The notes under the pieces: model-generated
Databases searched by the model: none
Seen by the model: the letters and a program-made list of their open reading frames with translations, nothing else
What the model was told of the DNA's origin: nothing
Made by a program: the position numbers and the translations under genes
Assembly: GCF_006345805.1 (NCBI RefSeq)
Contig: NC_043016.1
Span: forward strand, 12,028,001-12,092,000
DNA from: Octopus sinensis
Taxonomy: Eukaryota
Length of the DNA stretch: 64,000 bases
Direction: 5' to 3'
Shown: piece after piece, positions 1 through 64,000 of the stretch
Layout: the number at the start of each line of letters is the position of its first letter
Numbering within the stretch: the stretch's first letter is position 1

Positions 1-299
1 AAATTAAAGCTGAACAAATACAGTGATCTAGATCTTCCTGTAATGGCAATGGGTACTGCTCCTCATAATTTTATATCGATAAGTATGTCTTTAAGTTTTT
101 CATTGAAAGGAATGTCACCATCATCATAGTTTAACGTCCTTGTTCCATGCTGATATGGATTGCATAGTTTGACAGGATCTGACAGATCCGAGGACAATAT
201 TGTGTTCCACTGTCTAGTTTGGCATCATTTCTATGCTACTAAAAAACCACTTGAGTGTGTACCTGGGTGCTTTTCTCGATGCCACCAGCACTAGCAAGG

Positions 300-1000
300 T
301 CACAATGCAGCATGCAAGACTATGAAACCTGAGAGAAGTGGCTTCGTTTGAGAAGAAGAAGGGTTAAAGTATGAGAGGGAGCCAAAGTAGAATAGGTTCC
401 TTAATATAGAGGAACAACCATAGCTACTACACACACATTTTTGAGGAGATAGTGTGGGGATGATTAGGGTAGAGCTAGGATGAGATAAAAATAGTGTAGA
501 TGAGGCATCAAAGTAGACCCTCAAGGTTTGAGGTGAATAGAAGCAAATGGGGGTAGAAGTGAGAGTGGGTAGGTAGAGGATGCAAGCATGAATGGGAGTG
601 AGAGAGATGGAGAATGGATGAGGAGGTGAATATAATGAATGAAAAACAATATGTTGTGGGAGGAAGATGTAGTGAACAGTTTATGAGGGATGGTGCATGA
701 TGCATGTAGGTGAAGAGCATCAGAATAGTGAAGATACAATAGGCAGGGGAAGGATGAGAGAGAGAGAGAGAGAGATACTGAAATGATGCTGTAGTTGAGT
801 AAGTTTGGGTGGGAGGAGAGTGACAGTGATATAAATGGATGGTGGTGAAGGAGAGATAATTTGGTGGCTCAACAGAGAGATCAGTGTAAAATGTGGGAAG
901 AGACGACTGTATAAGGATGAATATCAAATGAGAAAAAATTAAGTAATATAAAGAGGAAAGCTGCAGTTAGAGAGATAATGGGTTTTGGGAGTGTCTTCAG
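300..1000 (-). pseudogene. Highly decayed possible Penelope-like RT fragment
   Basis: SFDIHPYTVVSSH resembles PLE FDxxSLYTxIPH; same strand asymmetry as 12.2-13.1 kb. Confidence 0.35.
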
Positions 1001-1001
1001 A

Positions 1002-1196
1002 ACAAAACTAGGTGAAGCGTCCAGTTTTGGATGAATGGACACAAAACTAGGTGAAGGGCCCAATTTTGGATGAATGGACACAAAACTAGGTGCAGGACCC
1101 AATTTTGGATGAATGGGCACAAAACTAGGTGCAGGACCCAATTTTGGATGAATGGACACAAAACTAGGTGAAGGGCCTAATTTTGGATGAATGGAC
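1002..1196. repeat. 39-bp minisatellite, 5 copies
   Basis: ACAAAACTAGGTGAAGGGCCCAATTTTGGATGAATGGAC at 1002, 1041, 1080, 1119 and 1158; source of the SIHPKLGPSPSFV ORF repeats. Confidence 0.92.
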
Positions 1197-1431
1197 ACAC
1201 AGTGTTTTAGTACTTTATTATAACATTAACTTTATCACTAAGAGGGATTACCCTTGTATTAAGATTACTATCTAAATTAATCGTCTTAAATATGATTCTA
1301 AAAATAAATATAATTTTATTATCTTATTATTAGTTTATATTTCTAAATATTCCAGTTCTATATTTAAGAGATGAGGAATTGTGTACATTTTTTACAATTG
1401 ACAGATATTTGTCCTCATCTTGTTTGTTGTT

Positions 1432-1477
1432 AACACAACATTTCGACTGATATACCCTCCAGCCTTCATCAGGTGTT
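1432..1477 (-). ncRNA. Minimal type I hammerhead ribozyme motif (Penelope-type), probably degenerate
   Basis: Minus strand AACAC-CUGAUGA-a-GGCUG-gagggtatat-CAGUC-GAAA-U-GUU-GUGUU; stems I and II pair; the usual GAAAC reads GAAAT here. Confidence 0.6.
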
Positions 1478-1524
1478 TTGGGGAAATTTCGAAGCTGGGT
1501 TCTCATTCCTAAGGTATTTTTCAA

Positions 1525-1562
<38 letters not shown>

Positions 1563-2737
1563 TCACTGCCTGGAGGGCATCCAGCCGTAGAAACATTGTC
1601 AGATCAGACTGGGCCTGGTGCAGCCTTCTGGCTTCCCAGACCCCAGTTGAACCGTCCAACCCATGCTAGCATGGAAAACGGACACTAAATGATGATGATG
1701 ATGATGACGATAACTGGAGTGGTATTGCTTTTCTCACTTCCATCAATAAACTGCTCAGTCGCTTCATGCCTTTGAAGATGTTTGAAATGAGGGATCCCTT
1801 ACTTGTATAACAAGCAAGGGTTAGCAAAAGAATGGGCATTCAGGCTGTAAAACAATGCCTCTATAATGTTCATCTAACCAATGCTACCAAAAAATGGACG
1901 TAAAAATAAATGGTGCATGTGTATGTGTATCATCATTGTCATTCAATGTCTACTTTTCTGATACATGTATGGGTCAAAAGGAATAAGATGAGACAGGTTT
2001 TTGTTTTATTGCTGGATGTCCTTCCTGTTGCCAACCTTCACAGGTTTCCAAGCAAGGTAAGATTACCCCATGACTAGACATGTGTTTTTAAGGAAGACTG
2101 AAAACAATAAAACTTGCTTGTATGACAGGTGATACTCATTTACAGCCCTTGTTAAGGTTATCACTACAGATATTCTATAGAGATAACCAAGTGATGTAGA
2201 GTACACTACTGGCACAGTAAAACACGATGTTGACTTATAAAAACGCTTAAAATACATTATAGTATATTATGGTTGCATAATGAAATACAGTGTGCCTATT
2301 AGTGATCATTTACAACCATCACAAGGGCACACACACACACATTCCTTAAGGTCAACTTTGCCTTTCACTCTTCTGGCATCAAATAAAGTTCCTGCTAGTA
2401 CTGGAGTTGATTTGGTCAACTATTCCATCCCAACAAAATTTCTTTCTGGCCCTCATCATCATCATCATCATCACCAGCAGGAGTTAACATTTATTTTCCA
2501 TGCTGGCATGGGTTGGAGAGTTTGACAGGAGCTGGTAAGCCAGAGAACTGTGCCAGGCTCCAGAGTTGTCCATTTTGGCATGGTTTCTATGGTTGGATAC
2601 CCTTCCTAATGCCAACCATTTTACAGAGTGTACTGGGTGCTTCTTAGGTGGTGACAACAATGTGGGTTTTTTTTTTCTGTGCCACCAGCACAAGTGCACT
2701 TTATGTGGCCGTTTATGTTGCATGGGCCTATATATGA

Positions 2738-3125
2738 AATCATCATCATCATCGTTTAACGTCTGTTTTCCACGCTAGCATGAGTTGGACGGTTCGACCG
2801 GGTTCTGGGAAGCCAGGAGGCTGCACCAGGCTCCAGTCTGATCTGGCAGTGTTTCTACGGCTGGATGCCCTTCCTAACGCCAACCACTCCACGAGTGTAG
2901 TGGGTGCTTTTGACATGCCACCTGCACAGGTGCCGGGGGGGGGGTCCGGCATCGGCTACGATTGGTTGGTGCTTTTAACGTGCCGCCGGCACGGAAGCCA
3001 GCCAATGCGGCGCTGGCATTGGCCACGTTTGGATGGTGCTTTTTATGTGCCACCGGCACAGAAGCCAGTCGAGGCGGCGCTGGCAACGGCCACGTTCGGA
3101 TGGTGCTTTCTATGTGCCACCGGAA
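2738..3125 (-). mobile_element. Family C retroposon with internal tandem sub-repeats
   Basis: (CAT)n tail on +; repeated ggtgctttt..gtgccaccggcac modules. Confidence 0.75.
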
Positions 3126-3384
3126 CTATTTAAAACTTACACCTAAAACTTGACCTTGATGATTTCAAATAGCATGCAGGCATAGCTATGTGGTGACAAA
3201 GTTCAATTTGGAACTAAGTGATTCGGGGTTCAATCTCAGTGCATGACACCATGGCAAGTATATTTTACTGTAGCATCAGATTAACCAATATCTTTTGCAG
3301 TAATTTTGATAATTGGAAACTGCGCTTTGTTTTATGCCTGTCTGTGTGTTTGTATGAAAACACATGCTTGTGTATACAGGTTAG

Positions 3385-4045
3385 GTTGAGTTACGTCCCT
3401 TTACACAAAAAAAAAAAAAAGTCGACCTCGGTGGAATTTGAACTCAGAATGTAAAGACAGGCAAAATACCGCTAAGCATTTCACCCGGCATACTAACAAT
3501 GATAATAATCCTTTCTACTATAGGCAGAAGGCCTGTAATTTGGGCGAGGGGAAGCCAGTCGATTAAATCGACCCCAGTACGCAACTGGTACTTCATTTAT
3601 CGACCCCCAAAAGGATGAAAGGCGAAGTCAACCTCAGTGGGATTTGAACTCAGAACGTGAAGATGGACGAAATGCTAAACATTTTGCCTGGCCTGCTAAT
3701 GATTCTGCCAGCTCACCACCATAATAATAATAATAATAACAATAATAATAAGGAGTCGGGAAGACACTCGGCAAGAAAAGGAAGCAAATTTGAAAGAAGA
3801 GAAAAAAAAAAGGTAATAATAATAACAATCCTTTCTACTAAAGGCACAAGGCCTGAAATTTGTGGGGAGGCGACTAGTCGATTACAATGACCCCAGTGTT
3901 TAACTGGTACTTAATTTATCGACCATGAAAGGATGAAAGGCAAAGTCAACCGCAGCAGAATTTGAACTCAGAATGTAGCGATGGACGAAATGCCGCTAAG
4001 CAAATTGTCCGGAGAAGCTAACAATTCTGCCAGCTTGCTGCCTTG
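3385..4045 (-). mobile_element. Cluster of three family A SINE copies separated by (AAT)n, next to exon 6
   Basis: Repeated aggatgaaaggcaaagtcaacc...gaatttgaactcagaa...ctgccagct segments; further copies near 32005-32190 and 54495-54698. Confidence 0.8.
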
Positions 4046-4093
4046 ATAATAACAACAACAACATTAACAGCAACAATAAATTGTAAAACATAC

Positions 4094-4223
4094 CCTCATA
4101 AGTTCTTGTTTCTGTTTTTCTTCTGTATTCAAGCATTTTTTCGTCTGTTTTATTTCATTCATTATAGCTTGAGCTTCATCTATTGTAAAGCCACCATCCA
4201 TTCGCGATAATTTCTGATCAACA
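4094..4223 (-). CDS. WWC1: KIBRA/WWC1 ortholog, coding exon 6 (not in the ORF track); gene continues beyond the window start
   Basis: Acceptor ttttgcAG; 130 nt; (A)VDQKLSRMDGGFTIDEAQAIMNEIKQTKKCLNTEEKQKQELMR, matching KIBRA IDKKMS...DEAQAVLRE...EKEKQDL; donor GTATGT; no further exon recognised in 1-4093. Confidence 0.94.
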
Positions 4224-4357
4224 CTGCAAAATTAGAAGTCATTATATCAATTTGTTTTGTTTGCCTTCAATAGTAAATGAAACAATAATAAATGTCTTAA
4301 ATTATATATTACTAAACATTTCAACTACTTATCGTTCTACTAGTAGTTTCAACAAAT

Positions 4358-4634
4358 AGCCAGAGATGATTTTTAAAATGAGAATATCTGAAATAAACTC
4401 AACTGCTCTCACAAACGAGAATACTAAAAATGAACCTGACTGCTCTCAAAAATTAAGTAAAAAAAACAGGAAAGATAATCCAGAATCCTTGTCCGGTACT
4501 GGATCAATCCCAAATTCTAATCAGTTCATGCCAGTCATGAGGCCAAACATCCAGCGGTTCTTGAGATATCTTGTCCATGGACAAACAAACATGACTGAAA
4601 ACAATACCTCTGCCTTCACTAAGGTGGATGTAAT
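4358..4634 (+). mobile_element. Non-autonomous element with a 3' hairpin (Helentron/HINE-like), 5'-truncated; second copy at about 59593-59880
   Basis: Shared agccagagatgatttttaaaatgagaatatctg...; 3' imperfect palindrome acctctgcc-ttcactaa-ggtggatgt; the second copy starts AACAAGAGCACTCAG and is nested in a piggyBac-like MITE. Class assignment is inference. Confidence 0.55.
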
Positions 4635-5102
4635 AACGGAAATATTGTTGTGTCTAGGGAGAGTCATAATTAAAATAACAGAGAATATTTAAAAAAAAAA
4701 GTTACTGTAAATTTCACAATTTATCCAAAAATTGGAAAGTATTTAGATTTTATTTTACCCAATTCACTCACAAAGCTTTGGTCAGCCCGAGACTATAGTA
4801 GAAGACACTTGCCCAAGGTGCCATGCAGTGGGACTGAACTCAGAACAATGTAGTTGGGAAGCAAGCTTCTTACCACACAAGATCTGTGTAATTAATTTAT
4901 CTTTTACTGGCTTCAGCCAGTGGACAGTGGTCAATACGAGGCACTATTTTCAGTGGTTTATTTGATCAAATCAACTCTTGTACGTTTTTTTCTCTTTAAA
5001 GTTTAGTAGTTATTATATCAGGCATCTTTTGCTGAATTGCTAAGTCATACGGATATAAACTACACAAGTTGTCAAGTGTCGGAGAACCCAAAGACATACA
5101 CA

Positions 5103-5511
5103 TATGAAGGAATATTGAAAAGCTCCTGGCTTTAAGGGTTTTGTGAAAGGCTTGGTTGGACGCCCAACCTTCTGAATTTCTTTACAGTACTTAGAAAAAC
5201 TGAAGGACCGCTGCAATAAGTGTGTGAATCTGGGAGGGGGATATGTTGAATAAAATCATAACTGATCCTCCAGTATTTTCTTTTACTCAAAACCAGGAAC
5301 TTTCAGCACCCCTCATGTATGTGTGTGTGTGTGTTTTTATACAAGGGGATGCTGAAAAGTTCCTGGCTTTAAGGGTATCATGAAAGGCTTGGCTGGGGGC
5401 CCAACCTTCCGAGTTCTTTTACAGGGCTTAGAAAAACTGAAGGACCACAGCAATAAGTATGTGAATAAAATCATGACTGCTCCTTCTGGAACTTTTCAGC
5501 ACACCGTCGTA
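5103..5511 (+). mobile_element. Two mariner-derived MITEs (5103-5319 and 5340-5511)
   Basis: TIRs TACAAGGGGATGCTGAAAAGTTCC / GGAACTTTTCAGCACACCGTCGTA; internal LEKLKDRCNKCVNL resembles the mariner transposase C-terminus. Confidence 0.75.
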
Positions 5512-7159
5512 CATACACACACACATCATCATCATATAGCATCCGTTTTCCATGCTAGCATGGGTTGGACGGTTCAACTGGGGTCTGTGAAGCCAGAAAG
5601 CTGCATCAGGCCCAGTCAGATCTGGCAGTGTTTCTACGGCTGGATGCCCTTCCTAACGCCAACCACTCCGTGAGTGTAGTGGGTGCTTTTTACGTGCCAC
5701 CCGCACAGATATACACATATACATAAATACATATAAAGACAGCTGAAGGAGGGAAGCATATGTTTGAAGTTCTTGTCCACTTTGAACCTTTTTTTTTTAT
5801 CTTTTGTTCCCGTTCAAAGCTGCCCTTCATTAAAATTCCAGTTCTTACCGAGTTGAACTTGTTTATGGAATTCTTTAGTTTCTTGGTTTATGGCAGTTCC
5901 AATGTATGTATTACACCATACATTGATACAGCATGATTATCCTTCATTGGGATCCTAATTTTTAGAAGGGTACTACTCATTTAGGAATTTCTTGAGGTTT
6001 TGTTGAATATACATACATATGCACTCTGACACACACACATGGCTTAGTGGTCACAACTGCGAGATCATGGTTTCAATTCCCAGACTAGGCAGTATACAGC
6101 ATTCTTAAGCAAAACACTTCATTTCACATTGCTTTAGTGCAGTGGTTCCCAAACATTTGCAGGCTGTTGCCCCTTTGGTTCTAAGGCTGCATTCCTAGTA
6201 CCCTGCCCCACACTCACCATCACAGACATAGACCACTTTTTTTCAAACATCTATTGCCTTGTTTTGATCACCCCATCTTTCTTCAATATTCCCCCCACTG
6301 GATCTTTCCGCTGCCACCCCCCCCCCCGATTTGAGAAGGGGGAACTTGTGTCAGAGGATGAAAGGTTAGAGTGTGATAAAGAGACAGAGAGGCAGAAACA
6401 GATGTCTTTCCACAACAGAGGGGACATTAAGGCATTGGAGGAGGTGATTCGGTATCAGACATGTGACGCAAGTTGATGAGAGGTACTAGGTGAAAAACTG
6501 TGAAGTGTTTTTGAAGATCAAGACAGTGGCGAAGAGGGAAGAAGTGGTGAATGCAGATATCAGGATGTTGTACCTCCTAAGATGAAAACTGAGACGTGTG
6601 GTGATGAGTTGCAGAAAACAACAAAACCTAAGCAGAATGTAGGGAGAGGAACATTAAATATACTGTTATTTCTCTCTCTCTATCACTACACCTTCACTAT
6701 CCCTCATGCATATTTTCTCTGTCCGTCCTTCAATACCCTACTCAGTTCAAGGGTCCTGTGCTGATGTTATGAAAAAAAATATATATGTAAGGGAGACCCC
6801 CTTCATTCATGAATGACCATGGGATTGCACCTAGAAAGTTACCCTCCGAGGTACAGTCCAGGCAAGGTTGTTTATGGAAGACCAGCAGTCACCCATGAAT
6901 ACCAGCCTCCCCTCCCCTCACCACTGATGTCATTCAAGGGAAAGGCAAAGGGGCCGATACAGATTGGCACCAGTGATGCTGCAACTCATTTCTACAGCTG
7001 AGTGAACTAGGGCAACGTAAATAAAGTGTCTTGCTCATGAACACAACACACATTCCAGTCTTGGAATTGAACTCACAACCTCACAATCGTAAGCTCGATG
7101 CTCTAACCACTGAGCCATGCACCTTCACACATATATATACACACACACATAAAATAGGC

Positions 7160-7205
<46 letters not shown>

Positions 7206-8308
7206 TGGTGGCTGAGTGGTTGGTGTTAGGAAGGGCATCCAGCTGTAAAAATCCTGCCATAACAGTCACAAAAGTGTGGGGCAGGCTTTGGCCTGCTCTT
7301 GTGGTACCAACCCACCCATGCCAGCATGGAACATGGACGTTAAATGATGATGATGCTGATACACACTCATATGCATATATGCAAATACATACATTAATGC
7401 ATACGTATATAGACACACACATAAGTAATAGTTCACTTCCCAGATTCTATCTTATAACACTTCTGAATTTACATTATTTCAATCCTCGTTAGATTAATTA
7501 ACATCACAGCTATAGATAAAACACTCAAGCATATAACAACATACCCGCTTACCTAAACTGCAACCAATCATGTTCACAATGGCTGTGATGGATGTCAATA
7601 GATTGCTTTAGCTTTCACACCGAAAATTAAAGGCACAACCATAAACATTCTAAAAGCCACACTTATGGGAGGTCAACAGTTTATTTTCTCACTAACATCT
7701 GAACATGCCTTACAGTAAACTGACAAGCCATTTCCTCCAACCTCTTTCCTTCTACTTTAATCAATCTTAGAACACACAGACACATCAGTTGAAAAGCATC
7801 TCACTTAAAGTTTAGTCATTCACAGCCTTGTCACAATATTTACAGAACATCTGTGATGTTTACAGAGGATGTGGATATGAGATTGACAGGCAGCAGCCCA
7901 GCACTTTCAATCCAAGGGTTTTTTTTTTGTTAACCTAACAGTTACACAATTATTTATAGCTCTATCCACTTCGAGTTACACTGTTAAAAACAATTTTTTT
8001 TCGTGTTTCCATGATGTTTCTGAATGCTTATGACATAAACGATATATCATGTGATCGACCTGACCACTGGAAGTTGTTATACATCGCTGGTCACAATGCA
8101 CTTCACATCATTTTAGCTTTTGAATGATGCCACCCTGCTGGGTAGGCGAAAAGTGCAACATACTCCTTGATCGGAGGGCTACTCTGTCACAAGGTTATTC
8201 ATTCACATCTGAGTGGACTGGAGCAACACGAAATGAAGTGTTTCAATTAAGAACACAATGTGCCACTCAGTCCAGGACCTAAACTCACAATTGCAATATA
8301 TTATATGT

Positions 8309-8620
8309 GGAGGCGCAATGGCCCAGTGGTTAGGGCAGTGGACTCGCGGTAGGAGGATCGCAGTTTCAATTCCCAGACTGGGTGTTGTGTGTGTTTATTG
8401 AGCGAAAACACCTAAACCTCCACGAGGCTCCAGCAGGGAGGGGACCCCTGTTGTACTCTTTCACCCTAACTTTCTCTCGCTCTCTCTTCCTGTTTCTTGA
8501 GTAACGCCGTGATGGACTGGCGTCCCGTCCAGCTGGGGGGGAACACAGATACACCACAGTAACCCGGAAACCGGGCCCACGAGCCTGGCTAGGCTTGAAA
8601 AGGGGCGCATAAATAAATAA
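8309..8620 (+). mobile_element. tRNA-derived SINE (family D)
   Basis: GGAGGCGCAATGGCCCAGTGGTTAGG...GTTTCAATTCCC A/B boxes; (TAAA)n tail. Confidence 0.7.
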
Positions 8621-9122
8621 TATATATATATATATATATATAATCATCATCATCGTTGTTTTAACATTCTACTTTTCTATGCTTGCACAGGTCAGAGGAA
8701 GAGGCTGGAGCTGGGTTTTCCATGGCCAAATACTCTTCCAGTTCATCAAGTAACAACCAGCCTGGATGTGATTTATGAGATGAACTGGAAGCAAATGACA
8801 CTGTTAGTAAAGCTATTGTTTACAAACCTATGTGTAGACTTCAGAAATACAAACTTACTCTCCCAAACACACATCGCCATCATTATTATCGTCATTGTCG
8901 TTTTAGCATCCATTGTTCCATGCTTGCATGGGTCGGATGGAATTAGGTGAGGTAGATTTTTCTAAGGCCAGACATGTTTTCATGGAAGATTGGAAATGAA
9001 TTACACTGCTTGTGTGTCAGTGACACTTGTATACAACTGAGCCTTCTCCTATAGAACTGGACCAACCACAGACTTGTGAGTAGATTTGGTAGGTGGAAAC
9101 TGAAACAAACCAATCATACGTA

Positions 9123-9157
<35 letters not shown>

Positions 9158-9638
9158 GGGGGGGTATTTTCTTTGTGTTCACTGGTTTGTAAAGAACGGC
9201 TTTCTGATGAAGTTGTTTGCTTGCAGTTCAGCATGAAAACATGTCTGGGTTATTTGTTGCTTGAAAGACTGGGAGATTAATGCATCATTTGGAAACAAGT
9301 GGGAGCTGGAGACAGGGAGGGTGTCTGGTAATAAAAACATACCTGTGTCCCAAAGTGCTCTTATCTGACCCATGAAAAAGTAGGCAGTGAAACAATGATG
9401 ATAGATACATATTCATGTATATGTCTGTGTGTGCATGCGCACACATATACAGAGATATCAATATGTACATATGAATGTATATATACTGTTGTGTCTGGGG
9501 AGAGTCATTTTCTTTTTGTGCCTTATAATTTAACATACATACCGACACAAAAAGAAAGTGACTCTCCCCAGACACAACAGAATATGCTTCAACACACGAA
9601 CTCACATAAGAATCTTGCAAACCAAATCCAAAAACGAA

Positions 9639-9716
<78 letters not shown>

Positions 9717-9849
9717 ATGTATACTTATGTTATCTGTGTATATGTATGTATACACATACGTATATGTTTGTATACATAGACACACAGGGCAGTTAAATTC
9801 CATTATAAACTGTACAGTGAGGGTCAACTTTAAAATATACCAACACTAC

Positions 9850-12140
9850 CACTAACAAAAATTTACAAAGATTCCATTCCAAATCATAATGGAAAATTAA
9901 TAACCTTGAGATATGAAATCAAGGTTCAGAGTGAAAACTCCATTATCAAAACAAAAATGTTAGAGCAGGCCAGGATAAACCAGAAGTTTGTTTTTAACTC
10001 GCAAGGAGGGTGTGGAATAAAATACTGCCATAAAAAGAGCCCTTCCTTTTTATGGAAGATCTAAAATCATTCAGGTCTAAGATTTGGAATGAGAGTAAGG
10101 ATTTTAATTGGAGTGTGACATGGCTTGCACAATAAACTGAGAATACTGTCAGCGTTAATAGTTACGCATTCAATCTTAAAATTCACCAATCCTGTGGGAA
10201 AGCTAAATTATGGGAAGATATCAAGAAGAAACCTCATAGGCAGATATCGGTACAAGAAGCTGACTTTTTGAAGAAAGTCGCTAATACAAATGCTTGAAAA
10301 AGATAGACGTACAGAACTGGCTTGTTATAGCATGAGAAAAACGTGTAGCCAGGAATGAAAACACTGCATTGGCAGAGAATTACAGAGCTTTAACATTACA
10401 TATAAATTGCACATAATCTGTCTGAGCCAATTCCTCCAAGACCATTGAGAGTTTAATGATACAAGCTGACAAGTGGAAAGAAAGGAGTGTGGGGGATGCA
10501 TCAAACAAATGTTGGTAAATAAAGCTGTACTGCCTGAAGTAAGAAAACAAAACCTTGTGACAGTATGGCTTGATTACAGAATGGCATTCAATACCATTCT
10601 CCACTCATGGCAACTGAAGTTACTGCAGCTGGCAAAAGAACCTGCTACATCGGTTGCTTCCATCAGAAGACTCATAAAGGCCTCGTCCACAATCTTTACA
10701 CTTGTAACTGAAAGTGGAACAATTGTCTCCACAGACTGCTATTTGATATTAATATTGTTCCATTGCTAACAACTAATTTTTTAATTTGGTCTGGCAGCTT
10801 TCTGCAATACTAGTGACTGATTAGTCACTGCTTTACTATATCAGTAGAAGCAAAGTCTGGTTGGCATGTCGTTATACTGGATAGCAGTGGCCAATCACAA
10901 TCGAATTCACAGAAGTCACATGATGAAGCAGTTTCATCTACTACTGACACTTCTGAGCTCTTTAGCACTATACACCTATATGAGATGATTTATCAAGACG
11001 AACACCACAGTATTACAGTGTTTTTACAAAATACCCATATTAAGTAGGATATAGAGATTGCTAATTGTCTCCGATATCATAAATATTTCCTAGGTAACAG
11101 TTAATCTATGCTTCTATTTATTTTGGCTCTAAATCAACAGTCATCAGAACACATCAAAGAAATCCCTAGGACTTGAACCTCAGATCACTGGTTCTAAAAC
11201 AACACAACACACTAATATTGCCGTAAATTTTTTTGTGGATTATCCGATAGATTTATGCCCAAAATATTTACAATGCCACAAAACAGCTGGATTTAATCAC
11301 ATTTTCTGCAGATGTAAGGATGGAGTTTGGTAAAAGAAATATTCATACTTAACAAAAGTTTTGCATCAAGGATTCCTCTACGTTCACTACTCAACAAAAC
11401 AAGAACTACCTGGGTATCGATGAAAATATATTGTACAAAGGTAATGTGAACAAGGACAGAGTAACCAAAGATTATAATAATAGACTTAAAAAGGTAAGGT
11501 AATCAGAGCTTTCCTCGTACAACAAAACACTATCCCACAATGCATTTGCAATACCCATATTGATACCAACATTTGGGATAATAGACTGATCACCATCATC
11601 GTCGTTGTAGTCATTGTTTAACATCCACTTTCCATGTTGGCATGGGCTGGATGGTTTGGCTTAGAACTGGTAAATCGGGAGGTCGTGCCAGGCACTAATC
11701 TGATTTGGCAAGGTTTCTACAGTTGGATGCCCTTGCTAATGCCAATCACTGCAAGAGTGTGGTTGGTGCTTTTTACGTGCCACTGGCATGAGTGCCAGGC
11801 TGGTGGCACAGGCATTTATAGAAGAAATATGCTCTGTAGACACAAGATCCTGATATCAACTGCAAATTTCCAGAGAAGCAGTGATACTGACAGATTTCAT
11901 TTCAGAACATAAGAGAGATATAAAAGTTCCTTCCAAGGAAGATCTAAAATCATTCTGGTCTAAGATTTGGAATGAAAGTAAGTATTTTAAATGGAGTGTG
12001 ACATGGCTTGCACGATAAACTGAGAATACTGTCAGCGTTAATAGTTACACATTCAATCTTAAAATTCACCAATCCTGTGGGAAAGCTAAATTATGAGAAA
12101 ATACCAGGAGGAAGCCTCATAGGCAGATATCGGTACAAGT
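9850..12140 (+). pseudogene. Decayed R4/Dong-like non-LTR retrotransposon RT, interrupted and partly duplicated
   Basis: ENYRALT; GGCIKQMLVNKAV...NLVTVWLDYRMAFNTILHSW; DVRMEFG; NYLGIDENI...SELSSYNK...NAFAIPILIPTFGIID; ANFQRSSDTDRF. Confidence 0.7.
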
Positions 12141-12214
12141 TGACTTTTAGTAGAAAGTTGTCATTGTTATCATCATCATCATCGTTTAATGTCCACCTTC
12201 CATGCTGATATTGT

Positions 12215-13135
12215 TTAGACAGATGTCACAAATATGTTTAAGACACTATCCACTAATCTATAGCCAGTTTCTCCAATATGTAAGTGTCAATAGAAGTGAT
12301 ATTTAAAAGAGGAAATAAAATATTTTAGAGTGATGGTCAAATGGCCAGTGGCAAGGAAGTGGATCCAAGGTGCATAGAAGTGTTGTGGATGTAAAGGTAT
12401 GTTTTACACTAGGTTCAGGACCAAAAGGAAAATCAAGGCTGGATGAAGAGTTACAGATCAGAAGGGTATGAAAAGTAGGGACTTGGCTGAAAGAAGGGAG
12501 TGGATATTCATAGAATATAGGAAAGGTGAGAGGATCTAAGTGAAGTAGATGGGAAGTGTGCCAGATGGACTATTGAAAGGATAAGATATTAAGGGTGGAG
12601 AGCAGATGTTGGTGGGGTGGAGCAGGATGTGAGCATGGAAATGTGACAAATGTTACAGGTGTGGAGGCAGGTATTATTGACAATAATCTGGGGGAAACAG
12701 TGATGCATGAACTGGAGGGCTGTCAGGTGTGTCTGGATCTTGAAGTAATGATCAAGGTTACAGAGGCAGCAAATGCATAGAAACTGTGAACATGGGATGA
12801 AAGATTTGTAGCAGTTGGGGGTGGGAAGAGGTGAAGTTGAGGTTAAGAGAGGGAGTCAGTTGACTTATAGGTGTAGAGTAGAGAGGGAGAGATTTGGATG
12901 GTTAACAGTGATGGTCATGTCAACGAAATTGAGAGAGGCTGGGTTGGTGGTAGAAGCAAAATCAATGATTAACTGAAAGGAATATGTGAAGTTGATGAAG
13001 GTGGTGAGTTGAGTATGAACAAGAGAGCTGGCCCTTGTGCAACCTTCGATAAATGTACCATACAGTTCAGCCTGACCATAAGCAACAAACGAGTTAGCAT
13101 TACTAGTTTGCATAGTCGCCTCAGTGACCTACTGG
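12215..13135 (-). pseudogene. Penelope-like element remnant (RT C-terminus to GIY-YIG)
   Basis: ...LNFVDMTITV...LSTLHL...SFIPCSQFLCICCLC resembles PLE FLD...SIPxSQFLR; LHIGETGYRLVD at about 12250-12284 resembles the GIY-YIG YIGETG motif; many stops; purine-rich + strand. Confidence 0.65.
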
Positions 13136-13574
13136 TAAAATTTACAGTAGAGAGAGAAATAATTCAAAGGAGAAGCGTAGAGGTGTGTTTACGTCGCCAT
13201 CACTTAGCGGTTCGGCTAAAGAGAGCAACAGAATAAGTACTGGGCTTACAAAGAATAAGTCCTGGGGGTCGATTTGTTCAACTAAAAGGCGGTGCTCCAG
13301 CATGGCTGCAGTCAAATGACTGAAACAAGTAAAAGAGTAAAGAAGTGCTGGGATCCAAGAAGTACTTAGGAGCAAGAGGACTATCATCCTGTAGGATGTC
13401 AGTATATAGGGATTTAATATCTAGAGCAGAGAGGTGGTAGGTGAGAAAGAAGAGGAATTGAACAGAAGAATGTAATTAGCATTATAAATGTGAGAAGTGC
13501 AGTAATCAATGGTTGGAGAATCCTTTTGAAGTTTCATTCATTTTCAGCACTTCAGTTATGACTAGGAAAACTAT

Positions 13575-13915
13575 AATGAACAGAGAGGGGTTGAAGACAG
13601 AGCCCTAATAAATCCCTCCCACTAAATTCATTATAAGCTATCACCTTACTGCTTGCACCTCAATACATACCTTGTATAAGTCTCTCCAACCCATTCATCT
13701 AACTTTTAGATTTCTTTGTGACCAATAAATAACAGAGCAAGGATCCTTTCAAAGGCATTTTCCAGATCTACAAATGCTAGGTATAGTTTACTTCTAGTTA
13801 AGTACTTCTCTTGCGGTCGTCTCATGAGGAAGATGGCACTGGTGGTACCTCTTTCCTGGTACAAGACCAAACTGCATCTTATCTAGATTAACCTTGTTCC
13901 TAATCAGTTTTGCAA
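13575..13915 (-). pseudogene. RTE-clade LINE RT remnant
   Basis: LDKMQFGLVPG / GTTSAIFLMRRPQEKYL...LYLAFVDLENAFERI ... GSVFNPSLFIIV. Confidence 0.75.
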
Positions 13916-14261
13916 TAAATTCTAAGTATATCATCATCATTTAATGCCTCTTCTCCATGCTAGCATAGGTTGGACAGTCTGACAGGAGCTGGTCATCTGG
14001 AGTGCTGCCCAGGCAACAATTGTCTGTTTTGGTATGGTTTCAACAGACAGGATGCCCTTCCTAATGCTATTCTTGAAAAGTAGTATGGGATTTCTCACAG
14101 ACCAATACATCTGTAAATTGCATGCATAGATGTGTAACGGAATGGTCTGACACTGCTATAAGACAATACATTCTTGAGCAAACAAATAACCATTCAATGC
14201 AAATGATTGCAACATAACATGAACAATACTTCTATTCTTATTTTTTTACTATCAATATATA

Positions 14262-14302
14262 TATAGTCTGATGAATGAGAATGTGAAACTCTGAGTAACA
14301 GA
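14262..14302 (+). ncRNA. Degenerate hammerhead-like motif
   Basis: CTGATGA at 14268-14274, GAAAC at 14285-14289, then near-palindromic ACTC-T-GAGT-A; stems I and II pair poorly. Confidence 0.35.
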
Positions 14303-14403
14303 TTTTGTGATGTCTTTGCAGCTTTATTAATAAAACATGTGACTCCACTTCTGGTATTTGAGTACTATTTATGAGCTCACTCTAATGTATATATGTATGT
14401 GTG

Positions 14404-14455
<52 letters not shown>

Positions 14456-14844
14456 CACACACACACACACACATATATATATATGAAGGAAGATGATTAT
14501 CAGAAATGCGTTGTTTATGTTCTGAGTTCAAATCTCATCAATGCTGATTTATCCCACTTCTAGGTTTGACAAAATTAATTCCAGACAAGTACCAGGATTA
14601 GTATATTCAACTGTCCTGAGAACACATCAAAGAAATCCCTAGGACTTGAACCTCAGATCACAGAAAGGTGAAACCTCTGGCAATTTATCTGAATAAGTGC
14701 ATGCATGGATAAATAGTAATAATACGCATATGTACAAATGTATGGCACAAACAAAATTGCGTGTTAAAGGAGTTTTTGCTTTGCAGCCATATGAATTCAA
14801 TTTTGGTCACACAGGATATCTTTCATCTGGGCAGATATCTTTCA

Positions 14845-15221
14845 TGTGATCAATGCCAGAACCGTCTGACTCGTGCCCGTGCCGGTGGCATGTAAAAAGT
14901 ACCATCCAAAAGTAACCGATTCCAGTACCCACTGACTGGTTCCCATGTTGGTGGCATATGAAAAGCACTATCCAAATGTGATCAATGCCAGGCCCACTTG
15001 ACTAGCCGTCATGCCAGTGGCACGTAAAAGGCACCCACTACACTCTGAGTGGTTGGTGATAGGAAGGGCATCCAGCTATAGCAACACTGCCAGATCAGAT
15101 TGGGGCCTGGTGCAGCAGTTGGCTCTCCAGACCTCAGTCAAACCGTCCGACCCATGCCAGTATGGAAAAACAGACGTTAAATGATGATGATGATCACCAT
15201 GATGGTGGTGGTGGTGGTGGT
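14845..15221 (+). mobile_element. Family C retroposon with (ATG)n tail and 13-bp TSD
   Basis: CAGATATCTTTCA at 14832-14844 and 15222-15234; internal tandem sub-repeats; many other copies, e.g. 1560-1710, 5525-5710, 7205-7355 and 19350-19605. Confidence 0.75.
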
Positions 15222-16540
15222 CAGATATCTTTCACTAGAGCAGATCAACCAAAAGCCATATCAGTGGATCTAGTAGGCAGAAACAGAAAGAAGTCTATTG
15301 TATGCACGCATTCATGAATGAATACGTACGTACTAGGCACGTGCCATCAGTAATTACTCAGGGTAGGCAGTTGTGACCTTTATGTAATAAAACACACAAA
15401 AAACAAGTGAAACAATCAGAGGTGCACGACTGAGTAGAAGGTAGAGTTACTTCTGCCTTTATAGGTATTGTAGGAATGTACGCAGCACGTATACTACAGC
15501 AGTCCTATGCATATCTTAATACTGAGATTGAAAGACAGGGGCGAATTATGCTTACCTAATCTGCAAAACAACATAAAATATTTTGCATTTTATACATAGG
15601 AATCAGAGTAACCTTCATAATTCTATTGAATTAGGTGCATATTTTGCCATAAAAGGAAAATGTCACTATTGCTCTATTTTATTCAGGTTAGGCACTGCCT
15701 ACCTTGGCTAACTAGGCAGCACGTCCCTGATGCATACATACATGTATAGTACTAACATAATTGTTTGTTTTAGGAGTTTTTGCTTCATAACCGCACAGAT
15801 TCAATTCCAATCTTACTGAATGATACTTAGGGCAAGTACCTTTTACTAAAGATCCCGGCCAACCAATGCCATGTGAGTGGATTTGATAGACAGAAACAAA
15901 AAAAGTGTGTGTATATGTATGCATATCTGTGTGTGTGTGTTCATGTCTCTTTGTTTCGGCACAGCGTGTTAATTGCAAACAAAGATCAGCGTCACAAAAG
16001 TGTTGTTGTTCATTTGAGATCATCCGTGAAAATATGCACAGTCATTGTACTCTTCATGTTCGAATGACAAGGAGAAAATATTACTTTACCAGGAAATAGG
16101 GCAAGGCTGGCAACACAAAAAAAAAAAAAAAGCATCTGGCCTCAGAAAACCTGCCACCATTAATTTTATCTGACCCAAACAAGTATTAAAATGATGGTGA
16201 CGATAATTTTTTTTAAATTGAATGTTTCTTTCCAGTAATGCAGGGAGAGTTATTGTCACAGAAATTATTTATTTATCTACCTATTCCTACATACATAATA
16301 GAATACAAATGAGAGTGGCAGGAGCAGTAAGCCAACAATTTATCATGCTCTCTCTCCCCTCTCTCTCAATCGACCTGTTTATTACTTTCTTGTGTATTCT
16401 TGCGTCATTACTATCTGGACACACATTATATATATATATATATACATATATACATCTAATATAGGATAAAAATTTTTTCCAAAAAATTTTATCAATGGCC
16501 AGCATATTAAAAAAATACCTTTAAAGGTTAAACTTTATAA

Positions 16541-16638
16541 ACAACTTATAAACAAGGGCAAAAGAAAAAATTTCTAATGCCAAATATGCCGAATATTTGG
16601 CATTAGAAATTTTTTCTTTTGCCCTTGTTTATAAGTTG

Positions 16639-16639
<1 letters not shown>
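16541..16639. repeat. Perfect 47-bp inverted repeat with a 5-nt loop
   Basis: 16541-16587 is the exact reverse complement of 16593-16639; loop GCCGA; followed by (TA)n. Confidence 0.92.
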
Positions 16640-16711
<72 letters not shown>

Positions 16712-18279
16712 TATATATATATGTATATATATATCCCTCTATCCCCTCTCTCTATTAACACACACACACACACATATATATAAATACCATTTACTGTTTA
16801 CTTGTTTCAATCATTTGCCTGTGACCATGCTGGGGCATCACCTTGTTGTGTAGTCAAACAAATCGGCTCCCAAGACTTATTTTTTTAAGCCCAGTACTTG
16901 TTCTATTGGTCACTTTTGCTGAACTGCTAAGTTACAGGGGTTTAAACACACCAACACTGAATGTCAAGCAGTGGTAGGGGACAAACATAGACATAAAGAT
17001 ACACACAGATATATAAATATTTAAATATAAATATATATAAACATATATATATAAATATAAATAAACATAAATACATGAATATATATATATATATATAAAC
17101 ACAAACACACATACATGTTGAAAAAATCTATTCACAAGGCTTTGGTTGACCCAAGGTGCCATGCAGTGGAACTGAACCTGGGACCATGCGGTTGGTAAGC
17201 AAGCTTCTTACTATACAGCCATGCTTGTGCCTATATCACTATCATCATTAAATGTCCACTTTCCATGCTAGTATGGGTTGGACGGTTTGACTGAAACCTG
17301 GTGAGCTGCACCAGGTTCCAGTCTGATTGGGCATGGTTTCTTTGGTTGGTTCCTTATGCCAACTACTCCAAGAGTGTAGCAGGAGAGGGCTAGCTTAGCT
17401 ATTTCTCTGTAGAGTGAGGAAAATGATGGAACAGCCTCAATCGATTTTCAAACCTTATGTGTTTCTCATCAGAGGAGACTACATCAATTTGACCAATCCC
17501 AGAGAAACAAACAGCTAACCTGTTTACAGACTCAACAATTAGACAGTAGCCACAGAAAACTGGTGCCCCTAATTTGCATACCAAATGTATTAAATCATCA
17601 CAGGCACAAAACACTTTGTTTAGATCCGGTGTTTAGTTACATTGCTTAATATATGTCAATCAACCGTTTTCTCTCCCTCTCTATTTACCAATCCGTCACG
17701 TGCTCCTTCAGTCTGAGTCACATACTCACACACACACATTCCTCATCTTTCCCGCCATACTCCCCTATATATTAATCAACTTATCTATCTATCTGTGTGT
17801 GCGTTTGTGTGTGTACACTCACACACAAGCATATGTATGCATGTGTATGTCCAAGTCCACACCAGGCCACATACAAACCACCAGATCAAGTCTTTCTCCC
17901 TCTAAACATCAGCAACCTGGAAGCTCCTACCTGTTCATGTTTTCTTGCAAGTGTCAACATGCAGTAAGTGAAAGTGGAACATTGCCAAGAGCAGTCCGAC
18001 TGCCTTTGGATGCTCTAGATGCAACATTTATATATACACACACACCACATTCATGTGTATATAACATATAAATGCATTATCATTATCAGCATCATCATTT
18101 AATGTCCGTTTTCTGCGGGTTAGGTGGTGTGTATGTATATATATATATATATACACACACACACATTAATATATATATATATATCTTTGTTATAAGATCA
18201 TAAATCAGAAAAGAGCATACCCTAAAATAAAGATATATATATATATATATATATACACATACATACATACATATATAGT

Positions 18280-18618
18280 GAAGGCGCATGGTTCAGTGGT
18301 TAGGACATAGAGCTTACAATCATGAGGTTGCAAGTTTGATTCCCAGACCAGGCTGTGTGTTGTGTTCTTGAGCAAGACACTGTATTTCACGTTGGTCCAG
18401 TTCACTCAACTGTAGAAAATGAGTTGCAACATCACTGGTGCTAAGCTGTATCAGCCATTGCCTTTCCCTTGGATAACATCGGTGGTGTGGAGAGGGAAGG
18501 CTAGTATGCATGGGTGACTGTTGGTCATCCATAAACAATCATGCCCGGACTTGTTCCTTGGAAGGGAACTTTCCAGGTGCAATCCCATGGTCATTCATGA
18601 CCAAAGTAGGCCTTTACT
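18280..18618 (+). mobile_element. tRNA-derived SINE (family E); inverted copy at about 6795-7125
   Basis: GAAGGCGCATGGTTCAGTGGTTAG...GTTTGATTCCC head; shared body ggtgcaatcccatggtcattcatga. Confidence 0.75.
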
Positions 18619-20744
18619 ACTCTTTTATATACTGTTGCCACAATTATTATTTATCAGAGCTTAATTGTAATTTTTCATTAAATCCAAAAGGATGAAAAGT
18701 CAGGATTTGAACTGAGAATTTACATAGAATATATAGCATGAAACCAAGAAAACAGATGAAAAATAAAAAAAAAGGAAACAATAAACATATTCACCACTAT
18801 TATTGACAGAATGGGTACACTAGTATGTATCACAGAATTGGCCAGGCTATCATATGTTGTTATACAACGCTGATCACAATGCGCTTTGCATCATTTTAGC
18901 TTTTGAATGACACCACCCCACTGATTAGGCATGTAAACCAACATTCCTCCTGATTGAAAAGCCATTCTATCACAGGTGTACCCTTTTATACCCCTTTACA
19001 GCTAAGTTGACAAGAACAACATACCACCCAGCCCAGAAAACGAACCCACTAGGCCACATACCTATCACACACACACACATTCAAGAGGGTGACAAGTTCT
19101 AAAGAAACTATGCCGCACTACTTAGCATAAAGTACTCAAGAGTAAGTCCAAGAGTGAATAAAATATTTAATCCTAAATCATTTGTCTGAAAAAATATATT
19201 CTGTCAGAATAATGATTATGGCTTGTGTGTGTGTGTGTGTCACACTAATCTTTCATCATCCGGAACAGGATCACCTTCTCCAATTCCCCCTCCCCTCTCA
19301 AAAGATCTTTTTCTTGCAAGTTACTTGGTGACCTTGTCAGTGCTGATGCCATATAAAAAGCATCCAGTCCACTCTGCAGGGTGGTTGGTGTTAAGAAGGG
19401 TATCCAGCCATAAAGACCATGCCTGTGCTAGTGCAATGTAAAAAGCACTCAGTCCACTCTATGGGGTGGCTGGTATTAGGAAGGGCAACAAGCTGTAAAA
19501 ACCCTGCCAAAACAGACAAAGCATGGTGCAGTCTTCTGCCTAGCTAGCTCTTGTCAAACTGTCCAACCCATGCCAGCATGGAAAGCAGATGTGAAATGAT
19601 GATGATGTAAACAAGAGATATGAAAACATCATTTGGTGAAATAGACTGATATTTTCCAAAACTCAAACACAAACATGAATTGTTCTTACAGAAAATTTTG
19701 AACATCCATCTTCATATAACAAAATGAGTCACTGATCTGAGGCATGGTTTGAATGGTTAAGAAATTCATTTCACAATCTGATTAATATTCCAGGTTTGAT
19801 TCTTTTAGCACCATCTGAGTGACAGAGCTGTGTAGGAAAAAACTGTTTTCTGTACATGTGTGTCTGTGTCTGTTTTTTAATAATGTAGATCTGTGATGGA
19901 TATAAACATCAGTGAGAAAAACAAAAAACTAGTATTTTCCAAACAAAATTCATTGAGATATATTTGTTCTGCATTAAGGTACAGACACTTCCTTGTCATA
20001 TTCAGCATCAGAAATACAAGGAGTTGAATGCTTATTGTCCAGCAATCTCCATATACAACTTATATTCTCTTTACACTTTTACTTGTTTCAGTCATTTGAT
20101 TGCGGCCATGCTGGAGCACCGCCTTTAGTCGAGCAAATCGACCTCGGGACTTATTCTTTTTTTGTAAGCCCAGTACTTATTCTATCGGTCTCTTTTTGCC
20201 GAACCGCTAAGTGACGGGGACGTAAACACCAGCATCGGTTGTCAAGCAATGCTAGGGAAACAAACACAGACACACAATATATATATATATTTATTATTAT
20301 TTTACTTAAGAAGAGCAATACTAACAACCAACTGCTAGAACTCGATATACATAAGAATCAAGTATCAGTTGAGTATAGACCAGCAATAAATTAAAATGAC
20401 AAGTGAATAGGAAATTATGCTGTGAACTTCATTAGCCTTATGGCTGTTTCTGCAATAACATGCAATACACTCATATCTGAATGCTTTTCTATTGCTCTAT
20501 AACTTCAAACATAGAATGCAACATACTCACTTATTCTTGTGGGACTAGTTTTTTAATAGCCATACAACTTGATTAGAATCTACACAGAATAATTGAAATT
20601 CTTATCTAAGTACTGAAATTTTAACCCAAATACCAATCTCCACCTAGCATCATTCAAAATTCGGTCCACTTATCTCAATTATTTTTCTATTGCTACTACT
20701 ACAACCTCTTGCCCCTCTGACCTTACTACCTTACATTTATGTTA

Positions 20745-20852
20745 GACTCTACTGTGTCACAAGGTTCAATTATGTTTCCACTCATGCTTCTGTTTATTAA
20801 TGACCTACTAGCTGACACTATTAAACACATGCACTCTTAAGTAGATACAACC
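20745..20852 (+). pseudogene. CR1/Jockey-type RT fragment
   Basis: DSTVSQGSIMFPLMLLFINDLL...HS*VDTT resembles GVPQGSxLxPxLFxxYINDL...FADDT. Confidence 0.6.
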
Positions 20853-21140
20853 AACTTTCACTCCTTAACCTTCTGCATACAAGCATCACGCACACACACA
20901 CTCCACATGACCTAAAAAACTTATGTCAGACTGGCGCTGATTCCAAGAAACATTCTTGCAGTATTGTTGCTTACTTACTGATCAACAACACACAGCTTAA
21001 AATCCTCAAATTTAAAATACTGCATACAGAACATGGACCCCCAAAAAAAAAAAAATTTATTTCAAAGCCCTGCATTACAAGTGAAGGTCTTTCCCTTCGG
21101 TAGGATTAGAAATGCACCTTTTGTCATTCATCCCTGATAA

Positions 21141-21182
21141 CACAATATGCTTAACTGTGAGCAAACTGTTACACTTGTCACA
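21141..21182 (-). pseudogene. Possible LINE C-terminal zinc-knuckle fragment (I-group-like)
   Basis: CDKCNSLLTVKHIV resembles CxxCxxxLTVxHIL; short match only. Confidence 0.35.
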
Positions 21183-22483
21183 GATTGATTTGTAATAAGA
21201 ACATGGTCAACAACCAGTCAAAGTTTCTGCTTGAACTGCAAAAGCACACCCAGGCAGCCTTCGATGATCGCAAGACAAATTGGGGTCTCAGAATGAAACC
21301 TATTTTTTGTATATGTTCTATAATGCATTTATCACGGGTTCACTTAAAATGGTATTTTTTTAACAAAACACCAGTAATAAATGAAGATAAGTGTACTTTA
21401 GCCCAGATTAGTTGCTGGCCCTCAAAACAAAATGCAAAAGTGAAACTCATATTAGAATGCTACTTTCTTGCCAGATCAGACTGGAGCGCAGCCTGCTGGC
21501 TTGCCAGTCTCCAGTCAAAGCATCCAACCCATGCCAGCATGGAAAGCGGAAGTTAAACAACAACGATGATGATGACTTTCATATCTGGCTTAATGAAACT
21601 AGTAACACACACAGACACATACATCCACTAGAAGGCTTTGTTAACAAAGACTCAGTGATTAGCAAGCTACTGTGATCCCACCTATGTCCCTTTTCATTTT
21701 TCTAACCCTCCTACCACTACTACATGGCTTCTGTGTCAATGTACTGGCTAGCCATTTGTGCTAATACCCCCACCCAACTCTCATGTGCACTGATCAACCC
21801 TATTTTGACTCACACCCAAACTGCATTTTATACTTTTTCCGATTCTTCCTATCTGGAGCTGCTGAACAGCACTAACCACAACAGACTAGGAAGAGCCACA
21901 GAGGTCATGGGACTGTTCCTTACTTATATTAAGCTTTTTAAAAAAAATACAATTTACACCCCCTCCCATTCTGGATGAGCATCTGGCACGAAAATATTGC
22001 AAAGATTAATAATATACAAATCAATAATAATTAATAATAATACCAACAATAATAATACATATATCACACATCAATTGTTTCAACCTCACTTTGTCAATAA
22101 AAATTACAAATTTGGGAGCAGCTAAAAAGTCCATGGGTCTTTTGCTCTCAAACCAGATAAAACAAATAAGAAAAGCCTATTTTAAAGTCAATCATCCCTG
22201 AATAATTTCTGTAATAATGTACCTAATCAAGATGAGGAACTGTAAAAAAAATTCTAATGTTTGACAGGTAAACAGTTCTTAACCATTTATCATATTTCAA
22301 GAAAATTATGCATTAGGGAAATTATTCCAGTGTAAATGCAAATTCAGACAAACATTGAAATTTACAGAATTATATATATATAATTATATAAATTATATAT
22401 AATTATATAAATTTACAGAATTATATATAAGTGGTCTTTGCAATAAATAAGACTTTGATTAAAATCAGGTGAAATATACTTAC

Positions 22484-22643
22484 GCAGCCAGAGTCTCTAC
22501 ACCTTGCTCTTTGTAATGCACCCGGGCTCGAACTTGTTCCAGTTCTTGCTTAAGCCTTGCAACTCTCTGTTTTGCATGAGAAACATCAGCTTTCAGCAAA
22601 TCTGGGTCGTATTTGGTGCTTCCTACGCTCGAGTTGGAATTCA
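22484..22643 (-). CDS. WWC1: KIBRA/WWC1 ortholog, coding exon 5 (coiled coil)
   Basis: Acceptor atttcAG; 160 nt; (L)NSNSSVGSTKYDPDLLKADVSHAKQRVARLKQELEQVRARVHYKEQGVETLA+GC, with the KIBRA SSSKYDPxxLKA motif; donor GTAAGT. Confidence 0.95.
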
Positions 22644-22793
22644 CTGAAATATAAACAATTAGGTTAAACAATTTAAAATCCTATAATGCATAACTTTCGG
22701 AATCAAAATGATGAATAAGATAAATGATCTATTTAGTTTCTGTATTTGATTTACAAGATTCTTATGTGAATTTGTGTATTGAAACAAATTTTG

Positions 22794-23133
22794 TTGTGTC
22801 TTGGGAGGGTCGTTATGTCAATAATAACAACACATGTGCAGGTTCAGTTCCACTTCTTTATTATTGGTTAAATATCTAACCAACTAACTAATGGATCATT
22901 TGCTTATCATGTTGGTTAAACAAGCAATTGAAAGCTGACCTTGGAGTGAGTAGGGATGTCACGGGCTACTGAAAAGGTTGCAAATAGTAACAAAAGAATT
23001 TTGACAGACAAAAACCAACTGACAGATTGTTTAACCAACGTGTTAAACAAACAATTAGTTAATAATAAAGAAGTGGAATTGAACCTGTGTTTAGTGCTAT
23101 TAATATTGGTGTAATGACTCTACCAAGACACAA
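22794..23133. mobile_element. Foldback MITE occupying about half of KIBRA intron 4
   Basis: Inverted arms: 22839-22865 vs 23061-23087 (26/27), 22911-22923 vs 23027-23039 (13/13), and outer ttgtgtcttgg at 22794 vs ccaagacacaa ending 23133. Confidence 0.75.
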
Positions 23134-23353
23134 ATTATCTACATTAGGCATAATTTAAGTATGTTCTTTAAAAAAACATACACAACAAAAATTGTCAAGG
23201 GTTTTCAAAATAATTACTTCATTCATTAAGCATTCTGACTTAATTTTCTATATTATATATAAAAAAAAAACACAATTTTAAAAAACAAACTGGTGGTGCC
23301 CCAGCATGGCCACAGCTCGTGAGCTGAAACTAGAATCAATCAATCAAACTTAC

Positions 23354-23462
23354 AACTGGTATGTGAAGATTTCCATCCACCCAAAGCTTCATTGTAATGT
23401 TTGTAGTCTTCTTGAGCAAGTTGCAACCGTTGTTCTTTCACGGAGAAAATTTCTCTGGTTGC
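23354..23462 (-). CDS. WWC1: KIBRA/WWC1 ortholog, coding exon 4 (not in the ORF track)
   Basis: Acceptor ttttctAG; 109 nt; ATREIFSVKEQRLQLAQEDYKHYNEALGGWKSSHTS+T, resembling KIBRA KEIYQVKQQRLELAQQEY; donor GTAAGT. Confidence 0.95.
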
Positions 23463-23902
23463 CTAGAAAAAAATGAAATAACATAAGAATTATTTATATC
23501 CAACAAGGCCAAACATTTCTTAGTTTACTGTTTATGTAGGAAACAGTTTTAGTGAGAACAATCTGAATAAAATGTAAACATGACTTCAAATAATCTATTT
23601 AAAAGACTGACATGTTCAAGTTAATGCTTGGTATTTTGGGCAAGTGCTTTCTACTATTAACCCTCGGCCAACCAACTCAGCTCAAAACAATATCTGTGTA
23701 TCGTTATGAAGGGAAATAACCTGGAAATCGCGATACACAGATATTGTTGTGAGCTGATTTGGGGTGCAAGATTCCCTTGTTTGAAAATATAAGGACACAG
23801 ATCGTGTTGTATAGCCAGCTGGAGATGATGTCTCCTGGGGCTAAATTACAGCAACATTTGTCCTAAACTAGGTCTGTCCTGTTATGTTGGCAAACAATCT
23901 TT

Positions 23903-24087
23903 ACTCCAGGGTTGATTTGCTGGACTAAACTTTTTAAGGTAGTGCTCCAGCATGGCCATAGTCCAATGACAGAAACAAGTAAAAGATAAAAGATATACTG
24001 GGATTGATTTGTTCAACTAAAACCCTTCAAGGTGGTGCCCCAGCATGGCCACAGTCCAATGACTGAAACAAGTAACAGATAAAAGAT
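23903..24087 (+). repeat. Two tandem copies of the same 93-bp SINE-tail module in KIBRA intron 3
   Basis: 23973-24065 is 93/93 identical to array unit 1 (60588-60680); the first copy is more diverged. Confidence 0.9.
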
Positions 24088-27000
24088 CATGCCGATATGG
24101 GCTGGATGGATTCTCACAGTCCAAGTCACTTCTGGTTGGGAGTTACTGCTTCCAAAGAGCGGCACTCATTATATGTTGACTTTGGTACGATTTCTACAAC
24201 TGGGTGTCCTTTCTATTGCCAAATGCTTCACAGGGTGAATTTGTTGTATTTTCTTGTGGCACCAACACCAAAGATGTTGAATAATCCTCAGCAAGACAGG
24301 ACTAACAAAATACCTCACAACTCTGTGCTTTCTCTGCAAATTTTCCAACCACTTTAAGTGTGCACTAGGTGCATTTTGTGGTACCAGCACAACAAAGGTT
24401 ACCTCAGTCAACAATCATCCATAGGGGGAATGTGAAAGGAGGAGTCCATTGTGGTACCAGCATAGGTGCAGGGTGTCATGTACATATTAAAGGTAGAGAG
24501 TACACGGCAACATAAGATATATAGACTGAAGAATGGAATGGGAGATGAAGGCTCAAAAGGAATGGCTGTGTGGTCAGTGCAAGAATTTATGTATTCTTAC
24601 ATTATATGCTGTATACTCTTTTATTCTGTTATTTGTTTCAGTCTACAAATTGACCCCAGGACTCATTCTTTGTAAGTCTCTTTCACTGAACCGCTAAGTT
24701 ACGGAGACATAAACACACTAGCATCAGTTGTCAAACGATGGTGGGGGAGGGGACAAACACAGGCACACACACATATATACATGATGGGCTTCTTTCAGTC
24801 TCCATCTTCCAAATCCATTTACAGGGCTTTGTTCAGACTAAGGCTATAATAGAAGGCACTTGCCCAAGGTGTCACACAGTGGGACTGAACCTGGAACCAT
24901 GTGGTTGGTAAGCAAGCTACTTACCACACAGCCACTCAAAATAACTTATCCCCCCCCACTCTCTCTCTCTATATATAGGTAATATATATCCCTTCTTGAA
25001 CATGGATGTTCTGTTATAATAAACTACATTGTGGTAGAAACCATGAGAGAACCTCTCATACTGGCTTTGGTGCAAAATACACTCTTGTTTATATTGCAAG
25101 CCGAGATAAAACCCCATCAGAGACAGATAAATGTATATATATTTACATGTATATGTATAATGCTGAGCATGCATGTAAACATGATTTATTATGCACTGAA
25201 ATTATTATTACATGATGAAGGCTGTGAAACAGCTGTAACCCTAAGGATGACAAGTGGTTAAATAAATATATCTACCTCGCATACCTCTTTACATTTTATG
25301 GTTTGTGTGTGTGTGTGTGTGTGTATCAGGACCACCATCATTGTTTAACGTCCACTTTCCATGCTGGCATAAGTTGGACGGTTTGACAGGAGCTGAATAA
25401 GCAGAAAACTGTACTGGACTTCTGTATCTGTTTTGGCCTGGATTTTATGGCTGGATGCCCTTCCTAACACCAACCACCCCATAGAGTGGATTGAATGCTT
25501 TTACATGGCACAAGCACAGGCAAGGTCAGTTAAGGCATGATTTTTACAGCCTGATATGTGTGTGTGTGTGTGTCTATGTATATTTATACATATATGTATC
25601 GAGAGGGGAGGATGATGATGATGATGATGATGAAATTAGAGTAAATTAGTACTACAAACAACTCAGTTGATATATATATATTAGACAGCATACCAGAGTC
25701 AAGATAGTTAACTCTGATCAGTTCAGTGTAGCAAGCTGCATACACATATCACTTGACAAAAATTCCAGTACTGCTGGTGAAGGGTGTAAATAGACACTAC
25801 ACAGTATCTGTTTGCTACCTCAATGAGCAGTATTGTAAATTTAGACAAATGTTCTTGTAATTTAACCCCGGATAAGCCTGACAAATTCAAGCACTGACCA
25901 TCTGCCATTTTTAGGTATAGTATATCCTGAATAACAGCATTCAGTGTATCAGATTTTTAAAGTGGTTTCAGCAAGATTTTACCCTTCAGCATACAGATTA
26001 TTGTCAAATGTAATGCTTATTTATTCACATTGTTTTGAATTAATCATACATTATCTCATAGCTTTGAGATTTTGATGATGTGACTGTTTCTTTTAGAATG
26101 ATATTGTTTGGTAGGTGTGTCAGGCTGGAACTGGCTGGTTAGGACATAAAACAGGCAGAAGAATATTTGGGGCCAGATATGGGCAGTTTAAATACTGAAC
26201 GGTTAACAGTTATTTACAGCCAGGTCAGTGACCATGTAGATGTTACCTTTTAATAAACTGATAATAATGGTGCTAAAAAACATAGCAGGACTTTGGCAAC
26301 TGTTTTGTTAGTTGGCAGTACTGAGTTCAGAGACTCTTGTTGGGTTTGGGAGAGAATGGAAGTGCAAAAGATAAGATTTTATTTTTTTCATTCCATCATC
26401 AATATTCCAAAACAAAATTGAAGCCTCATCTTACATAGAGGTAAACAAGTAAATAAAGAAAAAAAAAAGAAAACTTCAAACAAAAAATATAAGATCAATA
26501 TAAAAATCATTAAGAAATGTGAGACACTGTGTTATTTTGAAATTTGATCCTAGGAAAAGAACGGATATACAAATTTATAACAACTGAGCCGCAAGTGGTG
26601 AGGCCACCTTTTGTAGCTGGGCTGAGAGACCAGCTACTTTTATTGATGTTTCCTGTCATCAAATTGTTTGCTAGCTCTGAATTGTTCTACCTTTGAATTG
26701 TTCTAGAATACAGAACCCCCTTACTTAGAAAGAGGTAATAGTTGAGAACAGGAAAAGCATCTGACTATAACAATCCTGTCTTAAGTACCTCCTCAAAAAT
26801 AAACATTAATGTGTGTGTGTGTGTGTGCATATTGTTTGTCTGTTTTTTTTATGTATAGTTATATACAAAAACATTCAAAAATTTATTGAAGGGGTTACTC
26901 AATACAATTACGTAGAGCATCACATTTTATTTTCCCCAGGAAGAGGCTGACAGTGACATTGAAATTTCACCTCTATTAGCTTGAGATATATATATATATA

Positions 27001-27124
27001 TATATATATTATCTATTTTGAGTACGCAGATACCTCATAAAGGAGATGTTAACATCAAAGCTTTGCCAGTTTAATCATATATATTGATTTATATTTATAT
27101 TTCCAGAGGAAATATTTAACTTGA

Positions 27125-27269
27125 TATTAGGTTGTCCCAAAAGTTCGTAAACACTTGCGAAAATTGAATTTTTACTCGCCAAGTACTAACAAAAACAACA
27201 AAAAATATTCCTCAAAATAAAGACCATTATTTTCCAAGACTTTCTACGAACTTTTGGGACAACCTTATA
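27125..27269. mobile_element. Mariner-type MITE
   Basis: TIRs AGGTTGTCCCAAAAGTTCGTA / TACGAACTTTTGGGACAACCT, flanked by TA. Confidence 0.8.
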
Positions 27270-30200
27270 TTTCAAGATGCAATTTTTAATTTATTAATTT
27301 GTAATTGATTGAGTTTAATATGGAAACAAATTTTAGGTAACAGAGAATTTTGACAATATGTAAATAAATTGAATTTTATCGGTAAAAATTCTCCATTTTC
27401 TCCTTATAATATATTTTATATACATATATCATCATTATCATCCTTAATCATGCTATATTTCCTTTTCCATTTATGCTGGCAAGGGTTGGACAGGATTTCT
27501 AAGGTAACATTTTATGGTTGGACACCATTCCTAGTGCCAGCCCTTGCATGTTTCAAAGAAAGATATTTCTCCATGACCAAACATGGTTTTGGAAACAAAG
27601 GACACCACTTCAATGATAGAAATTTTTCTTTACAACTATCAAACGATGTCAAGAGAAGCAAACACTAACACACACAGGCTTCTTTCAGTTTCCACCACTC
27701 ACAAGGGTTTGGGCAGCCTGGGGCTTTAGTAGAAGACAATTGCCAAAGTGCCTGAAACTATGTGCTTAAGAAACAGACGTTTCACCACATAGATATACCT
27801 GCACTTCTGTACAAAAGCTAGATTTAAAGTATAACCTCTTGAGCGACACTGAAGCATCTATCTGACATTACCTCTCTTCTTATACTCTAAGAAACCTTTT
27901 GCAAAACCTTTTGAGTATTAAAGATAGCAGCAAATATGGCTTTGCTGATAACATATGTGATGCAAATTATCAACAACGGTCAGGAAGATGCTATATATTG
28001 ATGCCACAAGTTATCTGTAGATGAAGCAGTAAGGTAAACATGAAAATGTGATGATGTTGGATTTCAGGTCTCCTAGAAAGATGACAGGTGTGAGATTTGA
28101 AAAGGCAACATGACTATGATGCAGGCCTATCTAACAAATCTGAGCAAAGAAACATACACTAAATACCAGGTCTGCTCAATTAGAGCCTACCTTGTTGGAC
28201 AGAATGGTCAGTGGCTTTCTTCCAGTCCTTTACATTCTGAGTTCAAATCCTACTGAGGTCAACTATGCCCTTTATTCTTTGAAGGTTATATAAAATAAGT
28301 ACCAGTTGAGTACAACATTGGTCAATATAATCCAAATCCAAATTTTTATATCACATAATACTTCAGATAATGAAAGAAATTCTAAGGTCTCCATTTGGTC
28401 AGGGTTTATTGAGTATTTACACCTAAAAACTTCCTCTCCAGATCACAGGCCTGGGTAAAGATTTTTACAGACAGCCTATAATAGAACAAGCTGGAAGCCT
28501 ATAATAGAACAAGCTGGAAGCCTCTTTTCTCTATGACACCTATCTTATCCAAGGGAAAGACAAGGGCCAAAATCAGTTGGTTCAAGTACTGTCACTGACA
28601 GACTTAGAAAGTAAAGAGCTAAAATAAATGCCATTCGGAATTTTTTGTTTTTGAGTGTTCTAACAATTTATTGCTTTGGAAGGGTATTTTATTATTTTCT
28701 TTTTGTTTTATTTTTGGTTGTCACTTGTGGTCCAAGAAAGACGATTAAGCAATTCTTGCTGAAAAAGTTGCACATATGATTAATTTCTAGTGATCAAATG
28801 CTTCTACTGTACATATTAGCTCAATCCCTCCATCAAAATGATACTATCTGTACAGGTGTGCCACATGTCAAGATGTTGAAGTATTCAAAGAGCAACTTGA
28901 AATAAAGTATTTTGTTCAAGAATACAATGCACTGCCTGATCTGTGAATCAAAGCCACATTCCTGCAATCGAGAGTGTAATATCTTAACCACATAGCCCCC
29001 CCCCCTATTTTATTTTATAAATACCAGGAAAATGGAAGGAAAAGTTGACCTCAGCAGGATTTGAACTCAGAACCCCACCCCAAAATAAATTTCATCTAAT
29101 GTCAAATGATTTTGTTGATCCATCATGTTTATATGTAGAATGGGTGTGTTTCTACAATATGAAAATAGGTTATGTTAATGGTTTAAATCAAATAGTAAAT
29201 GCTGGGAATCAAAACATATCACTTACAGAGTATGTTTCCAAGATAAACATCAATCTAGTCTTAAAACTGACTGACTGGCAATAAATTAGTTTCTCTAATG
29301 AATTATAAACTTACAGACCAGAATATTAACTTAAGTGAAATACCTGGTTAAAATATCAACACCTTAACCCTTTAGCATTTAAACCGACCATATCCAGCCC
29401 AAATATTCTATAAGTTTTATGTTCAAACTGACTGGTTCTAGCCTCTCACACCTACCCTACAATGTCATTCTAAAGATAAAAATAAAAATTCACATCCTTG
29501 AAATCTTGAAGTTACAAGATAATGCATGATTAATTTCATAATGATGTGTTTAAATAAACATTACATTTGATAGAATAATCTGAATGCTGAAGGGTTGAAT
29601 CACAACACACCCAAATAAGTGTAATCTAAGTTGCAAAGGAATAGTATGTCACACATAGCCAGTTTATTTCAATAGAGTTTATAATCAAGAATTTGAAATA
29701 ATTTAATTTAAATTAATCATTTCATTGGTATATTAAGTTGGATTTTTAGAATAAATCTTAAAAATGATAGATTTTAATCTAAATATGGACAATTTTTTTT
29801 AAAAACATGTGGTTTAGTATCAAAAATGGTAATCAGTTGTGATTGATTCCTTTCATTGATTAATGCTAAATTTAAGATTAGTCCAAAAATTGGTTATACC
29901 TGAATGAATGCAATGAAAACCATTCAAAACTAATTCCTAAAGTCTTTTGATACAAACTCACCTGAGACTCACCCCATCCCATCTGTGATACAGATTCCCC
30001 ATTTTAAAGTGATCTAAATTAAAACTTTCCATAAAAATTTTATGTTAATTTATGTTCTAAACACCAGCTTAGTAATGCCAAAGTTATGTCATAAAATTCA
30101 TCATCATTTTCAAAGTTAATTGTAGCTAAGGCAGTATTTAAAAAGAAATATGGTAACAGAAGGAAAAGGTTGAAACAGTAATGGACCGAAAAAACTGCAG

Positions 30201-30485
30201 ATTTTCATTTGTATAATAGAATGCCCCACTCAACCATGAATAAAAAAAAAACTGACAGATTTAAATATCAGACAAAAAGCTATTCTCCGATATCCATCAT
30301 TAGTCTATTGTAAAATATTAGCAACTGATTTTACTAAATTACTTCAATTATTTGAAGATTAAATACAAAAGTAAGGATTTAAGCTACTTCCAGCTCCTAT
30401 AATATTGGGGATTTGATAGGTTTTGATTCCCAGCATTTACTATTTGATTTAATTCATTAACGTAACTGGTTCTTATATTGCAGGA

Positions 30486-30630
30486 ACGCAACACCCATGA
30501 CTTTCGGAAACATTTTTTCATGCTTAGAATTGCTGGAACATGGAATAAACTACCTATATCAGTTGTTAGCTGTCAGGACACAACATCCTTCAAAATTGCC
30601 ATGCTTCCTGAAGTTTGCCAACAATACACC
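30486..30630 (+). pseudogene. CR1/L2-type LINE ORF2 C-terminus
   Basis: HDFRKHFFMLRIAGTWNKLPISVVSCQDTTSFK resembles RxxFFxxRxxxxWNxLP. Confidence 0.65.
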
Positions 30631-31172
30631 TGATGCCCCCCACTCACCCACCTCCCTCCTTTTTTGTTATTGACTCATTCACTGTTCACTTCCTGTGCAT
30701 TATTACAATTAACTTTGAAATGATGATGAATTTTATGACATAACTTGCATTATTCTATGTACTGTTCATGCACTTCTGGCTACTTTTTCTGATAAGTTCT
30801 AGTGCACCTGAGCACTGTGTACAATAAGTTCGTTATTATATTATCTTAGAAATAAAACTACATTTTTATCACTCTAAGTTTGAAATGTTGCTATGATGCA
30901 ATGATTAAAGAGCAGAACTTCAGCAAACAGATTCATTAATGTAGAGGCTAAGTTATGCAAAGCATAACTAAGCATAGCACAGGCCAAGTTATGCAAATAT
31001 GTAACTTAGAACAGACTTTTAGAATATTTCAAATTTCCAAACAAAAAATTTTTTTAACAGTAAATAATGGTAAAATGAAAGAAATTGTTGGGTGAGATGG
31101 AAAGAAAGATGGGAAACGAAAAAATAAATAAATAGAGAGTCAAACATAGAAAGAAAAAAAGCAAAGACTAAC

Positions 31173-31267
31173 TTCTAAATCCTCTTGAGCTGTAATTATG
31201 TATTCTTTTAACATTTCTTGCTGCTTTTCCCTCCATTGTACTCTTGGATCTTCCAACTGGTTTGTCT
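31173..31267 (-). CDS. WWC1: KIBRA/WWC1 ortholog, coding exon 3 (not in the ORF track)
   Basis: Acceptor ttgcAG; 95 nt; (E)[31 protein letters not shown], aligning with KIBRA [23 protein letters not shown]; donor GTTAGT. Confidence 0.95.
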
Positions 31268-34200
31268 CTGCAACATTCAAATTTCACACATTTCAAAATA
31301 TGTTAGATACAAAAGCTACATGATGATTCTGACTTGCATTGTCTGACATTCTAATTAAATTCATGCAAAACTCTTTTTTTTATTTATAATTTTACTGTTC
31401 AAAATTAAGTTTAAGTTTAACAGAAGAAATCATTTGTTGCAATTAAAATAATAAATTTTTTTTAAAATTCCAATAAAAATTTAAATGCCAAGCTCAAGAA
31501 ACATCGTCATTTATGAACATGTCTTCATTAACACACAAGCTGAATCTAGACAGGCTAACGAAGAATGTTCTGAAATACAAATCATTGATTACAAGCAGCT
31601 CATGGATATAAACAATTTAAAATAAAAAAGAAAAGAAAAAAGGTAAAAGATGACAACACCGAATGTAAACGAGTTAAACATTAATGATCTTCAAAAAACA
31701 TAAGTTGTCTTTAGAATTAAAAGAGAAGATAATTTTGATTAAAACACTTGATATTTTAGTGTATTCTGAGAGGCTGACCAGTAACAAAAAATAAAATAGG
31801 TTTTTCAACAATTAAGAAAGAGCAAAATAATCAACAATTATCCACTGTCATTAAGATTTAAATATTTGATAACAGAAAAGAACTCATTCTAGTAATTTAC
31901 AACAACAAACAATAATACAAACTAAATTTTGTTTAGACAATAATTTTTCATACTATCTCAATATCAGGGCTTGAAAACTTAATGAGATGTAATAATGGTT
32001 TCACATTTTGGCACAATGCCAGCAATTTTGGGAGAGGAGTAAGTTGATTTCATCAACCCCCAGTGATCAACTGGTCCTTATTTTATTGACCTCCAAAAAG
32101 GATGAAAGGTAGAGTTGACCAGAATGTAAAGACAGATGAAATGCCATTAAGCGTTTCGCCAGGTGTGCTAACAATTCTGCCAGCTCACTGCTTTTTGGGA
32201 TGTAATAAAGATGCAGTAAAAGAGTTTTTAGCTGCATTTGATCATTTTCTACATCAATGACAAAAAATTTTCATTTTCAGCTCGAAATTGCACATGTGTG
32301 GATTTAGCATTTAAAAGGAAAAAAATAAATGAATTAAATCTTAAAATTTTAATTGATTCTGACTGGAAAGGAACTTTACGGTAAGATGCTAATATATTTC
32401 TTAATAGAAACTAAGACAGGTCAAACATCAGACCAAAATACATGTAAATGGTTATCAGTCCTCAGGAAACTATACTTTGATAATTAGTTGTCAATGCCAG
32501 CATGAATTAACAAGAGAACTTATGAATTATGCTTGTAATGACCATATAATTAGAATGGATAATTAAAGCCATATGAAGAAAGTGCAGTAAAAGAAATAAT
32601 TCTAGAAGATTCCCAAGAAAAATTACAAGAACAGAATTAGCAAATATAATTAATTATCAATATAGTTTTAATTGCAACTAAATTTAGAGATAACTAAAGC
32701 ATCTTTTGTTAAACAAAAATATTTTGAGACAACTTAACTGGGAACAGTTGTAAAGATATCGATATGGGTTACATCACAACATAAAAGACTGAGGTAGTAG
32801 CTAATATTTGTATTATTTTTTAAATAATTTTTTTTAATTAAAGCTGCTTTAATTGAAAACTTTTCATCCAAACTTAATTACTGATATTCAAATATTAAAA
32901 ATGAATGCAGGAAACTTGTGGGAATTTCAGCAACACGACATGCGAGACTCCGGTGAAATACTGAAAGTAATGCGACATTCATTTCCATTTACTGAAGACA
33001 CCAACATGCTCTTCATAACGACAACATAATTGTGACATGCTACCCCAGGTTTGGACATAAAAAACATGCTGCAGAACCTAACAGAAGAAATTCACATGCT
33101 ATTTCAGGTAACTATTTACGTTTCGTTTTAAAATGGTGATTTGCAATCAAAGTAATCATTAGATATTGAGAATTAACTTTGCTGGCTAGAAAGGTGTGCA
33201 TTAATTAAGTAGTAGTAATATTATGTCTCTCCAGATTCTGCTGAAATCGGCATGGCAGGAGGGTGTCTAAAACGTTGGTTATTTAGAATCGCTGCAGACT
33301 GTAGGCTAGTCTATGGTTCATAGTTGATATCATGCCTTGAAATTATACACACACACATGCATTTGCAAATACATATACATACATGCACAGACACAACACA
33401 TATATTTATGAATAACTGGCAGAAGTTACAGAGTACATAGTAGCTCAAGGGCTGAGAATTTTGTGCATTGGCACTTATCAAACTTTGATAAGTACCAATA
33501 GATGAAACCCTCAGCCTTTGAGTCACTAATTCCTGCCGATTATTAATAAAAAGTACACATTTAGTCATGCTTTTTAAGTTCTATTTTCCTGTTTGCATCA
33601 CCAAAATCCTATATATAGCTATCATCACGTTTTAACATTCATCTTCCATGTTGGAGAGGATTGGACAATTTGATAATGACCCAATAGGCCTGAAGTTGCA
33701 CCATGCCTCAATGTCTGATTTTGCAGACATCCTTCCAAACACCGACCATGAAAAGCACCCAGCATACTGGGTACTTCTTTAGAGTACTAACATATAATTA
33801 TGATATATATATGTGTGTGTGTGTGTGTGTATATATATACATATATATATATATAATACACTAATTGTGAGAAGTTACTGACTTTGATGATTGCTAATAT
33901 GGTTAAATTTAAATTTGTTTAATTAAATATATTTACTAGAGAATAATTTCTGGAATTCAAAATTTAAAAACATACTTTCAGACAACTAAAAATTATTGTT
34001 TTCAGAACGAAAACTAATAATCTGCTTTAAAGAACTTAACATGATACACATCTCAGCAAAGCTTTGACATTAAACTTTGATTGCCAAAACATATATATAT
34101 AATCCAACACTGTTTTATTATTGATTTATTTTATATTTGAAATCCAACTAACAGATACAATATCTGAAATTGACAAAGTGCCAGGGGTTTTACCTTTCTT

Positions 34201-36029
34201 TTGGTCCTTGTGGCAATAGTGGGGAAAAAATCAAAATTTTAAAAAATATCTTCAAATTAATAGAATATTTTTTTTTATAAGAAAATCTATAAATGATCAC
34301 TTTTGAATATTCAAAAGTGTTATCAGTACAAGAACTCTTAATATCATACTCAAGGAACAAACACAAATATACATCTGGAAATAATTTTTCAAAATAGATT
34401 AAAAGTTAGAAGAATACAAAAATTGTAGAAATGAAATCCTGATTAGATAGACCAGTAAAACACCATCTAACTAAACAGAAATACATATATATTTTTTTAA
34501 ACCTTTAACATTGAAACGGACCATAATTGGCACAAATATTCTACCAGTTTTATGTTGAAGCCAGACAGATCCAGCTTCTCACACTTACCCTACAATGTCA
34601 TTCTAAAACTAAACCATCACATCATTGAAATCTCAAAGCTATGAGATAATGCAGGATTAACTCAAAGCAATGCGAGTTAAATAAGCATTACATTTGACAG
34701 AATAATATGAATGCTTAAGGGTTGAGGAACAGTTGAAGAAGACAAAATTTAAAATATCTTCAAATGCTGAAGTAAATATGTAAAGAGGAAAAGCTAGAAA
34801 AAAACCCAAAAAAACAAAGCTTAGCAAAGAATTCAGAAATCTTTTACATAACATATAATTTAAAGTAAATTTTAAATTCATTCTCATCTTTTAAGATTCA
34901 CAAATCAAGAATCCATTAACATATCTCATATATATACACATAATATAATATATATTTATATATATATACCGGATGTTAAATGATGATGATGATATACTAT
35001 ACTATATATATATCATAGTATCATTGGATAAATCAGACCTTTGGATGTAGTTATACATTGCTGATCACAATGCACTTTGCACTGTTTTAGGTTTCAAATG
35101 ATTCCACTCTGATGGCAAGGCTGGTTCACTGGAGGGTTACCCATATACCACTGAGTGGACCAGAGCAACGAGAAATGAAGTGTATTGCTCAAGAACACAA
35201 TGTACAGCCTGGTCCAGAAATTGAACTCATGATCTAGCAACCATGAGTGCAACACTTTAATCACTAGGTCACATGCTGTCATAGATGTGTGCATGTGTGT
35301 GTCCCTTTATGAATTAATTAGCTCCCCCAGCTCCCTGGTAAATTTGCAGTTGCTCAAATAAAAATAAATACTAATGTTTTCAGATATACAGTTACATTCA
35401 TTTTTAAGATTCCTTTACACTAATTTTCTTTAGGAACTTTATTCTGAGAATTTGCCAAATTCTATTTATTTTATATTGCAATTACTTTTCTACACTTCCT
35501 CTAGTGATATTTTATAATCACCTTTTCTCCTTCTCTTCAGCTTTTATCTGGTTTTCACAGGCGGTGAATTTGTAGAATTGCAAAAGCATCAGATATTATA
35601 CCCTACAATATTTGTTCTGACTTTCTCTGCACTCTAAATTCAAATCCTGGTGAAGTGAACTCTGGTAAAATTGCCTTGTAGTGTTTATGCCAGCCCTTTG
35701 CTTACTGATCTCAACAAATCCTACTTTGATGATAGATTTAATACCACCTCTTAGTTACGGAGTTTCCTCTGTCACAAGCATTTGGACCAGGCCTCTAGTT
35801 TGAGGGCAACATCATTGCTCCCTCCCATTGGTTTTATAAACCCTGTAATGGGCCATGGACACTGTCTTCCCACTTGACTAAACGAAAAGAAAAGTAAAAC
35901 TCAAAAACAGCAGATCTATAATTTGTGCACTCATAAATCACTCCAATCAAGTGAATTTTCTAACAGATCTAAACACAAATATTTGGAGGGTCCTCACTAA
36001 TCTAATCATGGCCCATTGCAGTGTGGCCA

Positions 36030-36332
36030 TGCTGGGACACTGTCTCAACAGGTTTTAATCAAACAAACTGACCCCAGTACTTATTTTGTTGGGATTTTAT
36101 GCTGAACCACTAAGTTACAGGGACATAAAAAAACCAACATGGGTCGTCAAGTAAGGGACAAAGAAACACACACACACACACACAAAGATAGGCTTCTTTC
36201 AGTTTCCGTCTAACAAATCCACTCACAAGGTTTTTGGTTGGCTGGGGATATAGTAGAAGACACTTTCCCAAGGTGCCATGCAATAGGACTGAACCTGGTA
36301 CCATGTGGTCGAGAAGCAAACTTCTTGCCACG
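36030..36332 (-). mobile_element. Family B SINE (3'-degenerate)
   Basis: Reverse complement of the family B head and body. Confidence 0.75.
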
Positions 36333-36730
36333 CATGTTTACTTTTTCTGAAAATTCTAGTCAAAAATGAAAAACTAAAAATAAAATCTTAAAAAAAACTC
36401 CAAAACCAACAAAATCATGGGAGTCTGTTCACAACTAACACTTGTTTTCAGAAACTCCTAACCATGTTATTTCAATTAACCCTCGTGATTCCTAACTGTC
36501 TGAGACCACTCCTGTTTTTCATACATAAATGCCATTTTAATCCTTTTGATATCAGCCTACCAAAGACTGCCCCTTGTTCTATAATGCCATCTTCTTATTT
36601 TGAAGTGATTGAATTAAAAAGCTTCTGGTAAAAATTTGATGTTAATTTATGTTCCAAACTAACTTAATGATAACAAATTTATTTTAATATATTCTTCATT
36701 ATTTTAAAAATTAATTGAATAAAATAAAAT

Positions 36731-36887
36731 AGGAGTGGCTGTGTGGTAAGTAGCTTGCTAACCAGCTACATGGTTCCGGGTTCAGTCCCACTGCGTGGCA
36801 TCTTGGGCAAGTGTCTTCTGCTATAGCCCCGGGCTGACCAATGCCTTGTGAGTGGATTTGGTAGACAGAAACTGAAAGAAGCCTGTC

Positions 36888-36931
<44 letters not shown>

Positions 36932-37152
36932 GTGTGTGTGTGTGTGTGTCTGTGTTTGTCCCCCTAGCATTGCTTGACAACCGATGCTGGTGTGTTTATG
37001 TCCCCGTTACTTAGCGGTTCGGCAAAAGAAACCGATAGAATAAGTATTGGGCTTACAAAAGAATAAGTCCCGGGGTCGATTTGCTCGATTAAGGGCGGTG
37101 CTCCAGCATGGCCGCAGTCAAATGACTGAAACAAGTAAAAGAGTAAAAGAGA
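36731..37152 (+). mobile_element. Full-length tRNA-derived SINE (family B) with internal (TA)n(TG)n
   Basis: Head GGAGTGGCTGTGTGGTAAG...GGTTCAGTCCC (A/B-box-like); tail CAGTCAAATGACTGAAACAAGTAAAAGAG. Confidence 0.85.
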
Positions 37153-38160
37153 GTACAAAAAGTATTCGTATTTAAATTAATGACTCTTATAATTTCAGGG
37201 AAGAACCACCTGTGTTTCAAACGTCTACTTTTCGATATTAACTGAAACACACCTAGGCATGTGTTTTTTAATTTTTGGATAAGAGAGGGTTGATGTAAAT
37301 ATTACTTTTACCTTTTAAACATAACTGCTAAATAGCTTAACATAAATGTTAAAAAAAAGAACCCTTTAATCAACAAATGTGTAGAGAGCACCTTCGAAGA
37401 TATATATGATGTTCAATAAGTAACACCTGAACTGTTTTACTGATTCCATTTAGTAAGCTGCAGCAATGTCAGATAATTAACAGAATTATCAGCTTTCTTT
37501 AATCAAGTCAGTTCATTTGGTAGAAACAAGTTACCATTTTTTTAAAATTGTGTTTAAAAAATACTTTAAAGGAATTTTTTTTCAAGTATTTCCCCTTTTT
37601 TTCTTAGCTTCAGTACTTCAAGTATCTTTGGCATGCATATATATACCATCGTAAAGTAAATACCACCATGACCGATATCCAAACTACAGTGGAGAAGGCT
37701 AGCCACTGGATTTGGTTAAAAGGAGACAATGAGTGATGGCTAGAAGAATATTGAGCTTTATTTGATAACCAGTTGATCTAGCAAGCGGGTCTCATATCAG
37801 TGAGGTAGGGCTGGTGTGCATTGATGCCGTTGTGAGGTAGGCCCTGAAACGGCATGCATTCTCTCCTGAAGACCCCATACATTTGCTGGCTTCTGGTATA
37901 TGGAGCTCTCAACTGGAAGCACTTGCATGTGCAAGTTGTTTGCAAAACATATATATATATATATAAATAAGGATAAGCATATTAAAAGGGGTCCGTGGGA
38001 AAACTCATTTAAATAAAAGGGGTCCTTGTTAGTGAAAAGGTTGGGAACCACTGTTCTAAAGGCACCAAACAGTCAGGTGGGTTAAGTCTACCTCTCTAAA
38101 ACAGGAATGAGATCTTCTAATAGAACTCTACACACTTTCTGTCTACAAAATTTCGCATAG

Positions 38161-38326
38161 GCGCAGGCGTGGCTGTGTGCTAAGTAGCTTGTCTACCAAC
38201 CACATGGTTCTGGGTTCAGTCCCACTGCGTGGCACCTTGGGCAAGTGTCTTCTACTATAGCCTTGGGCCGACCAAAGCCTTGTGAGTGGATTTGGTAGAC
38301 GGAAACTGAAAGAAGCCCGTCGTATA

Positions 38327-38368
<42 letters not shown>

Positions 38369-38585
38369 TGTGTGTGTTTGTCCCCTAGCATTGCTTGACA
38401 ACCGATGCTGGTGTGTTTATGTCCCCATTATGTCCCCATTACTTAGCGGTTCGGCAAAAGAGACCGATAGAATAAGTACTGGGCTTACAAAAGAATAAGC
38501 CCCGGGGTCGAGTTGCTCGATTAAAGGCGGTGCTCCAGCATGGCCGCAGTCAAATGGCTGAAACAAGTAAAAGAGTAAAGAGTAT
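38161..38585 (+). mobile_element. Family B SINE
   Basis: Same head, body and tail as 36731-37152. Confidence 0.85.
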
Positions 38586-40041
38586 ATAAGTCTTTGTTTG
38601 GTTGAACACACTTGCCCAAAATGAAACATAAAACTCTGTAATGGCAAAGTGAACTTCTTAAATACAGTTTACACAGAAAAGGAAATTTTTACATTCTGTC
38701 AGTTATGGAAAAAATATTAGTATTATTTTTTCTGATGTAAATACAATCCAAACAAACAAACACAAAAATAATTTTATATTAATAGTGTAAGTCTATGTAT
38801 AATGTAAGTACTCAAAAGAAATCACTAGGAAAGTTTCTAAACAAGAAACAAAGTTAAAAGTGGCAAACAATTAATAGGTTAGCTAATTTAGTTTTAAACA
38901 ATCTAAAGATGGATTATATGCAAAAATCTTACTTAATCAAATCTGTTAACACAATTTTAGATCTAAGAATTAATTGTAACAGATATTCTTTTTTAAAAAA
39001 TAAGTTGCAAAACATTTTCACACACATTTGTAATGACTAAAACAAATGCAATAAAAATATTAATTCCTATTTAAGATGATCCTTGTATTTTTTTGGTTAA
39101 AACTGATCAAAAACTTTCCAGCTATGTCCAACCGTTTTTTTTTTTAATATATATAAACCACTGTATCCTTCCAACTTGAAAAAGTAGGGGCAATTTGAGA
39201 GAAATTTGGCTTCTATTTCTCTAACAGGTGAAATGACTGACTGCATAGGGGATCCCACATGGATAATTCTTGTAGTTTAACTATCACATACATTTCTAAT
39301 GAAATATATTTGGAAACACGTTTTATAACTGGAACCACATAATGTTTGCTGATAATATTAGAATCAAATGGAAACCAAAAAAATTAAAATTTAATTTCAT
39401 AAAATATTTTGCAACCAACCCCCATGATTTAAGTTGATTAAAGTTTAATCTAATGTACTTAATTCATCACTTCAGTATACTGTTTGAAAGTAAGTATAAA
39501 AATATCTCAAAGACAAAGTTCCAGAGAAAGCAAAAAAAATGTTACTTTAGTTTACATTCCATAATTTTAAGTAATTACAACAAAGTTTGAAATGAGATTC
39601 CAGACCACTTATAAGGATTCCTCAAGAACTTTCTCTGTTCTTGAAAAAAACATTTAATTTATTAATTTGATACATTAAAGAAAACTTAAAGTTCTGGCAT
39701 ATGTAACTTGGCAATATTATTTGCCAAGCAATATGTGAATGGGGGAATAAAAACAAAAACAAATCCATTTTATCTTAAGTGCTGTTGTATAATTAAACAT
39801 GAATCATAATTAGAAAAAAAGAATATAAATTGAACAAGGAGGCCAATGTTGCATTGTTAAATGTATGGAGGTTGAAAGATACATCTCAGGGTGCTTTTAT
39901 GATACCATTTCTAAATTTGTCAAAGCAAGCTTAGTTAGTCAATAGCGTAATATTTTGGATCAAAATTTTTCTGACGTTAGTGAAACCAACAAATATATAA
40001 CACAAGAGATATTTAGTGATAACTTGGTAAAGCATACACAC

Positions 40042-40151
40042 CGGTCACGTGATTGATGTAATAAATGCCAATGTTAGAATCAAAAGACTGCTCCCAGCCA
40101 TAAGGTAATTCATTGCCAATACAGTCTGCAAATGTCTGAGGCTTAGTCTCC
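40042..40151 (-). CDS. WWC1: KIBRA/WWC1 ortholog, coding exon 2 (WW domain 2)
   Basis: Acceptor ttggcAG; 110 nt; completes the R codon then [36 protein letters not shown]+G; donor GTGTGT; phases match exons 1 and 3. Confidence 0.95.
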
Positions 40152-40239
40152 CTGCCAAAGAAGATAAAAGTAAAATCAATTTTGAGACAGCAAAATAATA
40201 ATTTACAAGACGCAGTTAAATAAACTTTATATACATTGT

Positions 40240-40240
40240 A

Positions 40241-40273
<33 letters not shown>

Positions 40274-41050
40274 TATATATATGTATATATATATATACAT
40301 ATATTATATATACATATATATATACATATATATATATACATATATATATAGATATATACACATATATATATACATATATATACATATATTATACATATAT
40401 ATACATATATATACATATATATATACATATATATATATACATATATATATACATATATATACATATATATATACATATATATATACATATATATACATAT
40501 ATATATACATATATATACATATATATACATATACATACATATACATATATATACATATATATACATATATATACATATATATATACTATATATATACATA
40601 TATATATATACATATATATATACATATATACATATATATACATATATATACATATATATACATATATATACATATATATACATATATATACATATATATA
40701 CATATATATATATATATATACAATATATATATATATACTATATATATATATACATATATATATATATTACATATATATATATACATATATATATATACAT
40801 ATATATATACATATATATATATACATATATATATATACATATATATATATATACATATATATACATATATATATATATATACATATATATACATATATAT
40901 ATATATACATATATATACATATATATATATATATACATATATATAAATACATATATATACATATATATATATACATATATATACACATATACATATATAT
41001 ACATATACATATATATACACATATATACATATACATATATATATATATAT
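40240..41050. repeat. About 810-bp compound (TA)n/(TACA) microsatellite
   Basis: Nearly pure A/T/C alternation; source of the Y/I-rich ORFs. Confidence 0.95.
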
Positions 41051-43132
41051 AGCAATGTCATTTGTTAACTTAGAGCAAGCAGTAAGTCAGAGTGTTTCCA
41101 CGATGAACTTCCTGGCATGACCTCTGCTTCCAAAAGATTTTTGATGAGTGAAGAACATTTTACTCGAGGTGTATTACTATGATTATATGCTGAAATTTAA
41201 AACACAAAAATAAAAACAGAGACGGGGGGAAAGGTTGCTAGCGTATATTCTCTCTGATATTTGTGAAAGTTATTTATTTAAAACAGGAAACACAGGTGGG
41301 GGAGGTACTATAAAGGAAACTTAGCGGAAGAAACAAAGTTAATTACATACGATAGCCTGCGCTTCTCATCCATGTAACTAATTTTACAGGAAGCAAATAT
41401 AACCCCTAGTTGTAGGGATACCTTTAACTCGTGAAAGGACTAAATAGTTTTAAAATTAGTTTTCCTATTTCCCTATTTGACTTGTCGAAATTAGAATCTT
41501 AGTTTTAATTGCAAAAAACACCTTCACTAACGAATAAAGTAGATCACTAATAAAGATTATAAATTATTAATTCAATTACTTGACAGATTCGTTTTTCCGG
41601 CAAAGGAATAATAAAAAAAATTTAAAAAACTTGCGGTTATGATAGTTTAAAACTACTTGATCCTTAACCAAAATAATAGTGGATAAAAACAAATAAATAG
41701 ATTGTGATAAATTTCACATAGAAAACTGAAAAAAGGTCAAAAACTAAATGAAAAATATTCAATTCTATCTTGTGAAATTGTGCAATGTTTTGAGCCATGA
41801 ATCAAATCAAGTCAGGAGTTAATTTTGAAACCGAACATTAAACTTTCTAATTTTAAAATATTTATTAAGTTTAATATAGCTATTTTATTTTCTAAGTTAT
41901 AATAAAGACTTAAAGATTGTGTGTGTGGGGATAGAAATTACTGTAATATCAAACTATTCAAGACATTTCCGGTATAAAATTATGAGTCAATCGGATCAGT
42001 AGATTAAGGTAATGCCAAGCTTCAATTCCAGTCTCTTTCCACCTTTACTAGTGTAAATCAACCATTTTAAAAAATCTTTACAGTCATTTCGATGCCAAAG
42101 AACATGCAAGAGGAATAAAACTAAAACTATTTCATAGGAATTCCACCCACCCACTCAATTGAGTTATCTTCCCCAGAAAATAGTTCAAAAAATAAACAAA
42201 ACTTTTTTTGTGAAGACAATGGTACTTTCTAAAGCAAGAACTCAACAAATGGTTAAATAATCCATTTGGATATTATACAATCTCATTTCATTTACGAAAA
42301 TATTTAGTAAACTTTGTAATTTAGAAGTTTAAAAAAAAACAAAAATCTTTTCATCTAATAAAAGAAATGTCTAGATGAAAGATAAATTTAATATTTCATA
42401 AACCAAGCATTGAAACTTTGTGAGTGTGTGTGTATAAAGAGAGACATATAAACACACACTCACACATGCATACACATCTACATACATACATACAAACCAA
42501 CAAACAAAAGTACAAACAAAATATTTGAAGGCCCCCAGGCTTCGTAATTTGCAGGTGCTTACTGATTTTGTAACTATTACAGCAAATAGCGCACTAAGAA
42601 TGATTTCAAAATGATATAAACATATTAAGCATACCACTATTCCAAAACTATGTATGCACTTTTAAATGCGCCTACACGTTAGATTTCTTAGGCAATGAGA
42701 ATAAATCTTTGGTTGATTGGTTCAAAATAACCGAAACCAATTCTTCTATTAGCAGCTGACAAATCTGATTTGAAAACAACAGCCATCACCAGTTAAATAG
42801 TGGAGCATCGTATACATATATTATGTTCGTACACCAAGAAAACATTTCGGATGGTTGTCATTTTAAACTAAATATAAATTCCATAATACACGCGACAAGC
42901 ACATGCCTGCCTTCACAAGAAGGAAAAACGGAATTATTAAATATTTGTTCGAAAAGCTGTACTGTTATCATTACTAAGAGAATTTATTCTATAGTTTGAA
43001 AAATAATGATGATCATGATGATGATAATAAACCAAGTCAATTAAAATAAGTCCTAAAATTAAAACTATTGTATTTCACACGTTTTTACTGTCTAGAAACG
43101 AACCTTTGAAGTGTGATAAATTTGATCCACAA

Positions 43133-44692
43133 AGGAATGTATGTTAACAGCTCTTTCACTAAGTGTATAGTAATTCAGTTTAGGGCAAAGTAGTTTAAGA
43201 ACTTTTATGAGCTATCATTTTTTTTTTTTTTTAACGTTCAACTCTTATAAATAGATTCCTTAACATAAGTGGCGAAGATCATTACAAAGGATGTTTTCTC
43301 GAGGAAATATTTCGGTCAACTGACATGTTGAAACCTCAAAAATAGTAATTTACATTCTAAAGTATTTAATGTTTATCAATACCCTTTCGAACAAGACATT
43401 AAATTAGGAAAAAAAAATACAAAACTAAATTATACTAGAACGATATATAAACTAGTACACGAGATCAACCAACCGGAATAAAAGTAAAAAAAATAAAAAC
43501 ATTTAGGAACTAAATGCGTTTTACTCCTCAGGAATTTCAAGGAAATGCTAGAATATCTAGATATTGTTACTTCTTTTAAAAGCTAAATATAGATTAGTTT
43601 CTTCTGTTAAAAGTAATGTAAGAAAAAGTAATTTATATGCATCTAATCATCTTAAATATGAAATAAACTCTCTTAAGTACAAGAAATTGAGCAAGTTCCC
43701 ATGGACAAGATGAAAGTGGTATGATATCAGCAGCTCACATACAAATATACACAAAAGTTGGCTTTTTTAAATAGTATAATAAAAAAGGAACGGGGTTGTT
43801 TCTATCAGTCACTAAGATAAGAACAGCCGAAATTAATCACAATTGTGTCCATAGTTCCTTGAGGGGAGGGGGAAAGAAGACAACTTTTGTAATGGACAAG
43901 AGTATTACTGAAGAACTTTTAGTGCGCAGAGGAATGGTTGGTCCGGTCTATATTTTAAGGAGATGGAATCTAGAACCAAGGTGGAGGTAAAAAAAAAAAT
44001 TAGTAAGTAAATAAAACAAAAAAAGAATTAGATAGCAACAAAGAGGGGGAAAAATATTGGCAGTGAAGTCAGCGACGGAAGCTGACGAACCTGCGGTCAT
44101 TGTTTTCAATAATTATACTCTTGAGAATAAATAATACGTTATGGAAATGGCTTTGCAGAGATGTCTTCCAAGTTTGTGAAAGTGGAATGTATAGTAAACT
44201 AGGAAAGCGGAAGAGGAATGGATAGACATTTAGATCTAATGTCTGAAAATAACCAAAGCTGCTCATTGTATTAATAATTATAATTATAATTGTAATAATA
44301 ATGATAATAAAACTTTCTAATATAAGCACAGGGCCTAATAAATAATAGACGTAATTTATTTTTTTATTAACGCACCAACATCATGAGTTTTATTTTTGTT
44401 GGGGAAAGAGAATGCAAAAAAATGAATCGCAATAAGTAGTAATAAGAATAAACAAACATAATTTTGTAATCTTTCGTCGCAAAACTAACAAAAAACAACA
44501 AAAAAACAGGCATTTATTAAGTCTATAAGAAGACAAGGATATATCCGATATTCCACAGGAAGCTGACAAACTATTTACCCCCTCCCTCCATAACAGAATT
44601 TCAACACACACACGCACTCTCACATAATATACCTTTATATATATATATATATATACTTGTTTGCTGGAGATGGCCTATGTATGTGTGTATGT

Positions 44693-44723
<31 letters not shown>

Positions 44724-45139
44724 GTACTTGTTTGCATACACATTTTCATGAGAACTGATTAAGATTTCAAGTTAACATTTGAGCTTATTATTAATTGTAT
44801 ACTTTTTAATTATACGTATAGATAAAATTAAAACAAAAAACAGGCATATATATATATACCAATCTTTGGTAGAAACATATCTAAGTTTATATATATATAT
44901 ATCCCGTTAATAAACAGCAAAGAAACTTGGTAATTTGACTTCTCTTCCTTCCCTCACAAAACTCTCCGGCCTGCATTCTTGCAAAGAAACAAGACTTACA
45001 TATTTATGCAAGTGCGAGCAAGAATATCTTATACAACAGACATGTATTTAAGGCAGACTATTTATTCATCAATGCATTAATCTGTTCACATTAAAGGGGG
45101 AAATGCTTTTTTAATTTTTTACTCTATAGACCCACTCAT

Positions 45140-45192
<53 letters not shown>

Positions 45193-45301
45193 CCATATGC
45201 GTATATATTTGTCTGTGTGTACGTATATGCAGGCATGCTGGAATGAGTGTGTAGTCGATCTACGCGGGTGGAGTTAGGGAGTAAGAATGTATACATTCTT
45301 A
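43133..45301. promoter_or_regulatory. Cluster of TEAD/Scalloped (MCAT)-like motifs in proximal intron 1
   Basis: GGAATG or AGAATG cores at 43133, 43930, 44183, 44214, 44409, 44973, 45239, plus the palindrome TAAGAATGTATACATTCTTA at 45282-45301. Confidence 0.35.
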
Positions 45302-45523
45302 TCGACACAAGCATTTCGACTAACGTCCCAGACACTCGCACTTGTCTATTTATCTCTCCCTAGATCACACACACGCACGCACGCACGCTCACACACACAC
45401 AAACATACATATATATATATATATATAATATATATATATTAACTTTGTTGGGTACTTCACTGGCAGTATATTGGGATATATGTTATCCCATGGAGGGTTG
45501 AATTTGCAACCCCTATCTCAATT

Positions 45524-45580
<57 letters not shown>

Positions 45581-45944
45581 GTGTAATTATACACATACAT
45601 ATGTATGTGTGCATGTATGTATGTATGTATGTATGTATGTATGCATGTATGTATGCATGTATGTAATTCACACACATCGGGCTCAGAACACATGCATTAA
45701 TTACCCCCGAATACTCAGAACGATCACTTGTTAAAACAATTAGTCGGACCTCAGTCTACCCGATGCACCCCCGAAAATATATATAAACAAATCTCACAAG
45801 GACAGAGAAAGCATTCGAGCAACAATGTTGTATATGAAGACAGTAATGGCAATAATAATAATAAGCATACCAACAACAACAACAACATTGGTAATGATAG
45901 TAAAATGATTGTACAAAAGAAAAGGGGGTAAAAATGATAACTAC

Positions 45945-46072
45945 CTGTCGCGCGGGTCAATCCATGTCGTTTTCTTTGAATTGTGGTCAATGTAGAATAC
46001 CTTTCCATCGTAATCGGTTCCTTCCTCCCATCCTGCTGGTAGGGATAGGTCGCCATTCCTCCATTTAGGCAT
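45945..46072 (-). CDS. WWC1: KIBRA/WWC1 ortholog, coding exon 1 (WW domain 1)
   Basis: ATG at 46072-46070; [42 protein letters not shown]+AG matches the KIBRA N-terminus (LPxGWEExxDxDGKVxYIDH...TxWIDPRDR); 128 nt; donor AG|GTAGTT. Confidence 0.96.
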
Positions 46073-46459
46073 TATTTTCAGCCACAAACTACGTGAGATT
46101 AGATAGACAGATAGATAGATGGAGACAGGACAGACAGATAGATAGACAGAAGGAGAGAGAGAGAGACAGAAGGAGAGAGAGACAGAGACAGAGAGAGAGA
46201 GGAAGGAAGAAAGAGAAAGAGTCACGTTACTCACACACACGCTCACACATTCGCAAAAAAAAAACACAGCAAACAGCTACATGGCGGAATTTTCCATCTT
46301 CGTTGACTTCTTTAAAAAATTGTATATATTTTTTTTTATTACTATTATTACGGTGATTATTATTATTATTATTATTACTCGCCTTGTTGGCTTTTGGCTG
46401 GCAGAGTTTCGAGATTAATACTAATGCTTCGTTGGATGTACACGACTCTTACTGGCCTG

Positions 46460-46467
46460 TGACGTCA
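46460..46467. promoter_or_regulatory. Full palindromic CRE (TGACGTCA) about 390 bp upstream of the KIBRA ATG
   Basis: Exact consensus in a CpG-retaining stretch; function untested. Confidence 0.5.
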
Positions 46468-46479
46468 TTTACACCGTAA

Positions 46480-46844
46480 CAGCTCTCACTCTCTCTCTCT
46501 CTCACACACACTCTCACTCACTTACTCTCTCCTTCTCCCCCCCCCCCTTTTTTTTTCTCCTCTCACCACTTCTTCAAACTTCCAGCTAGTATCACTACTG
46601 CTGCTACTCCTACTCCCTTGTCCACCTTAGTGTGTGCGCTCCCCTTCCCTCCTACTTCTAAAAATTCAAAACTTTCTCCTCTGTCTTCTGCTTTACTCCT
46701 ACTCCTACTCCTACTCCTCCCTTATTCGTCTTCTCTCCTCTTACTTCTTCTAATCGCACCGACTCCGTCTCCCTCTTCGTCCCATTCGTTGTTCGCATAC
46801 CACATCAGAATGATGTTAGTTCCTCTCTTTCTCTCTCCCTTCCT

Positions 46845-46881
<37 letters not shown>

Positions 46882-47189
46882 TTGTTAATTGGTTCTCTGG
46901 CGGAGTTTTTACTTGTCTGCAGACAGACAAAACTTTTTTGGCTTGTTTTTCTTCTTCTTCTTCTTATAATATTTCCTCCTTTTTTTTTTCTTTGTTTATT
47001 ATTTTTTTATTTTTATATTTTTTCTTATCCCCACAACAGAAATCTAAACTCTCTCCATCCTTAGCAAATGTTGCTATCTCTTTTCCTTTTTACTTTCTTT
47101 TTTCTTCTTCTTCTTCTGACATTCATCTGTCCACCTTCCCACTCCTCCTCCTCCTCCCCTCCTCTTCTGCAACATCTTCGCTACTTCAT

Positions 47190-47224
<35 letters not shown>

Positions 47225-47286
47225 CTTCCCCCTTTCCCCCCTCTCTACATAATTCTCATAACTCTTATTTATTTCCCTCTTTTGCA

Positions 47287-47325
<39 letters not shown>
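46480..47325. repeat. Long CT-rich polypyrimidine/low-complexity tract upstream of KIBRA exon 1
   Basis: (CT)n, (CTT)n and (CTC)n runs; explains the L/S-rich ORFs at 46618-47562. Confidence 0.85.
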
Positions 47326-48599
47326 TTTCATGCTCTGATTTATTTTCAATGTATTTATTATTTTTCTCACCTTTATATGCCCTTTGAAGTTTTTCTTTCG
47401 CTTTGGATTTGTTTGTTTTCGTTTGCTTTTTGTTTGTTTTTTTACTATATCAAATTTCAAATTTGTTTAAACACACACGAAGATAACTTGGTTCTATTTT
47501 GTTTATTTCCTATTTACTATTTAAACATCTACTTATTCTCATCCAAAATATTTTCCAATTGATTTTTAGAATTTAAAATTAACATTTATACAATTCGTGT
47601 GTACCTTGCCATGCTTTCGGCCCTGAATTCTTCGTGGGATCGTACGTTTAAAATCATGGTATATAGAATTTCATAAGCATTTTAAAACCAGGCAGAACCC
47701 ATCCCTCTTCAGGTCTGACCACAGCTAATTTCTTCCTGGAAGTAAGTGACAGAAGAATTGACTCCAGTACTAGATGGGATTTTTAATTATCAAGTTTCAA
47801 CAAAAGATGAAGTTTACCTTGGTGGGGTTTGAAACCAGAGTGCAGACAACTGAACGAATTCTGCAAAGCATTTTACCTTATGCTTTGATATATAGAGAAA
47901 GGGTTGTGGAGCTATGTTACAGTAATAGCTCCATCTCACCCTACTCTTGGAAGGCATGGAATTGTGAAACCATTTGAGTTAATGTAAATAAATCTTCTTA
48001 ATGAGTCCAAGTGCATTCTCAACTTCATCTCTTTATACTTCTGGTTCATATGAAAAGAACTTACTTTCATATTTTCTAGCTCATATGAAAAGAACTTTTC
48101 TTGTAAGGTCTACTGCTTCCATAAGTTTTGCTTTCAACAAACATTGTGGGAACTGAATTTCGATGAAGAATTAAATATTTACAATATAATGAGTATAAGA
48201 AAATTATTAATATTCAGGCTACCACTGCATTCATCTAAGATGAAGGGTCTGTAGTTATCTAACATTCAGGTTATTAATCCAGATAGCAAGTCTGTTATCT
48301 TACATTCAAGTTATTCAGCAAGATAACCACAGTCCCTGAATAAGATCTGGTAGTTTTCCTATGAATAATTGTGCTATAGCCATTATATAGTAAATATATT
48401 TATGTAGGTGTCATGATGGCAGCTCAGTGACTTGATCAAATCTTGACAACCTGAGATGCCTATGGGTTAAATGCAAAGCTGCATAGTAGAGACATGTGGT
48501 TCAGGAAAGCAGAAGAGCAGCAAAGATCAGAATGAAATTTATTGAACATGATTTGTTTGAAGTATAATATGAATGTGAAGGAACATCAAAATACACTGA

Positions 48600-48800
48600 G
48601 CTGAGAGAAAATCACACTTGTATGGGTGTGTGATGATATACAAATGAAGGGGAAGCCTGTATAAGGAAGTGCCAAGTGCTCGAAGTGAAGGGTTCCTGTA
48701 GAAGGAAACCCAGGAAAGCTTGAAATTTTGGCTGATCTTAGGATGCTGCACCACAGGAAGTAGATGACAATAATAAACAGATGTGGAGAAGACCTGACTA
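48600..48800 (+). pseudogene. RTE LINE 3' ORF2 remnant; similar piece at about 6430-6640
   Basis: ...CQVLEVKGSCRRKPRKA...LADLRML, resembling the RTE GRPRKTW...DL motif. Confidence 0.55.
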
Positions 48801-49399
48801 CTTGTGCACGACTGGTGAAATGCACAGCACTTTAAAATGGTTGAGGGGGTTAGTAATAGGTGCACGTATATATTCTTACATTCGGGCCTTTCCTTATTTT
48901 TTGTTCCATAATATATATATATTAGTACGAAAGCGCTAATATATGATGTATAAAAACATGTAACACTAATAAATATCTGTAAATATAAAACTGTCCGAAT
49001 TTCTGAGTACCGAATTTCTTCTGATATAAAATACCTGTACATCATCTCCAAACCTTCTAATATATTAGTATAATATATTTTCTAAGTCACCATCAGTTTC
49101 TTCTCTTACCTGTTTGATACCTTCTCGTTTCTGTATTGTTCCTCTCCTATTCACTGTACCTTGCTACCCAAAACTCATCATTGTCACCAACCTTTCTTCA
49201 GTTACCCATCTCTCTCATTCATTCTCTCTCTCACTCTCTCTTCAGCAAACATGTAGATGTCACTTTTATTTCTCTTTCATTATGATTTCTGAGTAGCAAA
49301 TGATTTTGAGTACCACTTTATATCTGATGCATGTCACCAGTTACCTTTCTGTGTTACCTACCATCTCTCTCACTATCTATCTATTTACACACACACACA

Positions 49400-49935
49400 C
49401 AGGGGTTGAATAAAATTATAGAAACAACACTTTATATTTAACCATATTTTTTTCTATTGGCAATTCTAAGTCTTTATATATGTGTTCAAGACCTATCTGA
49501 TTTCCAAAGGGGACAAATTGTTGGAGTATGCATGGCTGGAGATTCAGTCACTAAAATTGCTGAATTATTCAATGTCTCAAGAGAAATGATCTCTAAAGTC
49601 ATACTGGTATTCCAAAAGCAAGGCTAAAACCAACTCTTGTAAGCATAATTCTTGACAGAAGGTAAAGCTCACAAAGAGGGACTTTAGAACAGTGAAACTT
49701 ATTGTATCTAAAAAGTATTGACTTATGACTGTAGAAATAACAGCAGAGTTAAAACACAACTTTGTCGACTTTGTGCCAACCAAAAGCAATCATTGTGTGC
49801 TTAATAATGGTAAACATCATGGGTAAGCTGCATTTGGAGGATCTTTCCTGCCCTCCATCAACATAGATAAGTGGTAAAAATGGTGTCTTGATCATCAGAA
49901 GTGATCATTGGAACAGTGTCAACTCTGATGAATTA
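49400..49935 (+). pseudogene. Tc1-family transposon 5' part (HTH region to the first catalytic D)
   Basis: TIR-like CAGGGGTTGAATAAAAT; QDLSDFQRGQIVGVCMAGDSVTKIAELFNVSR from 49487 ... KWCLDHQK ... SDE; in-frame stops. Confidence 0.8.
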
Positions 49936-51574
49936 CACTGGACAACAAAGACTTTGCTATTGGGGTAAAAACAAGTTGCAGCACGGATTTTTGTCAGTGA
50001 ACAGGTCGCAGTCGTAAAAATAGGTGTTTTAGACTAAACCAAAGATGCTGATTCCGAATCCGCACTCAGAATTGTTCTGGCACATCAGGGGTTCGAGTTA
50101 TGCGCATGCGCAAGATTATAGCTATACTTTCAGCTAGATATAGGCTGTATTATAAAATTTGCTAAAATGAAAGCGGTCTTAATTTGAAATTAAAGAAATA
50201 AAGCAATAAAGCAAACAATAAGAAAGTTCAGTTTAGCAATAGATGGCGCTGATGTATTGTGTACAATGCCAAATACGTCAGTTTGTTCTTGGTAGCTCTC
50301 AGTATCATTTGCACTGCTGTCAGGTGTGGCATGTGTATCTCTCGCTCTGCGTGATTACTGTTTTAACCGTGTCCATTGTGTTAGATCAGGAATAGGAGAA
50401 TGTGTGAATCACCCAGCCAGCTTTTGTTATGTCTGTGGAAAACTTGCTCTGCATGACCAGCAGAGGAACATTGCCACCAAATTAAAAACTGCCTATAAAT
50501 ATTATTTCGGGTGTTGGGGACCAAGACAAAAGGTCAGCACCTCATATATGCTGCACCATGTGTTACTCAGGGCTTACACAGTGGCTGAATAGAAAACAGA
50601 AGGGTATGTCTTTTGCTGTACCAATGGTATGGTGTGAGCCAACCAATCATATCTCTAATTGTTACTTTTGCATGACTAATATTAGTGGTTTCTCAAAGAA
50701 GACCAAAGCAAAAATTGTGTATGCTGATTGTAAGTCGGCCCTAAAACTGGTCCCACGTGACTTCAAGAACCCTGTCCCAGTTCCCATCTCACATGATTCA
50801 CTGGAAGACCTTGACACGTCGCACAATGAACCCCTAAATCTCCTATCAATGAAGAGTATGTAGGTGATTCTAAAGAAAAATGAGCCAGGCTAGTTTAACC
50901 CATTAGTGTTTAAACCGGCCATATCTGGCCAAAATATTCTACCTATTTTATGTTCAAACTAGTCAGATATGGTCATTCATAGCTACCTTATAGTGTCATT
51001 TTAAAAATAAACAATCACATCATTGAAATCTCAAAGCCATGAAATGATGCAAGATTAATTTTACATGGTGTGAATACATAAGCTTTACATTTGACAGAAT
51101 AATCTGAACGCTAAAGGGTTAATCAAGAGGATTTGAATGATTTAGTAAGAGACCTAGTATTGTCAAAGGAGAAGGCAGAAGTTTGGGGATCCAAACTACA
51201 ACAACGGAATCTCCAACAGCAAGGTACGAAAATTTCCATTTTCTGTTCTCACCGTAAAAGCTTAGTTGTGTTTTTCAAGTAAGAAAATAATGCTTGCTTT
51301 TGTACTGATGTTAATGCACTCATGCAAAAACTAGGACACATGCATGTGGCTAACAGATGCAGATTGTTCATAGACTCAAGTAAGGTTAGCCTCAAAGCTG
51401 TGTTGTCACATAATGGTAATGAAAAACCTTCCATCCTTATGGGTCATGTTGTTGGTATAGAAGAAAGTTAAGAATCAATGGAACTCTTTCTGAAAGGAGT
51501 CAATTACTCAGTTCACAAGTGGAGTATTTGTGGTGATTTAAAGGTGATTTCCTTCTTCCTAGGTTTGCAGCTCG
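49936..51574 (+). pseudogene. Chapaev3-like (CMC) DNA transposon, 3'-truncated, with a disrupted transposase
   Basis: TTA|CACTGGACAAC start; FCYVCGK...YKYYFGC / GDQDK..APHICC..C ... FAVPMVWCEPTNHISNCYFC; NQEDLNDLVRDL; LFIDSSKVSLKAVLSHNGN ... WSICGDLKV; frameshift and stops. Superfamily assignment is from motif recall. Confidence 0.7.
50899..51118. mobile_element. piggyBac-like MITE (TTAA target, CCC...GGG ends) inserted in the Chapaev3-like ORF
   Basis: TTAA at 50895-50898 and 51119-51122; removing it restores the transposase frame; related copies at about 25982-26203 (inverted), 29368-29594, 34501-34721, 54125-54345, 58995-59215 and 59480-59962. Confidence 0.75.
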
Positions 51575-52734
51575 ACTAAAGGCGGTGCTCCAGCATGGCT
51601 GCAGTCAAATGACTGAAACAAGTAAAAGAATAAAAGAAAGAAAAGAAGGAATAGAATAAAAGCCACCTATCTTTCTCTCTCTCTTACCCCCTCTTCTCTC
51701 TTTAAAATGGTACCTTGTTGCAGTGTAGAACACTGACTGCAGCACCTTGACGGAAGCAATTATAGACTCTGTAGTTATGATGCGTTACATTAGATTTAGC
51801 AAATCAAAGTGCACTACATGTTCACATATGACAGGAATGTGAGTACATGTGGCCAAATGGTTTGGCTGTCAAGCTTGCGATCATAAAACGAGGAGGCTCA
51901 ATTCTCTGACCAGCTAAAACATTGTCCTTGAACAAAATGCTTTAATTTTTTTTTTGTTGCTCCAGGCCATATAGCTGAAAAATGAAATTATCTACTGCAG
52001 AATGGCATCTCACAGTCTATTAGCCCCTTAAAATTTTACAAATAGCTATTCGTAAAATCCCAAGAATAGATCAGAGTAGTAATTATACTAACGAGTAAAG
52101 TCATTTGCCACAAGCTAATTTGCTTGTTGCAAATCAGTGTTGATAATGATATATGGTGCATGAGGAGGAGCAATGACGTGAAGTTGTTGTGCAAGCCCTT
52201 GGCTGTGAGATAGATTATGGACGAAAAGAGGGGGCCGGCGTGTTGAGTGGGGCCAGGTGAAAGTAGTTAACTACTTGTATAATTAGCTTATTTGGTGAAG
52301 CACCAGTCCTTGTAACTGCAACAGAAGAGTCAGAGAATGAGGAGACAGCATAGCCACAAAGGGACACGTAGCAGCAGTCACTTCTCAATACAGGTGGATA
52401 TGGTGCAAAATTTCCCCTGTGTATGATGCCTGTTAATATATGGAGTGCAGAGGGGGGCACTGAGTGTACGTTTTACCTCCAGTTGCTGAGTAACTTTACA
52501 ACGCCATAACATGTCTAAGGAACAGAGGTTGCATTATGTTAGTGAGCGAGTCCTTGCCAAACAATGGAGTGGCTTTCATCAAGATCAGTGCTTCTTTTCA
52601 AACTTTTTGCTGGAGCGGAACACCAAGGAGACATTCCACTGGCTCGAGGAACCCCTGTGCAATAATTTAATAGTCTTATGCACACATATCTGTACAGGAG
52701 ACTTAAAAATTACTGCCGATTTTAACAGTTTTGT

Positions 52735-52809
52735 AACTTCTTGCGGAACCCCTGGACTGTACTGGCAGAACCCTAAGGTTCCATGGAACCCTGGTTGAAA
52801 ACTACTGAT
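52735..52809. mobile_element. hAT-type MITE end; similar ends at 6140 and 37978-38053
   Basis: ...GGAACCCTGGTTGAAAACTACTG; CAGTGGTTCCCAA; AAAGGTTGGGAACCACTG. Confidence 0.45.
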
Positions 52810-52849
52810 CAAGATACAGCATAGGATATTTGCAGTAATAGTGGCACTG

Positions 52850-53300
52850 TCCAGATGTTTGTGTGGGGGTCAGCAGTTTGGCCAGTGCCATATTTTATGA
52901 CAACCATGAAGGGTAAGGCTTTTCTTAGGGGTACAAATTTTTGGCTACGTGGGGTCGCCAGGAAAGATCAGAGATGGTAAGGCCTATCATATGTACTGGC
53001 TATGAAGGCTTTAGTTAGTTACATGTTGTCCAAGATAATGGCGTATGAGGTACGAGATTGCCTCCTTGATATGACAAGTGACGGGAGTTTATTATTTACT
53101 GTTGAAAGAGATAAAGTTATTATGCTTACACTTGTGAATGTTTTTGATGCAGGCTTGACATGTAATGTCTAGGCAGCATGCGGATGACGCCTTTGTATTT
53201 GGGAGGTCAAGGGAAGGTGAAGAGTGACGTTGTCTGTATTTGGGGTGACTACTGCATGAGTTGACAGCAAGCAGGTAAGAAGAAGAGGGTGGTGTAAAAA
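52850..53300 (-). pseudogene. Decayed CR1/Jockey-type LINE 3' fragment
   Basis: ISDLSWRPHVAK resembles xxDLSWxxHI; heavily degraded. Confidence 0.4.
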
Positions 53301-54852
53301 AAAATTTGATAAACATAACTGAGAGTTGAAATATTGAAATATGTTTGCACTGTCAGCCTATTTGACCTGTCTCCCTCTTTGTTCTGAACCAGATGATACA
53401 TAAACATACATTTAAAATACCCACATTGAAATTAAAACTGCCAATGATAATTTCATATAAAAAAAAAAAATTGTTAAATTGTGTTTCAAATAACAGCTTA
53501 ATAATGGCTTTAAATTTTAGCACAAAGGCAGTTAAGTTCAGCAGGTTGGGGTAAGTCCAGTGCTCAGATGGTATGCTTTTATTCTTTTATTCTTTTACTT
53601 ATTACAGTCATTTAACTGCAGCCATCTTATTCTTTGTAAGCCTAGTACTTATTCTATCGGCCTCTTTTGCCAAACCACTAAGTTACAAACCGCTAAGTTA
53701 CAGGGACGTAAATGCACCAGCATTGGTTGTCAAGTGATGTTGGTGGGGACAAACACAGATACACAAACACACACACACAGATACACAAACACACACTCAC
53801 ACACACACACACACATGCACATACAACAGGCTTCTTTCAGTTTCCGTCTACCAAATCAACTCACAAGGCTTTGGTTGGCCTAAGGCTACAGTAGACAACT
53901 GTTGCCCAAAGTGCCACGCAGTGGGACTGAACCTGGACCCATGTGGTTGGTAAGCAAGCTACTTACCACACAGCCACTCCTGGTACTTCGTTTATCAACC
54001 CCCAAAAGGATGAAAACCAAAGTTAACCTTGGTGGAATTTGAACAACAGAGCGTAGCCAGATTAAATACTGCTAAGCATTTTGCCTAGTGGTCAAATGAT
54101 TTTGCCAGGTTGCTGCCTTGGCCCATTAACATTTAATTCAGCCATATACAGCCTAAATATTCTACCTGTTTTATTTTAAAACTGACCAGATCCAACTTCT
54201 CACACCTACCCTACAATGTCATCCTAAAAATATACAAACACACTACTAAAATCTCAACACTATTAGATAATGTGTGATTAATTCAAAAGCAATGTGAATA
54301 AATAAGCAATACTTTTGACAAAACAATCTGAACACTAAAGTGTGAAATAACAACTTAAAACTAACATAGTTATTTCCTTTAGTAAATCTTTTCAAATTCT
54401 GAATTATTCTCAAATTTTATTTGAAAACATAGGCAGTATAGTTCCATGTAAGCGAAAATACAGTAATGAGAAAAACTACAAAAAAAAATATTCTTTTCTA
54501 CTCTGGGCACAATTTTTGGGGAGGGAGCCAGTCGATTAGATCGACCCCAGTACACAACTGATACTTAATTTATTGACCTTGAAAGGATGAAAGGCAAAGT
54601 CGACCTCAGCAGAATTTGAACTCAGAATGTAAACACAGACGAAATACTGCTAAGCATTTTGCTCAGGATGCTAATGTTTCTGCCAGTTCGCTGCCTTACT
54701 ACAAAAAAACATATTGTAATACAACTGTCATCATCATCATCATCATCGTTTAACATCTGCTTTCCATGCTGGCAAGGGTTGGACGGTTTGACTAAGGACT
54801 GGCAAGCCAGGAGGTTGTACCAGGCACCAGTCTGATCGTTTTTTTTTTTTTA

Positions 54853-55230
54853 ATTGTTTCAGTCATTTGACTGCGGCCATGCTGGAGCACCGCCTTTAGT
54901 CGAGCAAATCGACCCCGGGACTTATTCTTTGTAAGCCCAGTATTTATTCTATCAGCCTCTTTTTGCTGAACCGCTAAGTGACGGGGATGTAAACACACCG
55001 GCATTGGTTGTCAAGCAATGCTAGGGGGACAAACACACACACACACACATATATATATATACATATATACGACAGGCTTCTTTCAGTTTCCGTCTACCAA
55101 ATCCACTCACAAGGCATTGATCGGCCCGGGGCTATAGCAGAAGGCACTTGCCCAAGATGCCACGCAGTGGGACTGAACCCGGAACCATGTGGTTGGTTAG
55201 CAAGCTACTTACCACACAGCCACTCCTGCG
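54853..55230 (-). mobile_element. Family B SINE nested inside a family C element (about 54730-55410)
   Basis: Family C sequence is interrupted at ...ccagtctgatc and resumes gatctggcaatg; other minus-strand B copies near 16795-17228, 20075-20280, 24625-24935, 53586-53982 and 60061-60310. Confidence 0.8.
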
Positions 55231-56379
55231 CCGATCTGGCAATGTTTCTACAGCTGGATGCCCTTCCTAACTCTGAGAGTGTAGTGGGTGCTTTTTATGT
55301 GCCACCAGCACAGGAGTCAGTCAGGCAGCACTGGCATCAGTCATGTTCGGATGGTGCTTTTTACATGCCACCAGCACAGGGAGCCAGTCAGGCAGCACTG
55401 GCATCACCCACAACTACAATTGGGTTATGATAAACTAGTCTTTGTTGATTTGTTAATAAAAAGGATACTAAAATAATCAAAATACTAATGAACTTGTATG
55501 ATACTATTGATAGATTATTTTTTATAATAATGTCTTTGGATTCAGTCCCACTGCATGGCACCTTGAGCAAGTGTCTTCTGCTCAACTCAGGTCTGACTAA
55601 AAACTTGTGTGCGTGGATTTTGGAATATGTTTGTGTCCTGTTGCCTTCTTGACATCACATGATAACTGTAGACAAGCATCACTGTCATACAAGTTGTGTT
55701 GTTCATTTCCAATCTTCAGTGTTTTAACCATGGATGAGGAAATATTACTTTTCTTCAAAACAAGAGAGGGTTGGTTGGTTGGTTGGTTGGTGGAAGGGCA
55801 TTCATGTAGAGAAAATCTGCCTCAGTGAATTCTGTCTGACCCATGCAAGCACGGAAAAGTGGTCTATAAAGTGATGAATACAAGGATGATGATGATGATG
55901 GTGGTGGTGGTGGTGGTGGTGGTGGTGGTGGTGGTAGAGTGTATGGCAGTGGCAGCAGTGCCTGCAGAAGCAATGGCAGCAGCCGCAGTGGTGGATGGGT
56001 GGTGGTGGTGGTGGTGGTGATGTGACACCTTCACTGCATATTTAATCTTGGTCGGGTTTCTTTGAAATTTACCAATTTTTTTTTTTACAGAAACTTTACT
56101 AAATATGTTTTCCCCTAAAAAGATAAATAAAATAAAATAAAATAAAGACTCTAAATATTTGATTCCAGTTCAGAAAATTAACAGATTTACAAATATGTTA
56201 AGAGTGACATTTAATAAAAGAAATATAAATTAAGAACAATAGCCACAAGCATGGTTGTGTGGTGAAAAAGATTGCTTCTAAACCAAGTAGGTATGGTGCA
56301 ATGGGTATGTCTTCAACTATAGTCCCATGCCTACCAATGCTTTGTGAGTGAATTTACTAGATGGAAACTGTGCAAAAGC

Positions 56380-56968
56380 GTCGAGCTGGCAGAAACGTTA
56401 GCAACGCTGGGCGAAATGCTTTGTGGTATTTTGACAGCCGTTACGTTCTGTGTTCAAATTCTGCAGAGGTCAACTTTGCCTTTCATCCTTTCGGGGTCGA
56501 TTAAATAAATACCAGTTATGCACTGGGGTTGATATAATCGACTTAATCTGTTTGTCTGTCCTTGTTTGTCCCCTCTGTGTTTAGCCCCTTGTGGGTAGTA
56601 AAGAAATAGGTATTTCGTTTGCCATTACGTTCTGTGTTCAAATTCTGCAGAGGTCAACTTTGCCTTTCATCCTTTCGGGGTCGATTAAATAAATACCAGT
56701 TATGCACTGGGGTTGATATAATCGACTTAATCTGTTTGTCTGTCCTTGTTTGTCCCCTCTGTGTTTAGCCCCTTGTGGGTAGTAAAGAAATAGGTATTTC
56801 GTTTGCCATTACGTTCTGTGTTCAAATTCTGCAGAGGTCAACTTTGCCTTTCATCCTTTTGGGGTCAATAAATTAAGTACCAGTTACGCACTGGGGTCGA
56901 TGTAATTGACTTAATCCTTTTGTTTGTCCTTTCTATGTTTAGCCCCTTGTGGGCAATAAAGAAATAGG
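56380..56968 (+). mobile_element. tRNA-derived SINE (family A) trimer with 184-bp period and flanking TSD
   Basis: Head gtcgagctggcagaaacgttagc; body starts at 56441, 56625 and 56809; direct repeat GGAAACTGTGCAAAAGC at 56363-56379 and 56967-56983; inserted in an older family-B-like SINE. Confidence 0.85.
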
Positions 56969-57028
56969 AAACTGTGCAAAAGCCTGTCATGTGTATGCAT
57001 TTGCATATGGATGTATTTATGTATTATG

Positions 57029-57062
<34 letters not shown>

Positions 57063-58250
57063 TGTATGTATGTATGTATGTATGCTCATGTCTGTGTATG
57101 TATCTTTGCAATTGTGTTTGTCTCCTCTAACACTATTTGATAAGCAATATTCATTTGTTTACATTCTTCTAACTTAACAGTTCAACAAACAAAAGCTAAA
57201 TGGATAGAATAAAACCAGGCTTTAAAATATGTATTTATACTGAAGGTCGATTTGATAATCTAAACCCTTCAAGCCATTGCTCCTGCACAATCACAGTTCT
57301 ATGACGGGAACCAGAGGCATCACCAGGTTTTGAAGTTAGTGGTAGCATATGAAAGAAGGTTCTGTGACATATACCAAAGCACAGAATTTTCTCAGTGAAC
57401 AGGCTGTGGTCTCAAAGCGACAAAAATATTTTGACAAATTAAATTTAAAATTTACATGCTGAAGTGAAATTAACAGTTTTTGTTTGTTTTTAAATTGCAT
57501 ATAAACACCTTCCACGCTGCTATGGTTTTTGTTTCAGCACACGATCTCAGATTAGGACACTTGCTATGCAAGTACATCTCCATAATCTTTAACTCGTTTT
57601 TCTTATATAATATAAAATATTTCATGAGTTATAATAAACGATTTTTATTCTACCAGGGGCAGACTGAGCTGTCAGTCAATTGGGCACTGCCTGAGGGCCC
57701 AGAGTTTTGAGGAGCCTGCACTCTACATGTTATCTGTACTAATATCAATGCTAAGGAGCCTGGTAAACAGTTATGCCAGGGGTCCCTTAATACTCTCAGT
57801 CCACCCCTGTATTCTACATTCATTAGTTTCATATTTCGGTAACAATGTCATTATGTATGGAACTTATAATGACTGATATAGCTAAATGAAGATTTTAAAA
57901 TATTGTTGAGGCAGCACCAGTTTTGAAAATGTACTCAAAGGGTAGCAGTCACTCTCTTTGCTCCCCTATTAGCTACACTACTGACTGGAACCAGCAAAAG
58001 TACAAATGAGTGAAAAGACATGTAAATTCCATGTTGGAGAAATTCAGTTGTTTTAAAAAAAAAAGAAATTTTATTTTCTTCAAAACTCTTCCTCTGCAAA
58101 CACAATAATATAAACAGAGAGAGAGAGAGAGAGGGAGAGAGAGAGAAAGAGAGAGAGAGAGAGCAGATATAGAAGACCTGGCTAAGACTAGACTAGATGT
58201 TATTAAAGAAGCAATAATCATCGCAGATATACACTACGTGTCTATATACC

Positions 58251-58667
58251 TATTTCTTTACTACCCACAAGGGGCTAATCACAGAGAGGACAAACAAGGA
58301 CAGACATACGGATTAAGTCGATTATATCAACACCAGTGCGTAACTAGTACTTATTTAATCAACCCTGAAGGGATGAAAGGCAAAGTTGACCTTGGCGGAA
58401 TTTGAACTCACAATGTAATGACAGATGAAATACCTATTTCTTTACTACCCACAAGGGGCTATACACAGAGAGGACAAAGAAGGACAGACAAACTGATAAG
58501 GTCGATTATATTGACCCCAGTGCATAACTGGTACTTAATTTATCGACCCCGAAAGGATGAAAGGCAAAGTCGACCTCGGCGGAATTTGAACTCAGAACGT
58601 AACGGCAGACGACATACGGCTACGCATTTCGCCCGGCGTGCTAACGTTTCTGCCAGCTCGCCACCTT
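58251..58667 (-). mobile_element. Family A SINE dimer with TSD
   Basis: Same tail-to-internal junction (AAAGAAATAGG|TATTTC) as the trimer; direct repeat GTGTCTATATACC at 58238-58250 and 58672-58684. Confidence 0.85.
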
Positions 58668-60269
58668 ATATGTGTCTATATACCATTGCTGTGTACGGTA
58701 GATTGGCAATCTATTGAAACTGTCTTTGGTATATCTCTGAAGGTTTTCAACATCATTTAATCCAAGACATGTTAGTTTGGTTGCTGCCATCGTTTTTTCA
58801 AAGCAAAAATCCACGGAAATATTTGAATCATCATCACAAACTAATGAATCATTTGCAAAACTTTATGCTACCAGGTTCTTGCAGCAGCATACTGTGCTCC
58901 ACACTGCAAGAATCTTATTACTGCCAAGTTGACTCAGCATAAAGAAATCTTGAAGATAATCATAATATATAAACAACACTGTTTCAGTCAATAAACTTGA
59001 CTCTTTAGCATTTAAACTGGCCATGTCTTGCCCAGTTATTATAACTGTCTTGTGTTGAAATTTGCCAGATTCAGCCTCTCACACCTACCATACAATGTTA
59101 TTCTGAAAATACATCATTGAACTCCTAAAGCTATGAGGTAATGTATAATTAATTCAAAACAATGTGAATAAATAAGATGATTTACTGAATGGTTAAAGCA
59201 AATCGTTCAGATGTTACTGTTAAACCTTTGGAGATGGAGCCTCATTTGAAGTTTCAGTGCCAAGAAGATGGGGCCCTTTTCACAAGCCCTATAGAGAGCA
59301 TGCACTTATTTTTCAAAAGATTTATAAGAAATAAAGTAATTACTTTACATGTATAAAGTTATATATATTCTTGTTGGAAATTGAATGAACTAACACAATC
59401 TTCCTAATTCAACTTTTCAGCCAATAGTTTGGCTCTGTCATCTCCTTAAGGGTAAAGACCACCAGGAAAGAAATATGTAAACCTTTGCCATTTAAACCAT
59501 CCATATCCAGCTCAAATATTCTATCAGTTTTATGTTCAAACTGGTCAGATCCTGCCTCTCACACCATACCCTACAATATCATTCTAAAGATAAACAAGAG
59601 CACTCAGAGTGCGCAAAACTCTGCCAAGGCAACACCAACATCCTCTCAATGATTAGCCAGAGATGATTTTTAAAATGAGAATATCTGAAATAAACTCGAC
59701 TGCTCTCACAAACGTGAATACTAAAAATGAACCCGACCATTCTCAAAAATTAAGTAAAAAAAAAACTGGAAAAATAATCCAGAATCCTTGTCCGGTATCG
59801 GATCAATCACAAAATCTAATCAGTTTGTGCCAGTCACGAAGCCAAACATCCCTGAAATTTTAATCTGAATTCATTCAGCAGTTCAAGTTACTAGATAATG
59901 AATGATTAATTGGAAACAATTAATTACATTTGACAGAATAATCTGAATGCTAAAGAGTTAAATTAGTCCATTGATAGCAACGTGACCTTGTAGTTACAAA
60001 GCTGCACTGGTAATTACAAGATTGTAGTTTCAATTCATGGACCTAATGGTGCATTATACTCTTTTACTTGTTTCAGTCATTTGATTGTGGCCATGCTGGA
60101 GCACTGCCTTTAGTCGAGCAAATCGACCCAGGACTTATTCTTTGTAAGCCTAGTACTTATTCTATCGGTCTCTTTTGCTGAACCACTAAGTTACGGGGAC
60201 GTAAACACACCAGCATCGGCTGTCAAGCGATGTTGGGGGGACAAACATAGACACACAAGCATATACACA

Positions 60270-60318
<49 letters not shown>

Positions 60319-60351
60319 TTTTTTTTCTCTAGTCTCGAGAGTCAGTGCATG

Positions 60352-60507
60352 GAGTGGCTGTGTGGTAAGTAGCTTACTTACCAACCACATGGTACCGGGT
60401 TCAGTCCCACTGCGTGGTACCTTGGGGAAGTGTCTTCTACTATAGCCTGGGCCGACCAAAGCCTTGTGAGTGGATTTGGTAGACAGAAACTGAAAGAAGC
60501 CCATCGC

Positions 60508-60541
<34 letters not shown>

Positions 60542-60551
60542 TTATCTATAT

Positions 60552-60587
<36 letters not shown>
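60352..60587 (+). mobile_element. 5' half of a family B SINE plus (TCTA)n(TA)n, abutting the 93-bp array
   Basis: GGAGTGGCTGTGTGGTAAG...GAAAGAAGCCCATCG followed by microsatellite; the usual middle section is absent. Confidence 0.8.
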
Positions 60588-62653
60588 AAACAAGTAAAAG
60601 ATAAAAGATATACTGGGATTGATTTGTTCAACTAAAACCCTTCAAGGTGGTGCCCCAGCATGGCCACAGTCCAATGACTGAAACAAGTAAAAGATAAAAG
60701 ATATACTGGGATTGATTTGTTCAACTAAAACCCTTCAAGGTGGTGCCCCAGCATGGCCATAGTCCAATGACTGAAACAAGTAAAAGATAAAAGATATACT
60801 GGGATTGATTTGTTCAACTAAAACCCTTCAAGGTGGTGCCCCAGCATGGCCACAGTCCAATGACTGAAACAAGTAAAAGATAAAAGATATACTGGGATTG
60901 ATTTGTTCAACTAAAACCCTTCAAGGTGGTGCCCCAGCATGGCCATAGTCCAATGACTGAAACAAGTAAAAGATAAAAGATATACTGGGATTGATTTGTT
61001 CAACTAAAACCCTTCAAGGTGGTGCCCCAGCATGGCCAGAGTCCAATGACTGAAACAAGTAAAAGATAAAAGATATACTGGGATTGATTTGTTCAACTAA
61101 AACCCTTCAAGGTGGTGCCCCAGCATGGCCACAGTCCAATGACTGAAACAAGTAAAAGATAAAAGATATACTGGGGTTGATTTGTTCAACTAAAACCCTT
61201 CAAGGTGGTGCCCCAGCATGGCCAGAGTCCAATGACTGAAACAAGTAAATGATAAAAGATATACTGGGATTGATTTGTTCAACTAAAACCCTTCAAGGTG
61301 GTGCCCCAGCATGGCCACAGTCCAATGACTGAAACAAGTAAAAGATAAAAGATATACTGGGATTGATTTGTTCAACTAAAACCCTTCAAGGTGGTGCCCC
61401 AGCATGGCCATAGTCCAATGACTGAAACAAGTAAAAGATAAAAGATATACTGGGGTTGATTTGTTCAACTAAAACCCTTCAAGGTGGTGCCCCAGCATGG
61501 CCATAGTCCAATGACTGAAACAAGTAAAAGATAAAAGATATACTGGGGTTGATTTGTTCAACTAAAACCCTTCAAGGTGGTGCCCCAGCATGGCCATAGT
61601 CCAATGACTGAAACAAGTAAAAGATAAAAGATATACTGGGATTGATTTGTTCAACTAAAACCCTTCAAGGTGGTGCCCCAGCATGGCCAGAGTCCAATGA
61701 CTGAAACAAGTAAATGATAAAAGATATACTGGGATTGATTTGTTCAACTAAAACCCTTCAAGGTGGTGCCCCAGCATGGCCACAGTCCAATGACTGAAAC
61801 AAGTAAAAGATAAAAGATATACTGGGGTTGATTTGTTCAACTAAAACCCTTCAAGGTGGTGCCCCAGCATGGCCACAGTCCTATGAGTGAAATAAGTAAA
61901 AGATAAGTGATATACTGTGATTGATTTGTTCAACTAAAACCCTTCAAGGTGGTGCCCCAGCATGGCCATAGTCCAATGACTGAAACAAGTAAAAGATAAA
62001 AGATATACTGGGATTGATTTGTTCAACTAAAACCCTTCAAGGTGGTGCCCCAGCATGGCCACAGTCCATGACTGAAACAAGTAAAAGATAAAAGATATAC
62101 TGGGATTGATTTGTTCAACTAAAACCTTCAAGGTGGTGCCCCAGCATGGCCACAGTCCAATGACTGAAACAAGTAAAAGATAAAAGATATACTGGGATTG
62201 ATTTGTTCAACTAAAACCCTTCAAGGTGGTGCCCCAGCATGGCCACAGTCCACTGACTGAAACAAGTAAAAGATAAAAGATATACTGGGATTGATTTGTT
62301 CAACTAAAACCCTTCAAGGTGGTGCCCCAGCATGGCCATAGTCCAATGACTGAAACAAGTAAAAGATAAAAGAATACTGGGATTGATTTGTTCAACTAAA
62401 ACCCTTCAAGGTGGTGCCCCAGCATGGCCATAGTCCAATGACTGAAACAAGTAAAAGATAAAAGATATACTGGGATTGATTTGTTCAACTAAAACCCTTC
62501 AAGGTGGTGCCCCAGCATGGCCACATTCCAATGACTGAAACAAGTAAAAGATAAAAGATATACTGGGATTGATTTGTTCAACTAAAACCCTTCAAGGTGG
62601 TGCCCCAGCATGGCCACAGCCCAATGACTGAAACAAGTAAAAGATAAAAGATA
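60588..62653 (+). repeat. Tandem array of a 93-bp unit (22 full copies plus a 23-bp partial) derived from the 3' end of a SINE
   Basis: Unit AAACAAGTAAAAGATAAAAGATATACTGGGATTGATTTGTTCAACTAAAACCCTTCAAGGTGGTGCCCCAGCATGGCCACAGTCCAATGACTG starts at 60588, 60681, 60774 ... 62538; homologous to SINE tails such as 37070-37150. Confidence 0.95.
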
Positions 62654-63139
62654 CACACACACACAACAGGATTCTCTCTGTTTGTCTAGCAGATCCACTG
62701 ACAAGGTTTTGGCTGGCCTGAGGCTATAGCAGAAGACACTTGCCAAAGGTACTATGCAGTGGGACTGAACCTAGAACCATGTGATTAAAAAAACTAGCTT
62801 CTTAACACATAGCCATGTCTGTCCCTATAAACACGATTTGTTTTTTAATAGCCAAAAAAATTATAAGTTATATTAACAATTCATCCAAAGAACTGAATAT
62901 ATTTTTCAAAAACCCCAACAAAGAAAAACTGAAATGGAAAGGAGATATATTATCTATAATGGTTCTTCAATGATCTTATAAATGGTAAATTTCAAGACAT
63001 GTCTTTCTAAATACTTAAAAGTTTTTATGAATGTAAAACATAAACATCACTTAGTGAAATGCTTATTTCTAGAAATGCTATTTATTAATGGATTTTCCCC
63101 CTCTTTTTCTTTTAAATGGTTGATCCTTTATTTATTTAT

Positions 63140-63372
63140 TTAATTTTTATTATTATTATTACTACCATTATTATTATTATTGTTGTTATTATTATTATTA
63201 TTATTATTACTATTACTATCATTATTATTGTTGTTGTTGTTATTATTATTATTATTATTACTATTACTACTACCATTATTATTGTTGTTGTTATTATTAT
63301 TATTATCATTATTATTATTATTACCATTATTGTTGTTATTATTATTATTACCATTATTGTTGTTGTTATTAC

Positions 63373-63404
<32 letters not shown>

Positions 63405-63720
63405 GTATTAGTATTAGTATTATCATCATCTTTTGATTTCTAAGTCTTAATGCATTTTCTTTCCAAAGATAAAGAATACTTTTCAAAAGATTTTTGCCTG
63501 GTTAAGTATACAGTTTGTTTTTGTTTTGTCACTGATTTTTTTCTTTAATCTTTTCTTTATTTTATATCATTTCGTTTTTTTGAGTGAGTCTTTTTTCTCT
63601 TTTGCTTCTTTCATTTATCTTTCTTCTTCTTCTTCTTCTTCTTCTTCTTCTTCTTCTTCTTCTTCTTCTTCTTCTTCTTCTTCTCTTCTTCTTCTTCTTC
63701 TTCTTCTTCTTCTTCTTTTT
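63140..63720. repeat. Compound (ATT/GTT/ACC)n then (TTC)n trinucleotide tracts
   Basis: Source of the poly-I, poly-L and poly-S ORFs. Confidence 0.92.
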
Positions 63721-64000
63721 TGTTGTTCTCAAACATAAATTAATGCTACTTAAACTAAACTGTTTTAATTAAACAGTGATTTATTAAAATCCATTAATGG
63801 GACATCGTACTGATAATAATATCTATTAGTTTCTAAGAATGGAATGTTGTTAGTTTAATTTTCTTTTCATTTTTCTTTCTTTCTTTCTTTTTCTCCACCC
63901 CTACCTCCCCTCCTTATGTAGATACCGACATTCTTTACTGTAGAACTCTTTTTGCTTGCTACTCGGTTACATTACCGATATCAGCCATAATTTCAATGAT

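What the first reader, a model, noticed from the sequence alone, without database searches (positions are those of the whole stretch)
60588..62653. A SINE 3'-tail module amplified into a homogeneous 22-copy, 93-bp array
Seen: 22 near-identical head-to-tail 93-bp units, each running from an internal SINE site (TACTGGG) to the SINE terminus (GAAACAAGTAAAAGATAAAAGA). The array lies between the microsatellite of a SINE 5' half (60352-60587) and the (CA)n stretch of an oppositely oriented SINE 5' half. No reading frame is open across the unit on either strand. Inference: a satellite being born from a defined retroposon module, either by local slippage or unequal exchange, or by reverse transcription of a circularised or multimeric RNA. 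It lies about 14.5 kb upstream of the KIBRA ATG.
Basis: partly seen in the sequence, partly recalled or inferred. Interest (0 to 1): 0.72.

Follow-up and report, generated by a model that had tools for sequence, protein, structure and literature searches.

The report
SINE-tail tandem array, grown in place
A 2-kb run of 22 near-identical 93-bp copies of the tail end of a short mobile element (SINE) is real and looks like a young, locally expanded, non-coding minisatellite, which is a known way for tandem DNA to arise from mobile elements rather than a new kind of feature.

Summary
Positions 60588-62653 are a 93-bp tandem array: a 23-bp partial unit plus 22 units, 97% alike, with no open reading frame. 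Each unit is the last ~90 nt of a SINE tail, and every junction joins the SINE 3' terminus to an internal tail site.

Refinements:
- The array, together with a same-strand SINE head and microsatellite, is a 2.3-kb block lodged inside the (TG)n microsatellite of an older opposite-strand SINE. Joining the two flanks rebuilds a full SINE.
- The exact junction 22-mer also occurs at 23981-24002. There, a unit 99% identical to the array consensus follows an older SINE tail that is 82-86% identical. The junction is therefore not unique to the array.
- Units 1-13 carry only three shared variants. Units 14-22 carry all the private changes. Shared variants recombine among non-adjacent units. This points to stepwise growth in place by unequal exchange or slippage, not a one-step multimeric cDNA.
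- A second SINE family shows the same kind of 3'-module tandems at two nearby loci.

Not testable here: a genome-wide junction census, read support for the copy number, and the source organism.

Verdict: a new member of a known kind (SINE-derived tandem arrays). Interest is modest.

The parts
60057..60240 (-). Tail of an older minus-strand SINE, the 3' part of the element that hosts the insertion.
   Evidence: 88% identical to other full-length tails. Colinear with four full SINE copies once the flanks are joined.
60241..60311 (-). (CA)n on the plus strand, which is the (TG)n internal microsatellite of the older SINE. Left side of the break.
   Evidence: TRF rows 60241-60311 and 60265-60311. 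Joined-flank alignment.
60312..60341 (.). Spacer of about 30 nt (TATATAT, T9, CTCTAGTCTCGAGAG) between the host microsatellite and the plus-strand head. Its origin is unexplained.
   Evidence: Direct reading. It matches no SINE copy. No target-site duplication found.
60342..60510 (+). Plus-strand SINE head with a B-box-like GGTTCAGTCCCAC motif.
   Evidence: 90-92% identical to the heads at 36732 and 38166. Alignment A1. Not called as tRNA by ARAGORN or Rfam.
60511..60587 (+). (TATC)n(TA)n microsatellite, in the position of the internal SINE microsatellite.
   Evidence: TRF. Alignment A1.
60588..60610 (+). Partial first unit. It contains only the terminal 23 nt of the SINE tail.
   Evidence: Unit split. 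It is the same 23 nt that closes the array at 62631-62653.
60611..61819 (+). Units 1-13, in the register TACTGGG...AAAAGATA. This is the homogeneous, younger part of the array.
   Evidence: Only three shared variable sites and no private change; 98.5% mean identity. A 265-bp exact duplicate at a 2-unit offset.
61820..62653 (+). Units 14-22, the more diverged, older part. It ends exactly at the SINE 3' terminus.
   Evidence: All 12 private events lie here, including three 1-bp deletions and a cluster at about 61880-61920. Mean identity 95.9%.
62654..62665 (-). (CA)6, the remainder of the older SINE's microsatellite. Right side of the break.
   Evidence: Direct reading. Joined-flank alignment.
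62666..62828 (-). Head of the older minus-strand SINE.
   Evidence: 78.5% identical to the plus-strand head over 149 nt. Inverted repeat I1. Colinear in the joined-flank alignment.
23903..23995 (+). Second locus, first unit. It is the 3' tail of an older, different SINE-like element.
   Evidence: 82% (global) to 86% (BLAST) identical to the array consensus. It continues upstream into non-array SINE-like sequence.
23996..24087 (+). Second locus, second unit, joined to the first by the identical 22-mer junction.
   Evidence: 98.9% identical to the array unit over 92 nt. Exact junction at 23981-24002.

Best explanation
This is a SINE-derived tandem array of minisatellite size. It consists of a 23-bp partial unit followed by 22 copies of a 93-bp module, and the module is the last ~90 nt of a SINE tail. 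Every junction joins the SINE 3' terminus (...GTAAAAGATAAAAGATA) to an internal tail site (TACTGGG...), so it is a 'tail-to-internal' junction.

Shown:
- The array, a same-strand SINE head and a microsatellite make up a 2.3-kb block (60312-62653) inside the (TG)n microsatellite of an older opposite-strand SINE.
- The same junction exists at a second locus 36 kb away.
- The units are not all the same age, and variants are shuffled among non-adjacent units.

Inferred:
- The seed was a tail-to-internal dimer made during retroposition. It could have been inherited from a source element with a duplicated tail, produced by a second 5'-truncated insertion at an existing tail, or produced by a reverse-transcriptase template jump. 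It may have arrived here as a 116-nt 5'-truncated copy (23 + 93 nt).
- Copy number then rose in place, step by step, through unequal sister-chromatid exchange or replication slippage between units. The most recent duplications were in the 5' thirteen units.

The array has no coding capacity, and nothing here indicates a function. Its position 14.5 kb upstream of the KIBRA start codon is most likely incidental.
For: - Array and junction statistics.
- The unit equals the 3' end of dispersed SINE tails and ends at their terminus.
- Joined flanks (60030-60311 plus 62654-62835) align colinearly with four full-length SINE copies, with the break inside the microsatellite.
- Second locus: the exact 22-mer is at 23981-24002. 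Its downstream unit is 98.9% identical to the array unit, but its two units are only 78% (global) alike. It is therefore not a recent local duplication of its own first unit, and the unit with its junction moved or was inherited.
- Stepwise growth in place: units 1-13 have 0 private changes and units 14-22 have all 12. This gives P = 2e-5 if the events are independent, 2e-3 if the u14/u15 cluster counts once, and about 0.03 if the three 1-bp deletions are also dropped as possible read errors (the last figure is my arithmetic, (9/22)^4).
- All four combinations of the col8 A/G and col57 C/T variants occur.
- Exact duplicates of 265 bp at a 2-unit offset and 204 bp at 5- and 7-unit offsets.
- Precedents: tail-to-internal dimers of non-LTR elements that then expand (PMC5932611), and SINE-derived satellites (PMC10702118).
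Against: - The left edge has no extended unit running into upstream SINE tail sequence, which simple duplication of the neighbouring head's own tail would predict. About 120 nt of proximal tail are missing.
- No target-site duplication is recognisable apart from the CA repeat itself, so how the block inserted is unresolved.
- The polarity statistic weakens to about 0.03 under the most conservative counting.
- The variant pattern could have been copied from a pre-existing source array elsewhere, which could not be searched.
- The copy number rests on the assembly alone.
Confidence: 0.72

Rival explanations
1. One-step origin at the RNA level. A multimeric cDNA was made by rolling-circle reverse transcription of a circular unit RNA, or by repeated template jumps from the internal site back to the 3' end during target-primed reverse transcription. 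It was then inserted as a whole into the microsatellite.
For: - The array ends exactly at the SINE terminus and begins mid-unit, like a 5'-truncated retrocopy.
- The same junction recurs at a second locus.
- A second, unrelated SINE family also has its 3' module repeated up to its terminus at two loci with one shared junction. Junctions anchored at an RNA 3' end are hard to explain by DNA breakage alone.
- The unit has no TTTT run, so RNA polymerase III could read through it (direct reading).
Against: - Units are not of equal age: 0 private changes in 13 units against 12 in 9 units.
- Shared variants sit on recombinant backgrounds, and there are multi-unit exact duplicates.
- There is no flanking target-site duplication beyond the microsatellite.
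- The unit RNA has no unusual fold (z = -0.9).
- This model may still explain the seed dimer, but not the 22 copies.
Confidence: 0.12
2. Assembly artefact. The true locus has far fewer units, and the assembler inflated the array.
For: No read data could be examined. Two of the three 1-bp deletions lie in short homopolymer runs, as long-read errors often do.
Against: The units are not clones of one another. Their variants follow an aperiodic order, with unique units at the 3' end. That pattern is unlike a simple assembler loop. Both edges join cleanly to unique, interpretable flanks.
Confidence: 0.06
3. A local copy of an established, genome-wide 93-bp satellite family, brought here by segmental duplication, ectopic conversion or reintegration of extrachromosomal circles, rather than a locally born array.
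For: A unit 99% identical to the array consensus, with the same junction, lies 36 kb away. Two loci in 64 kb suggests the junction may be common.
Against: The second locus has only two units. No further copy of the junction exists in the window. The age gradient along the array fits growth in place. Abundance could not be measured.
Confidence: 0.08
4. A functional element, for example a repeated regulatory module or non-coding RNA gene cluster acting on the KIBRA gene 14.5 kb away.
For: Only its position upstream of KIBRA exon 1.
Against: No open frame. No Rfam match. No unusual RNA fold. The sequence is that of a common mobile-element tail. The same architecture occurs elsewhere in the window in other repeat families.
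Confidence: 0.02

Closest known systems
SINE-derived satellites (sSats) of squamate reptiles (Vassetzky, Kosushkin and Ryskov 2023, PMC10702118)
   Same: Both are tandem arrays whose unit is a portion of a SINE that is also dispersed in the same genome. In both, the arrays abut SINE sequence up to a SINE terminus, long arrays are more homogeneous than the dispersed copies, and short loci of a few units coexist with longer ones.
   Different: Here the host appears to be a mollusc, probably a cephalopod. That is my recollection of the SINE and was not tested. The array starts mid-unit, with no extended terminal unit at its 5' edge. Only two loci are visible. Neither a subtelomeric location nor multi-locus abundance could be examined.
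Tail-to-internal tandem dimers of non-LTR retrotransposons and their expansion into arrays (McGurk and Barbash 2018, PMC5932611)
   Same: The junction joins an intact 3' end to a 5'-truncated internal position of the next copy. Dimers act as substrates that unequal exchange can expand, as with the ~16-copy hobo array.
   Different: That work concerns autonomous elements in Drosophila and uses population frequencies. Here the element is a SINE module, all 22 junctions are the same, and a target-site duplication inside the junction cannot be told apart from the tail's own terminal repeat.
Minisatellites and VNTRs derived from SINEs in mammals (Alu-derived minisatellites, B1-derived mouse VNTR), as tabulated in PMC9659126
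   Same: A tandem array of kilobase scale arises from part of a SINE in euchromatic, gene-flanking DNA.
   Different: Those units are mostly short motifs or A-rich regions. Here the unit is a 93-bp module that includes the whole terminal tail region.
Satellite arrays carried inside non-autonomous elements of bivalves (pearl/CvA, BIV160), as tabulated in PMC9659126
   Same: They are also in molluscs, and their tandem units are linked to a mobile element and spread to several loci.
   Different: Those carriers are DNA-transposon or Helitron-like elements with central repeats. Here the unit is the 3' end of a retroposon, and no such carrier termini are evident.

Membership tests
SINE-derived tandem array / sSat (PMC10702118) | Head-to-tail tandem units. 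| tested here: met
   22.2 copies, period 93, 97% matches. Unit list.
SINE-derived tandem array / sSat (PMC10702118) | The unit is homologous to part of a SINE that is dispersed in the same genome. | tested here: met
   The unit aligns to 13 dispersed tail copies at 70-90% identity. Full-length copies show a head, microsatellite and tail layout.
SINE-derived tandem array / sSat (PMC10702118) | A terminal unit extends into SINE sequence up to a SINE terminus. | tested here: inconclusive
   The 3' edge ends at the SINE terminus. The 5' edge starts mid-unit next to a microsatellite, with about 120 nt of proximal tail missing. The dimer at 23903-24087 does continue upstream into SINE-like sequence.
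SINE-derived tandem array / sSat (PMC10702118) | Several loci in the genome, with satellite-like abundance and chromosomal preference. | not testable with these tools
   Two loci in the window. The collections searched do not hold the source genome.
Tail-to-internal TE dimer expanded by unequal exchange (PMC5932611) | The junction joins an intact 3' end to a 5'-truncated internal site. | tested here: met
   The junction ...AAAAGATAAAAGATA|TACTGGG... lies within 2 nt of the ends of the dispersed copies.
Tail-to-internal TE dimer expanded by unequal exchange (PMC5932611) | A target-site duplication lies inside the junction (double insertion). | tested here: inconclusive
   A possible AAAAGAT repeat cannot be distinguished from the tail's own (TAAAAGA)2 ending.
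Tail-to-internal TE dimer expanded by unequal exchange (PMC5932611) | Signs of later recombinational expansion. | tested here: met
   Shared variants on recombinant backgrounds, an age gradient, and multi-unit exact duplicates.
One-step multimeric retrocopy (rolling-circle or template-jump cDNA) | All units have the same age. | tested here: not met
   0 private changes in units 1-13 against 12 in units 14-22.
One-step multimeric retrocopy (rolling-circle or template-jump cDNA) | A flanking target-site duplication around the whole insert. | tested here: inconclusive
   Only the CA microsatellite is shared by the two flanks.
Classical satellite DNA | Long arrays (tens of kb or more), high genomic abundance, heterochromatic location. 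| tested here: not met
   The array is 2,066 bp and lies in gene-flanking DNA 14.5 kb from a coding exon. Abundance is unknown.
tRNA-derived SINE (the parent element) | A tRNA-like head carrying an internal RNA polymerase III promoter. | tested here: inconclusive
   A B-box-like GGTTCAGTCCCAC motif is visible by eye. ARAGORN finds no tRNA and Rfam gives no tRNA match.
tRNA-derived SINE (the parent element) | Dispersed copies with defined ends and target-site duplications. | tested here: met
   At least 10 copies share their ends. The joined-flank test rebuilds a full copy. A nested SINE of a second family has a 17-bp duplication at 56363-56379 and 56967-56983.

The most novel reading that the evidence does not exclude
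In this genome, tail-to-internal multimers may be made routinely at the retroposition step. The reverse transcriptase would jump from a preferred internal site back to the 3' end of a SINE RNA, guided by short homology: TA for the 93-bp unit and GGTAT for the 184-bp unit. On this reading, two unrelated SINE families keep producing junction-bearing copies that spread and then seed arrays. The 22-copy array would be the visible tip of a genome-wide, RNA-launched route from SINEs to satellites in a mollusc.
Probability: 0.2. Interest if true: 0.55.

Novelty: new member of a known kind. Interest (0 to 1): 0.3.

Why it matters
Tandem arrays born from mobile elements are a recognised source of new satellite DNA. 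Clear SINE-to-array cases are still few, and the best documented are in squamate reptiles (PMC10702118). My searches of the held literature found none for cephalopods.

This locus preserves several stages together:
- the dispersed parent tails;
- a two-unit locus with the same junction;
- a 22-unit array whose age gradient records stepwise growth.

If the genome-wide census shows many such junctions, the host would be a good system for asking how the first duplication is made, at the RNA or the DNA level. As a single locus it is most likely a neutral, probably length-polymorphic minisatellite upstream of KIBRA.

Tried and rejected
- Junction 22-mer scanned in metagenome, prokaryote-genome and viral collections. 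The one hit (L001) is a chance match in an unrelated contig.
- Exact look-up of unit ORFs, flank ORFs and the KIBRA exon ORF in the protein collection found none.
- Homology search with the array translated in its three minus frames gave no hit.
- Homology search with the antisense ORF of the SINE head consensus gave no candidate.
- The KIBRA exon-1 peptide hit only short Logan ORFs at 88% identity or less. The source species appears to be absent from the collections.
- tRNA detection on the SINE heads with ARAGORN and Rfam was negative.
- The RNA fold of the unit is not unusual.
- The search for a target-site duplication around the 2.3-kb block and around the dimer found nothing beyond the microsatellite and the tail motif.
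- Higher-order periodicity by lag analysis is flat.
- The bacterial promoter and terminator scan does not apply to this eukaryotic sequence and was disregarded.
- A literature search with SINE sequence strings found no paper. The octopus genome paper PMC4795812 is not held.
- A Helitron- or MITE-borne satellite was considered and rejected, because the flanks are SINE parts, not such termini.

Full report
**1. The observation**

Tandem Repeats Finder reports an array at 60588-62653 with period 93, 22.2 copies, 97% matches and no indels. I split it by hand. It begins with a 23-bp partial unit, AAACAAGTAAAAGATAAAAGATA, directly after a (TA)n run. Twenty-two units follow, three of them with a 1-bp deletion. 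The array closes with the same 23 nt just before CACACA.

None is expected in shuffled sequence. Every reading frame has at least one stop per unit, and each of the three minus frames has exactly one.

The ORF with the N-terminal WW domain, [18 protein letters not shown]..., lies on the minus strand with its ATG near 46072, 14.5 kb from the array. It aligns to the first WW domain of KIBRA at the same N-terminal position.

**2. What the unit is**

The window holds many copies of a SINE built as follows:
- a head of about 165 nt;
- an internal (TA)n(TG)n microsatellite;
- a tail of about 215 nt ending ...ATGACTGAAACAAGTAAAAGAGTAAAAGA.

The 93-bp unit aligns to the last ~90 nt of that tail in 13 dispersed copies at 70-90% identity. 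It stops within 2 nt of where those copies stop. Each array junction therefore joins a SINE 3' terminus to an internal tail site.

The unit is not the commonest tail variant. It carries 7-9 extra nt (ACTAAAACCCTTCAAGG against ACTAAAGG) and is only 75-80% like the tails that go with heads most similar to the neighbouring head. It is closer to the tail at 23903-23995 and to the copy at about 16785-17221, which have an insertion at the same place.

I could not confirm that the head is tRNA-derived. A B-box-like motif is visible, but ARAGORN and Rfam are negative. My recollection is that this SINE architecture is that of octopus SINEs (Ohshima and Okada 1994, cited). That is a lead, not a test, and the organism could not be identified with the tools.

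**3. The surroundings**

To the left of the array lie a plus-strand head (about 60342-60510) and a (TATC)n(TA)n run (60511-60587). The ~120 nt of proximal tail that should follow are absent.

Further left is a minus-strand SINE tail with (CA)n (60057-60311). To the right are (CA)6 and a minus-strand head (62666-62828). I joined the two outer flanks and aligned the result with four full-length copies. It is colinear from first to last base, with the break inside the microsatellite.

The 2.3-kb block 60312-62653 is therefore an insertion into the microsatellite of an older, opposite-strand SINE. Apart from the CA repeat itself, no target-site duplication is recognisable. A spacer of about 30 nt (60312-60341) remains unexplained.

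**4. The junction is not unique**

The identical 22-mer lies at 23981-24002. There a SINE-like element ends in a tail that is 82-86% identical to the array consensus. It is followed directly by one more unit that is 98.9% identical to the array unit over 92 nt, and then by unrelated flank.

The two units of this dimer are only 78% alike in global alignment. The second unit is therefore not a recent local duplicate of the first. The unit, together with its junction, reached both loci in one of three ways:
- inheritance from a source element with a duplicated tail;
- insertion of a 5'-truncated copy at an existing tail end;
- ectopic conversion.

**5. How the 22 copies arose**

I aligned the units in the SINE register.

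- Units 1-13 differ only at three sites, and each of those variants is shared by several units: A/G at column 8, C/T/G at column 57 and A/T at column 82. These units have no private change.
- Units 14-22 carry all 12 private events. Six of these are substitutions clustered within about 45 bp across the unit 14/15 junction, and three are 1-bp deletions.

If private events fell evenly across the array, the chance of this split is 2e-5. It is 2e-3 if the cluster counts as one event. It is about 0.03 if the deletions are also discounted as possible read errors (my arithmetic).

Mean identity is 98.5% in the 5' part and 95.9% in the 3' part. All four combinations of the column 8 and column 57 alleles occur. 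There are exact duplicates of 265 bp at a 2-unit offset and 204 bp at 5- and 7-unit offsets. No regular higher-order period is present.

These features indicate repeated duplication and exchange between units in place, with the latest growth at the 5' side. They speak against insertion of a single multimeric cDNA whose units would all be the same age. They do not say how the first dimer was made.

**6. The seed**

The array starts with just the terminal 23 nt and then full units. That is what a 5'-truncated retrocopy of a dimer-tailed element (23 + 93 nt) would look like. The two 23-nt repeats would then be the substrate for the first unequal exchange. This is inference.

It fits the description of tail-to-internal tandems of non-LTR elements arising at transposition and later expanding (PMC5932611). 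The unit RNA has no unusual fold.

**7. A wider pattern seen in passing**

A second, unrelated SINE family (head GGCGAGCTGGCAGAAACGTTAGC...) has its 3' 184-bp module in tandem at two loci:
- 56437-56931, with 2.7 copies;
- 58246-58617 on the minus strand, with 2.0 copies.

Both share one junction (AAATAGGTAT|TTCRT) that again joins the element's terminus to an internal site. The first of these is a nested insertion with a 17-bp target-site duplication (56363-56379 and 56967-56983).

A third repeat family carries 66-67-bp internal tandems at 2948-3123 and 14844-15035.

Multimerised modules of mobile elements are thus common in this 64-kb window. That junctions in two SINE families are anchored at the 3' terminus hints at a retroposition-linked origin of the first duplication. 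This is the basis of the 'novel case', which I rate at 0.2.

**8. Comparison with what is known**

- SINE-derived satellites are described in squamates. Their units are portions of SINEs, their arrays abut SINE termini, and a few-unit loci coexist with long homogeneous ones (PMC10702118).
- Arrays derived from mobile elements are widespread in general (PMC9659126).
- I found no report for cephalopods. A recent detailed repeat annotation of Octopus vulgaris gives SINEs as 11.6% of that genome and does not mention such arrays.

I file the array as a new member of this known kind. Satellite status proper, meaning many loci and high abundance, is not shown.

**9. What could not be done**

No collection at hand holds the source genome or a close relative. 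The genome-wide junction census, read-level confirmation of copy number, and comparison of the orthologous site remain open. They are listed as decisive next steps.

**10. Verdict**

It is an ordinary though instructive SINE-derived minisatellite. Interest is 0.3.

Noticed in passing
56437-56931 (element about 56380-56966; flanking repeats 56363-56379 and 56967-56983): A second, unrelated SINE family has its 3' 184-bp module in tandem here (2.7 copies, 95% matches). Each junction joins the element's terminus (AAATAGGTAT) to an internal site. The whole element is a nested insertion, with a 17-bp target-site duplication (GGAAACTGTGCAAAAGC), in the head of another SINE. The two 5' units are 97.7% alike and the 3' unit is 88-90% alike, the same polarity as in the 93-bp array.
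   Followed up: partly
58246-58617, minus strand (element about 58246-58665): Another copy of the same second SINE family, with 2.0 copies of the 184-bp module (86% matches) and the same junction as at 56.4 kb. Both copies in the window that carry this tail type are multimerised.
   Followed up: partly
2948-3123 and 14844-15035 (opposite strands): A third repeat family carries 66-67-bp internal tandem repeats (2.6 and 2.9 copies). At both loci the repeats start after the same lead-in sequence (...CCAACCACTC..GAGTGTAGTGGGTGC...).
   Followed up: partly
about 61880-61920: Six substitutions are clustered within about 45 bp across the junction of array units 14 and 15 (TCCTATGAGTGAAATAAGTAAAAGATAAGTGATATACTGTG). 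They do not match the variants of any SINE tail in the window. This looks like a mutational cluster or a conversion tract from an unseen copy.
   Followed up: partly
23672-23762: An imperfect inverted repeat (77% over 93 nt) sits inside the SINE-like element that precedes the two-unit locus. It interrupts the head-like region, and may be a small hairpin-forming insertion.
   Followed up: no
23292-23345: A fragment of about 55 nt has the same core as the array unit (GGTGGTGCCCCAGCATGGCCACAG) but a different ending (GAAACTAGAATCAATCAATC). It may be the 3' end of the partner LINE or of another SINE sharing this tail core.
   Followed up: no
60383-60448 and 62721-62786: The plus-strand head left of the array and the minus-strand head right of it form an inverted repeat (66 nt, 86% complementary) 2.3 kb apart. 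The minus-strand tail at 60060-60110 is also complementary (84-90%) to the last 51 nt of every array unit. Such inverted repeats could promote instability here.
   Followed up: no
40241-41051; 63143-63423; 63621-63717; 1002-1199: Other tandem repeats: a very long (AT)n of about 406 repeats (811 bp), an (ATT)n of about 94 repeats, a (TTC)n of about 33 repeats, and a 39-bp repeat with 5.1 copies (93% matches).
   Followed up: no
57030-57102: An Rfam mir-297 match (47.6 bits, gathering score 90) lies on a (TATG)n microsatellite. It is a low-complexity artefact, not a microRNA gene.
   Followed up: yes
45941-46078 (KIBRA exon 1) and locus L002: The closest exon-1 relative in the protein collection is 88% identical, from a Logan contig of run ERR3431203. 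At the DNA level only the exon is shared (86%). None of the window's SINE families appears in that contig's 4 kb of intron, so it comes from a fairly distant relative.
   Followed up: partly
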